This document shows positions 1 through 64,000 of a stretch of 64,000 nt of DNA, piece after piece. The notes beneath the pieces are model-generated. The model was not told the DNA's origin. It searched no databases and worked only from the letters and a program-made list of their open reading frames with translations. This DNA comes from Mobula hypostoma (Eukaryota). Each line of letters begins with the position of its first letter. Position 1 is the first letter of the stretch. The translations under genes were made by a program, and so were the position numbers. Where the stretch lies: assembly GCF_963921235.1 (NCBI RefSeq), contig NC_086097.1, forward strand, positions 141,486,001 through 141,550,000. The letters run 5' to 3'.

Positions 1-619
1 CTAGACCATTTTCAAACAGTGAAAATGAAATTCGGTGTCACTTAAACAAATTCTGAGAGGCGCTTTCCTTTAATGGGGCTGAGAGGCTGGCTCTTTAAAT
101 TTGAAAGAAGTAGCCCTGGAACCTGCTACTCTGGTGTACTGTACCACACTGTGGGAAGGATGTGATTGAACTGAAGGAGGGGCAGAGGAGGATCCCAGTG
201 GACCTGGGATGGAGCATCACAGTTTATGAGGATATGCTGATTTACTGCTTTGTAAATGAGAAGCTGAAGATTGAGGTATACAAAATTATAAGGGGCGTAG
301 ATAGGGTAAATAATGAGAAATTGTTCCCCTAGCTGATTTATAACTACGGATTATAAAGGATGAGAGATTTGAGGAAGAATGTTTTTCACCTAAATAATGG
401 CTGAACTGTCTGCAAATGTAATGGTGTCAGGAAACGTAGAGGAGGTTTGACCAAAACATAGGGCAGCAGAGACAATTTAGCAATGAGTAGTCACATCAAT
501 AATAAACTACAAAATAACAGGCCACAAAACAGATAGAAGATGCTTAACATGACAAGGTAACTGAAGGCTTGGAGCAACTGTTGAAAGTTGGCTGGCTTGA
601 TGGGTGAACAAAATATTGT

Positions 620-727
620 CTGTGTCTGTGTCTTGTTCTACGGCGGTTGGCACCCAGTTTAATGGTGCATTACCGCCACCTTCTGTTCCGGAGTGTGCAA
701 TAGACGTACATTCTAAATCCCTTCGCC

Positions 728-794
<67 letters not shown>

Positions 795-1750
795 GCACAC
801 TTTATCCTCCAATCTTTGGCCATCCTAGTACCCTATTCCTGTTTATCCGTCATAACCTATAAAAAAAACCCTGTACCTCTTAAGAGAGCTAAAAATACCC
901 TAACCTGTGCTCTCTCACCCATGCCCAGCAACCGTTTGAATGTGAATTCCTGCACCCCCAATTCCCTTAGTTTAATTCTCATCATCTCTCTCTGTATCCC
1001 ATTCTTGCTGCAACTCAGAACTACATGTTGTACTGTCTCCTCTTCCTGACAGTCCTCACACAATCCTGTCTGGTGTTTCCCTATCATTTTCAATGTTTTG
1101 TTTAATGCATAGTGTCCCAGCCTTAACCTAGCCCACACAGTTTCCTCTCTTCTGTTTCCACTACCTACCCTGGTACCTGCAACACTTTTTTGTATTTGAT
1201 ATAAATGCCTCCCTTTCCCCTTCCTGTCCCATCTTTCTTGCCACATTTGGTTGATTTTTTCCCAGATTACACACTTAACCTCTGCTTTACTGATACTAAT
1301 GTGCATTTCTATGTTTTCTTTCTTTAACGCCCTCTTTGCAAACTCATCCACCCTCTCATTCTCTTTCACCCCTACATGTGCTGGAACCCATAGAAATTTT
1401 ACCTGACCTCCCTGATTTGCAATTCTTGCAACTGACTGAAGGTCTTCATAAAGTACATCTTGCTGACTGTTTGTGTGAAAAGACCTTAAACTTGCTAGAA
1501 CTGAGGCTGAATCTGAGCATATCAATGCTTTGATTTGTCTGGCTTTCAGCACCCATTGCAACGCAACCAACACTGCCAGCACCTCCACTGTAAACACCCC
1601 TAACTTATTATATGTTCTTCTGCTCATTCCAATTTCTTTTGCTGGTATAACCACCCCAAACCCTGTCACTCCTGTTTCAGGTTCCTTCGCACCATCCGTA
1701 TAAATGTGAGTATAATCACTATACTTTTCCATCACTTGACAGTTAAATGC
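620..1750 (-). mobile_element. 5'-truncated I-group (Nimb-like) non-LTR retrotransposon: RNase H + C-terminal CCHC-like region + 3' UTR
   Basis: ORF 857..1837 has RNase H motifs (IYTDGAK, CSDSASVL, WVPAHVGVKENERVDE) and C..C...ETVQHVVLSC. 3' UTR ends in a hairpin and short (GACACA)n-type tail. A 14-bp direct repeat GAACAAAATATTGT at 606-619 and 1751-1764 is the TSD. Confidence 0.85.
731..799. repeat. (TC)n(CA)n compound microsatellite in the Nimb-like 3' UTR
   Basis: Read directly from the sequence. Confidence 0.97.
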
Positions 1751-2602
1751 GAACAAAATATTGTGGATGAGAGCAGGTGATGAGTTGAAAAGTGGCACGT
1801 GACTCCTATTAGCAGGGCAGAGACTAGGAGGTGCCAATTTGTGCAGGTCTGACAGATGGAGGCGGACACTGTGACAACAATTAACAAAAACAAATTAATT
1901 TAACTTTTATTCAGTGAGCATCTGAAAACACCATGGTGCAGAAAGCTCTAACCAAACGTAGATAGATGCCCAAGTGAGCAGCATTTGGGTTGGGGGGAGG
2001 AACTGTTGACATATTGGATCAAAACTCTGCAGATTGTTTGTTGCTCCAGATATCAATATCTGCTGTCCCTTGTATCTCCTTAGATTGGAAACAGATAGCC
2101 AAAAGGCATTTTTCCATGCTGTATGAATCTATGATGTTAAGGTCATAGATGTGAACACTGTTGAGTACGTTCAAGACTAAAATCAATAGGTCTTTGGAGG
2201 ATATGGAAATTGATCAGCAGGTGGATTTGAGATAGTGGGTAATAATATTATTAAACCACTGCGCAAAGAGCAATGTGGTCATGCAGGCAGAGTTTAGGAG
2301 GCTTGGGAAGAAGTTAAAAAGGAGGACTTTGTAGTGAGTAATCTCTGGATTACTACCAGTGCCACGTGAAAACGAAGCAAATGAATGCTGAAGATGTGAT
2401 GTAAAAGGTTAGACAATTCCTGAGGAATTGGAATCATTTCTGAGGGAGGAGGTACATCAAAATGGATTGCACCCCAACAGAAACAGGACCAATGTCCTTG
2501 CAGCAAGTAGAGTAAGGAAAAATTACAAGCTGTAACTAAAGGTAACAAAATTAATACAAGTTGTAAAAACACAGTTGAAATTAAATTAAGTCAGCACAAA
2601 TA

Positions 2603-2790
2603 TTCCTGTGTGTGCATGGTTTCCTCTGGGTGCTCCAGTTTCCACCCCCAGTCCAAAGGTGTATCAGTCAGTAGGTCAATTGGTCATTGTGTATTGCCCT
2701 GTGTAGCTTAGTGTTAAACAGGTGGATTGCTGGGACAGCTCGTTGGGACAGTGCAGCCTGTTCCGTGCTGTATTTCAAAATAAATAAAAA
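2603..2790 (+). mobile_element. Partial V-SINE/HE1-like SINE
   Basis: GGTTTCCTCTGGGTGCTCCAGTTTCC core, shares text with the copy at ~54 kb, A-rich tail. Confidence 0.6.
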
Positions 2791-3999
2791 ATATATACAA
2801 TGAAAGTGAAAATGTATTAAGATACAGTTTAGAGAGCTGGATCTGTTCTATAGGCCAACCATGTGAGAAGGAATGGAGTAGCAAAATTAGAGAAATGGAA
2901 AAGCAAGTTTTAATGGGTGGCTTTATTAAAGAGGGTGAAGAGTTTCTAAAATGTGTTGAGGGTAAGTAATGTGTTCAGGATAATTTTCCAGCACAGTATG
3001 TTTTTGGTACAACAAGGAAGGAGGCATTTCTGGATCTGGTTCTAGGGAGTGAGGTAGAGCAAGTACACTGTTTCATTACAGGAACATTTAGAAGATAATA
3101 ATCATATCATTATATTTTTTGGTGAGCTATGGAAAAGGAATAAAGGTGGTCCAAAATAAAAAAAATAATTGGAGGGAGACTAATTTCAATGGAATGAGAG
3201 ACAAAACTGTAACAAAACATTGCCTTTAAGAAGGAGATGGTTTGGGAATAGTTGAAGGTCATTCCCATGAGAAAAAAAGGTAAAACAAACAAATTCAAAG
3301 CTCCTTGGATAATGTGGTAAGTAGTTGTTGTTCGGATGAGAGGCAGGTGAACCATGTCCTTCCCCTGGGATTGGTGTCTATATTAGTGACTTAGACCTGT
3401 GGAATCAAGCCACGTTTGCTGATGGTATTGCATTATGTACTGTGAAAAGAATGATAGATTACAGCAGGATATAGACAGGCAATTGAACTGGATAGAGGCT
3501 TGGGAAATGATGTTTAATGTGAAGAAATTATCGGTGATGCTTTTACAATGAGAATGAGAAGAGGCAATATAGAATCAGAGTTAACCAACACAGATACATA
3601 CCCATCAGCCCAATTTGCCCATGCCCGCTAAGGTGCCTTCCTTAGCTAGTCCATGTACTTGCATTTGGACCTTTCATATCCAAATATATTTTGGACTTCA
3701 TAATTGTACACACTTTTAACATTTACACTGACCTCTAGTTCTATGTATCCACCAGCCTCTGCCCTTCAAGTCCCTCCAAGTCTTTCCCCTCTCACCTTGA
3801 ACCAGAGGTTCCCAACCTGAGGTCCACAATAACCCTTGCTTAGTGGTATTGGTCCATGGCATAGAAAAAGGTTGGGAACTGCTGCCTTAAACCCACGCTC
3901 TCCAGTTTTAAACCTCCCTACTCTGGGGAAAAGGACTGTAAGTATACATCTTATCTATTCCCTTCATGATTGTAGAAATGTCTTTAAGGCCACATCTCA

Positions 4000-4787
4000 G
4001 GCTACGTCCACACTAGACCGGATAAATCTGTAACTAAAGATTTTCTCTTCGTTTTCACCCTCCATCCATACTGAAATGGTGTTTTCCTCCCCCAGAAATG
4101 GAGCTTTTCTAAAATGCTCTGCAGAGTGTTTAAATCTGAAAATGCCGGTTGGGTGTTATAGTGTGTACGGGGTAAAGGGAGGTTTTAAAAAACCTGTCGT
4201 CCTTTTCATCGGTGAAGAGACTATGGCTGTAGGAAATGTTTCTAGGGTGACCCCTCTGTGGGAGTGGGGAAGATGTTGGTGGGTCCACCCGGGGGTCTGT
4301 GTGTCCATATGTGTAGCTATTGTAGCTGCTGTGAGGCTGGTATTGTGGTGGTGAAAAGTACTGGGGGGGGGGGGAGCCATCATATTCCTCATCATTGCAA
4401 ATCCCTCTGCAATAGAGTTAGTCAGTTTTTCAATGTTTGTTGTCAGCCGGGTCATACTGTCCGTGAACTCCCTGTCGGTTGCCTCCATACGCTCCAGTAT
4501 TTGTTTTTTTAGTTTTAAGTCCTCCTGCACGAGCGCCAACAGCTGTCCATCATTTGGCAATTTCCTTTTAAGTTTTTCCGGTCTGTAACTGGACAAACGT
4601 GCACCAAGTAGTCCTCTTCGCTTGTTTTCTGTAGATGTGTCCTGCGCATGCCCAGTAGGAGGAGATTCGCCCAGATACCCGTTTTAATGTGGATGGAGGT
4701 ATTTTCAAAAACGCCTGGTGTGGACGCCTATTGTTTTTACATGAAACCGGCGTTTTCAAAATTATCCGGTCTGGTGTGGACATAGCC
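4000..4787 (-). mobile_element. Non-autonomous PIF/Harbinger DNA transposon carrying a coding fragment
   Basis: 26-bp TIRs GGCTACGTCCACACTAGACCGGATAA / GGCTATGTCCACACCAGACCGGATAA (2 mismatches). 3-bp TSD TCA at 3997-3999 and 4788-4790. Internal ORF 4156..4596. Interrupts an older CR1 fragment. Confidence 0.85.
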
Positions 4788-6110
4788 TCAGTCTCCTTCA
4801 CTCTCGTGAAAGCAGACCCAGCACGCCAGCCATAACCCAAGCCCTCCATTTCTGGCAATATCCTAGTGAAATTCTCCTGCACCCTCTCCAGCTTAATCAC
4901 ATGCTCACTGTAGTACGGCTATCAGAACCGTACATAAAATGATAGATATTAAGGAGGTGCAGAAGCAATGGGAATTTCACTATGTGTGCACAAATCCCTG
5001 GAAGTGGCAGGACAGGTTGATAAAGCATTAATAAATCACTCACAATTCTGGACTTTATCAGTAGAGTCATATAAAGGCAGATAAGAACATACAGTATACC
5101 ATAAAAACAAAGATAATATAAAAGTAGAGAATCCACACTGAACAGCATCTGAAGTAATATGTTCATTTTTGGCTGCTTTCATTATGGGGAGGATGAGAAA
5201 TCACAGGAGAGGGTCTTAGAGTCGTACAGTAGAGAAACTAGCTCTTCAGCCCAACTGGTCCATGCTGACCAAGACTCCAATCTAAGTTGGTCCCTTCTAG
5301 CTGTGTTTGGTCCATATGCCTCTAAACCTTTCTAGGGAGGGTCCTGAAAAAATTGTGGGAATGGTTGATGGACTAAAGGACTTCACTAAAAAGGATAAAT
5401 TTGAGAATCTGGGTCTACTTTTGTTGGATCAAGTACTAAAGGTTACATGCATAAAATAAAAATAGAAGATTTTTTTTTCCACTAGTGGTGCCCCACAACA
5501 GTTTGTGCTTGGGCCCTCGCTGTTCATGCCTGAATAAATTGGATTTGAATATGAGAGGCATGGTCATTAAGTAGCAGATGGCATGAAGATTGGTGGAGTT
5601 GTTGATAGTGTGGAAAGTTGTCTCAGGCTGACCAGAGATGTTAGTGTGTTTGTGGAATGGACTGAAAAATAGCAGATGGAGTTTAATCAATTCTCATAAA
5701 ATCGGTGTACAGATGAATCTGAGCTGATGCATTTTGGAAGCACCAATGAGGCTAGGATACACATCATCAATGGTAGCACATTAGGGAGTATTGACAAACA
5801 GAAGGACCTTGAAGTACAAGTCCACGTATCTTTGAAGATGGCAATGTAGGTAGATAACATGGAGAGAAAGGGACATGGGATACCGGTCTTCATTGTTTGG
5901 GGCACTGAATACAGAAGTAAGGAGGCTAAGCATCAAATCTATAAAACCTTGGTTGGACCTGAGCAGGAGAACTGCCTGCGGTCTGATTACCAAGATGTGG
6001 AAGGGTGTTCCTGTGCCATATGACTGATTCGATGAGCACACCTTTATTCCCAGCTGTTGCTGGCATCTGAAATGCACTATCTTTAGACGTAGTGGTAGAA
6101 GGTCCAATAG

Positions 6111-8530
6111 AACCATAGAACACTACAGCACAGAAAACAGGCCATTCAGCCCTTTTAGTCTGTGCCGAAACTTTATTCTGCTAGTCCCATTAACTTGCAC
6201 CCAGTCCATAACCCTCCAGACCTCTCCCATTAATGTATTTATCCAATTTATTCTTAAAACTTAAGAGTGAGCCCTGCACAGCCAATTTCAAATCCAGTTT
6301 GCAACCTCTCCATGCATACCTAGTGTCTGAACCTTCTGAACTAACCTCCCATGTGGGACCTTGTCAAAGGCCTTACTAAAGTCCATGTAGACAACATCCA
6401 CAGCCTTTCCTTCATCTACTTTCTTGGTAACCTCCTCGAAAAACTCTACAAGATTCATCAAACACGATCTACCATGCACAAAGCTATGCTGACTATCCTT
6501 AATCAGCCCTTGGCTGTCCAAATACTTGTATATCCAATCTCTCAGAACACCTTCCAATAATTTACCTACTACTGATGTCAGGCTCACCAGCCTGTAATTA
6601 CCTGGTTTACTTCTGGAGCCTTTTGTAAACAATAGAACAACATGAGCTACCCTCCAATCGTCCAGCACCGCACCCGTGGCTAAGGACATTTTAAATATTT
6701 CTGCCATGGCCCCTGCAATCTCTACACTAGTCTCTCTCAAGGTCCGAGGGAATATCATGTCAGGCCTGGGGGATTTATTTACCTTTATTCGCTGTAAGGC
6801 AGCAAACACCTCCTCCTCTTTAATCTCTTTCTGTTCCATGACACTACTGCTTATTTCCCTTCCTTCCATATATGCTATGCCAGTTTCCTGAGTAAATACA
6901 GATGTAAAAAAAAACTGCTTAAAAACCCCCATCTCATGAGGCTCCACACATAGACAACCACTCTGATCTTCTAGGAGACCAATTTCGAACCTTACTATCC
7001 TTTTACTTTTAATATACTTGTAGAAACCCTTCGGATTTACCTTCACATTATCTGCCAAAGCAACCTCATGTCTTCTTTTTGCCTTCCTGATTTCCTTCTT
7101 TAGTATTTTCTTACATTTTCTATACTCTTCAAGTACCTCATTTGTTCCTTATTGCCTATACTTGCTATACACCTCTCTCATTTTCTTAACCAGATCACCA
7201 GTATTCCTTGAAAACCAAGGTTCTCTATGCTTGTTAACTTTACCTTTAATCCTGGCAGGAACATGCAAACTCTGCACACTCAGAATTTCGCCTTTTGCTG
7301 ATGACAATAAGATTGGAGGTGTTGTGGACAGAGAGGAAGGCTTTCAAAGCTTGCAGAGGGGTCTGGACCAACTGGAAAAATGGGCCAGAAAATGGCAGAT
7401 GGAATTTAATGCAGACCAGTGTCAGGTGTTGCATTTTGGAAGGTCAAATCAAGGTAGAACATACACAGTAAATGGTAGGGCACTGAGAAGTGCAGAGGAA
7501 CAAAGGGATCTGGGAGTTCAGATACATAATCCCCTGAAAGTGGCGCCACAGGTAGGCAGGGTTGTAAAGAAGGCTTTTGGCATCCTGGCATTCATAAATC
7601 AAAGTATTGAATATAGGAGTTGGGATGTTATGGGGAGGTTGTATAAGACATTAGTGAGGCCAAATTTGGAGTATTGTGTGCAGTTCTGGTCACCTAACTA
7701 TAGGAAGGATATCAGTAATTGATTGAAAGAGTGCAGAGAAGATTTATTAGGATGTTGCCGGGTCTTCAGGAGTTGAGTTACAGGGGAAGATTGAACAGGT
7801 TAAGACTTTATTCCTTGGAGTGTAGAAGAATGAGGGGGGATTTGATAGAGGTTTCCAAAATTATGAGGGGTATAGACAGAGTAAATGTGAGTAGGCTCTT
7901 TCCACCTAGACTAGGAGAGATAAATATGAGAGGACATGGCTTTAGGGTGAAAGGCGAAAGGTTTAGGGGGAACATTAGGGGGAACTTCAGGGGGAACTTC
8001 TTCACTCAGAGAGTGGTGGGAGTGTGGAACGAGCGGCCATCTGCCGTGGTAAATGTGGGCTCACTCCTTCCACTTACCGAGCACATCCTTGCCAGAAAAC
8101 AACTTATCCAAATCTGCTCTTCCTTGATCCTTTCTCATTTCCACAAAATTGGCCCTTCTCCAATTTAGAACCTCAACTCGAGGACCAGACCCGTCCTCAT
8201 CTATAATTAACATGAAACTAACGACATTATGGTCACTGGACCCAAAATGTTCGCCTACACATACTTCTGTTGCCTGACCTGTCTGGTTCCCTAATAGGAG
8301 ATCAAGAATTGCATCCTCTCTCATAGGTACCTCTATATATTGATCTAGAAAACTTTCCTGAACACATCCCTCCCCCTCGATCACATCTGAAACAACGGAA
8401 CCCCAGAACATTAAGCTGCCAGTCCTGCCCCTCCTGCAACCAAGTCTCACTAATAGCAATAATGTCATAATCCCACGTGCCAATCCATGCCCTAAACTCA
8501 TCTGCCTTACCTACAATACTCCTTGCAGTA
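6111..8530 (-). mobile_element. Rearranged CR1 LINE with an internally inverted RT C-terminal block (~7295-8067, + strand)
   Basis: ORFs 8061..8501 (endonuclease end, SSDHN), 6288..7058 (RT N-half, [13 protein letters not shown]), 7162..7722 and 7719..8168 (FADD onward, opposite strand). CR1-type 3' tail at ~6111. Confidence 0.85.
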
Positions 8531-9825
8531 TCTTAAATCTAAATAATTCATCAGGTAACATAAGGTGGGAATGGGATATAGTGAGGAGTTTGTTTACCTT
8601 CAAGAGATCAAGAAAGCCAAACGTGGGTTGGTGAGGAATTTATCAACAGTTTTCTTTATTCCTGGTTGGTTCATTTCACAGGTAAAACATCTTTGAAACC
8701 ATTCCTCCAATTGGTGACATTATCACCCTAATCAGCAACTTTATGCAACCCTTGTGTAAAGAATTGTTGCCAGTTAGCTAAGATGGGCAGTGTCCAATGT
8801 GGCCTTTTAGGGGAAAATGGATATGTGTATATGTTGGAGAAAAATGTGCAAAGCCATAGAGAATAGACTGGTGTGTGGAACTAGAAATTTGTTCTGTTAG
8901 AAGGCCAGTGCCGACATGCTGGCCTGAATGGCTTCTTTCTCGGTTGTATCCATTCTTCGATCATACAGCAGAGCTGACCAAAGGAGCCAAATTACTCCCT
9001 TTTTATATTTTTACATTTTAGTCATATTGGAATCAGAATTAGTTCATTATTGTCCCATGCACTGAGATGGAGTGAAAAACTTGTGTTTGGTGCTAATTTA
9101 GTTGGAAACAATACCCGTGACACACTTCAACTATCTTCTGTGCTGGAGGATTCCACAGATTGACCACTCCATGGAGAGGAGATGTCTCCTTTCTCAATTT
9201 GAAATGGTCTGCCCCATATACTTAGACTGATCACTGATTCCATTCTTCCCCACCATCAAGAACATCTTTCCTGCATCAAATCTGTTCAGTGATGTTAGGG
9301 TTTTAAAATTCCTCTGAGATCTCCTTTCATTTTTCTAACCTGGGAAAAATACAACTCAAACCAATCTCTTTTTAAAACGTTAGTTCTGCCATCCCAGAAT
9401 TGCTCTGGCAAATCCTAGTTGCAGTCCCTCATTCTTCAAGATTGCATACAGTATTCTGGGTATGGTGCCATCAAGGTCTGTTTAATCTTATTAAGATTTC
9501 CTTCATCCTGTACATTTCCTTTTGCTTTGAAGACTAGTATATCATTTGCCACCTTAACTTCCCACTGAATCTAATTACTTACATAATCAACTGGTGTACA
9601 AGGTCTCACCCCTCCCCCTTCTGACATCTTGCCACTAAGGTAGTAGAATTATGGAATCACAGAAACCAGACTCTTCAGTCCAACTTGCCTACGCCTGCAA
9701 TATCTATCTGTTTTAATCCCATTTGGCTGCATTAGGCAATATCTCACTACATCTAACTAAGTACCTGCCTTTTAAACATTGTAATTTTATCCCCATCTCT
9801 GTGTCCTCCGGCAGTGTACTCCAGA

Positions 9826-10953
9826 TAATCAGAATCAGGTTTAATATCACTGGTATATGTCATGGAAGTTGTTGTTATGTGGGAGCAGTACATCGTAATA
9901 TATAATAAAAACTGTAAATTACAGTAAGTGTACAGTGTATATATATTTTTTTAAGTTAAATTAAATAAGTAGTGCAAGACAGGGAAAAAGTAGTGGGATA
10001 GTGTTCATGGGTTCACTGTCCATTCTGAAATCTGATAACAGAGGGAAAGAAGCTCGTCCTGAATTGTTGAGTGTGTGCCTTCAGGCTCCTTCGCCTCCTC
10101 CCTGAAGGTAGCAATGAGGAGAGGGCATGTCCTGGGTAGTGGGGATCCTTAATGATGGACGCTGCCTTTTTCTGAGGCATCACACCTTGGAAGTGTCCTG
10201 GATGTTAATAAGGCTAGATGGAGCTGACTGCGCTTACAACTCTCTGTAGCTCATTCGATTCTGTGCAGGGCTTGTCCCCCAGCCCATACTAGATGGTGAT
10301 GCAGCCTGTTAGAATGCTCTGTAAGGTACATCTACAGAAATTGGTGAGTGTCTTTGCTGACGTATCCATTCTCCTCAAACTCCTAATGAAATATAGCCAC
10401 TGTCGTGCCTTCTTTGTAACTGCATCGATATGTTAAGCCCAGGATACATCCTCAGAGATATTGACCCAAGAACTACAAATTGCTCACCCTTTCTACTTCT
10501 GGTCCCTCAATGAGGACCGGTGTGCACTCCCTCATCTTACCCTTTCTGAAGTCCACAATCAATTCTTTGGTCTTGCTGACACTGAATGCAAAGTTGTTGC
10601 TGCCACACCACTCAACCAACAGATACATCTCACTCATGTAAGCCTCCCTGTCACCATCTGAAATTCTGCCAACAATAGTTGTGTCATCAGCATATTTATA
10701 GATGGCATTTGACCTGTGCCCAGCCACACAGTCATGGGTGTAGAGAGAGTAGAGCAGTGGGCTGATCACGCATCCTTGAGGTGAGCATTGTTGATAATCA
10801 GCAAGGTGGGGAGATATTATTTCTGATCCGCACAGACTGTGGTATTCCATTGAGGAAGCAGAGGATCCAGTTGCAGAGGAAGATACAGAGGCCCAGATTT
10901 TGGTGCTTTTTGATCAGAACTGTAGGACTGATTGTGTTAAACACTGAGCTGTA
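9826..10953 (-). mobile_element. Rex1/Babar-like LINE, 3' part
   Basis: PQGCVISPLLYSLYTHDC and IYKYADDTTIVGRIS in ORF 10473..10850; (TTCTGA)n-type tail at ~9826. Confidence 0.8.
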
Positions 10954-11399
10954 GTTAACCCACTGACCTTGTGTGTGGAAAAACTTACCATCAGATTTAC
11001 TTGGAATTTTCTCCCCTTTCGTCTTAAACTCTTTCATGTTAGACTTTCCCCACATCAGGAAAAGGCCTCTGGCTATCTTATCCATGCTCCTCGAGAAGGT
11101 CATCATCTTTTATGGTAGATTTAATTTCGGAATGTATCTTGAAATACGTATATGGCGTTCTGGTCCGACACCTCCTGTGGTAAGAATTTAAGATTGATTT
11201 TACCCAATCCAAATTTCTCAACTTTGAATCCTAAACATCTATAACATAGTCTATCGATGGAAGTTGGATTGCTGCATCAGACATAGTTGGGCTACATTTA
11301 ATTTTTTTGGCGGTATAATATTTACATCTGTATCATAGGACAATAAAATTTAAAAGCATTAAAAGCAGATAGAGATTATGTTAAAAAGACATATTAGAA

Positions 11400-11681
11400 T
11401 GAACACGCCATTCTGTAGCTCACTGGACGCCGGACCCATTGGCATAATTTCCACGGGCGTGTTTTCAGTTAACCTGATAGCTCCCGAGGGTCCCGGGTTG
11501 ACGGCAGGACCTCCTTTCACTCATTGTCAAGTTCACCGCCAGCCTTCAATTGGTTGCTCCACTTAAATGCAAGCAATAGAATTATCATCCCCACCTACCT
11601 GAACCGATGTGTTTTTTAGCTTTAACACAAGACGGTATATATACCGTGTTAGAGCTGGTCAGTTGATCGGCGCTTTGCAAG
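11400..11681 (+). promoter_or_regulatory. SFRP4: Putative SFRP4 promoter/5' UTR at the start of a CpG-enriched region
   Basis: Repeat-free and visibly CpG-enriched relative to flanks, extending to ~12900. Reverse CCAAT (ATTGG) near 11438 and 11549. TATATATA at 11636-11643. Confidence 0.55.
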
Positions 11682-12123
11682 ATGTTACCAGTGATTGCTG
11701 CAATCTGCCTTTGGCTTGGCGCACGAGTCTTCGTGCAGGGAGCACTCTGCGAGCCGATTAAGATCCCGATGTGCAAAGCAATGCCCTGGAATATCACGCG
11801 AATGCCCAACCATCTACACCACAGCACCCAGGAGAATGCTATTCTGGCTATAGAGCAGTACGAGGATTTAGCGGACACCAGCTGCAGCCCGGTGCTGCCC
11901 TTCTTCCTCTGTGCGATGTACGCACCCATCTGCACTTTTGAATTCCTGCACGATCCCATCAAACCATGTAAATCCGTTTGCCAGAGTGCAAGAAATGGTT
12001 GCGAGCCTATTTTGAAAAGGTACAACCACAGCTGGCCCGAGAGTCTGGCATGCAGCGACTTACCCGTGTACGACCGAGGGGTCTGCATCGCTCCCGAGGC
12101 AATTGTCACCGATTTATCCGAGG
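11682..12123 (+). CDS. SFRP4: Secreted frizzled-related protein 4, exon 1 (signal peptide + frizzled CRD)
   Basis: [12 protein letters not shown]...[27 protein letters not shown]...[21 protein letters not shown] closely matches SFRP4. Donor G|GTGAGA, 442 nt, phase 1. Confidence 0.97.
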
Positions 12124-12443
12124 GTGAGATATCAAATATTCCAGGTTTTTACTGAAGAGCTTTATAAGTACTTAAAACAGAATATCTACACCCCATCAAC
12201 AACATATTAAAATCTGGTTCTCTTCCCATTTAAACCGTGAAAATGTTATTTCAAATAAAACCTAAGTAAAAAGAAAATATTACAAATTCCATCAGAAAAA
12301 AATCGTGATAACTTTTTACTAGTATTCATCAATTACAAATATCGCTGGTATGTCAAGGGTTTATTGTACCTTGTATTTAACTAAATGTGGAGACGGCAAT
12401 GCATGTAATAAATTCAACCTCGCGCTCTTATTTCCGCCCCCAG

Positions 12444-12515
12444 ATGCAAAGTGGATGGAATTCACCGGGGATGTGGTTGTCCCGAAAGCTTCTGAGTGTA
12501 AGAGTTGGAATTCAA
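12444..12515 (+). CDS. SFRP4: SFRP4 exon 2 (linker)
   Basis: Acceptor CCCCCAG|, (D)AKWMEFTGDVVVPKASECKSWNS, donor A|GTGAGT, 72 nt; resembles DVKWIDITPD...DCKRLS. Confidence 0.88.
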
Positions 12516-13395
12516 GTGAGTGCCAGGAAATTGGAGTCTTTATCCGGCCTGCTTGTGTAAATTGATAGAGGGTCCCATATAGTGGTACCGCTTCTCGTGG
12601 TCTTTATTCCAGAGAGAGTGAGGGAAAAACAAACTTAAGTTTTCTTTAACAACACACATCAAAGTTGCTGGTGAACGCAGCAGGCCAGGCAGCATCTGTA
12701 GGAAGAGGTGCAGTCGACGTTTCAGGCCGAGACCCTTCGTCTTTTCTTTGAATTAAGGGCATTTCGCCTCTTTGATCCTTCGGGGGAATTCGTGGCGAAC
12801 TGTTTCAATTGTAAGAAATAGGCCGTTGATCGATCATGGAGGCTGATGATATCCGGAAAGAAAAAGGCAGACATGACTTGTAGCAGAATCGAGTACCATT
12901 AGTGAACAGGGTTCAGGCATGCAAATCAGTGGATACTGTCCTTCGCCACTTCGACTAATGTCGCCCACATAGCCCACAGGAGCTCTTTGTGTGTACTAGT
13001 GAACTACAAACATTGTGACTAATCAGATGTGAGAAGAGCGAATCCATCTATTATTTCACTCTTAACTCGTTTTGGGAATTCTAAAACAAAATCAATCATA
13101 CATACTGCAGTATATATATAAAAACATTTCGCGGATTTAGAACATTTTGGTTTACAGGTGACTTGTTAGATATTTCCACGTGCCCCTCTGTTTCACTATC
13201 CCTCTATAAAATACAACAATCATTTATTTCCCCTGTCCTGTTTAAACTACACAGATACAATATTTGCTATTCCTTTTCCATTATTGGTTCTGACAGAGCA
13301 GTTGTTTAATGCTAGTACCTTATTATTTATATATTTATATATCTTCAGCATTATATTCTTCCCTTTCATTATAATAAGTTACTATCTTTCTACAG

Positions 13396-13461
13396 ATCGG
13401 TGTAAATGTAGAAAAGTTAAACCAACACTAAAAACATATTTGGGCAAGAATTATAACTATG
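13396..13461 (+). CDS. SFRP4: SFRP4 exon 3 (start of NTR domain)
   Basis: [31 protein letters not shown], donor G|GTAAGT, 66 nt. Confidence 0.96.
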
Positions 13462-14169
13462 GTAAGTGATGGCTACTTATATCAGGTAGTATTTTGTTGT
13501 AAAACCCACCGTAGCAGAATTCCTACCGATGAAGTTTCTTTTAAACAAACACAGCTTCTAGATCTTAAAATCTGTGACTGTATTTTAAATTGGCAGCAGT
13601 CCTGGTTCTTGTTTGATTGCAGAGATGCACCATTACATTTTATAATTTCAGAAGCTAGAAACTGAGAACACTTTCACAAACTCTCAAGCACTTAACCCAA
13701 TTAGCACACACAAGTCCTTATTTCTGCCAAGCTCTTTTGTGGCACTTTAAACTATTGACTCATTAGATTTGAACTGAATATAACTTGTATTTTGTAACTT
13801 CAACAGTAAGCATCTATTTCCTTAGTCCAGTGAAATTCACCCCAAAAGATTGAAGACCTTTACTATAGATTCTCCCCAACTCCTTTGGTAAAACCCCGGC
13901 CCATATCCCAGGTTTAAATATAGAACATAGAATATACACAGTACAGTGGAGGACCTAGACCTTCAGACCACAGTGTTATACCAAACTAATTAAATGTGTA
14001 ACTAATCCCTTCTGCCTACTGAGTACAGTACTCACATCCCTTCATTCCCAGCACATTCATGTGCCTTTAACAGTCTCTTAAATGCCCGCACTGCTACCCA
14101 AACAGTGCATTCCAAGAACCCACCACTGTCTGTTTTTTTTAAAACTTGCCCTGCTCATCTCCTTTGAAC

Positions 14170-14610
14170 TCCCCCTCCCCCCTCCTCTCCTTCTTCTATT
14201 CCCCATTCTGGTTACCCTCACATTCCTTCTCCTCCTCCTGGTGCCTCTCCTTCCATTTCTCTGATGGTTCACTGTTCTCTCCTGTCAAATTCCCGCTTCT
14301 TTAGCCCTTTACCTCTTCCACCCATCACCTCCCAGTTTTTTTTCCTTCATTCCCCCTCCCCCGCTTCACCCACACACCCACCTTCCCCTGTATTTGGTCT
14401 CACCTATCATTTGCCAGCTTGTACTCCTTCCCTCCCCTGTCCCACCTTGTTATTCTGGCTTCTTCCCCCTTCCTTTCCAGTCCTGATGAAGGGTCTCAGC
14501 CCAAAACATCGACTGTTTATTCTATTCCATAGAGGCTGCCTGAAATGTTGAGTTCCTCCAGCATTTTACATGTGTTGTTTGAGATCTCCAGCATCTGCAG
14601 AATCTCTTGT
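14170..14610. mobile_element. Penelope-like terminal repeat remnant (related copies ~12648-12740, ~19450-19595, ~23190-23660, ~24965-25430, ~39850-40040)
   Basis: Recurring CCTGATGAAGGGTCTC..CC.AAAC.TCGAC and GAGTTCCTCCAGCA motifs next to pyrimidine-rich tracts; family assignment from recall. Confidence 0.55.
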
Positions 14611-17602
14611 ATTTAGGTAAACTGTTTTCTTTAACTCCCCTCCCCGCCCCCAGTATTTTTCTCAATCTATGTCCCCTCATTATTGACTTCTCTCCGAGAG
14701 GCAATGGACATTCCAGCTTAATGTTACTGTATCTCATTCTCTCATAATTTTACACCTCACTTAATACTTCTTCACCTAGGTGACTTTTCATTGTAACTGA
14801 AGTTATTCAGCCCAGGTAATATCAGTTCAATTCTCTGCACCCACTTTACAAAGGCCTGTACTGTGTGTGGTAGAGTCTTGTCCAATTCTGGTGTGATTTT
14901 GCTGAGTCTGTGTTGTGCTCCTTGGCAATAAATATTCTATATGCCTTCTTAAGCACCTTATCAACATGTCCTGTCACCTTGGGATTCCATGGAAATTCAA
15001 TCTAGCATCCCACTATTTTTTTACTTTTTAAGATTATAATCATTCCTTGTGGATTCCCTAGACCTGCTTGCTCTCCCCTACTGCATCATATCACATTTTC
15101 CAGAATGATTTCCACTTTGCACTTCTGTGTTCTCTAAGCTTAAACATTTCTGTGCTTGTGCTGTCCAGAACTATATTACCCTCCACCATCCATTCTGCCA
15201 ATTTTACAAACTACTTAGTTGTTGTCCCTACATTTAAGATCAAATCATACCTCAAAAAGCAAGGAACCCACTACATTCAGCCTTTCATTAATTAAAACCG
15301 TTGACCACTACCCTTTTCTTTTTCACACTGAGCCATCCTTTAATCATTTTCCCTTGATCCCATAAAGTGTATTCTTTCCAAGTGAATCCATCATGTGGTA
15401 CTTCATCAAATAGCTTACTGAAAGCCATTCAGCCAGAATAAAACACAATTGACCCTCTTTGAGGAAATAAAAATAAGTTCTGTCATTAGTCCTTCTACAT
15501 TTCCATGCTGATTATCCTGTGTCTAATAAATTCTCATTTTTATTGTTACTCAGAATTATTTTTTTTCTAGTAAGTTGTCCACCACCAGTGTTAAGCTGTT
15601 ATTCAATACTTAAATTTTTTTGGCAAGTAAAATCAAGGACAGTATTTACTTGCTCTGTTTTTTTTTAACAATGGTACCATAGCAACAATCTTCCAGTTTA
15701 CTAGCGTTATGCCTATTACCAAATAGAGTGGGGAAAATCATGATAGAAGTCTCTTCTACTCCAAATGTTTAACCAAGAGTGCAGATTTATCCATTATTAA
15801 AGATAAATGCAGAGACATTGTATATTAAGGGATTTTGTATCCTTATTAAAGATACTAAATGCCTTTATAAACCATGTCTCTGTGTTTATCAAATCTAATT
15901 CTTCATAGTTTTCATCTTTTGTATCAATGATCTGCATCATTCCACTCTTCCCCATTAATCCCTCTTAGAATACTGTATGTCTCAGAAAAAACTCCTCATT
16001 CTTCTAGAATCTGGTACATGTAGGCAAACTTGCTCATTTGTTCTTCAAAGCTAACCTACCACTGTCTCCCAGAAATCAGTTTTGTTAGTTATGATGTAGT
16101 GTCTCCAGACACGGAGACCTTAACTGTGTATATACACAGACACACAGAAACACACAAAATGGTCTCATCAAAGTACTGAAAATTAGCTAGCCTGGATTAG
16201 GCATTAGTATGACCAGTTGAAAAGATGTATCTGAAAATTGCTATGCAATAATTTTCTCAGTTTTGGATGTGCACATGGAATGTGGGGGCATGCTGTTTAC
16301 CAGATTTTAACAACTTTTTCACCTTTGGTATTCAAATACACACGGTACTTCCAGATACAGTAGCTGGTACTCTGCCTGAATGTTCCAATGGCCAAGTATG
16401 ATCCTCACATCTAGTGGAGTCTGTATTTTCTGCCTGTTAATGCATAGGTTCCCCAGGTGCTCTGATTTCCTCCCATATCCCAAAGGCATGCTGATTGATA
16501 GGCAAATTGGCTACCTTCAATTACTCTTAGTGTAGGTGGGTGGTAGGCAAATCAGAGTGCATTTAATGACTTAATGATATAGAGATGGTGCAGAAAAATA
16601 AGTGGGAGAATGAGATTGATGGATGACCATAAATGATGTAAAATAAGTATAAATATGAGAAATGAGGTTTGTGCAGAGCAGCATTTACTCTGCTTTGACA
16701 TTTTATTCAAATCAGAACACCAAAAACCATACATTGTTGGAACATCCATTTTCACACATTTTAATTGCACTTTTAAAATGTGAATTTTCCAATTAGTTAT
16801 AAGATTGGTGCAGTATTAGACCATGTAGTCTATTGAGTCTGTCTCACCCTGTTCTGCTGGTTTCTCTCCATTATCTTCCTCCCCTTTACCAATCAGGAAC
16901 CTATCAATCTCTGCCTCAGATACACCCAATGACTTGGTGTCTGCAGCGCGAGTTCCACAGATTCACTATCTTCCAGGCTGAATAAATTCCTCCCTTTTTT
17001 TTTAGTTTTAAAAGGCTGTTCTTTTATTCTGAGGCTCTGCCCTCTGATCCTAGACTCTCCTGCTGATGGAAACATCCTCTCCTCATCCTCTCCACAATGT
17101 AAAATTTGTGCTGGTGGAGTATTGAACTGTTAGAGGATTTTTTTTTTCAGAAAGTATTCTTCAGATTCTTCAAAAGGAGAGAACAAAAATAACTTGTATT
17201 AGTTTTGGTGGACTTCAAATCTAAAAAGTATTATTTCAACAGTCTTTTAGTCCATCATAGCCAAGTATTTAAAACTGTGGAAGAAAGGATCAAATAATAC
17301 TTTATTGTGATATATGAAAAATCAAAGCTAATTATTAGAGCCTTTTAATTTGATAGCTATATTATCAAAATATTTTCAGAATAATTGTTGCTATATTAAA
17401 GATTTCATAAAGATTAAGGTCAACATTAGATTAGAATAAGGTTTATAATTGAGGTTGAATGAAATTGCCTCCAGCAATTAAGCAATTTAAATTGCTTAAA
17501 TGTTACTGAACAGACTTTGAGTCGTGATTTTCTAAACACAACATATCAATGATTTGGAAAATAATTCCTGAGTTTTCCTTTGTCTTTTTATTTTCATTTC
17601 AG

Positions 17603-17801
17603 TTATTCGGGCCAAAGGAAAAGAAGTGAGCAGAAGTGGCTGTAATGAAATCACTACAGTGGTGGAGGTGACAGAGACCTTCAAATCACCAGCACCTATC
17701 CTGCAACCTTATGTAACCCTCCTCACCAATTCGTCATGTTTGTGTCCTCAGCTGCCACCCAACCAGGACTCACTTATCATGTGCTATGTTCTCCGCTCAC
17801 A
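17603..17801 (+). CDS. SFRP4: SFRP4 exon 4 (NTR domain; absent from the ORF track)
   Basis: TTTCAG|TTATT, hand translation [66 protein letters not shown], donor CA|GTAAGT, 199 nt. Confidence 0.96.
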
Positions 17802-19857
17802 GTAAGTGGTACTGGTCTTTGATGAAACTCCACATGCATGGAATGAAGATTGTCTGCTGATTCACCAGACAATCAGCACCTTTGTAACAGATGTCACATA
17901 ATTTTAAACAGATTGATTTTCAGTCTAAGAGGGAATATTAACATTTGAAAATTGCTCTGTTTTAGACTACAATTCAACATGGGTAACATCATGGGAAAGC
18001 CAAGTTGGATGACATGCTTCAGGAACGGATAATGGAACTGGATTGTTGTGTATTATTTATATTACTTGTGTACTCAATCATTATAGAACTTCCAAATTTT
18101 ATTCTGCATTGGCTATGATCTCATGGAATAAAATTTAGAGACTGTAAGAGTGATCCATACTGTTTGTGAGTAGCACTGTTAAGTAACAGATTTGTTTACT
18201 CTTAAGATTCTTCATATTTAAAGTGCTTCAAACTTCCATAACTTTTCATTTTACACATGGATATAATACATTTGAGACATGAAATATTAACAGGATGTAT
18301 ACAGCAAATAGCAGGGACCAGGAGTGTTAACATATAGGATGCAAGTTCATAGCTCTCTGAAAATGTTGACAGGTGTAGATAGAGCAGATGGTTAAAGTCT
18401 TTCTCATTGAGTGGGGGAGCCTAAGACTAAAGGCATGAGTTTAAAATGAAAAGGCAAAAATTTAAATGAGATTTGAGAAACTGTTCCATAAAAAACGGTT
18501 CCATAGAAAAGATTCCATAGAGGGTGATGGTGCTGCATAATGAGTTGCCAGAGGAAGTGGTAGAGTTTAACAGGTGTTTGGTCAGTTACATAGATATGAA
18601 AGGGGTGTTACAGGCCTAGTGCAGACAAACGGAATCAGTATAGATGGGCTTCACTATCCGGATGGATGAGTTGGCAAAGACCATTTCTGTGCTGTACAAT
18701 GTTATCTCTAACTTCGATCTTTAGGATCAACACTAATCATTTTGCATATTTTGAGTTTTCATTCATGTTTTTCGGGAGGGTTAGTTAAATAACAAGGGGA
18801 AAAAAAAGTAGGAGTAAGAAGATCAGAAGGGTTACAGCGTTGAAAGAAGACCAGTACATTGAGCTTATATCTGCTCCCTGCAAGAGCAATACATCTAGTC
18901 CCAATACCCAGCCTCTCATAGAAACATAGGAAACCTACAGCACAATACAGGCCCTTCGGCCCGCAAAGTTGTGCCGAACATGTCCCTACCTTAGAAATTA
19001 CTAGGCTTACCCATAGCCCTCTATTTTTCTAAGCTCAATGTACCTATCCAAAAGTCTCTTAAAAGACCTATTGTATCTGTCTCCACCACCTTTGCCGGCA
19101 GCCCATTCCACACACTCACCACTCTGAGTAAAAAAAAAACAACTCACCCCTGACATCTCCTCTGTACCTCCTCCCAAGCACCTTATACCTCTGCCCTCTC
19201 CTCAAGCTATACAAGTCCTTTCCTTTCATGCACATTCCAGTTCCTGTTTGAACATGATAATTGAACTTTCCTCCAGCACTACTACTGAAAATGGATATTT
19301 CTCATGTCACTCTGTTCTTTTACTGACCATTTTCACCCTAAGTCCTTTGTTCTTGACCTTTCTACCAATTAAAACTGATTTTCTATTAGCTCATTCTAAA
19401 ATCTTCATGATCTTAAACAGTTCTATTAGATCCCTTTAAACTTTGGGATGAAAAAATCTGCTGGAGGAACTCAATGGATCGGGCAGCATCTTGTGGAAGT
19501 AATCAGGTAGTTATCATTTCCTTTTATTGCCTAAACTCCTGAATTCCTCTGGCAGTTTATTTTGCACCAGATTCCAGCATCTGCAGTCTCTTGTATCATT
19601 ACAATTGTCATTCTAAAAGAACAACACCTCAGTTTCTTTAGTCTATCCACATGAAGTCCCTTTTCCCTGCAATCATCTTTTAAACTATGGACAGAATACA
19701 ACCATTGCGGCCAAACCAGCACTCTATAAAGGTACCTCATGACAACCTGTGCTACTTTTTATAAAGCCCATTTACTCAACCTACCTTGCCACTATATGTT
19801 CAAACTATGCACATATACCACCGGGTCTCATTTCAGAAGTGCACCTTCTAGTTTCTA

Positions 19858-20250
19858 TTGACATTGTCAAGGAGCGGAGTCTCAGAAAGGCAGCGTCCAT
19901 TACTAAGGACCCCCCGCACCCAGGGCATGCCCTTGTCTCACTGTTATCATCAGGTAGGAGGTACAGAAGCCTGAAGGCACAAACTCAGCGATTCAGGAAC
20001 AGCTTCTACCCCTCTGCCATCCGATTCCTAGATGGACATTGAACCCTTGGACACTACCTCACTTTTTTAAAAAGTATTTCTGTTTTTTTGTACAATTTTA
20101 ATCTATTCAGTATATGTATTCTGTATAAAGTATACCGAATAAGATTTATTTATTATTTTTTCATCTATATTATGTATTGCATTGAACTGCGGCTACTAAA
20201 TTAATAAATTTCACGTCACATGCTAGCGATATTAAACCCGATTCTGATTG
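19858..20250 (+). mobile_element. Rex1/Babar-like LINE 3' fragment
   Basis: LRKAASITKDPPHPGHALVSLLSSGRRYRSL...RFRNSFYPSAIRFL; TTCTGA tail. Confidence 0.75.
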
Positions 20251-23200
20251 TCTCTTTTCATCCTTCCTGGCAAAATTTCAGGTTGTGTCAATCAATGACA
20301 ATAAATCTGATTCTGATTCAAAATGCAGAAACTCTGGACTTCTGAGAACTAAATTCAATCTCCTAACAGCTCCTTCTACCAATCTGCCAATATCTTCTTG
20401 AAATCCATTCACTGCACCTCCCAACTTTGTGTCTTCAAATGTTTTGTTCTGTCCTTAGTTCAGTCATTGTGCTGTGTCACCTTTTTGATGCAAGAAAGTG
20501 GTGTTGAGATAAATAGGTTATTTTTGTTTTTGTGTATTATTTTCTTATTTCAATCAACCCCTAAGGCAACAGGGAACAATCAGAAAATTGTAGGCCAGTA
20601 TACATCAGTGGTAGTGAAATTATTGGAGAAGATACTTGGGATTTGCTTGCATTTGGAAAAACATAAACATGTCAGGGATTGTTGGCATGATTTTGAGTGG
20701 GAGATGGCATGTCTCACGAATTTGAGCTTTTTGAGGAAAGGATGAATATAATTGATCATGGTATTGTGTTATAGTGACGTAGTAAGTGTGTTACAGTGGA
20801 TGCTGTTTACATTGAATTTAGTAAAGCATTTGACAAGTCCCTCATGATAGGTTGATTCAGAAAGTTAAGATTCATGGATCCAAAATGAGTTTGTAAAATG
20901 GATACAAGATTATCCTGGCCACAGAAGGTGGATGGTATTTGTGGAGGGGTGTTATTCTGACTGGAGGTCTGTAAGCAGTAGTATTCACACATGTATCAGT
21001 GCTGGGACATCTGTTTGCAATATACAGATGACTCTGTTCAACAGTCATTTAGGTTACAGAAATTTGTTCTTACGGAAGCCACAAAACCACTATCCAAAAA
21101 CTTGATATGGGGAATAAAATTCACTTTTACAGAAATTCTGAGAAAAATAAATACATTTTAAAACTCCTGTTTCTTGGCACGTTATTGTATACAGTATATG
21201 GAATATTCCGTGAACCTGTTTACGAGGTATGTCCACATTGTCGTGTAAAAGAGAGGGATTTATGTCATTGTGTGTTTATTTGGACAATCTGCTTTCAATG
21301 TTGTACAAACAATGAGATGAGACTGTGAAGCTTGTATCAGACTAAGTATGAAATGCTGAAGTAGTACATTGACATATTAGAAATGAGCTTTATTGATACA
21401 GATAATTGATTATAGAGCATAGAAGAATATGGTGCAGGTGCAGGCCTTTTGGCCCACAATACCTGTGCCAAGAGTGGTTATTGATTAAGAGTGTTGTAGT
21501 GACGTTGAGTTGTGAGTACGATTGTTTGGTGGAAATATACAAGAAAATGGGAGCAGGGGTTAGGCCATCTGGCTCCGCAAGTCCGTCCTACCATTCAATA
21601 TGATTATGGCAGATTTAGTCCAGACTTGAGCTCCTCTTCTGTGCCAGGTTCCCATAACTTTTAATCTTATTTTTCTTTCCTAACACCACTTTAATGAACT
21701 AACATCCACAATTCCCTGGGACAGAAAATTCTAGAGCTTACCTACCCTCTGCGGGAAGAGATTTCTGTGCACTACTCTTTTAAATGACCAACCTCTTCTA
21801 CCTTGAATCCATGTCTCCTCAGTCAAGATTCTCTCACTAATGAAAACATTAGAACCTCTGGCTGGTGGGTGGCTCTTAAAAGTGAGATGGGGGAGTTCAA
21901 GGAGAGAAAATTCTCATTAGAGTGAAAGGCTAGACTGGAAGGTGAGACAGTTGGCTGTTTGCTGGCCCTGGCAGGGATTTTGAGTCCATCATTTGTGCAG
22001 TCAAAGCAATACCAGATGTGTAAAACCATTATCTGAGAGCCTCTGTGTGTTAACACTGCTTCCTCTGTCAGGTATAAAAGGCATGAGTTGTTTTGTGAGC
22101 TGGTTGAAAAGATATCTAACCTTCAGGTGGGAACAAGAGAAGCACCATAGTATAAATGACTATTAGCTTTCGGAGTGTGGTGAGCACTGCCAGCAGCAGC
22201 CCTCTATCGGTGGGCTCTCCTCGCACATAATATTTTTACATTTGTAGTAATAGTGGACTCTTCCAGTTGGCTGTGTGGATTAAAATGCTGTCCTAACATA
22301 CAGATAGGATTCCTCCTCAGCAACATAATGCAGTGTTGTTACAAAGAATGCTATTTTCAAGTTAGCAATTACACTGACAGATAACCAAACATCAGGTCTT
22401 TCTGTTTGAGAACTGGGTATCATCATGAAGTCATCGTTCTTTGAAGAACCATACAAGGGTGGTAATGGAAATTTCTGTCTTTAGCATGTTGTTGCACAGT
22501 TCAGATATTTTGTTCCTCTCACAAAGGTTATGCCCTGGGTTGAGAGTGATGACTAAACAATAAATTCAGGTCTGTAACTGAATACACTAATATAGAACAT
22601 AGACTGTAGTGCTAGAGATGTAGCTTTACATTCAAATCAGATCATCAAACTATTTAAGTCTTGGATGAATGAACCAATAATCATCTATGGCTACTGTCGA
22701 AATGTCTACTGAGTCAAAAGGATGTAAGTTCCCTTCTAACCTCGTTGTTATATTGTTTTGCTCCTACCTATCTAATTGCGAGTGTTTTTATGCTGAGGTC
22801 TTTCTTGGACCAAGTGGATGCTTGTTCTTGATTTCTTTCTCTTGCTTCAGCTGCTCCTTGTGCTCCTGTGTTTTATACAGACTGGTGCTCCTGGGGTCTG
22901 ATTGCTGGTACACCACCCGCTGCCACCCCAGCTCAGGCCTCCGGCAAAGTCTGAGGCCATCTGCTGGCTAAGTTATGCAGTGCTTGTACACCAAGCCAAT
23001 GTAAGAATCTGCCTGATGAATATATGATGTGCTGCAGGTTGGTTCAGCATTAAAATATCATTTTGATAGATGTTTATGCAGTAAGCTCCTGGAGATGGCA
23101 TGGTTGCAAATAAATTATGTGATTTTCAGTATTTTCAGTTTTGAACTAGCTGAACAGGGAATAGCCCCAGCTTTTCCAGCCCCATAAGGTGGAGATGCTG

Positions 23201-25891
23201 GAATCAGGAGCAACTCGCAAAACACTGCAGGAACTCAGAAGGTCAGGCAGCATCTATGGAGGGAGATAGGCAGTTGATGTTTTGGGTTGAGACCCTTCAA
23301 GACTGGAAAGTAGGGAGTATGAAGGAGTGGGATAGGAGTTGGTAAGTGAGAGGGTGATAGGCAGAGGGGGGCAGGATGGGAATGATATCTGAGGTGAAAT
23401 ATGGAATTGGGAAGTGGAATTAAGATGTCTGGCTGACAGTAGAACATGGTTGGTACAGTGGATAGAGTAAAGCAGACCCCAGTTGGTGTCTAGTCTTTCC
23501 AATGTAGAGGAGGCCACAGAGGGAGCACCAGATTAATTAAATAGCACTGCAGTGTTCACATATAAATGACTGCCTCACTCGGAAGGAGTGTTTAGGACCA
23601 TGGATGGTGGTGAGGGGGAAGGTGTAACACTTCCTGCGGTTATGCAACCAGTGCCTGGGGAGTGAGTGGGGCACAGTGGAGGTCCTCACAATATGGATTG
23701 TTTGTAAGTTCTGAAAGAACTGAGGAATCTCTGACAGTATAAACAAAAATGAAAGCAGCTGACTGCATCCATGCCATTAGAAAAATGCTCTGATGGTCTT
23801 CTACCGGCTAGACATTAAGAAGACTTCTTTCCTATTGAAGAATACTCTGCATTGTGAAATGAGAGCTCTATTGTCTGCATGAGTGGAGAGTATGAATGCC
23901 TACATTTTAGGGATATACTGGCAACAAATTGTCCTACACACTATGCTTCCTCCTGTGACTGAAGGTAAAGTTAAGAAGCCTTCTGGAATATAGAGTTTTG
24001 GAGACCATAAAACCACAAGCATTAAATGGGGGACCCTTATTCTGAGACCATCTCTGTCTTGCCCCTTAAAATTCTTATATTTCAATATGCTGACCTTTCA
24101 TACCTCTGAACTCCATTGAGTAGAGTCCTAATCTGTTTAACCTTTCCTCTTACAAGAGCCACCCCAAACCTGCGATCATCCCATTACACCACCTCAGAAC
24201 TACCTCTTTAATTTTTATTCATTAAGGGGACAAGGATTTGTTCATAGTATTCTCAATGTGATCTCTCTAGTGCTTTGCACAATTGCTGCAGGATTTTCTT
24301 ACTTTTATACTCTGATCCACTTGAAATAAGACCAATATTCTATTAGCCTTCCTAATTCCTGCTGCACTTCTGTGCGTTTTCTGTACTTTATGCATAAACA
24401 CCCCCAAATCTCACACTCTACCTGAACATTTAATATTCTTAGACATTATAATATTTCAGAGTTTATAATATATCTAAGTATTCACAAAATAATTATACAC
24501 AATTGAAAATATAGCAGGGTTTTATTCTCAACCCTTGATTATGCAAAGGTTATGGAGGGGAGGCAGATAAGTAGAAATAACAAAATTAGGAGATTTGAGG
24601 AGGAATGAGTAAATGGGAAAGGGAATAACACAAGGCAAGCCAGTTCTGTAAAACAGTGTGCTCATATTCCTAGGGGGAAAATAATGACTACAGATGTAAT
24701 TATAAGTAGCAGAAAATCATTAGAATCAGCCAACGTGGATTTTGAAACAGAAAGCTCACTTTGGAAAGAATGGGAACATGGTGGAATGGGAAGAAGCCAG
24801 ATGTGGCCTACAACAACTTTCATTGAGCTTTTAAAATGATTCCACACAAGCAACCACTGAAGACAATTTATGGATATGGAATTGAATTGGGGAAGGGTAG
24901 TAAATTGGATCAAAACTGGTTGCAAGAGAAGGAACAAAGGTGCAGTAAAAGGTAAATGCGAGTGATTCTGCAGATGCTGGAAACCCAGAGTAACACATAT
25001 AAAATGCTGGAGGAACTCAACAGTTAAGGCAGAATCTTTGGAAAGGAAAAGTAGTCAACTTTTGAGGTTGAGACTCTTCAGTGGAACAGGAAAGGAAGGG
25101 GGAAGAAAGCCAGAATAAAATGGTAGGGGGAGAGAAAGTAGTAGGAAAGTGAAAGGTGAATCCATGTAGGTGGGTGGGGGAGGGGGATGAAGCTGAGAGG
25201 TGGAAATGGTAAAGGGCTGAAGAAGGAGGAATCTGATAGGAAAGGAGAGTGGACCATGGGGAAAGGGAAGGAGGAGGGGCACAATGGGGAGGTGATAGGC
25301 TGGTGGGGAGAAGAGAAGAGGTGAGAGGAAGCCAAAGTGGGGAACAGAAGAAGAGGGAAGGGGGAAAATTGCCAGAAGTTAGAGAAATCAATGTTCATGC
25401 CATCAGGTTACAGGCTACCCAAACGGAGCAAAAGGACTAACAATTGTTGGCAATATTGCACTAGTGCATGGTAAGGATATCCTACAAGATACAGTTATGC
25501 AGCTATTCCTGTTCACTGATATCAGATGATTTCATCTTACTTCCTAAGGAAGTTGCACTGAGATTTGTAATGAAACCAAGATAGGAGGTACAATAAGTAA
25601 ATCCAACGAACAAAGGAAATCATTATCAAAAATGTTATAATCACTCTGGGCATCTCATTGTTGCTTTTCTCTTCATTTCCATCCCTCACCCAAGGCATTG
25701 AAAAATGATCAAATTTGTGAAAGGTCACTTCTGTCTAAACATTTGGTGACATCTAAATTGATTATTGTACATAACATATTCATTTGTTTTGTGAATTCAA
25801 AAATGTCAAATCTCTTGAGAAATTCTGAAATACTTATTTTCCACAGAATATTATGCAAAGTGTTCAACGCTTTATTTCTGATTTCTCATAG

Positions 25892-25955
25892 ACTGATGCT
25901 CTTTAATGGCTGTTTAGTTGAAAAATGGAGAGATCAATGGGTGAAACGGTTCAAG
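25892..25955 (+). CDS. SFRP4: SFRP4 exon 5
   Basis: CATAG|ACTG, (Q)LMLFNGCLVEKWRDQWVKRFK, donor AAG|GTAAGG, 64 nt. Confidence 0.95.
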
Positions 25956-27632
25956 GTAAGGTATCTGTACCAAAAGAGATCCAGAGGTAGAAATTAGTTA
26001 CTCTTCAATACCGGTTACATTGGTGTGTGCCACCCTCTCAGTATTAAGCACTGTACAGTATACACTTCTATGGGTAATATCATAAGACATAGGACCAGAA
26101 TTAGGACATTCTGTCCATTGAGTCTGCTCCGCCATCTCATCATGACTGAAATTTTTTTCCTCTATCAGCCTGATTCTCCTGCCTCCTTCCCTTTGACACC
26201 CTTACTAATCAATAACCTATCATCCTCCACTTTAAGTGCATCAAGTGATTTGGCCTCCACTGTCATCTATGGCAATGACTTCCACAGAATCACTACCCAC
26301 TGGTTAAAAATATTGCTCTCCATCTCTGCTCTAAAGGGATGTCCTTCTATTCTGAGGCTGTGCCATCTGGTCCTGCCTTTGCTTATCTTTTGCTGAAATC
26401 CTCGTTTACTCTTCTGTTGCCTTTATATTTGGCTATTTTAACATTTAATTGGCTGGCCTTTCTCATTCTTCTTTTCATAAAGTTGGGGCCACTAAAAACT
26501 TGTTTCCCATGGTCTCGTTCAAATTATCATCTTCGCCAATGAAGCCCCAAATAAGCAGCACCTCATTTAAAGTTTTCCTATTTCTCTGTGGCATGCTCCT
26601 CCCCTTCTCTGCAGTACTATAACCTTTCAGTACATCTAGTTCCCTCACTTCCAGTTCTTACACATCCTTGAAATTAATCACTGCACAACTGGTGGCAATG
26701 CCTTCAAATGGTCTAGTTCTGGACTCCAAAATTTCCTTCCTAGGTCTTTCTGCCTTTCTACTTTTAATACAACCTTTAAAATCTAAGTTTCTCATAATGA
26801 AAGGTATTAAGCTAGTTTATTCAGTAGAAGTTGCATTTACTACAAAATTCCCAGCTCTATTCCCAAAGAACTATTCTTGACTTTGCACGATTCTTCACCA
26901 ACAAAGAATCAGCCATTTCCCAGCGTCGGAGTTCATTACACAGCAAGGCAGGTTCAGAAGAGCATGAGGATGCTATCAGTATGAACACAGGAAGGGTGTT
27001 AAATAAGAAACACAAAATATTAATAATGATTTATTGCCAAAGTTTTGCAAGGCTTTCTAAAATGAGTAGCACAGAGGATGGTGCAGCTGCCTCACAGTTC
27101 CACATTTGATTCTGATTTCCGAGCCGTCTGTACAGTTTGTGCATTCCTCTTGTGACTGCAAGTGCATGTATCTTTCATGATTGCTCTAGATCCCAAAGAA
27201 CTTAAATTTGAACTTGATATGCAGGTTGGAAGTTTATTTCATTAAATATTCCTTGGTGTATGTCAGTGATAAGAGAATGTGGATAGGACAAGTTGATGAG
27301 CACGAGAGCAAGCAGTACAGAGAATTAAGCAGACCAAAGAAAATGATGGTATTATTCTGTGATTCGCATGGAACTTGTTGAGACAAATAACTTCCTTTGA
27401 GACTGAAAGAACCTTGAGTATAGTCTACCTGACTGAAAATGTCAGAGCCAGAATATCAAAATGTGGTTTTTATTATATCATAGCACTGTTAAAATTTCAG
27501 TAGCATGATGCGACACATAAATGTTGCCTGACAGCTGTCAATAAGGATTAAAATGGAAAAATAGTTGCCATATGCTTTAATAATAGTTGGTGTCTCTCTG
27601 AAGTTTATGTTATATTGTTTTGTGTTCCTTAG

Positions 27633-27812
27633 CACTGGGAACAAAGATTAAACCAACAAAGGCAGTTGCGTGTTACTCAAGAAAGAAACGAAAATGCAGG
27701 ATACAGTAAACAGAGCGGTGGTCCAAAGATCGCAAAGAATCTGAGCCAAGTTCCTGGCATCCCTGGAAAAACAAACAAAAATAAAAGCAAGAAGAAAACC
27801 AAGAAACTATGA
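27633..27812 (+). CDS. SFRP4: SFRP4 exon 6 (basic C-terminal tail, TGA stop)
   Basis: CCTTAG|CAC, HWEQRLNQQRQLRVTQERNENAGYSKQSGGPKIAKNLSQVPGIPGKTNKNKSKKKTKKL*. The six exons sum to 1023 nt = 340 aa + stop. Confidence 0.92.
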   Translation, partial: HWEQRLNQQRQLRVTQERNENAGYSKQSGGPKIAKNLSQVPGIPGKTNKNKSKKKTKKL

Positions 27813-29536
27813 ACTGGAAAGTTTGTGCACTTGCATTCTGAATATCATATTTTGGCTTCAGAAGCATCAGTAAGCTATAGATCACTTCAATCTAAATAAT
27901 CCTGGCAGTTATTACAAAACTGCATTTTGAAATGTGTATATATCATAGCATCATCAACATCATAAAAAAGCTGGAGGTATAGTAAAGCAGGCATTGCTAA
28001 TCATAATCATTGGTTTGCTCAGCAATGTGGTTGGCACCTATGAATGTCCTGGTATTTCTAATTTCTCATGTTCCAAAGCAAGGAAACGTGTTTTTGAAGC
28101 ATTTTTGGCCATCTTATGGTCTTACGTCTGGCTGCCCTGCTACTACTGTTTGCTGTATTGCTTGTTGACAATGTGCCCTTTGAAAGTTTATCTCTACATC
28201 AGAATTATTTCTTCCATAGCATAGATATATTGCATTACTTATTTAAGATATTATTCTTCCAATGTGTCAGTTTAATGTTGAGAACCAGTAGATTATCAGT
28301 AAATGAAAATTATTCTTAAAAACTGCAGATGCTGGAAATCTGAAATGGAGCACTACAGCATAGTCTGTGCCTAAGCATTAATCTCCCTAGTTCCATCAAC
28401 CTGCACCCAGACCATAGCCCTGCATGCCCCTCCCATCCATTTACCTACCCAAACCGCTCCTAAATGTTGAAGTCAGCCCCACATCCACCAGTTCCGCTGG
28501 GAGCTCGTTCCACACTCTCACTGCCCTCTGAGTGCAATAGTTCTCCCTCAGGTTCCCCATAAATATTTCACCTTTCACCCTTAATCCATGACCCCTAGTT
28601 GTAGTTTCACCCAACCTCAGTGGGGGAAAAAGACTGCTTACATTTACCCTATCTATATCTCTCATAATTTTGTAAAATCGCCCCTCCACCTTCTAAATAA
28701 AAGGGAATAAAGTCCTAATCTATGCAAATTTTCTCTATAACTCAGGTCCTCAAGCCCTGGCAACATGCTTGTAAATTTCAGTCTTACTTACATCTTTCCT
28801 GTAGGTAGGTGACCAAAACTGCACACAATACTCCAAATTAGGCCTCACCAATGTTTTGCACTATTTCAACAAAACACCCCATCTCCTGTACTCACTATAT
28901 TGATTTATGAAGGTGACTGTGCCAAGAACTTTCTTTACAACCCTATCTACCTCTGTTGCCACTTTCAAGGAATTATAAATCTGTATTCTCAGCCCGCTCT
29001 GTCCTACCACACTCCTCAGTGTCCTACTGCTCACTGTGTGAGATTTACCCTGGTTGCCCTCCCAAGCTGCAACACATCACACTTGTCTGCATTAAATACC
29101 ATCAGCCATTTTTCAGCTTATTTTCCAGCTGGTCCAGATCTTGCTGCAAGCTTTGGTAGTCTTCCTTACTGTACATTACACTGCCGATCTTGGTGTCATC
29201 CACAAATTTGTTGATCCAGGTTACCACATTATCATCCAGATCATTGATATGGACGAAAAACAACAACAGACCCAGCACCGATCCCTGTAGCGTTTCACTA
29301 GTCACCAGCCTCCGATCAGAGAGGCAACATCTAGTACCATTATCTGGCTTCTCCCATGAAGTCAATGTCTGATCTAATTCACTATCTCATCTTGAATGCC
29401 AAGTGACTAAACCTTCTTGACCAACCTCCTGTGTGGGATCTTGTCAAAGGCCTTGCCTTTGTATCCATGTAGACAACATCAACAGCCCTGCCTTGATCAT
29501 ATTTCCTGGTAACATCCTCAAAAACTCTGTAAGATT

Positions 29537-29900
29537 ACATAGAAACATAGAAAATAGGTGCAGGAGTAGGCCATTCAGCCCTTCGAGCCTGCACCGCCAT
29601 TTATTATGATCATGGCTGATCATCCAATTCAGAACCCCACCCCAGCCTTCCCTCCATACCCCCTGACCCCCGTAGCCACAAGGGCCATATCTAACTCCCT
29701 CTTAAATATAGCCAATGAACTGGCCTCAACAGTTTCCTGTGGCAGAGAATTCCACAGATTCACCACTGTCTGTGTGAAGAAGTTTTTCCTAATCTCGGTC
29801 CTAAAAGGCTTCCCCTCTATCCTCAAACTGTGACCCCTCGTTCTGGACTTCCCCAACATCGGGAACAATCTTCCTGCATCTAGCCTGTCCAATCCCTTTA
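29537..29900 (-). mobile_element. Young CR1 3' fragment, nearly identical to the 3' end of the 42326-45921 element
   Basis: ORF 29629..29892 is almost the same as the end of ORF 42421..43149; same CATAGAAA tail repeat. Confidence 0.9.
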
Positions 29901-29984
29901 GTTAGACATGACTTGCTACACACAAAATAATGTTGACAATCCCTAATCAGTCCCTGTTAATCCAAATACTGTATACTTTAATAC

Positions 29985-31617
29985 CTGCACAATGAACCAG
30001 AATTGATTAGAGACCTTAAGGTAAAAGAACCATTAGGGGGAAGTGATCATATATGATCAAATTCACCCTGAAATTTGTGAAGTCTGATGTATCAGTAATA
30101 CAGTGGAGTAAAGGGAATTAGAGAGGCATGAGAGAGGAGTTGGCCAGAGTTGATTGGGAAAGAACACTGGCAGGGATGATGGCAGAGCAGCAATGGCTGC
30201 AATTTCTGGAAGCAATTCGGAAAGCACATGATATATACATGCCAAAGAGAAAGAAACATTAAAATGAAAGATGACACAACCATGGCTAACAAGAGAAGTC
30301 AGAGCCAACATAAAACCAAAGAGGAGGCATATAATAGAGCTAAAATTAGTGGGAAGTTAGAGGATTGGGAAACTTTTAAAAATGAACAGAAGACAACTGA
30401 AAAGTCATTAAGAAGGTAAAGATGAAGTATGAAAGTAAGCTAGCCAATAATATTAGAGAGGATACCAAAAGTTTCTGCAGATACATAAAGTGTGAAAGAG
30501 AGGCAAGTGTGGATATTGGACTGCTGGAAAACAATGCTGGAGAGGTAGTAATGGGGGAACAACAAAGTGACAGACAACCTGAACAAGTATTTTGCATCAG
30601 TCTTCACTGCAAAAGACACTAGAAGTATGGTGGAAGATCCAGGTGTCAGGGGGCATGAAGTGTGTGAAGTTACCATAACTAGAAAGAAGATTCTTGGGAA
30701 ACTGAAAGGACTGAAGGTAGATAAGTCACCTGGACCAGATGGTGTCTACCCTAGAGTTCTGAAAGAGATGGCTGAAGAGATTGTTGAGGCATTAGTAGTG
30801 ATCTTTCAAGAATCACTAGGTTTTGGAACGGTTCCAGAAGACTGGAAAATTGCAAATGTCATTCCACTCTTTAAGAAGAGAGAGAGGCAGAAGAAAGGAA
30901 ACATTGGCCAGTTAGTCTGACCTCAGTGATTGGGAAGATGTTGGAGTCAATTATTCAGGATGAGGTCTCAGGGTACTTGGAGGTACATGATCAAATAGGC
31001 CATAGTCAGCATGGTTTCCTCCAGGGAAAATCTTGCCTGACAAATCTGTTGGAATCCTTTGAAGAATTAACAAGCAGGATAGACAAAGGAGAATCAGTTG
31101 ATGTTATGTACTTGGATTTTCAGAAGGTGCCCCACACGAAGCAGCTTAATAAGCTACGAGCCCATGGTATTACAGGAAAGATTCTAGCATGGATAAAACT
31201 GTGGCTGATTGACAGGAGGCAAAGAATGGGAATAAAGGGAGCCTTTTCTGGCTGGCTGCCAGTGACTAGTGGTGTTCCACAGGGCTCTGTCGGGAGTTAT
31301 TCTTTTTACATTACTTGTCAATGATTTGGATGATGGAATTGATGGCTTTGTTGAAAGGTTTGTGGACGATATGAAGATACGTGGAGGTACAGGTAGTTTT
31401 GAGGAAGTAGGGAGGCTACAGAAGGACTTGGATACATTAGGAGAATGGGCAAGGAAATGGCAGATGGAATACAGTGTAGGAAAGTATATGGTCATGCACT
31501 TTGATAGAAGAAATGGAAGGGTTGGCTATTTTCTAAATGGAGAGAAAATACAAAATCCTAAGATGCAAAGGGACTTGGGAATCCTTGTGCAGGATTCCAT
31601 AAAGGTTAATTTGCAGG
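29985..31617 (+). mobile_element. CR1 ORF2 fragment, frameshifted
   Basis: [32 protein letters not shown] motifs across ORFs 30422-31766. Confidence 0.85.
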
Positions 31618-31895
31618 TTACATGCCTCCTGCAGCTTAGGGGTGACTACTTCCTTGCAGCTTCTATCTATCACCTCCTCAGTCACCTGTATGAGTTGAAG
31701 GTTATCAATCTGCAGCTGCAGCTCCTTAACACAGTCTGCAGCTCGGTGCACTTTGTGAAGATGTAGTTATTAGGGAGTCTAGAGGTCTCCTGAAGTTTCC
31801 ACATCTCATGTAAGGAATATACCACTAACCCTGCACCCATTCTCAGTTCACTTGCTATGGACTAACAAAACAAAAGCTTACTGGAAACTTAATTA

Positions 31896-33517
31896 ATATA
31901 TTTTTCAGGCTTTACCCGTTTTTATTCCTAAATCCTTTTTTGACTCTCTTGAATCTATTTTATCCTCCTATATATGGAAAAATAAATGTCCTCGTTTAAA
32001 TAAAATTCATCTTCAAAAACCTAAAAAGTCTGGAGGTTTAGCCTTACCTAATTTTAGGTTTTATTACTGGGCAGTTAATATACGATATCTTATGTTTTGG
32101 ATATATTATATTAATTATGTAGACTGTCCGGTATGGGTTTCTTTAGAAGCTAATTCTGTTAATAAATTTTCTATTATTTCTCTTCTTGGATCCTCACTTC
32201 CTTTATTTGTAAGTAAACTAACTAATAATTTACAATTAAACATACTCTGAGGATCTGGATACAATTTAGAAAACGTTTTGGTTTATTGAGATTTTCCCTT
32301 TCTGGTCCCATTTATTCTAAATTTTTTTAAACTCTCTATGACTGATTTAGTTTTTAAAGAATGGGATAGGTTGGGTATTAGATGTTTTGGGGATCTGTTT
32401 GTTAGAGGAAATCTTTTTACATTTGTGCAATTGTCAGCTAAGTATAGCCTACCCAAAACTCACTTTTTTAGATATCTACAAATTAGAGACTTTCTAAGAT
32501 CTTAATTATGCACATTTCCTGTAAGCTCAGATAAGAACTTACTAGACGTAATTTTTAATTTGACACCTTTTCATAATGGTTCAATATCTAATATTTATGG
32601 TATGTTACTGGAGACGAGGAATGTTCCTTTAGACAAAATTGAGAATCTCTGGGAACAAGACTTACGGACATCAATATCTGAGGAAACTTGGAATGAAATT
32701 TTAAACTGGTTAATATGTCATTGCTATGTGCTCGCCATTCCTTCACACAATTTAAGGTGGTACATAGAGTCCATATGACTAAAGATAAGCTATCTCATTT
32801 TTATTTGGATATATCTCCCTACTGTGACAGATGCAATAATGGAGAAGCTTCATTAATTCATATGTTTTGGACTTGTCCATGTCATGAAAAATATTGGAAA
32901 GAAGTTTTTCAAACTTTTTCTTTACTTTTCAAAGTCAATTTTAAGCCTAAGCCTCTGACAGCCCTATTCGGTATTGTTGCAGGATAAGATACCACGTTGA
33001 AGACATCAGACTTACATATTCTGGCCTTCAGCTCTCTTATAGCTAAGAGAGTGCTTTTGTTTAAATGGAAAGATGTTTCTCCTCCTACTCATGCACAATG
33101 GTTATGTGATGTTATGTCATGCTTAGATTTAGAGAAGATTCATTGCTCAATCTCTGAATGTTGTCAAAACTTTCAAACATTGTGGGGACCCTTTCTGAAT
33201 TATTTTCAAAACTTTCAAAACCCTCAATTCGTTGTTTAAATTTAGATGATGGCTATTATTAATTTTTTATTATATGAGAAGGTACTTTAACTTTTTTCCT
33301 CCTTAATTAACAGCTTCGGTCTTGGTAGGGGTTAGACTTCTTTTGTAATAAATTAGTATATTTCAATATAACTTTGACTAACCTACATGAATATGGGGTA
33401 ATGAGATTGTTATCATGAATAGAAATAATGTAATTGGTAGTTGTTTTTTCGACCTTTATATATACTTTCTTGTACTCTGTATTCTTCTATGTAGAAACTA
33501 ATAAAAATATTGAAACA
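31896..33517 (+). mobile_element. 5'-truncated L1-clade LINE
   Basis: GGLALPNFRFYYWA and CDRC...ASLIHMFWTC motifs. AATAAA near the 3' end. 12-bp TSD GAAACTTAATTA at 31884-31895 and 33518-33529. Confidence 0.87.
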
Positions 33518-33737
33518 GAAACTTAATTAGAGCCTGTGTCTGTGTTTGTCCAAGCCTGTTCTTGTCAAAAGCCAGACCAGTCTAACACTGTCCCATTCAA
33601 ACAATGGCCACTCCAACAAATAAAAGTAGAAAATTCTGGAAAAAAATAAGCAAGTTAGGTGGCATATGTAAAAAGAGAAACGGTTAACCTTTCAAAATGA
33701 AGCCCATTATTCACACTTGTTTTTAATCTAGATACTA

Positions 33738-34286
33738 CACTCAGTGGCTACTTTATTAGGTACACCTGTACACGTGCTCATTAATGCAAATATCTAATCA
33801 GCTAATCATTTGGCAGCAACTCAGTGCATAAAAACATGCATATAGTTAAGTTATTGTTCAGATCAAACATCAGAAAGAGGAAGAAACATGATCTGTAACT
33901 TTGACGTGGAATGATCGTTTGTGCCAGATGGGGTAGTTTGAGTATCTCAGAAACTGCTGATTTTCTGGTGTTTTCACATGCACCAGTCTCTAGAGTTTAC
34001 AGAGAAAGCTGCAAAAAAAATCATATAGTGAGCAGTAATGCTGTGGGGAAAATGCCTTATTAATGAGAGAGTTCAGAGGATGATGGCCAGATTGGTTCAA
34101 GTTGACAGGAAAGACAACAGTAACTGAAATAACCACATGTTACAACAGTGGCGTATGGAACAGCATCTCTGAACGTGCAAAATGCCGAACCTTGAAGTGG
34201 ATGGGTTATAGCAGTAGACCACAACCACACACTCAGTGGCCATTCTATTAGGTACCCCCCATACCTAATAAAGTGGTCACTGAGTG
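33738..34286 (+). mobile_element. Non-autonomous Tc1-like element
   Basis: TIRs CACTCAGTGG.TACTTTATTAGGTA, TA at both flanks, degraded transposase N-terminal-like interior. Confidence 0.85.
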
Positions 34287-35266
34287 TATGTTTTAACTGA
34301 AATTGGATTTTCAAAGTTTGAAAAGATTACACCATTTTTTTATTTTTGCAAGATAGCACATTAATAAACACATAATTATGCCTAGTATTTGCAGAAATTG
34401 AATAAAATAATAATATTGGTACCTGAAACATAGTTAATAAGATGCAAAATAAAATGAACCTTTTTTTTTGAATTCAAAAGTGTAAGGTGAAAATTACAAG
34501 CACCAAGGAAGCAACAACTTTGGTTGTGGTGGTTTTTGTGGCATGTGATGATTTGCTCAGTGGACTTACTGGAACAGGTTTCTCTTTTTGCTATCAGCAA
34601 AGGAACCGTGAATCATAATGATGTTCATTCATTGATGGTTGACCTTCCTGCACTTGAAAAAATGAGTTTTGTGCCCTACCTAAGAGCAGCATTCCTTCAA
34701 CTTTTAAATTCCTAGAATTCAATATTCCTCTGTATAAAAATATGAAATAAACATTAATAGCAGATTTGCATGGTTCTTTTTTAAAAATCTTTTTTTCTCT
34801 ATGGTATGTTTTCAATTAATCTAGGGTCTCACTGTTCTGGTTTTGATGGTGTATAGAATAAGCACAATTTTTTCCCTTAAAAATGCAAGAAAAGTGTTCC
34901 ATAATAAAGAATTAAGAAATTAATGAAAGCTCTTCATTTGTGTGTATGTGTTTTTTTTAGTGTTCAGTTACTAACATGGTTTGTACAAAATATTTATCGG
35001 CCAAGTTTATGTAAATTTCCTTATTAATAGTAACTGCAATTAAGTTTGAAAAATCAGAAATATTTGGAGGACAGAACCATCTCTGTTCAAGACAAAGTAA
35101 CAGTAAAAAGAAATCTATGGACAAAGTTCATCAATAAATGAAGCATGGAATGTATTTCGATTAGAGGTTTGGAGAAATGTACATTCTAAATTGCTTGTTG
35201 TTTGACGAATGCATTAGTTACTCCAGGGATGTAGGTTCTAGAATACAAGCCTGATCTAACCACTGA

Positions 35267-37455
35267 TATAGATATAGAATAGAACAGCACAGTACAGGCC
35301 CTTCAGCCCACAATGTTGTGCCGACCCTCAAACCCTGCCTTCCATATAAGCCCCCACCTTAGATTCCTCCATAAACCTGTCTAGTAGTCTCTTAAACTTC
35401 ACTGGTGTATCTGCCTCCACCACTGACTCAGGCAGTGCATTCCACGCACCAACCACTCTCTGAGTAAAAAACCTTCCTCTAATATCCCCCTTGAACTTCC
35501 CACCCCTTACCTTAAAGCCATGTCCCCTTGTATTGAGCAGTGATGCCCTGGGGAAGAGGCGCTGGCTATCCACTCTATCTATTCCTCTTATTATCTTGTA
35601 CACCTCTATCATGTCTCCTCTCACCCTCCTTCTCTCCAAAGAGTAAAGCCCTAGCTCCCTTAATCACTGATCATAATGCATACTTTCTAAACCAGGCAGC
35701 ATCCTGGTAAATCTCCTCTGTACCCTTTCCAATGCTTCCACATCCTTCCTATAGTGAGGTGACCAGAACTGGACACAATACTGCAAGTGTGGCCTAACCA
35801 GAGTTTTATAGAGCTGCATCATTACATCAAGACTCTTAAACTCTATCCCTCGACTTATGAAAGCTAACACCCCATAAGCTTTCTTAACTACCCTATCCAC
35901 CTGTGAGGCAACTTTCAGGGATCTGTGGACATGTACCCCGAGATCCCTCTGCTCCTCCACACTACCAAGTATCCTGCCATTTATTTTGTACTCTGCCTTG
36001 GAGTTTGTCCTTCCAAAGTGTACCACCTCACACTTCTCCGGGTTGAACTCCATCTGCCACTTCTCAGCCCACTTCTGCATCCTATCAATGTCTCTCTGCA
36101 ATCTTTGACAATCCTCTACACTATCTACAACACCACCAACCTTTGTGTCGTCTGCAAACTTGCCAACCCACCCTTCTACCGCCACATCCAGGTCATTAAT
36201 AAAAATCACGAAAAGTAGAGGTCCCAGAACAGATCCTTGTGGGACACCACTAGTCACAATCCTCCAATCTGAATGTACTCCCTCCACCACCACCCTCTGC
36301 CTTCTGCAGGCAAGCCAATTCTGAATCCACCTGGCCAAACTTCCCTGGATCCCATGCCTTCTAACTTTCTGAATAAGCCTACCGTGTGGAACCTTGTCAA
36401 ATGCCTTACTAAAATCCATATAGATCACATCCACTGCACTACCCTCATCTATATGCCTGGTCACCTCCTCAAAGAACTCTATCAGGCTTGTTAGACACAA
36501 TCTGCCCTTCACAAAGCCATGCTGACTGTCCCTGATCAGACCATGATTCTCTAAATGCCTATAGATCCTATCTCTAAGAATCTTTTCCAACAGCTTTCCC
36601 ACCACAGACATAAGGCTCACTGGTCTATAATTACCTGGACTATCCCTACTACCTTTTTTGAACAAGGGAACAACATTCGCCTCCCTCCGATCCTCCGGTA
36701 CCATTCCTGTGGACAATGAGGACATAAAGATCCTAGCCAGAGGCTCAGCAATCTCTTCTCTCGCCTCATGGAGCAGCCTGGGGAATATTCCGTCAGGCCC
36801 CGGGGACTTATCTGTCCTAATGTATTTTACCAACTCCAACACCTCCTCTCCCTTAATATCAGCATGCTCCAGAACATCAACCTCACTCATATTGTCCTCA
36901 CCATCATCAAGTTCCCTCTCATTGGTGAACACCGAAGAGAAGTATTCATTGAGGACCTCGCTCACTTCCACAGCCTCCAGGCACATCTTCCCACCTTTAT
37001 CTCTAATTGGTCCTACCTTCACTCCTGTCATCCTTTTTTTCTTCACATAATTGAAGAATGCCTTGGGGTTTTCCTTTACCTAACTTGCCAAGGCCTTCTC
37101 ATGCCCCCTTCTTGCTCTTCTCAGCCCCTTCTTAAGCTCCTTTCTTGCTTCCCCATATTCCTCAATAGACCCATCTGATCCTTGCTTCCTAATCCTCATG
37201 TATGCTGCCTTCTTCCAGCTGACTAGATTTTCCACCTCACTTGTCACCCATGGTTCCTTCACTCTACCATTCTTTATTTTCCTCACCGGGACAAATTTAT
37301 CCCTTATATCCCGCAAGAGATCTCTAAACATCGACCACATGTCCATAGTACATTTCCCTGCAAAAACATCATCCCAATTCACACCCGCAAGTTCTAGCCT
37401 TATAGCCTCATAATTTGCCTTTCCCCAATTAAAAATTTTCCTGTCCTCTTTGATT
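35267..37455 (-). mobile_element. 5'-truncated, relatively young CR1 LINE
   Basis: ORFs 37080..37382, 35664..37046 and 35328..35639 share one frame, separated by two stops. Full RT motifs ([14 protein letters not shown]). 7-bp TSD CCACTGA at 35260-35266 and 37456-37462. Confidence 0.93.
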
Positions 37456-37574
37456 CCACTGAGATTACCTCAGTATGTTCCAGATTTGTTGGTACACCTC
37501 TTCTTCTGCACACTATTTCCAGAGGGATTTTACGGCACGTCCTGAGATTATTTGAAAACTTATCCCTTCATAGG

Positions 37575-38400
37575 ACCATAAGACCATAAGACATAGGAGC
37601 ATAATTAGGCCATTCAGTTCATCGAGTCTACTTTGCCATTCCAACATGACTGATCCCAGATCCCGGTCGACTCCATACACCTGCCTTCTCGCCATGCCCT
37701 TCCATGCCCAGACCAATCAGGAAACTATCAACTTCCATTTAAATATACCCACAGCCTTGGCCTCCACCGCAGTCTGTGCACAGATTCAGTGCTGTCTGAA
37801 AAAATCTTAACTCTGTTCTAAAAGATTACAGCTCAATCTTGAGGCTGTGCCCTCTATTTCTGGATACCCCCCCCCCTCCCACCACCACCATAGGAAACAT
37901 CCTCTCCACATTCACCTTATCTAGTCCTTTCAACATTCAGTAGGTTTCAATGAAGTCCCCCTGCATTCTTCTAAATTCCAGTGAGTACAGGTCCAAAGGT
38001 GCCAAATGCTCCTCATATGTTAACCCCTTCATTCCTGGAATCATCCTTGTGAACCTCCTCTTGACTCTTTCCAATGACAACATATTCTTTCTGAGATATG
38101 GGGCCCAAAACTGTTGACAGTATTCCAGGTGCGGCCTGAGTGGTGTCTTATAATGCCTCAGCATGATCTCCTTGCTTTTATATTCTATTCCCCTTGAAAT
38201 AAATGCCAAGATTGCATTTGTCTTTAGCACAGATTCGAGCTGTAATTTAACTTTCTGGGAGTCTTGTATGAGTCTTTGTACTTCTGATGTTTGAATTTTC
38301 TCCCCATTTAGACAATAGGTAAATTGGAAGAATGGGCAAAAAGTGGCAGATGGAATACAGTGTTGGGAAATGTATGATACAGAAACAAAAGTGCAGACTA
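37575..38400 (-). mobile_element. CR1 3' part with a 5' inversion (38319-38400 on + strand)
   Basis: - strand YCLNGEKIQTSEVQR onward; + strand LEEWAKKWQMEYSVGKCM...NKSAD; CCATAAGA tail repeat. Confidence 0.75.
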
Positions 38401-38421
38401 ATATATGTTCCATATGCCACT

Positions 38422-38885
38422 TAGATTTACAAGGATGTTGCCTGGATTGGGGAGCATGCCTTAAGAGATTAGGTTGAGTGAATGCGGCCTTTTCTCCTTG
38501 GAGCGATGGAGGATGAGAGGTGACCTGATAGAGGTGTATAAGAGGATGAGAGATATTGATCGTGTGGATAGTCAGAGGCTTTTTCTCAGGGCTGGAATGG
38601 CTAGCACGAGAGGACACAGTTTAAGGTGCTTGGAAGCAGGTACAGAGGAGATGTCAGGGGTAAATTTTTTATGCACAGAATGGTGAGTGTATGGAATGGG
38701 CTGCCAGCGACGGTAGTGGAGGTGGATATGATAGGGTCTTTTAAGAGACTCCTGTAAAGGTATATGGAGCTCAGAAAAATAGAGGGCTATGGGTAACCCT
38801 AGGTAATTTCTAAGGTAAGGACATGTTCAGCACAGCTTTATGGGCCGGAGGGCCTATATTGTGCTGTAGTTCTCTATGTTTCTAG
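38422..38885 (+). mobile_element. CR1 3' fragment
   Basis: GLFSLERWRMRGDLIEVYK; TTCTCTATGTTTCTA tail. Confidence 0.8.
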
Positions 38886-40454
38886 GATTATCTCCACCTG
38901 CTGATGAGGTTTAGGATAAGTTTGAAACAGATGAGGAAAACCTTTTCATTCAGATGGTCGTGATCTTTGGAATTCTCTCTCTCTCAAAGAACTATAGAAA
39001 CATAATTGTTGAGTTAATCCAAGACAAAGAGTGATAGATTTCTGGATATTGATGGATTAAGGGATACGGGATCATTATCATCATCACTATGTGCCATGTC
39101 AGATGTCATGGGCGATCATGGTCTTTGACCATGATTGTTTTTGGCAAATTTATTGACCAAAGTTGTTTGCCATTGTCTTCTGGGCACTGTCTTGTCAAGA
39201 TAGGTGATCCCAGCTATTATCAATATTCTTCAGAGATTGTCTGCCTGGTGTAAATGATCGCATAACCAGGACTTGTGATATGCACCAGCTGTTTGTACGA
39301 CCATCCATCACCCACTCCCATGGCTTCACATGACCCTGATCGGGGGTGGGGTTGCTAAGCAAGTGCTATATGTTGCCCAAGGATTTGGGGATAGTGCAGC
39401 AAAATAGCACTGAGGTAGGTTATTAGCTCAAAGGCACAAACGCTCTACCCTGATCTTATGTTCTTTTATTCTTCTGCTCAATGACATTCTTGTGGCTGTG
39501 CTTGTAGGCTTGCTAGTCTCTCTGTAACTTCCTGAATAGTCATGAGCATTTTGCAGAAGAGATTTGTCATCTCTGTCATCCAAGATCCACCTATAACTTA
39601 ACATTTTGTGGCATGAAGGAAACTTTGAAAATTGTTACATAGAAAAAAGTTACAAATTCTAAAATAAGTGGATGGTATATTATAAATTAATAAATTGATT
39701 TTTCATCCACAGCCTCCAGCACAATAGGATAATGGCATCTTACGCTACATTATTCAATGATTCCATAGTTTGAAATTAAATCCCAATTGTTCAGGTACAA
39801 TGAGCATGACAATAATTCTCTACTGTAATTAAAATGTGAATGAAATTATCTGAGCATATGATAATGTCAGGAAGCATCAATGGAAGCAGAGGGATGGTCC
39901 GTATTTCAGGTCGAAACCCTGCATCAGTCCTGATGTAGTAGCTCAACCCAAAACATTGACTAAACTCCCCCCCCCCCACCACCACCCACCATCACAGGTG
40001 ATGCCTGACCCACTCAGTTCCTCCAGCAGTTTGTTTCTTCTAAAGAACTGTAACTGCCTTAACAACTTCCTAGTATTGAGACAGAAATTGGAAGCTCATC
40101 ACTAAGTTGGTGTAGACATAAACTTGTGTTCTGTCTTGCCAGAGTCTATCATCATTATGAGACATCACTATGCCCAGAATGGAATATTTGAATTGGAAAG
40201 TAAATCAAAAATGACTAATTCAAAAGCAATATTTATTAAAATTTGCCTGACTCTTCACAATAAAGGTCTTTGGCTGGAACAACAAGACAAGAACAATTCA
40301 ATGAACTATTTATACTTGAGTCATAAAGGTAATAATCAGATTTTTATAGTATTACTAATAAACTGTGGAAATGTTTAGATTTACATTTTTTATGGATTGG
40401 CCAATTTCTTTGAAGGACCATGAATGTTACTTACAACTAATGTAAAATGATATG

Positions 40455-40465
40455 TTTATTTTATT
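40455..40465 (-). promoter_or_regulatory. Overlapping AATAAA signals, candidate polyadenylation site of the NME8-like gene
   Basis: TTTATTTTATT on + strand, ~0.8 kb past the stop of the repeat exon; AT-rich context weakens this. Confidence 0.35.
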
Positions 40466-41282
40466 CTATTTCAATAATTATCTTGCCTCAAGTCTGTTTT
40501 CATACTTCCTGAACCTCGAGATTGCAATTTAGATGCCAGCTTACAAGTTTCAGATAAGTTTAGAAGTCACAAGAAATATTACTATTGGGGTTAATGATAA
40601 TATTAACTACACAGATGGAACCATTTCTATTTTAAGACTTGTAAGCTAGGAAGCTTTGATCTTGGCTACATGAATTAGGAAGTGTCCTCTGCGCCAGCAA
40701 TTATAATCAGCACCAGATTCAATTTGTTAGAAGGGAGCAGTTATGGTAATTGGAAAAACTATATTCAGATGGAAATCTAAATAAAAATAACTGCAGAGGC
40801 TGGAAATCTAAAATAAAAGCAGAAAATTCTGTAAACACTCAACAGTTCAGTCTGGGAGAAATAATGTTTTCTGGCAAAATAACAGTGACAGATCACTTCG
40901 CAGGAGAAGGTACTTCTCAACGGCTTTCATCAAAGAGTTTCATAGAACAGAAGCATTTTAATTGCCAGTATTAGTAATAGGTTTATCTTCAGTTACAACA
41001 TTAATGGGACCAGATGTAGCTTCATTATCATCAACAACAGATACTTCAGTAGGAGCAGGAACACCTTCATTGCTGGCGTCAGCAGATTCAATAGCAGCAG
41101 ATACATCTTCGTGGTCTGCATCAAGGGAATTCAATAGGAGCAGATGTACCTCCCTCATTAGCATCAGAAGCTTCAATTGGAATGGACTTATCTCCACTGA
41201 CAGTATCTGAGGGTATAATAGGAGCAGATTAATCTTCTGTATTGTATTCAGGAGCTTTAGTGAAATATCCTCCGTATTTGCA

Positions 41283-42094
41283 TTAGTTTGTATTTGCTTC
41301 ATTTTGTGTAGACAGGTCTTGAGAATTAGAATCAAAGGCATCTAGGGCTTCACCTTGAGCAGAAAAACTTTCAGTGGTGGAATCAGGGACCTCACTAGGA
41401 GCAGAAATATTTTGGGTACCAGCTTTAGGATCTTCACTAGGGGGAGGTAAGTTTTGAACAGTTGAGTCAGAGGCTTCACCAGGAATGGATACATCTCTTG
41501 TGCTGTCTTTAGGAACAGATATATCTTCTGTGGTGGAATCAGGAGTATTACCAGGAATGTTACTGGCATTAGGGGCTTCACTAGAGACAGACACATCATG
41601 AGTAGTAGAATCAGGGTCTTCAACGAATATGGATACATCTGGGACGTGCAAAGTTGGGACTTCATCAGGAACTATTAATTCTTGGGTACTGGTTTCAGGA
41701 ACTTCAGCAAGAGTAGTTCCATCTGCTGTGCCAGCATCAGGGACTTGAGCAGGAGATGCTACATCTTCTGTGCCAATATCAGGTATTTCAACAGGAGCAG
41801 GTATGTCACTGGTGCTGATAACAGAGTCTTCACCAAGAACATTAACATCTCTTGTATCAGAATCAAGATCTTCAATTGTTGCAGATGCAGTTATGGTGTT
41901 AAAATCAGCAAATTCATCAGGAACAGATATATCTTGGGTCTCAGATGCAATCTTACTATCAGATATGTTTATCTCTTGCTCATCAGTGGGAGCTTCCGTG
42001 TCCACAAATTCAGGAGGTTCAATAGCAGTAGTACTAGGTGCATTTGAAGGGGAATCTGATAGTAAAGCTGTACTGGAAATAGTTAGTCCCTCAT
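41283..42094 (-). CDS. NME8: Putative terminal exon of the NME8-like gene: 270-aa acidic S/T/P-rich 14-aa repeat tail
   Basis: Acceptor TTACTTATAATTACAG|ATGAGG. Phase matches the phase-1 donor at 53395 (G|AT = Asp). 812 nt open frame in non-TE sequence. Linkage inferred. Confidence 0.65.
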
Positions 42095-42325
42095 CTGTAA
42101 TTATAAGTAAACATAACAATTACACTTGGAACTAAAATGACACAGTTGTAATAGTTTATTTAATAATTTCATTTATTTATCATGCAGTGAGCTTCATTGT
42201 ATATCACAAAATACTTGTCTTACTACTTCAAGTTGTTTCTCTTAACTTTCTAACACTTATTTTACTGTAATCAGAATTGAACCTTGTACTTTTGTTTAGT
42301 AGTTGATTTTGAGTTTGAGATTTGA

Positions 42326-45300
42326 GAAACATAGAAACATAGAAAATAGGTGCAGGAGTAGGCCATTCGGCCCTTCGAGCCTGCACCGCCATTTATTATG
42401 ATCATGGCTGATCATCCAACTCAGAACCCAGCCTTCCCTCCATACCCCCTGACCCCTGTAGCCACAAGGGCCATATCTAACTTCCTTTTAAACATAGCTA
42501 ATGAACTGGCCTCAACAGTTTGCTGTGGCAGAGAATTCCACAGATTCACCACTCTCTGTGTGAAGAAGTTTTTCCTAACCTCGGTCCTAAAAGGCTTCCC
42601 CTCTATCCTCAAACTGTGACCCCTCGTTCTAGACCTCCCCAACATCGGGAACAATCTTCCCGCATCTAGCCTGTCCAATCCCTTTAGGATCTTATATGTT
42701 TCAATCAGATCCCCCCTCAATCTTCTAAATTCCAACGAGTACAAGCCCAGTTCATCCAGTCTTTCTTCATATGAAAGACCTGCCATCCCAGGAATCAATC
42801 TGGTGAACCTTCTTTGTACTCCCTCTATGGCAAAGATGTCCTTCCTCAGATTAGGGGACCAAAACTGCACACAATACTCCAGGTGTGGTCTCACCAAGGC
42901 CTTGTACAACTGCAGTAGTACCTCCCTGCTCCTGTACTCGAATCCTCTCGCTATAAATGCCAGCATACCGTTCGCCTTTTTCACCGCCTGCTGTACCTGC
43001 ATGCCCACTTTCAATGACTGGTGTATAATGACACCCAGGTCTCGTTGCACCTCCCCTTTTCCTAATCGGCCACCATTCAGATAATAATCTGTTTTCCTAT
43101 TTTTGCCACCAAAGTGGATAACTTCACATTTATCCACATTAAATTGCATCTGCTATGAGTTTGCCCACTCACCCAACCTATCCAAGTCACCCTGCATCCT
43201 CTTAGCATCCTCCTCACTGCTAACACTGCCACCCAGCTTCGTGTCATCCGCAAACTTGGAGATGCTGCATTTAATTCCCTCATCCAAGTCATTAATATAT
43301 ATTGTAAACAACTGGGGTCCCAGCACTGAGCCTTGCGGTACCCCACTAGTCACCGCCTGCCATTCTGAAAAGGTCCCGTTTATTCCCACTCTTTGCTTCC
43401 TGTCTGCTAACCAATTCTCCACCCACACCAATACCTTACCCCCAATACCGTGTGCTTTAAGTTTGCACACTAATCTCCTGTGTGGGACCTTGTCAAAAGC
43501 CTTTTGAAAATCCAAATATACCACATCCACTGGTTCTCCCCTATCCACTCTACTAGTTACATCCTCAAAAAATTCTATGAGATTCGTCAGACATGATTTT
43601 CCTTTCACAAATCCATGCTGACTTTGTCCGATCATTTCACCGCTTTCCAAATGTGCTGTTATCACATCCTTGATAACTGACTCCAGCAGTTTCCCCACCA
43701 CCGACGTTAGGCTAACCGGCCTATAATTCCCCGGTTTCTCTCTCCCTCCTTTTTTAAAAAGTGGAGTTACATTAGCCACCCTCCAATCCTCAGGAACTAG
43801 TCCAGAATCTAACGAGTTTTGAAAAATTATCACTAATGCATCCACTATTTCTTGGGCCACTTCCTTAAGCACTCTGGGATGCAGACCATCTGGCCCTGGG
43901 GATTTATCTGCCTTCAATCCCTTCAATTTACCTAACACCACTTCCCTACTAACATGTATTTCGCTCAGTTCCTCCATCTCACTGGACCCTCTGTCCCTTA
44001 CTATTTCTGGAAGATTATTTATGTCCTCCTTAGTGAAGACAGAACCAAAGTAATTATTCAATTGGTCTGCCATGTCCTTGCTCCCCATAATCAATTCACC
44101 TGTTTCTGTTTGCAGGGGACCTACATTTGTCTTTATCAGTCTTTTCCTTTTTACATATCTATAAAAGCTTTTACAGTCCGTTTTTATGTTCTCTGCCAGT
44201 TTTCTCTCATAATCTTTTTTCCCCTTCCTAATTAAGCCCTTTGTCCTCCTCTGCTGAACTCTGAATTTCTCCCAGTCCTCAGGTGAGCCACTTTCTCTGG
44301 CTAATTTGTATGCTACTTCTTTGGAATTGATACTATCCCTAATTTCTCTTGTCAGCCACGGGTGCACTACCTTCCTTGATTTATTCTTTTGCCAAACTGG
44401 GATGAACAATTGTTGTAGTTCATCCATGCAACCTTTAAATGCCTGCCATTGCATATCCACCGTCAATCCTTGAAGTGTCATTTGCCAGTCTATCTTAGCT
44501 AATTCACGTCTCATACCTTCAAAGTTACCCCTCTTTAAGTTCAGAACCTTTGTTTCTGAATTAACTACGTCACTCTCCATGTTAATGAAGAATTCCACCA
44601 TATTATGGTCACTCTTACCCAAGGGGCCTCTCACGACAAGATCGCTGATGAACCCTTCCTCATTGCTCAAAACCCAGTCCAGAATAGCCTGCTCTCTAGT
44701 CGGTTCCTCGACATGTTGGTTCAAAAAACCATCCCACATACATTCCAAGAAATCCTCTTCCTCAGCACCTTTACCAATTTGGTTCACCCAGTCTACATGT
44801 AGATTGAAGTCACCCATTATAACTGCTGTTCCTTTATTGCACACATTTCTAATTTCCTGTTTAATACCATCTCCGACCTCACTGCTACTGTTAGGTGGCC
44901 TGTACACAACTCCCACCAGCGTCTTCTGCCCCTTAGTGTTACGCAGCTCTACCCATATCGATTCCACATCTTCCCGGCTTATGTCCTTCCTTTCTATTGC
45001 GTTAATCTCTTTTTTAACCAGCAATGCCACCCCACCTCCCCTTCCTTCATGTCTATCCCTCCTGAATATTGAATATCCCTGAACGTTGAGCTCCCATCCC
45101 TGGTCACCCTGGAGCCATGTCTCTGTGATCCCAACTATATCATAATCATTAATAACAATCTGCACTTTCAATTCATCCACCTTATTACGAATGCTCCTTG
45201 CATTGACACATAAAGCCTTCAGGCGCTCTTTTACAACTCTCTTAGCCCTTTTTAATGCTTGCCCTGGATTTGTCGGCCTGCCACTTTTATTTTTCCCCTT

Positions 45301-45921
45301 TGTACTTTTTGCTTCTACGCTCACTTTACACCCCTCTGTCTCTCTGCACTGGTTCCCATCCCTCTGTTGTGAACTAACCTCCTCACACCTAGCCACTTTA
45401 ATTTGATTCCCACCCCCCAACCATTCTAGTTTAAAGTCACCTCAGTAGCCCCCGCTAATCTCCCTGCCAGGATATTGGTCCCCCTAGGATTTAAGTGTAA
45501 CCCGTCCTTTTTGTACAGGTCACACCTGCGCCAAAAGAGGTCCCAATGATCCAAAAACTTGAATCCCTGCCCCCTGCTCCAATCCCTCAGCCACGCATTT
45601 ATCCTCCACCTCATCGCATTCCTACTCTCACTGTCGCGTGGCACAGGCAGTAATCCCGAGATTACTACCTTTGCGGTCCTTTTTCTCAACTCCCTTCCTA
45701 GCTCCCTATATTCTTCTTTCAGGACCTCATCCCTTTTCCTACCTATGTCATTGGTACCTATATGTACCAGGACCTCTGGCTCTTCACCCTCCCACTTCAG
45801 GATATCTTGGACACGATCAGAAATATCCCGGACCCTGGCACCAGGGAGGCAAACTACCATCCGAGTCTCTGGACTGCGTCCACAGAATCGCCTATCTGAC
45901 CCCCTTACTATCGAGTCCCCT
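42326..45921 (-). mobile_element. Young CR1 LINE: ORF1 SGNH esterase part + essentially complete ORF2 (APE endonuclease + RT)
   Basis: ORF1 GDSIVRG, GTND, DGLH. ORF2 NARS, ITETW, YRPP, GDFN, SDH, QGSVLGP, FADD. Only lesion seen in ORF2 is one in-frame TAG at 43153-43155. CATAGAAA tail repeat. Confidence 0.95.
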
Positions 45922-46019
45922 TTTCTACCCCTTTTTATGTGCAAGTCACATATAAATGTATTTTGTACATATTTTGAAGTGTTCGTACCTATTTCTGCCA
46001 TGTTTCATCTGTAATAGAA

Positions 46020-48178
46020 TATAACAAATTATTGTCCTTGAAGATTATGGAATTGAAAAACTTAGTGACTTAATCAATGGCATTTATGAGACTGGAATAA
46101 TACCAGAAGAGATGAAAAAATCAGTATTCATCACTCTTCCTAAGAAACTTGGAGCAATAGAATGTGAATTACATAGGACCATAAGTTTAAAACCATATAA
46201 CCATATAACAATTACAGCACAGAAACAGGCCATCTCGGCCCTTCTAGTCTGTGTCGAACTCTTACTCTCACTTAGTCCCACCAACCTGCATTCAGCCCAT
46301 AACCCTCCATTCCTTTCCTGTCCATATAGCTGTCCAGTTTAACTTTAAACAACAACGTCGAACCTGCCTCAACCACTTCTGCTGGAAGCTCGTTCCACAC
46401 AGCTACCACTCTCTGAGTAAAAAAGTTCGGCCTCATGTTACCCATAAACTTTTGCCCTTTAACTCTCAACTCATGTCCTCTTGTTTCAATCTCCCCCACT
46501 CTCAATGGAAAAAGCTTATCCATGTCAACTCTGTCTATTTCCCTCATAATTTTAAATACCTCTATCACGTCCCCTCTCAACCTTCTACATTCCAAAGAAT
46601 AAAGACCCAACTTGTTCAACCTTTCTCTGTAACTTAGGTGATGAAATCCAGGTAACATTCTAGTAAATCTTCTCTGTACTCTCTCCATTTTGCTGACATC
46701 CTTCCTATAATTTGGTGACCAAAACTGTACACAATACTCCAAACTTGGCCTCACCAATGCCTTGTACAATTTTAACATTACATCCCAACACCTATACTCA
46801 ATGCTCTGATTTATAAAGGCGAGCAAACCAAAAGCTTTCTTCACCAACCTATCCACATGAGATTCCACCTTCAGTGAACTATGTACCAATATTCCTAGAT
46901 CCCTCTGTTCTACTGCATTCTTCAAAGAGTCATATCACCAAGATTCTTCTAAGAATTTTGATGATGAGCTAAAAGTAAGATACAAGCTGAAATAGGTAAA
47001 GAACAATGTGATTTTGTGAAAGACAAAGGTACAAGAAACGCAATATTGATGTTAAGGATACAATCAGAACGAGCTATTCAAGTGCAAAAAGATTTGTTTG
47101 TTTTATTGACTACACAAAAGCATTTGATAAAGTGAAGCACAATAAATTGTTTGAAATATTACAGAAAACTCTAGATCTAGATTTGAAAGACCTCCGCCTA
47201 ATCAGAAATCTGTACTGGGAACAAACTGCTGCTATAACAATAGATGGAGAAGTGAGTCAGTTTACGAAAATCAAGAGAGGCATTAGACAAGGGTATGTTT
47301 TCTCCCCTGATATACTTAATGTGTACAGTGAAATAATATTACAAAAAATAAGAGACATCTTGGGAATCAAAGTTGGCAGTGAAAACAACAATAATTTCAG
47401 ATATGCAGATGACACTGCAAGTACGCAGTGCAAGTACGGAGGAAGAACTACAAAACTTAATTGATGTAGTTGTTGAAGAAAGTGCAAAAATGGGTCTATC
47501 TATCAATTGCAAAAAGACAGAATGTATGGTGATATCAAAAAAGGAGAAACCTATCTGCAGGCTGAGAATAAATGGGGAAGATATAAAACAAGTACAGAAC
47601 TTTTGCTACTTAGGAAGCTGGGTGAGATCAGATGGCAGGTGCGACATGGACATCAAAAGAAGAATAGGGATGGCAAAGACACCTTTACAAGATTGAAGAG
47701 CATACTGACCAATACTAAACTAGGCATGACGACCCACCTCAGAGTACTGAAATGTTACGTTTATCCAGTTATGTTATATAGCTCAGAATGTTGGACAATA
47801 TCTTGTAATATGAGGAAAGGAATTCAAGCAGCAGAGATGTGGCTTTTGAAGAGGATGCAAAGAATATTATGGATGAAATGAATATCTAACGAGGACGTCA
47901 TGAACAGAGCAAACACAAAAAGAGAAATAATGTTGAGATCATGAAAAGGCAACGTAACTTCATTGGACATGTGATTAGGAAAGAGGAGTTAGAATGCACT
48001 GTAATTATGGGAAAGATTGAAGGGATGAAAGCAAGAGGAAGACAAAGACAAATGATGATGGAGACAGCAGCCAGAGAACTGGAAATAAATACCAATGAAT
48101 TGATCCACTTGACCCGAAACAGGAGTGTGTGGGCCATAGCAGTCAAAGCTCAAACTGGGCATGGCACCTGATGATGAT
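46020..48178 (+). mobile_element. RTE-clade LINE, 5'-truncated, interrupted by a CR1
   Basis: SVFITLPKK..AIECELHRTISL, GIRQGYVFSP, RYADD, FCYLGS motifs; (TGA)n tail at ~48170. Confidence 0.85.
46191..46925 (-). mobile_element. CR1 3' fragment inserted in the RTE element
   Basis: Open ORF 46272..46925 (LEYCVQFWSP); AACCATAT tail repeat; RTE reading resumes after 46925. Confidence 0.9.
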
Positions 48179-48429
48179 TCATCTATAAGGAAGATGGACT
48201 GTACACTTTTACATTATAAGTGTTTTGTTGCTGTCAAAGGTTGCAGTATTTTGTGCATGAGGTGTTGTGATCTGTGACACTGACTGCCTGTTACCTGATA
48301 GAGCTGCTCTATATGGAGATCCCCAGGACATTGTGTGCATTTTAATTTCTATTTAAATCTAAGTCATGGTTTGCAAATTAATCACACTATATGGTTGTAC
48401 TATAAAGGAGATGGTATTTTGTATTTAAG

Positions 48430-48640
48430 CTGGTGGCGTAGTGGCATCAGCGCCGGACTTTGGAGTGAAGGCTCCCGAGTTCGAATCCAGTCCGCTCCCT
48501 TGCACGCTTTCCATCTGTGCTGGGTTGAGCGTTGAGCTAGCAACTCAGCCTCGTAAAATAAGAAAGCCTGCTAAAAAAAAAACGCCATCGTGACAGTGTC
48601 ACAATGACTCCACTCGGAGTTAAGGGCTTTCTTCTTCTTC
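48430..48640 (+). mobile_element. tRNA-derived SINE, full length
   Basis: A box TGGCGTAGTGG, B box GTTCGAATCC, (CTT)n tail, 14-bp TSD ATTTTGTATTTAAG at 48416-48429 and 48641-48654. Confidence 0.9.
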
Positions 48641-48849
48641 ATTTTGTATTTAAGGGCAATGTAATAACTGCAAAATGTAAGTATTTTGAAGGAACCGTTT
48701 CAGAAGATGATTCCAATATGGATGTTTGTTTTATGTTGTATTATCCATGCATTAATGATGTAAAAAGATACCAGAAATACTGTCTGGTTCGGAAATTGCA
48801 CCATCTTGGATCGCAAGGCCCTGCAGTGGATTCATCGGGGTCTCTCTTC

Positions 48850-49316
48850 CTGCCATTACAGACATTTACACCACATGCTGCATCCGTAAAGCAAACAGCA
48901 TTACGAAGGACCCCACGCACCCCTCATATAAACTCTTCTCCCTCCTGCCATCTGGCAAAAGGCACCGAAGCATTTGGGTTCTCACGACCAGACTATGTAA
49001 CAGTTTCTTCCCCCAAGCCATCAGACTCCTCAATACCCAGAGCCTGGACTGACACCAACCTACTGCCCTCTACTGTGCCTATTGTCTTGTTTATTACTTA
49101 CTGTAATGCCTACACTATTTTGTGCACTTTATGCAGCCCTGGGTAGGTCTGTAGTCTAGAGTAGTTTTTGTGTTGTTTTACGTAGTTCAGTATAGTTTTT
49201 GTATTGTTCATGTAGCAACATGGTCCTGAAAAATGTTGTCTCGTTTTTACTGTGTACTGTACCAGCAGTTATGGTCAAAATGACAATAAAAAATGAATTG
49301 AATTGACTTGACTTGA
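48850..49316 (+). mobile_element. Rex1/Babar-like LINE 3' fragment
   Basis: RKANSITKDPTHPSYKLFSLLPSGKRHRS reading; (GACTT)n tail. Confidence 0.72.
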
Positions 49317-49932
49317 AATATTATAACCCATAGAAATAGGGTAGCAGCCAATTCCTTCCATATATACCTTTAAAATATTTTGAGTTTCCTTGTCTTCTTT
49401 GAGTCTTTCTGTAATCTGTGGTCCAATCTTTTTGGTTTCCTTTGTGAATGCCTATGGTACAACAGCTGTGTACTTCCTGGGTTTACATTGTTAATGCACC
49501 CAGGATAAGTTAGAAGTAAGTCAGCTTGAAGAAATTAATAATTTCTATAAATATTTTGGGACAAGTGTATCATTTTTACTATGTATAAATTCTACAGATG
49601 GCCTCTCATGGGATTACCCCCATAACCCTTATCCACTATACTGTTTAACAGTTAAGAAAAATAGCATGATCTTTAGGGAACGTCGCTATCTACCTCCCAT
49701 CAGTTTTAACATACCTTCCAAGACGCTCTTCTTTCTGAACCGGAAAAAAATTCTCATCTATGTTGTCACTGATCCTTTCAATCCATGTCCTGAACTTTAC
49801 AAATCACACTTTTATATAGGCTCTTTGGAAATCAATGTAGTTTTGATTATCTGCAGAATGGCCTTAAGCCTTGAACATCTGAATACAGTACTAACTCAGG
49901 AGCATGAAAGGTGACCGGTACACCAACTTACA

Positions 49933-50479
49933 CACTGAGTGGCTATTTTATTAGGTACACCTATACACCTGCTTATTAATGCAAATCTCTAATCGGCCAA
50001 TCATGTGACAGCAACAATGCATAAAAGCATGCAGATATGGTCATGTGGTTCAGTTGTTGATGAAATCAAACAACAAAATGGGGAAGATGTCATCTAAGAG
50101 ACTTTGACTGTGGAATGATTATTAGTACCAGAAAAGGTGGTTTGTGTATCTCAGAAACTGCTGATCTCCTAGGATTTCATGCACAGCCGCCTGTAGAGTT
50201 TAAAGAGAATGGTGTGAAAAACCAAAAAAACATCCAGTGGCCGGCTATTCTGTGGGTGAAAATACCTTGTTAATAAGAAGGGTCAGAACAGAATGGCCAG
50301 ACTGGTTGAAGGAGACAGGAAGGCTGGAGTAAATCAAATAACCACGCGTTACAACATTGGGCATGTAGAGGAGCATCTCTGAATGCAGAAACCATGAAGT
50401 GGATGGGCTACAGCAGCTGAAAACCAAGACATACTGTATACACAGTTATGGAGGTACCTAATAAAATGGACACTGAGTG
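49933..50479 (+). mobile_element. Second copy of the non-autonomous Tc1-like element
   Basis: Colinear with 33738-34286; TIRs CACTGAGTGGCTATTTTATTAGGTAC / GTACCTAATAAAATGGACACTGAGTG followed by TA. Confidence 0.83.
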
Positions 50480-52419
50480 TATGTCTTATGGATATCTCTG
50501 ACAGATAACTGGAAAAACGTGTAACATCAGTTTGGGTGCAGTGCAGGCATGCATTTGTCATGTTGCTGCTGCTCTCCCAGTTAAAAGCACTGGAAGCTGT
50601 TGACTCATACACACCAGTTGCTGCCTGAGCTCTCAACTGTAGTTTCATTCACACATTGCCCACTGGGAAGAATGTCAGCACTAATAAAATGAACTCTCCA
50701 CATACAGTGCCATGAAATGAGAGAAAATTTGGAATTAGGGATGGGTAGTAAGTAAGAAAGAGGAATAAATAGAGAGGAAGAAAGGAAATGGACAAAAATA
50801 AAATGCAAAGGGGAGGAAGGGGGATAAACTGTAGAAAGGTATTTAAAGAGTGAGGGGGGAAATTACAATATGGAGTAGCCCTATCAAGCCTCATGCCATG
50901 AACATTCTGTTGCCAATTAAATCATCAGGGTCCCAGATCACAACATCCTGTGCACAAATGATGCAACCGTAAACAGTGCTGTATCCATGCAGAAGGAAAC
51001 CACCCAAAGGTCATTGTGAGAGAGGCAGAAGCAATACCCCAGCAGAAACCTTTAATTCTTCTATGGGTCTGGACTTGTTGCGTGATTTACTCTTTGAGCA
51101 AATAACAAAGGTCCTGGTTTGTGATGAGAAATTACACCAGTGTTTGGGTGAATCATGTTAAAAAGTGTCCAATCCAACTCTCTGTTGGATAAGACCTGCT
51201 AATCTTCCACAATCTCAAAATCATGAAATTCCTCTTTCAGTAATCACTGATGCCACATAAAAATTCAAAGAAGGTTTCACTTCAAGATCTAAGGAGTCAG
51301 TGGAAGTAGGTGAATGTTTATGTCTGTGTGGTGCATCCCACGGATGTGAGGATGATAATTAAATGCTCACTCAGCAGCAGTTTGAAGCATATTAGTTATT
51401 TCCATTGAGGGTCTTGTTACCACTTCCTTACAAATCCTTGTCCAGTTTTGGTCTCTGCACAAGGAAGTTAATTACAAAGCTTCCAGATGATGGGGAAGAC
51501 AGACAGCATCTACATTGCGATGAGCAATAAGCTAGGTGGACCAAAGTTTTGCATTGTGCACATGAGGCTGGTAGGTTGAGTTGTACAGTCATAATGCAGA
51601 GTCATTAAGTATAGTACCTTCCTTTACATAAATACACTGTGATGAATTCAGTATCAGATTTCACTATAAGATGATACAGTATATTGCTGTATATAATTTA
51701 GATGACAATTTGCCATTACAGAATCCACAAATCATTACAGATATGGATTGAAGATTTGATGTTACACAATTTATGTCAGAAAATAGTACTGAGCTAAACA
51801 CAAATTTTAAAAAAAGACAACTCTTGTCAATATTTTCCAGGGTGTAATGTTATGGAAAATATTATGGTTTTCTAGTAATACAACCTCCCTGTAATGTGAG
51901 AGGTGTAATGTAGTTCTGTCGCCCATAACTAGAAAGTAAGTGAACTTCTCTGTATTATCTTGGCTGTCTTGCTAAAGTCATTAAACTTCTGAAAATCTAT
52001 TAATGCCATCTTAAGGATGAGGGAGCTGGCATTCAGTAATGATGATGCTTCAATTGTGTTGCTATATTCTTGTTTGCTTTATTTTTAATAGGTTAGGCAG
52101 TACCCACAATCTCCCACCTCTTCTTTCCATCTCCACCTGGAATAGGGCTCTAATCTTCATTTGAATGAAGGCTTGCCTAGCTGCCTTCTGCATACAGGAA
52201 ATGCTTGAGAGGTCTCAGGTTTATAAAGGGTCACAGTCATGTGCAGGTGTTTAAGTATGACTGTATCTGGAGAAGCACATTAAGTGCACACATACTACAT
52301 ATGTTAACATTTACATGTGTGCATTGATTACTGGTGGAGATGGAGGAGCCCATACACCCCTGCCCTACCTTATGCACATCTTTATAAGACATCTGATCTT
52401 TTTACTTGTTTGTGGAGCC

Positions 52420-53045
52420 TTAGTAGCATTGATGTACTGAGGGATCTTGGGCTGCAAGCCCACAGCTCCCTGAAAGTGGTGACACATGTAGGTAGCATGC
52501 TGAAGAAGGCATATGGCATCCTTGATTCCATCACTTAGAGTGTTGAGTATAAAAGTCGAGAAATTGCAGGTGTATAAATCTTTGGTTACACCATGTTTAA
52601 AATATTATGTGCAGTTTTGATTACCACATTACAAGAAGAATGTAAAGGAGTTGGAGGTCATGCTAAAGAGGTTCACCAGGATGTTGTCTGGATTAGTGAG
52701 TATCAGCTATAAGGAGAGATTGAACAAACTTGGATAGTTTTCTCTGGAACACTGAAAAATGGAGGATGACCTAAAAGGAGTATTTAAGGTATGAGGCCGA
52801 AGGTTTAAAGGAGATTTATGTGGCAGATTTTTTAGAGAGTGGTTGGTGTTTGGAATATCAGCAAAGTGGTGGAAGCAGATACTTTGGTAACATTTAAGAG
52901 GTAATTACAGGCATATGAACAGGCAGGGAATGGAGAGGTAAGGATCTCACGCAGGAAGATGGGGATAATTCGATTGCATTATGGTTGACACAGACAAGGT
53001 GGGCTCAAGGGCCTGTTCCTGTGCTGTATTGTTCTATATGCTATG
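52420..53045 (+). mobile_element. Degraded CR1 3' fragment
   Basis: RDLGLQAHSSLKV..., CR1-type 3' end GGGCCTGTTCCTGTGCTGTATTGTTCTA. Confidence 0.7.
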
Positions 53046-53394
53046 CAGTGGGTAACAAAGCTTCTTGAATTTTCTGCCCGGCAAAATAATAAAGACTGGA
53101 TTATTAACAATATTTAAAGTGAAAATAGATAAATATTTGAAAGACTGATAAGTTAAGAGTTATGGGGAGCTGGCACAGAAGTGGAGTTGAGACCAACACA
53201 GATCATCCATGGTCATATTGAATGGTGAGGTAGATTTGAGAGTCATGGTAGCCTATTTTCTAGTATAAATGTTGGCAAATGTATGAAACTAATTACGTAC
53301 AGAGCTTGATAAATGTTACCACACTGCTTTATAGATGAACATAAATATGCAAACACTACACTGCATTTGGAAATTGGAATCATAATAAAATTAC

Positions 53395-53633
53395 CTAGGA
53401 CAACACCAAATGAATCTAGAAGTGCATCTCCAAAGAATTTCTTAATGTAGTCCTTAGCATGTTTTGCATTGGAGGTGGTGTGAAGCCCATTTTTTAATAT
53501 ACTAGAGTCAAGCTGAGCCCGAAGGGAATTTGGAAAAGATGTTTTTGCCAGCTGAAGATCTGCAGGTCCCATCAATTCCTTCCATTCCTTAACAGCATTC
53601 TCCTTGGTAAGAATTATAGCCATTAATGGACTC
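53395..53633 (-). CDS. NME8: NME8-like exon: second half of the last NDK domain
   Basis: GTTTTAG|GAGTCC, SPLMAIILTKENAVKEWKELMGPADLQLAKTSFPNSLRAQLDSSILKNGLHTTSNAKHAKDYIKKFFGD, donor G|GTAATT, 239 nt. Resembles the NME8 third NDK domain; NME8 is tail-to-tail with SFRP4 in human. Confidence 0.88.
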
Positions 53634-53975
53634 CTAAAACAACCAAAAGAAAATATTAATGAAGTACAAATGATATCCAAAAATGTTACAATACCTTCTT
53701 TCAGTATGATCTGATTGAAAAGGTATAAATTTAACACTCATAAACTATATTGTAATCTTTCTTTTTAAATGAGCAAATAAGAAGCACCATTCTATCGCAA
53801 CACTGTCTCCATTTTAGAAAGGCGTCTCAGATTAAATAATAAAATAAAATACTTCAGGCAATAAAGTTCAGGAATCAAAGCACTTAGTATATGCTTCATG
53901 AAATATGTTTGAAAATGGAAGAAAATTATCATAAATATATAATATAAAATCAAAGCATATGTGATTTACATTTGG

Positions 53976-54290
53976 CAATGTAGTGACGTAGTGGTTAGCA
54001 CAATGCTTTACAGTACCAGCAGCCTGGGCTCAGTTCCTGCTGCTGTCTGTAAGGAGCTTGTACATTCTCTCTGTGACTGCATGGGTTTCCTCAGGGTATT
54101 CTGGTTTCCTCCTGTAATCCAAAGATGTACTATTCAGCAGGTTAATTGGTCATTGTAAATTATCCCTTGATTAGGCTCGGGTTAATCAAGGGATTGCTGG
54201 GCGTCGCGACTCAAAAGGCCGGAAGGGCCTAATCCGCACTTTCTCAATAAATAAATAAATAAATAAACAAACAGACAGACAGACAAACAG
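53976..54290 (+). mobile_element. V-SINE/HE1-like SINE with (AATA)n(AAAC)n(AGAC)n tail
   Basis: tRNA-like head (GTAGTGGTTAGCAC), GGGTTTCCTC..GG...CTGGTTTCCTCC core, simple-repeat tail. Confidence 0.75.
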
Positions 54291-56594
54291 TTGAGTGAAG
54301 TACTAGGTCAAGACTTCATTTAAATTAATTAGATTTAATGATTTACCTGATTTGCTTCCTATGGTAGTGAATTCTACAGGTTCACCACTCACTGGGAGAA
54401 GAGATTTCTCATCAGTTTACCCCTTATCATTAGAATGTAACCCCTGGTCCTGCACTCCCTTGCCTTAAGGATCATCCTTCTCAAATCAAGTCTGTCTAGT
54501 CCCCTTAGAATTGTAGACAATAGTTTCTATGAGATCCCCTCTCATTCTGTAGTGAACATACACTTAACCAACCCAGTTTAAAAAGCACTAGGAAAGGCAG
54601 GGGCTTATTGGGGGCAGTCAACATGGCTCTGTTGATGGGAGATCTTGTCTGGCTAATTTCATTACATATACTGTATTGAGGTCACAACTTAGTTAATGTA
54701 GCAAGATCTTTGACAAGGTCTAACATAGAAGGTAACTCCAAAATGTTGGATCACATGAAGTTCAAGACCAATTGCCAGATTAGATCCACAGGTGGCTTGT
54801 TAATAAGAGATAAAGGGTAATAGCGGGGGGTTGCTTTTGTGATTGAAAGATAGCAACAAATTGTGCAGGATAGGAATTTGTGCGAGAATCATCACTGTTT
54901 GTCATATATAATTTAGATGGGAATGTAGTTGGTACAATTAGTAAGTTTGCAAATGACATGAAAATTCATTGTGTTGTTGAAAATGAGGAGAATAGTCTTT
55001 TGTTACAGAATGATCAGCTGCTTCAGAACAATGGAAAATGAAATTTAGCTGCAAGGTGATGCATTTTTGGAGGTCTGATAAGGATAGAGCACACATTGTA
55101 AATGGTAGGGCTCTAAGGTGAGGAACAGAGGGACCTTGGTATACAAGTTCACAGATCCCAAAATACAGCAGCAAAGTTAGAGGTGGTAGTGAATACAGCA
55201 TTCAGGGTGCTAGCTTTCATTTGCCAGGCATAGAATAGAAGAATGTGAAGGTCTTGGTACAACTATATAAAACTTTGGATAGACCACAACTGGAGCTTTG
55301 TATGCAGTACTGGTTGACACATACTTAATAAGTAGAATGTGATTGCATGAGAGAAGCGGCAAAAGAGATTTATTAAGATGTTGCCTTGAGAGGAGCATTT
55401 CAATACTGAGGAGATACTGGATGGGTGAAGTTTGTTTTGCTCAGAACAGAGGAGACTGAGGGAGAAGATGATTGAGATCTATAAAATTGCAAGGGACATT
55501 GACAGGGTAAATAGAAGGAAATATTTATAAGCAATGGAGACAAATTAATAACAGTGGGTAATAAAATATGGTTCTAAAACATATAGAACCAAAATAAAAA
55601 AAACAAGTAAATGCAGGCATGATTGACCCAATATCTCCTCATACAATTGTCTTTCCACATCAGGAGTCAGTCTGATGAACTTCTATTGCATTCCCTCTAA
55701 GACAAGTGCATCCTTTCTAAGGTCAGAAGAACAAATCTGTTCACAGTACTTTAACGGTAATCTCACTAAAGCCCTGTCTAGTTGGAGCAAGAATTCCTTC
55801 TTCTGTATTCACATTCTCATATAGTGAAGACCCATATACCATTTTCCTTCTTTACTGTTTGCTGCAATTGAATGTGTGTTTTCAGTGATCAGGATACAAA
55901 GACAGCCAGGTCACTTTGTACATTAACATTCCCCAAACTATCACCATTTAAATAATTCTCAGCCTTTCTGTTTTCCCTTCCAAAATGGATAATTTCAAAG
56001 TCACCCTCAGCCTTGCTAATGCAATATCACAATACCATGAGTTTATAACCTTTAAGTAATTCTGTTGAAAGGGCATCAACCTGAAAAATTCTTTCTCTCT
56101 CTGCAGCCTGACATGCTGAATTGTTCCAGCTGCCATAAAATACCTGAAATTAATTATCACAAAGCATAGTTTAATAGTGTCAATCTAATTTCAGATCCTC
56201 CTTTAAATAGTTCTATGACTGGTTTTCTGACATCCAGTTTTTAAATAGTTTGTTTCAAGTCTACATCATTTAAAGAACAGTGACTTAGTTTAGTTTGTTT
56301 CTCTTGACATTTTGACAATATTGTACTGAAGTTAAAATGGGAGATTAGAGTTTACCCGTGAAAGAATGTACAATCCATTAGAATAGGCTGCTTTCCAGTT
56401 AAGACCTGGTGCTGAACAGGTAACACTTTTGTTTTATGATTTGTCAATATTACATTATCATAGCATGTCTCAGACAATCTCGGGATTACTATTCAATGTG
56501 TATTTTTGCAATAATATTCAATATCTTCAGAGTACCACAAAGAGTGGGTGAAATTTTTAACAAGCAAAGTCAATTTACAATCCTAATTACTTAC

Positions 56595-56739
56595 TGAGAC
56601 ACATTTTCAATTAATTGATTGAAGAATGGCTCTTCTTCATAATCCTTGTAGAACTCTGCTGCCATCTCCTGGGACATCACAACGGATTTAATTGCAGAGA
56701 TTATAAAGCTTCCTTCATGGATCTTGGCTATAATAATAT
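56595..56739 (-). CDS. NME8: NME8-like exon: first half of the last NDK domain (absent from the ORF track)
   Basis: CTAG|AT, hand translation IIIAKIHEGSFIISAIKSVVMSQEMAAEFYKDYEEEPFFNQLIENVS, donor CA|GTAAGT, 145 nt, joins in frame (CA|G) to the 53633 exon. Upstream exons presumably lie beyond the window. Confidence 0.88.
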
Positions 56740-57984
56740 CTAGTGTTTAAAATGATAAAAAGTAACATAAGATAAAATGAAAAATTGGAATACAAGCAGA
56801 TCATTTGATTCATCCTAGGATCATGAATGAGCTTCTATCTCAACACCACTTTCCTATCCTATCCCACATGCCTTAGACTTTTTATATCTAGAAACATATT
56901 GATCTTTATTGTAAATACAATTGATGACTGAGCCCTCTAGTGAGAGAATTTCAAAGATTCATCACCCTCTGAGTGAAGATATTTCAGTCCTAAAAAGTCT
57001 AACTCTTACTTTGGAACTGTGACCCTTGGTCAAAATGTCAAAAGATATTTGTTTAGGTACATGGATATGAAGGGTTTAGAGAGATATGGGTCAAATGTGG
57101 GCAAACGCGACTAGCTTGATTGGCATCATGGTTGGCATAGACAATTTCAGCTGAACAGCCTGTATTAATCTCTGACTCTAGTTCTAAACTCATCCAGGGA
57201 ACTATTCACCCTGCACCTATCCTTACAGGTCCTCTAATAATTTTGTTAGTTTCAGTAAGGTAATAACTTATTACTCTCAAATATAGAGAACAGAGGCACA
57301 GCTCAATCAATCTCACCTCATATGACAGAACCACCTGTCAGTTGATCTTTGCTGCACTTACTTTATTATTTTACTAAGAACAAGATTATACACAACACCT
57401 TTGGTGTACCCTCACCTGGGGCCTTTATATTTATAAGACATCTTTACTGTTGTACTTAATTGTCTTGCAATGAAAGCCAACAAACCATTCGTTTCCTTAG
57501 TTGCTTGCTGCATCTGCTGTTAGCTTTCTTTGTGTGAGGACATCAATATTTTCCAGTTTCTTGCCATTTTTAAATAGCACTTCTGTTTTTACAGCTATGC
57601 ATAACCTCACAATTTTTCAGCATTGTACGTCATCTGCCATGTTGTTACCCACTCATTTAGCTTATCTATATCCCCATCCCCTTTAGCCTTCTTTACATCC
57701 CACTACTACTCACAGTTCTACTTGGCTTTGTATCATCAGAAAGCTTGTCACATTTGTCACAACCACATCAGTGATACAGATTATTAATGGCTTGCAGTAT
57801 CCCAGTAGTCACACCCTGTGAAGGACCTATTTAAACCAACTTCTTTATATCTGTTAACCAACTCATTATCCACACCAGTATACTACATCCATTTTACATG
57901 CTCTAATTTCATTCATTAATTTCTTCTGTGGGATTCTATTAACATATTTTTAAAAATCCAACACCACCACACTATTCCACATTC

Positions 57985-59490
57985 TCTTTTTTTAAAATTT
58001 TATTTTTATTTGGATAAGTATTCGCAAGTATTACCCAAACTTTTTACATATAAAACCTTTTTCATTTTTTATACATGTATAAATCTATATAGTTATACAT
58101 TCACAAGTACACATTCATGTTTGCTCCTACACACAGACATACTTATCCAATCCCTGTGTACTTATTTACTTCATTTTATCATTTTTTCCCAAATCTTTTT
58201 CTTTACTTGTATTAATTCCATGTTTTCCAGAAATAAAACAGTGAATATTCGAACCAAGGGAGCTTACGTTAACGCTATTACTATGTTGATGAGGAAAGCA
58301 GTATGAACCTTTAGGAGAGTCATCTAAAGTCTGCTTGCATTGAGGTTATAAATTCAATCCATTTATTCCAAGTTTGATAAAACTTTTCTTTTTGAATTCT
58401 CAGACAGTAAGTCATCTTTTTCATTTTAAATATTTCCAAAATAATGTCATGCCAATCTTCTAATGTAGGTGATGTTGGATTTAGCCACTTTCTGGTGATT
58501 GATTTCTTACCTGCCGCTAAAAGGGCCTGCAGAAGCTTTATATCCTTCTTCGGTTCCAAAAACAATACATGCCCCAAATAGAGAGTCTCCAAGTTCAGAG
58601 GTATCTGAGTCTTAAATACCTTAACTAACGTTCTGTGAATACCTTTCCAATATAAACTTAATTTAAGGCAATCCCAAAAAATATGGAAATAGTTTGCCTC
58701 CTTGGAGCCACACCTTCTCCAACATGCCACGTTTGTGTCTTTGTATTTTTCCTGGTATGGAGTCTTGATGTATCTTATAATATTTTTCTAGCAATGTTCT
58801 CTCCAAACCAAAGAGTTAGTTGAAGACCACTGAAATCTGCATATTTTCCCCCAAGCCTCCTCTGAAAGTACCAACCTCGCTTCTTTTTCCCACTTCTCTT
58901 TAATATACAATGTGTTTTCATTTTTGGCATGAGAGAGGGTATTACATAATCGAGAAATTGATTTACTTGGTATTGAGCTGTAAGCTGATTTCAGAATCTT
59001 GAAAAATTCTAATTCTGTTGTTGATAAGTCTGTATATCTAAAACTCTGGTTAAATTAGTGTCGTATTTGAAGATACCTAAAAAAAATCATTGTGTTCCAG
59101 GCCATATTTATCTTGCAGGGATTGAAAACTTTGTAATGCATTTTTATGTGTGAACGAGAGGTAGATTGTAAGACCTTTCTTTATCCATAGTTCAAATCTT
59201 TTATCTCCTCTGCTGGGAAGGAATTCAGTATCATAAGCACACCATCTGAAAAGTTTTAACATGTTGTAGGTTCCACATGAATTAGCCACTTTCTGCCATA
59301 CTTTTAGTGTGAGATTTATCCAGCTGTTTTTAATCTTTTCCAACTGGGCCATCAATCCTTTGTCTGCAATTGAGGCCTGTAGAGGAAAACTGTCAATCAA
59401 TCCAAATTCTAGTTCCTTCCATCTAGCCTTGTACTCCCCATTACACCAATATAACAGACGGGTTATTTGTGAAGTATAAAGATAATCCCA
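57985..59490 (-). mobile_element. 5'-truncated L1-clade LINE
   Basis: CWRRCGSKEANYFHIFWDC zinc-knuckle region, KKSITRKW...W; T-rich run (A-rich tail on - strand) at ~57985. Confidence 0.82.
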
Positions 59491-61402
59491 CTGTCAATCG
59501 AGATCCCACTGCAATTCTTGATACTCCTCTTCATTGCCTGCAACACTACCTATTTTAGTGTTATCAACAAACTTGCTAAGTATTTCTCGTATAGCCTCAT
59601 ACAAATCATTAATATAGATGACAAATAGCAATGGGCCCTGCACTGATCCCTGGGGCACACCACAAGTCAAAGACGTCCAGTTAAGAAATATCCTTTCACC
59701 ATCATCCACTGCTTCCTATCATCCAGCTAGTTTTGTATCCAGTTTTCTAGCTTTCCTTGGATGCCATGTGATCTAACCTTTCAGAGCAGCCCATTATGAG
59801 GAACCTTATCAAAAGCCTTACTACAATCTATATATGCTATATCTACTGCCGTCTCCTCATCAGTTTTCCTTGTCATTTCATCAAAATATTCAAACAAATT
59901 TGTAAGACAAAATCTCCTATGTATAAAGCCAGACTAATCAAACCCTGTCTTTCTAAATGTTAATATATCTTATCTCTCAGAATGCTTTCCAAAACCTTAC
60001 CCCCATGGATGCAGGCTAATGGTTCTATCATTAATTGGTCTATCTTTATAGTCCTTCTTAAGTAAAGGCACATTTGTGATCCAGCAGTCTTCCAGAACTC
60101 CACTAGAGGACGTTGATGCAAATATCTCAACAAGAGTTCCCACAATTTCTTCTCTAGCTTCCCGGACTGTTCTTAGATATGCCTCACTGGGACTTGGAGA
60201 TTTGTCTATATTCATACATCTAATCAAATGCAACACCTCTTTTACTATCATGTGGACTGCTCCCAAAACATCTCTATTAACTTTACCAGATTCCCAGGTC
60301 TTCATATCTTTCTCTGTAGTAAAAACAGAGAAGAAATAATCATTGAGAACTCTATTCATCTCCAGCATCCCACACATATGTTTCCGTCTTGGTGTTTAAG
60401 GGGCTCTATTCTCTCCCTACTCATTTTTCGCCTTATAATATTTCTTAGAATTCTTCTTTATTTTCTCTGCCAAAGCTTTTTCATGCCCTTCTTTCACAAG
60501 TATACTTCAGAGTCCTCTATATACCTCCAGTGGTTCAATTGATCCCAGCTAGCTGTACCTGGCCCAAGCCTCCTTCTTTTTCTTGACCAGTTACAATATT
60601 GCTTGGATTCCAGTATTTCTAACTCACAGCAGCTTTGACTTTTATTTTAACAGGAATATGTAGACCTTTAACTCTTGCTATCTCACCTTAAAAAAACTCC
60701 ACTTGCCATAGGCCCCTTTACCCACAACCAACCAAGCCTTATCAACCTTTGCAAGCAACTGTCTAACACTGTCAAGATTGACTTGCTCCAATACCTAACT
60801 CAAACTTGCAGGCCAGTTCTGCCCCCTTACAGAGCTATTTTAAAACTAATGTAACAATAGTCACTGGTCCCAAAGTGCTCCCCTACCATGTCATCAGTCA
60901 ACTTCCTCTTCCTTATTTCCCAGGATTATATCAAATTTTGTCCCCTTCTCTGGTAGGGTCTTTTATAATGGCTTGAGAAAACTTTTGTCATGGTCCGGAT
61001 CGGGGTCCCTTTAAATTTACCTTGTTTATGTTACGATCCAGACCGTTGATTCCCTGCTTTCCCGTGTCCCTCGACTTTGGTGATTAGAGGCAATTAACAC
61101 TCGGCTGAACCGGTAGTTTATAGTCTCCGGCTTTCAGCCGTTCGGTGCGAGAGCATCTGCAAGGTCACCAAGGTACGCCGTGCCGATGTCATCTGACTGG
61201 AGCAAGCCTAGTCTCCGCCCGAAGCGAGTGCCGGTAATTCGCCTTTCCTTACTGGAGCAACCCTGTCAAGCTACCCCGCTAAAGCAAGCCTGCAAAGTTT
61301 CCTCACTGAGGTGGGTCCATCAGTTAATCCGCTGGAGGGAATCAAGAACCGCTGTCTACTGTTCCCGGGCCGAGGCGAGAGCTTGCCACTACTCAGAGGC
61401 TC

Positions 61403-61705
61403 CAAGTCAAGTCCTGGCTCCGGCGGCATTCTAACACCAAGTCAAGTCCTGGCCCTGGCAGCATTCTAGCACCGTCAAGTCCTGGCCCTGGCGGCATTCT
61501 AGCACCAAGTCAAGTCTAGGCCCTGGCGGCATTCTAGCACCAAGTCAAGTCCTGGCCCTGGTGGCATTCTAGCACCAATTCAAGTCCTTTCCCTGGTGGC
61601 ATTCAAGCACCAAGTCAAGTCCTGGCCCTGGCGGCATTCAAGCACCAAGTCAAGTCCTGTCCCTGGTGGCTTCCCAGTTCTGAGTCAAGTCCTGGCCCTG
61701 GCGGT
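61403..61705. repeat. 35-bp minisatellite, ~8.5 copies
   Basis: Unit CAAGTCAAGTCCTGGCCCTGGCGGCATTCTAGCAC. Confidence 0.93.
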
Positions 61706-61849
61706 CTGTGATTCCTGTCCTACCCCCTTGTCTGAATCCCTTCTCTGCCCCTTTCGCCTCTAGCCCTCGTCTGCAGCCCCCGCCTGCACTTCAGTCCAGT
61801 TCCATCGCCGGAGCTAGATAGGTACTGTCTGGTGTTCATTCGTGTTGGT

Positions 61850-62255
61850 CTTGTCTTGTCTTGTCTTGTCCTGGCCTCCGTGGGGTAAGTCAGGCCGTCT
61901 TGCCGTTGCTCCATGGGGGGTCATGTCTTGTCTTGTCTGGTCCTCGCCTCTGTGGGGGTAAGTCTGGCCGTCTTGCTGTTACTCCGCAGGGGGTCATGTT
62001 TTGTCTTGTCTGGCCCTTGCCTCCATGGGGGTAAGTCTGGCCGTCTTGCCATTGCCCCGCGGGGAGTCATGTCTTGTCCTGTCCTGGCCTCCGTGGGGTA
62101 AGTCAGGCCGTCTTGCCGTTGCCCCGCGGAGGGTCATGAGTCCCGACCCTATGTCCAGTACCCAAGGAGGGGTCCCGGCTCTCTGTTCTGTGTGTGAGTC
62201 CCGGCCCTATGTCCTGTACCCAAGGAGGGGTCCCAACTCTGTGTTCTGTGTATGT
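61850..62255. repeat. ~68-70-bp tandem repeat (4 copies) followed by a ~58-bp repeat (2 copies)
   Basis: Units GTCTTGTCCTGGCCTCCGTGGGGTAAGTCAGGCCGTCTTGCC... and GAGTCCCG.CCCTATGTCC.GTACCCAAGGAGGGGTCCC... Confidence 0.88.
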
Positions 62256-62924
62256 GTCCATGGTTCCATGTACCTGCTCTCCCGAGATTGAGGCTCAGTA
62301 TTCTCATGTTCCTCCTCTCCCTAGCCCATGTCATGTCCATGCCTGGTTCTGGGGTCCGAGCCTGAGGCAAGACCCAAGTACTGGGTCCTTGCCCAGTCTC
62401 GGGCTCGGAGTCCATACCCTAGCCTCTTCATGCCTCCTCTAGTTCTGGGAGCCGATTCTGAGTCCTAGCCCAGACCCTTGGTCCCAGCCTAGTCGTAGTC
62501 CTCAGTCCTTGTCCAGTTCGCTACTCCTGCTCCTGCCTAGCTCTCCTGATATCAAACAATAAACTAAATTTAATTAACCTCACAAGATGAGTCTTGCATT
62601 TGGGTCCACCCTTGCTCCCAATGCCCCCGCCATTGTGATAACTTTACTTAATACACTGAATAAATTACACCTATTATAGATCTTTAACACTATGGCAGCC
62701 AATGTTAGGAAAGGTAAAATCTCCAACAAAGACAGCCCTACCATTTTCACAATCTTCCCTTTGCCCAGTGAATTTCTTCCTTTTATTCCACCAAAAAGTA
62801 TGATTACCTCACAAAGGTAATCATCCCTTTCCTATTTATCCGTTCCACACATAAAGCCTCATCAGATGATCTTTCAATAGTGTCATCTCTAACTTCTGCT
62901 ATGATGTTCCTCTTAATCATAAAG

Positions 62925-64000
62925 ACTATAAGACCATAAGATATAGCAGCAGAATAGGCCATTTGACCCATCGAGTCTATCCAACATTTCATCATGGCTG
63001 ATCCAATTTTCCTCTCAGCCCTAATCTTCTGCCTTCTCCCCACATCCCTTCATACCCTGACCAATCAAGAATCCATCAAACTTTGACTTAAATATGCATA
63101 AAGACTTGGATTTGACTGCTGCCTGTGGCAAAGAATTCCACAGATTCTCTACTCTCTGGCTAAAGAAATTCCTCCTCATCTCTGTTATAAAAGGATGCCC
63201 CTCTATTCTGAAGCTCTGTTCTCTGGTCTTAGATTCTTCCACAATAGGAAACATTCTCTCCACATCCACCCTATCAAGGCCTTTCACCAGTCAATTGGTT
63301 TCAATGAAGTCACCCCTCATTCTTCTGAATTCTAGTGAATACAGGTTGCAAGCCATCAACAGTCTTCATATGACAAGCCTTTCAATCCTGGAATGATTTT
63401 TTTGAACCTTCTTCAGTTTTAGCACATCCTTTCAAAGATAACGGGCCCAAACCTGCTCACGATACTCCAAATGTGGCCTTGCCAGTGCTTTATAAAGTTT
63501 CAACATTATATCCTTGCTTTTATATTCTAGTCCTCTTGAAATGATTGCTAGCATTGCATTTTCCTTCCTCACCACAGACTCAACCTGCAAATTAACCTTT
63601 AGGAAATCCTGCACAAGGACTCCCTCAGCCCTTTGCACCTCAGTTTTTTGTATTTTCTCTCCATTTAGAAAATAGACAACCCTTTCATTTCTTCTATCAA
63701 AGTGCATGACCATACATTTCTTAACACTGTATTCCAACTGCCATTTCTTTGCCCATTCTCCTAATCTGTTGATGTCCCTCTGTAGCCTCTCTACTTCCCC
63801 AGAACTACCTGCCCATCACCTATCTTCATATCGTCTGCAAACTTTGCAACAAAGCCATAAATTCCATCATCCAAATCATTGACATAAAAAGAATTGGTCC
63901 CACCACAGACCCCTGTGGAGCATCACTAGTCACCTCTTTCAGAACTCTGGGTGTACACCATCTGGTCCAGGTGACTTATCTACCTTCAGACCTTTCAGTT
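62925..64000 (-). mobile_element. CR1 LINE running to the window edge
   Basis: ORFs 63021..63287 and 63432..63737; CATAAGA tail repeat; FADD region near 63835. Confidence 0.88.

Follow-up and report, generated by a model that had tools for sequence, protein, structure and literature searches.

The acidic repeat tail of a ray NME8 gene: a likely charged spacer on a sperm-flagellum protein, with a probable new intron

We find that the NME8 gene of Mobula hypostoma ends in a coding region for an acidic tail of ~270 amino acids (aa), which is likely to be a charged spacer on a sperm-flagellum protein, and that 147 bases inside this region are likely a new intron. Our window is the whole 64,000-nucleotide stretch of M. 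hypostoma DNA that was analyzed, and all positions refer to it (Table 1). The original prediction, made from the same letters, had given an NME8-like gene a 270-aa acidic repeat tail ending at 41283. The acidic repeat tail stands but that end is probably wrong, as the repeat array extends beyond 41283 to ~40940 and the stop is skipped in Hypanus and in two of the sequencing runs compared here (X19 and X20). The tail is already present in automatic annotations (NCBI/UniRef) and so is not new as sequence; our search of the literature on NME8 and NME9, which covered papers other than subscription ones, found no paper on the elasmobranch NME8 tail.

Table 1. Features of the NME8 locus and its neighbor in the window.
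Feature	Coordinates	Strand	Remarks
SFRP3/4-type gene, first exon	11682..12123	(+)	Tail to tail with NME8; Pfam Fz E 1.6e-30
3′ UTR	40232..40939	(-)	AATAAA at 40465 and 40237
Former C-terminal repeats, out of frame	40940..41120	(-)	Presumably 3′ UTR now in Mobula hypostoma
Tail exon, second part	41121..41206	(-)	28 codons to TGA at 41123-41121
Likely GT..AG intron	41207..41353	(-)	147 nt; decayed repeat units; stops at 41285-41283 and 41231-41229
Tail exon, first part	41354..42094	(-)	~246 codons: a brief non-repeated linker followed by degenerate acidic repeats of 14 aa (42 nt)
NDK core-to-tail intron	42095..53394	(-)	11,300 nt; LINE fragments abundant
NME8 coding exon, end of last NDK domain	53395..53633	(-)	Phase-1 GT donor follows
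NME8 coding exon, first part of last NDK domain	56595..56739	(-)	145 nt; incoming phase 1, outgoing phase 2

Gene structure and the junction to the tail

Two exons in the window encode the last NDK domain. The upstream one is bounded by AG and GT sites, is 98% identical to residues 211-259 of the Hypanus protein P0003, and gives an open frame when joined. The downstream one (53633-53395) matches Pfam NDK with an E value of 2.8e-10, is 95% identical to the Hypanus sabinus model, and ends in TAG/GTAATT, which confirms the phase-1 GT donor that had been claimed at 53395. By this 95% match, the DNA of the window reads as that of a ray. The acceptor that the original prediction placed 11.3 kb downstream is likewise present at 42095/42094, and the NDK and tail exons joined there form an open frame. 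The same junction occurs in the database models of Hypanus, Leucoraja, Heptranchias, Pristiophorus, Scyliorhinus, Pristis, and Rhincodon.

We compared positions 40300-42400 with three RNA-type runs from other organisms (X9, X19, and X20; the RNA label is a guess) and with one DNA run (X5). X19 and X20, which come from two studies and two organisms and are ~92% identical to the window, each have a single 3.5-kb contig that joins at 42096. Upstream of this point, 1,927 (X19) and 1,869 (X20) contig letters fall outside the compared stretch, and such a length of ~1.9 kb is enough for the whole thioredoxin-NDK core. The two contig letters beyond 42094 match the end of the NDK exon. On the intron side of the acceptor, positions 42146-42287 have no RNA-type cover in X9, X19, or X20, while the DNA run X5 continues. 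On this sequence comparison, the exon at 42094 is a real part of NME8; the 53395-42094 junction itself is taken from the database models. Read-through to the stop at 53243, which had been set against splicing, was rejected as the main form: the stop exists, but the resulting peptide has no counterpart in the homologous models examined, which splice instead.

A nearly intact LINE ORF2, which we take to be of CR1 type, lies at 45441-42424 (-), with 762 codons, one stop, and a further 243 codons. It ends ~300 nt upstream of the tail-exon acceptor.

Properties of the repeat tail

The first part of the tail exon is 87% identical to Hypanus over 246 aa and matches Pristis at 173 of 246 residues; the X19 contig covers it with 0 gap letters and the X20 contig with 12. 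The frame at 42092-41286 encodes 269 aa, of which 21% are D or E and 5 are K or R, with a net charge of -52. Its identity to itself at a lag of 14 residues is 0.22, a value reached by none of 2000 composition shuffles (maximum 0.168 at any lag), and the peptides quoted in support of a ~14-aa period all lie in this frame. At the DNA level, periodicity peaks at 42, 84, and 126 nt; Tandem Repeats Finder reports just 2.5 copies. The periodicity of the tail is thus genuine but degenerate.

The tail is predicted to be disordered, in keeping with the original prediction. In the AlphaFold model of the Pristis protein, the chain is folded up to about residue 555, after which pLDDT is mostly below 50 and secondary structure is absent, and a charge-hydropathy plot puts each of the ten tails tested on its disordered side. 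We rejected the idea that the array belongs to a repeat family or to another gene, as it has a single copy in the window, no Pfam match, and only Atlas look-alikes at or below 0.78. A search of the tail against 1.84 billion representatives returned seven hits, the best three of which are NME8 of elasmobranchs, that is, the same gene; the other four are unrelated low-complexity proteins.

Substitutions are about as frequent in the tail exon as in the UTR (7.8% versus 8.1% in X19; 8.1% versus 7.4% in X20). Frameshifting indels differ, with 0 in the tail exon versus 3 (X20) and 2 to 4 (X19) in the UTR. Note that this contrast is modest, with P(0) of 0.019 for X20 and 0.003 for X19 if its events number 4 (a count of 2 would weaken it), and that X19 and X20 are non-independent. 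K and R together number 0 to 11 in tails of 305 to 636 aa, and remain close to zero from species to species, as they do in two unrelated repeat units. Because tail substitutions are as fast as those of the UTR, frameshifts are absent, and K/R counts are near zero, selection on charge and openness fits these data. Selection may therefore keep the frame, negative charge, and disorder of the tail, and not its sequence or length.

Distribution of the tail among species

The tail is present in seven of the nine elasmobranch models that we retrieved, and its top period is 14 or 28 in all seven. The other two models are cut short: that of Chiloscyllium retains 69 tail residues, and that of Mobula birostris stops short of the last NDK domains, its early end lying in unrelated sequence. 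Tailed automatic models include XP_059843321.1 (Hypanus), XP_051879444.1 (Pristis), XP_055489444.1 (Leucoraja), XP_067838013.1 (Heptranchias), and XP_038666330.1 (Scyliorhinus). These elasmobranch "TXNDC3 homolog" or "TXNDC6-like" models represent the same gene, with the same junction and the same 14-aa acidic array as the window. Next to these arrays, that of the window is shorter and also more degenerate, with an identity at lag 14 of 0.22 versus 0.77-0.78 in two sharks; it has an interrupted 147-nt segment and an early stop. Database names here can mislead: ray NME8 models are called "TXNDC6-like" yet fall in the NME8 clade, and a whale-shark NME8 fragment is named "skin secretory protein xP2-like."

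Beyond elasmobranchs, chimaera NME8 has a 393-aa acidic tail with a period of 8. The 11 bony-vertebrate NME8 members in our tree have 0 to 9 residues past the last NDK domain, and two waterfowl models outside the tree have 30; mammalian NME8 also has a short end after this domain. Lamprey, the NME9 clade, and invertebrates have acidic tails that start from the same aligned position. Tail periods elsewhere in the family are 8, 10, 12, 20, 32, and 34 among proteins of at least 658 aa, the only ones surveyed; the homologues were the best 120 of 311 hits, so that tail frequencies are biased. Separate repeat expansions are seen in carp (period 34), salmonids (12), coelacanth (32), tree frog (20), octopus (10), and skate NME9 (19).

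The original prediction had left open whether the tail was retained from an ancestor or expanded in this lineage. From the sequences compared, the acidic tail at the post-NDK position appears ancestral, and the 14-aa array appears to be an elasmobranch-wide expansion that is eroding in stingray-type rays. An expansion in M. hypostoma alone was rejected, since sharks have longer and more uniform arrays. The 15-aa repeats of the sperm thioredoxin TXNDC2 (SPTRX-1), which had been brought up as a parallel, were not found in print in the literature that we searched.

A likely intron within the array

The 147-nt segment is skipped in the X19 and X20 contigs (41353-41207), which align at 42096-41354, then at 41206-40889, and on into the UTR; the same residues are missing from the Hypanus model. 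GT..AG ends are expected for 0.4% of arbitrary deletions in the array (1200 of 288,145). In a ranking with a rough matrix, the donor of the skip is first among 50 GT sites; its acceptor ties for first place among 72 AG sites on pyrimidine content, and none of the others at the top has CAG. The array has another five GT-GA sites with G or A just before them, in weaker context. We consider it very probable that the segment is a true intron in at least some rays, and the stop at 41283 probably lies within it.

The segment derives from the array itself. Its DNA matches the array's own units with a score of 64, which none of 500 shuffles and none of 426 other pieces of the window attained. Residues 266-311 of the Pristis tail match its read-through over 47 residues at 53% identity (E 3.5e-10; next hit E 0.049), and the Leucoraja model is open across the region with a weaker match; for both species, coding status comes from automatic protein models. 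With 147 nt here versus 141 nt in sawfish, the segment is homologous to the array and contains no foreign insertion. Comparison of protein with DNA indicates that, relative to sawfish, the window has a net six extra bases through two frameshifting indels and has gained stops. An origin by recent duplication was rejected, as the orthologous position exists in sawfish. Because sawfish codes 47 residues exactly there, the intron was likely born from formerly coding repeats in stingray-type rays. The residue before the donor is His in sawfish and Gln in the window and Hypanus; the Gln codon, which places an A at donor position -2, may have helped to switch the donor on.

The third RNA-type run is different: the skip is seen in two of the three and the segment is kept in X9, which comes from the closest relative (~99% identical to the window). 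Its contigs 40792-41286 and 41278-41565 cross both 147-nt ends at a depth of 6 to 12, so the lineage of the window may itself keep the segment, and no spliced contig is among those listed for X9, whose cover is patchy (depth 5-15; absent, and uninformative, at 41862-42003). It is on these contigs that a single uninterrupted terminal exon would rest, with a 269-aa tail running to 41283 and the segment possibly an intron in other rays. Such an exon would also accord with the extra base near 41133, which limits the downstream frame to 28 codons, as would be natural for sequence that is no longer translated, and with the five residues that separate the spliced and retained products, a difference that would leave little selection for splicing. 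We nevertheless find it rather unlikely, given that the donor and the acceptor which the window keeps exactly at the ends of the skip rank first and among the top, respectively, in the array, and that patchy X9 cover could stem from pre-mRNA or DNA, with contigs dropping rare forms. We lean toward the segment being mainly spliced in M. hypostoma. A genomic deletion in the lineage of Hypanus, X19, and X20, with a decaying segment kept in that of the window, seems very improbable. Repeat arrays do contract often, with about half of fixed indel residues coming from tandem repeats (PMC12457776), and the X19 and X20 contigs do share a 37-nt skip that is not a splice; however, chance would rarely give a deletion GT..AG ends, let alone top-ranked ones, and the flanks share 2 letters only, with no repeat-register homology.

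Introns are reportedly known to have arisen from human tandem arrays, according to a report of 2007. Intronization as a mechanism is reviewed in PMC3443670 and treated in PMC12457776, and among 342 human intron gains it accounts for 3 cases, 1 of them with detectable similarity to the ancestral exon, in the survey of PMC12124190. The cases of CYP21A2, RPGR, and HELZ2 described there resemble the ray case in being coding in the outgroup, in having a length divisible by three, and in retaining detectable similarity (E 5e-10 for CYP21A2 versus 3.5e-10 for ray NME8). Unlike them, ray NME8 has its intron inside a coding tandem array with a latent donor, in a cartilaginous fish, and maybe with the segment retained in one lineage. 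The mechanism is thus known, but going by these texts it has rarely been shown this clearly in vertebrates, where clear intronizations are rare; for ray NME8, the outgroup is coding, there is a change that could plausibly have activated the splice, and a sister lineage may still retain the segment.

The 3′ end of the gene

The TGA that would end the spliced tail results from a single base near 41133 that X19, X20, and Hypanus lack. This base is common to M. hypostoma and organism B. The tail is 274 aa if the segment is spliced and 269 aa if the 147 nt are kept. Downstream of the segment, sawfish reads IEFPDA and the window stops after IEFP, while Hypanus reads through, its frame restored by a second indel; this suggests a compensating frameshift pair (41135-41121) in the lineages that splice (Hypanus, X19, and X20). 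In the shifted frame, 40940-41120 matches Hypanus residues 610-657 at 44 of 48 positions and Leucoraja residues 1039-1103 at 36 of 66, and it ends where the skate stop sits. UTR contigs extend to 40366, to 40335, and to the edge at 40300. Because they run beyond 40465, the AATAAA at 40237 is the likelier signal. At 40852-40888, 37 nt present in the window and in organism B are missing from X19 and X20, without splice ends; this difference is probably a genomic indel in the 3′ UTR.

History of NME8 and NME9

Our careful tree of 22 rows has two jawed-vertebrate clades, A (100/99) and B (100/98). Clade A contains the tailed chondrichthyan genes together with gar, sturgeon, and sauropsid TXNDC3 (Gallus, Emydura, and Zootoca); clade B contains the second chondrichthyan gene, coelacanth, lungfish, frog, the second gar gene, and a teleost. 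The rows were hand-picked from 207 listed proteins and include no mammalian NME8; a quick tree of 48 rows was also used. The window gene is placed through its orthologues (95-98% for Hypanus), whose grouping with amniote TXNDC3, gar, and sturgeon bears out its description as NME8-like. Full-length orthologues have three NDK matches, and those of Pristis, Heptranchias, and Callorhinchus carry WCGPC, the motif of the N-terminal thioredoxin domain, whose exons in M. hypostoma fall outside the window.

Forcing both chondrichthyan paralogues together was rejected (p-AU 0.0017). Human TXNDC6 scores 415 bits against the shark and 414 against the gar gene of clade B, versus 199 (shark), 297 (gar), 261 (turtle), and 252 (chicken) in clade A. 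Faster evolution of clade A would lower these scores too; yet human TXNDC6 has a complete first NDK domain, which is weakened in clade A. The trees place the split of NME8 and NME9 before jawed vertebrates. By comparison, NME9 is presented as a eutherian duplicate of NME8 in PMC2777172, which notes that its own tree disagrees, and a 2026 review repeats an origin by incomplete duplication (PMC13256974). As far as these texts present it, the published history looks wrong, in which case fish and frog "nme8" studies probably concern NME9, as NCBI names already hint.

Sharks, rays, chimaera, and gar have both NME8 and NME9. All 6 teleost and 4 frog rows of the quick tree fall in the NME9 clade, and teleosts and frogs may have lost NME8. 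Chondrichthyan NME8 has a stem some eight times as long as that of chondrichthyan NME9 (0.71 versus 0.089), which suggests a change of role together with tail expansion. Amniote NME8 (TXNDC3/SPTRX-2) resembles the window gene in its clade, in its thioredoxin, weakened first NDK, and two full NDK domains, and probably in its SFRP3/4-type neighbor (on 7p14 in human). Sea-urchin IC1 (Heliocidaris, P0065) and the NME9/TXNDC6 clade share with ray NME8 a thioredoxin domain, three NDK domains, and an acidic low-complexity tail with the same aligned start, but their three NDK domains are full, and their tails are Glu/Ala-rich without a 14-aa period. IC1 is a pre-duplication co-orthologue of both vertebrate genes.

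Proposed origin and function of the tail

We propose that an ancestor of NME8 and NME9 had an acidic tail exon and was duplicated before jawed vertebrates. In NME8, the tail would have been lost in bony vertebrates and expanded in elasmobranchs by tandem duplication of 42 nt (and of an 8-aa unit in chimaera). Each repeat unit would bear a latent G/GTGAAG donor. Once sawfish had diverged, the change of a His codon to Gln would have put an A at donor position -2, and a pyrimidine-rich CAG would have formed ~3.5 units downstream of the donor. The segment would then have been spliced out in frame, later gaining two indels and stops. The tail itself would serve as a flexible charged spacer, with selection acting on its frame, negative charge, and disorder.

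The catalytic His of active NDP kinases lies in a motif of the H-G-S-D type. In the last NDK domain of the window the His is kept and the motif reads HTTS, with HSSS in sharks and sawfish. Human NME8 and NME9 show no detectable NDPK activity, according to PMC13256974. This altered motif and the lack of enzyme activity in human NME8 together make a scaffold role likelier. In the mouse, NME8 is specific to the testis and is found in the fibrous sheath, and animals without Nme8 are fertile (PMC11457495). Cartilaginous fish are the first group to show column-like structures at doublets 3 and 8 (PMC11276731), and elasmobranch sperm has two helical accessory columns (PMC11856307). The fibrous-sheath location in mouse and the columns of elasmobranchs lead us to favor a charged spacer in or beside the columns over an outer-arm role. 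The likeliest site would be the sperm principal piece, in or beside the accessory columns, a placement that we offer tentatively; there the tail would be a candidate component of the elasmobranch sperm columns. To the further idea of an intron caught mid-birth, spliced in some lineages and retained in others, which shortens a polyanionic NME8 tail whose role is to space or build these helical columns, found in shark and ray sperm alone, we give little credence.

Two other readings of the tail deserve weight. It could work at the outer dynein arm, where its charge would tune the contacts between motor and microtubule, as is thought for sea-urchin IC1, whose acidic C-terminal region, mentioned in the original prediction, is indeed a tail of 207 aa, of which 29% are Glu. 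PMC8754002 lists NME8, alias DNAI8, among the dynein intermediate chains and as an orthologue of sea-urchin IC1. This role is conceivable but is not the one that we expect: the only thioredoxin-NDK chain found in solved structures is TXNDC6, of the other clade, which like IC1 has three full NDK domains and short branches, whereas the chondrichthyan NME8 stem is long. The tail could also be tolerated filler, made of slippage-driven repeats that drift in length and have no role. A substitution rate equal to that of the UTR, lengths of 270 to 640 aa, the eroding C-terminal part in rays, and the tailless NME8 of bony vertebrates would all suit such filler. We regard it as unlikely, since seven elasmobranchs, and chimaera with a different unit, keep the frame open, with D+E at 20-34% and K/R nearly absent, and since acidic tails whose periods are unrelated turn up repeatedly in the family, albeit in a length-biased sample. 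A charged spacer remains our preferred reading.

Neighboring features

The top Atlas cluster for the exon at 11682..12123 is "SFRP 3/4" (0.96) and its best PDB hit is sFRP-3, a result that does not separate SFRP4 from SFRP3. Presumably this gene is SFRP4, the neighbor of human NME8. Tandem arrays of 35, 38/73, and 58 nt occupy a GC-richer stretch at 61402-62259, which is probably part of a retroelement. Two open frames lie at 4683-4159 (-), with 175 codons, and at 1894-860 (-), with 345 codons; we take the former to resemble a transposon-associated DNA-binding protein and the latter to be an RNase H-bearing LINE end.

What the first reader, a model, noticed from the sequence alone, without database searches (positions are those of the whole stretch)
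45340..45445. Candidate programmed -1 ribosomal frameshift joining CR1 ORF1 (esterase) to ORF2 (endonuclease-RT)
Seen: on the - strand ORF1 ends GAG GTG ACT TTA AAC TAG, placing a correctly phased X_XXY_YYZ heptamer U_UUA_AAC (45435-45429) directly before its stop. Slipping -1 gives TTT AAA CTA GAA TGG TTG GGG GGT GGG AAT CAA, which is exactly the ORF2 frame (the track's ORF starts at the TTG, 45420). That frame is closed by TGA three codons upstream, so the overlap is only ~5 codons and centres on the heptamer. ORF2 has no AUG until ~200 residues in (VIMGDFN), inside the endonuclease. A G-rich tract GGTTGGGGGGTGGG starts 6 nt after the heptamer, the usual spacing for a stimulator. Established: U_UUA_AAC is the coronavirus-type slippery site, and mammalian L1 ORF2 is translated by termination-reinitiation instead. 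Inference: this CR1 family may make an ORF1-ORF2 fusion in gag-pol fashion. I cannot say whether this has already been reported for CR1.
Basis: partly seen in the sequence, partly recalled or inferred. Interest (0 to 1): 0.85.

Follow-up and report, generated by a model that had tools for sequence, protein, structure and literature searches.

The report
Conserved frameshift site in CR1 retrotransposons
In this ray genome and in bird- and reptile-type relatives, the jumping gene CR1 ends its first gene with the same seven-letter slippery sequence plus a stop, followed ten letters later by five G's, with the second gene continuing one base back, so ribosomes likely slip back one base to make a fused protein, an untested answer to how a very common vertebrate mobile element makes its copying enzyme.

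Summary
Observation confirmed. A dead, 5'-truncated copy of a very young ray CR1 LINE (45921-42325, minus strand) ends ORF1 (SGNH esterase) with U_UUA_AAC-stop. ORF2 (endonuclease-RT) is in the -1 frame, and its first AUG is codon 207.

The site is conserved at the nucleotide level. It is the modal sequence in 14 of 15 lineages found without using it, down to about 20-30% ORF1 identity (bird/reptile-type). Invariance starts exactly at the heptamer's first base. All 13 distinct modal linker lengths keep the -1 frame. A GGGGG run sits at a fixed 10-nt spacer in 20 of 20 lineage profiles. No conserved hairpin or G-quadruplex was found. A distant clade often ends in Gly-Asn, which fits G_GGA_AAC (protein evidence only).

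Best reading: programmed -1 frameshifting that gives a gag-pol-like ORF1-ORF2 fusion (0.75; untested). Main rival: termination-reinitiation, since 15 of 19 lineages have AUG or a strong near-cognate codon at or just after the stop.

Ten full-text searches found no report for CR1, but the 1997 CR1 papers were unreadable. A review asserts a -1 shift for Dictyostelium TRE5-A. The scan noted the same site before in a shark genome (e1-8041403).

The parts
42325..45921 (-). 5'-truncated copy of a very young CR1 LINE (esterase-ORF1 type)
   Evidence: 99.4% identical to intact family members L010/L186 over 45921-42325; 877 candidates, 40 scored at about 100% identity
45426..45921 (-). 3' part of ORF1: SGNH/GDSL esterase domain ending Leu-Asn-stop; the N-terminal zinc-finger/coiled-coil part is lost by truncation
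   Evidence: Pfam PF13472 E 3.4e-16; ORF1 profile matches ZfL2-1 esterase 4c1b at E 3.4e-45; intact ORF1 is 311 aa in L010
45429..45435 (-). Slippery heptamer U_UUA_AAC in X_XXY_YYZ phase
   Evidence: conserved
45426..45428 (-). ORF1 stop (TAG) directly 3' of the heptamer; TAA and TGA occur in other lineages
45442..45444 (-). TGA closing the -1 frame upstream, which limits the ORF overlap to about 5 codons
45409..45418 (-). G run at fixed spacing (+11 to +15 GGGGG, then GGG at +18 to +20); candidate stimulator (inferred)
   Evidence: G at +11..+15 in 20 of 20 lineage profiles, +19 in 20 of 20
45205..45428 (-). Variable linker read open in the -1 frame from the heptamer to the endonuclease start (Asn of NARS at 45204)
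42421..45435 (-). ORF2 in the -1 frame: APE endonuclease plus RT, 1004 codons from the heptamer in an intact relative; first AUG at 44817; broken in this copy by a nonsense codon at 43155-43153
42325..42420 (-). 3' UTR ending in a short tandem repeat tail (TTTCTATG units)

Best explanation
The CR1 ORF1/ORF2 junction carries a conserved U_UUA_AAC heptamer, an adjacent stop and a GGGGG run at a fixed 10-nt spacer, and is likely a programmed -1 ribosomal frameshift site that would join the ORF1 esterase protein to the endonuclease-reverse transcriptase as a gag-pol-like fusion of about 1,310 residues. Shown: the sequence anatomy, its conservation at codon level, and the open -1 frame. Inferred from established -1 PRF mechanics: a ribosome with tRNA-Leu on UUA and tRNA-Asn on AAC pauses, both tRNAs re-pair one base back, and decoding continues in ORF2; most ribosomes stop at the adjacent codon and release free ORF1p, which would set a high ORF1p:fusion ratio. 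Inferred and weaker: the pause comes from the unstructured G run at the mRNA entry channel, probably bound by a protein or contacting the ribosome (like the PRRSV C-rich motif 11 nt 3' of its shift site), helped by the stop codon. The binding partner is unknown.
For: (1) Boundaries. In 20 lineage profiles, bases -7 to -4 are 20/20 invariant and -3 to -1 are 19/20, while -8 and -9 vary (13/20, 15/20). The first T is the wobble base of a codon that changes amino acid across lineages (ACT, AGT, GCT, GAT, GGT, TGT, TCT). (2) Codon choice. TTA is 11% of Leu codons and AAC 34% of Asn codons in these esterases, and equally conserved Leu residues at -22 and -14 use 5 and 3 codons. (3) Copies not fetched by the heptamer pattern: 89 of 104 distinct loci hold the exact heptamer (30/30 young A, 33/34 D/E/G, 16/29 old decayed H, 10/11 metagenome), and it is modal in 14 of 15 such lineages. 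(4) Genome-wide: 19,348 exact sites (control 4); relaxing four synonymous positions gives 21,838 (control 169); relaxing three non-synonymous positions gives 20,755 (control 66). Synonymous variants are thus near the neutral-decay level (about 3.0% vs 2.3% per position), so no abundant lineage uses one. (5) Proteins: 81 of 85 ORF1 homologues with an intact end stop at Leu-Asn, from sharks, rays, coelacanth, frogs, turtles, squamates and birds. Only 2 of 81 have a preceding residue whose codons cannot end in T, against 35 of 81 one position earlier. (6) Frame: modal heptamer-to-endonuclease distances of 117, 147, 150, 159, 162, 189, 201, 231, 240, 270, 285, 330 and 339 nt are all multiples of three and open in intact copies, although the linkers differ in sequence. 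(7) In the old H lineage the -1 frame usually opens only one codon before the heptamer, so ORF2 can only be entered at or after it. (8) A distant unnamed clade ends Gly-Asn in 13 of 29 proteins, mostly after Gln (10 of 13), which fits G_GGA_AAC; 14 of 29 ends are heptamer-compatible against a 3.0% background. (9) A naturally frameshifted member of another distant clade shows Phe-Lys-Leu running open into the endonuclease (P0160). (10) U_UUA_AAC and G_GGA_AAC are named among the most shift-prone heptamers for mammalian ribosomes (PMC5009743 passage).
Against: No experimental evidence. No significant fold downstream in the window copy (z from -0.28 to +0.20 in five windows) and no shared hairpin or G-quadruplex across 13 elements; classic -1 PRF needs a structure, and pseudoknots could not be predicted. 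15 of 19 lineages have AUG, UUG, GUG or CUG in the ORF2 frame at codons 3-6, five of them AUG, which is what reinitiation would need. 15 of 29 proteins of the distant clade do not end in a heptamer-compatible triplet, and its DNA could not be seen. One of 11 metagenome loci lacks the heptamer (L099), and a truncated one has TTTTAAC (L096). Lineage F is split 8 vs 7 of 20 between 339 and 338 nt, although only 339-nt copies are open. Five of the 20 lineage groups were first found through the heptamer pattern, and the codon table used heptamer-bearing copies only. Lineages are related, so the counts are not independent trials.
Confidence: 0.75

Rival explanations
1. Termination-reinitiation: ribosomes stop at the ORF1 stop and restart in the ORF2 frame at an AUG or near-cognate codon a few bases on, as for SART1 (UAAUG) and, AUG-independently, L1. 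The heptamer and G run would be cis-signals for retaining the ribosome. It could also run alongside frameshifting.
For: 15 of 19 lineages have AUG/UUG/GUG/CUG at ORF2 codons 3-6. AUG lies 2 nt after the stop in L092, L094, L097 and L100, and L110 has TAATG. SART1 and L1 precedents (passages of PMC3894237, PMC2881922, PMC1965478). No structured stimulator was found.
Against: It does not explain why invariance begins exactly at the first base of a canonical X_XXY_YYZ heptamer, or the fixed TTA/AAC codons, or the Gly-Asn ends of the distant clade. The start codon's identity and position vary (codon 3, 4, 5 or 6). D, H, L103 and L106 have only AAG/AGG there. Codon 6 must end in G because of the G run, which raises the chance of a near-cognate codon.
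Confidence: 0.15
2. The conserved bases are a protein-level constraint: ORF1p needs a C-terminal Leu-Asn, and ORF2p starts with FKL...GxG by some other route.
For: 81 of 85 ORF1 proteins end in Leu-Asn. The -1 frame peptide FKL-x-x-x-G-x-G is recognisable from rays to birds.
Against: Synonymous positions are fixed: TTA, AAC, the wobble T before them, and GGG at ORF2 codon 7 in 20 of 20, while GGG is 66 of 198 other Gly codons. Double coding would itself require the -1 frame to be read through the heptamer. The crystallised ZfL2-1 esterase chain ends about two profile positions before Leu-Asn.
Confidence: 0.03
3. A nucleic-acid signal for a separate ORF2 message: an internal promoter (TTTAAA plus a GT/GA-box-like G run), a splice acceptor, or transcriptional slippage that joins the frames.
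For: TTTAAA is palindromic and TATA-like, and the G run resembles Sp/KLF-type boxes and hnRNP F/H sites (recalled, not tested).
Against: A transcript starting downstream would have no AUG until codon 207, inside the endonuclease. The AG of a splice acceptor is not kept (TAA and TGA lineages). The frame is held open from the heptamer itself. The runs are only three bases long, short for polymerase slippage (own knowledge).
Confidence: 0.07

Closest known systems
Canonical vertebrate CR1 LINEs with esterase ORF1 (CR1 subgroup 7 / type IVB in PMC4120745; Canonical-CR1 in PMC13343379)
   Same: zf/lz + SGNH esterase ORF1, APE + RT ORF2, short-repeat 3' tail, 5' truncation.
   Different: Neither paper's main text contains the word frameshift; how ORF2 is translated is not addressed in the passages seen.
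Dictyostelium TRE5-A / TRE3-A (APE-type non-LTR elements)
   Same: A review figure legend states both require a -1 frameshift for ORF2 translation (PMC5911963 passage).
   Different: A different clade and ORF1. The primary paper was not held, so its evidence and shift site were not seen. No esterase and no G-run element are described in the passage.
Coronavirus (IBV-type) U_UUA_AAC -1 PRF and retroviral/LTR gag-pol frameshifts
   Same: Same heptamer, short -1 overlap, upstream assembly protein joined to a polymerase (PMC5009743 passages).
   Different: No conserved pseudoknot or hairpin detected here. The 0-frame stop directly follows the heptamer. The host is a non-LTR element.
PRRSV nsp2 -2/-1 PRF (CCCANCUCC bound by nsp1beta/PCBP)
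   Same: A short unstructured sequence motif at a fixed distance (11 nt 3' of the shift site there, starting at +11 here) (PMC5009743 passage).
   Different: G-rich rather than C-rich; no binding protein is known here; the likeness is spacing only.
SART1 UAAUG coupling and L1 ORF2 AUG-independent reinitiation
   Same: Bicistronic LINE RNA in which ORF2 depends on ORF1 translation.
   Different: The window's family has no AUG near the stop. Its ORFs overlap in -1 phase on an invariant slippery heptamer.

Membership tests
CR1 LINE (esterase-ORF1 type) | SGNH esterase ORF1 with N-terminal Cys motif | tested here: met
   paired CxxC motifs in the intact ORF1 of L010
CR1 LINE (esterase-ORF1 type) | ORF2 with APE endonuclease then RT | tested here: met
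   PF03372, PF14529, PF00078
CR1 LINE (esterase-ORF1 type) | Short tandem-repeat 3' tail and 5' truncation | tested here: met
CR1 LINE (esterase-ORF1 type) | RT phylogeny within CR1 rather than L2 | not tested
   No RT tree with references was built; assignment rests on ORF1 similarity to bird, turtle and squamate elements
Programmed -1 ribosomal frameshift site | X_XXY_YYZ heptamer in the phase of the upstream ORF | tested here: met
Programmed -1 ribosomal frameshift site | Downstream ORF in the -1 frame, open from the heptamer, without its own conserved start | tested here: met
   AUG present in 5 of 19 lineages at codons 4-5 but not conserved
Programmed -1 ribosomal frameshift site | Heptamer conserved at synonymous positions across divergent lineages | tested here: met
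Programmed -1 ribosomal frameshift site | Stimulatory RNA structure 5-9 nt downstream | tested here: not met
   No significant or shared hairpin; pseudoknots not predictable with these tools; a fixed-spacing G run is conserved instead
Programmed -1 ribosomal frameshift site | Measured frameshifting or transframe peptide | not testable with these tools
   Needs reporter, ribosome profiling or proteomics
G-quadruplex-stimulated frameshift | Conserved G4-forming sequence just 3' of the site | tested here: not met
   A two-tier G4 at +7 was predicted in the window, L186 and L192, and one at +11 in L097; 9 of 13 elements had none there
Termination-reinitiation (SART1-type) | AUG overlapping or adjacent to the ORF1 stop | tested here: not met
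   Absent in the window's family; present in 5 of 19 lineages
Termination-reinitiation (L1-type, AUG-independent) | ORF2 initiation at any sense codon after ORF1 termination | not testable with these tools
   Near-cognate codons are common after the stop; needs a reporter

The most novel reading that the evidence does not exclude
Esterase-type CR1 LINEs from sharks to birds make their endonuclease-RT only as an ORF1-ORF2 fusion through -1 frameshifting kept since the jawed-vertebrate ancestor. The shift is driven by a new kind of structure-free stimulator, a G5 run at an exact 10-nt spacer read by a trans-acting protein (possibly ORF1p itself, giving feedback control), and distant relatives use the same design with a swapped heptamer (G_GGA_AAC).
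Probability: 0.35. Interest if true: 0.92.

Novelty: new variant of a known kind. Interest (0 to 1): 0.78.

Why it matters
CR1 is the dominant retrotransposon in most vertebrate species (abstract opening of the PMC13343379 listing). How LINEs translate ORF2 is described as an open question (PMC3894237 passage), with reinitiation as the working model. A gag-pol-like fusion would tie the RT and endonuclease covalently to a self-associating, lipid-binding ORF1 protein (properties from PMC3905857 passages) and set the ORF1p:ORF2p ratio. It would also change where ORF2 is annotated to begin and how CR1 retrotransposition assays must be built. An unstructured G run at fixed spacing would be a new class of frameshift stimulator. 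A single dual-reporter experiment tests the whole idea.

Tried and rejected
Structures: the window's downstream RNA folds no better than shuffles. Thirteen elements share no hairpin; bird-type L092 and L103 have local hairpins that rays lack. G-quadruplex is not conserved. A duplex scan of the G run against up to 4.7 kb downstream found no partner at a homologous place. An upstream C-rich stretch about 420 nt 5' (the CLPG codons) recurred among the top hits in 6 of 13 elements, but its Leu codon is CTC in only 14 of 19 lineages: a weak lead only.

An apparent counter-example, lineage F with out-of-frame linkers in two copies, resolved to a 339-nt in-frame mode. Four old copies with TTTAAGC share no other change and do not group in a tree, so they are independent decay.

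A search for long fused ORF1-ORF2 proteins returned 5 hits among 8000 scored, apparently spliced bird gene models; this is weak evidence either way. Viral contigs gave nothing. Prokaryote genomes gave one short contaminant-like hit. No RNA holder was on record, and laying four guessed-RNA contig sets was uninformative. One search was a badly aimed pattern and was not used.

DNA around coelacanth, frog, turtle and Gly-Asn-clade proteins could not be obtained, so those groups rest on protein ends only. Of 185 loci, 143 had an ORF1-end hit and 136 had enough 3' sequence; only 11 of 59 metagenome/prokaryote loci were usable.

Literature: ten searches listed no paper proposing frameshifting for CR1. 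Haas 1997, Kajikawa 1997, Kapitonov and Jurka 2003, a look-up meant for the 2005 chicken repeat paper, and the TRE5-A primary paper were not held. Supplements were not read.

Full report
Observation. ORF1 is an SGNH esterase and the -1 frame encodes APE endonuclease and RT. The first ORF2 AUG is codon 207, after the NARS and ETWL motifs. The copy spans 45921-42325, is 99.4% identical to intact relatives, lacks the 5' part of ORF1 and has a nonsense codon at 43155. The genome is 3.48 Gb, and the best ORF1 hit is a Mobula hypostoma protein at 98%, so the host is most likely a mobulid ray. All 30 young copies fetched share the junction.

Conservation in proteins. Of 85 ORF1 homologues with an intact end, 81 stop at Leu-Asn, including coelacanth, frog, turtle, snake, lizard and hummingbird proteins. 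The residue before Leu varies over ten amino acids, but only 2 of 81 are residues whose codons cannot end in T; one position earlier, 35 of 81 are. That is the footprint of a fixed T in a wobble position.

Conservation in DNA. I located ORF1 ends with queries lacking the last eight residues. Among 104 distinct loci not fetched by the heptamer pattern, 89 hold it exactly; 13 of the 15 misses are in an old lineage whose copies differ from their column majority by 8.6%. It is modal in 14 of 15 unbiased lineages. Ray and bird-type lineages share only about 20-30% ORF1 identity. In 20 lineage profiles (five first found via the pattern) invariance starts at the heptamer's first base, and all three stop codons occur after it. 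TTA is 11% of Leu and AAC 34% of Asn codons in these ORFs. Genome-wide there are 19,348 exact sites against 4 in the control. Allowing synonymous changes adds about 3.0% per position and non-synonymous changes about 2.3%, so variants look like decay and not like alternative lineages.

Frame. The linker from heptamer to endonuclease differs in length and sequence between lineages. Its 13 distinct modal lengths (117-339 nt) are all multiples of three and open in intact copies. One lineage even carries a duplicated endonuclease start and keeps the frame. The -1 frame is typically closed 1-5 codons upstream of the heptamer. A linker that was not translated from the heptamer would have no reason to behave this way.

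The 3' element. ORF2 codon 7 is always GGG, while GGG is 66 of 198 other Gly codons. No significant or shared hairpin, G-quadruplex or long-range partner was found; pseudoknots could not be modelled. The spacing matches the protein-bound PRRSV motif 11 nt 3' of its shift site (PMC5009743 passage). I therefore infer a sequence-specific, probably protein-bound stimulator. This step is the least supported.

Distant relatives. An unnamed clade at about 30% identity ends in Gly-Asn in 13 of 29 proteins, mostly after Gln, as G_GGA_AAC would give; background compatibility is 3.0%. Fifteen of the 29 do not fit, and no DNA was available. Another distant clade ends Leu-Asn, and a frameshifted member shows Phe-Lys-Leu running open into the endonuclease.

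Evidence against. Fifteen of 19 lineages have AUG, UUG, GUG or CUG at ORF2 codons 3-6, five have AUG, and one has the SART1-like UAAUG. Reinitiation is the accepted route for SART1 and L1 (passages), and it may operate here, alone or in parallel. But the codon's identity and position wander, four lineages have only AAG/AGG there, and reinitiation does not predict a canonical slippery heptamer fixed to the base. Nothing here measures translation.

Prior knowledge. I saw passages only (word finds) of PMC5009743, PMC4255032, PMC4120745, PMC2734521, PMC5911963, PMC3894237, PMC1965478, PMC2881922, PMC11835228, PMC13343379, PMC3905857 and PMC3747384; only the first 300,000 characters of PMC5009743 and PMC11835228 are held, and no supplements were read. 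In the frameshifting review, the non-LTR passages found discuss HeT-A, TART and mammalian LINEs, not CR1. The 2026 vertebrate CR1 survey has no occurrence of frameshift, overlap or start codon in its main text. A review states a -1 frameshift for Dictyostelium TRE5-A and TRE3-A. Ten searches listed no CR1 frameshift paper. The 1997 descriptions of chicken and turtle CR1 were not held. I recall, unverified, that the turtle ORFs were described as overlapping by 22 bp, which equals the five-codon-plus-heptamer overlap common here, so an early passing suggestion is quite possible.

Verdict. The feature is real and deeply conserved. Programmed -1 frameshifting is the best explanation (0.75), reinitiation the main rival (0.15). 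It is a new variant of a known kind: a known recoding mechanism in a dominant vertebrate LINE, with an apparently structure-free stimulator. Interest 0.78.

Noticed in passing
window 41283-42135 (minus strand): A 278-codon open frame rich in Ser/Thr/Asp/Glu/Pro lies just 3' of the CR1 insertion; possibly a host exon.
   Followed up: no
L056 and L194-L213 (lineage F): The linker carries a duplicated, abortive endonuclease start at codon about 51 before the true start at codon 114, kept in frame.
   Followed up: partly
L159, L169, L171, L173, L184 (lineage G): The G run just 5' of the heptamer has gained bases in single copies, putting ORF1 in frame with ORF2; probably homopolymer errors.
   Followed up: partly
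P0118 and P0121-P0148: Unnamed distant esterase-ORF1 clade ending Gly-Asn (13 of 29) or with Gly-Phe-Phe/Leu near the end, suggesting other slippery heptamers; DNA not seen.
   Followed up: partly
about 420 nt 5' of the heptamer (window near 45850): The CLPG codons read TGC CTC CC in 14 of 19 lineages and can pair weakly with the G run.
   Followed up: partly
P0021; L149: CR1 ORF1 sequences sit in records labelled Pseudomonas aeruginosa and Providencia alcalifaciens, most likely vertebrate contamination.
   Followed up: no
window 29537-29901, 35346-37454, 29985-31619, 46281-46907, 63030-63848 and others: Many older LINE ORF2 fragments, including a 94% identical 3' fragment of the same family at 29901-29537.
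   Followed up: no
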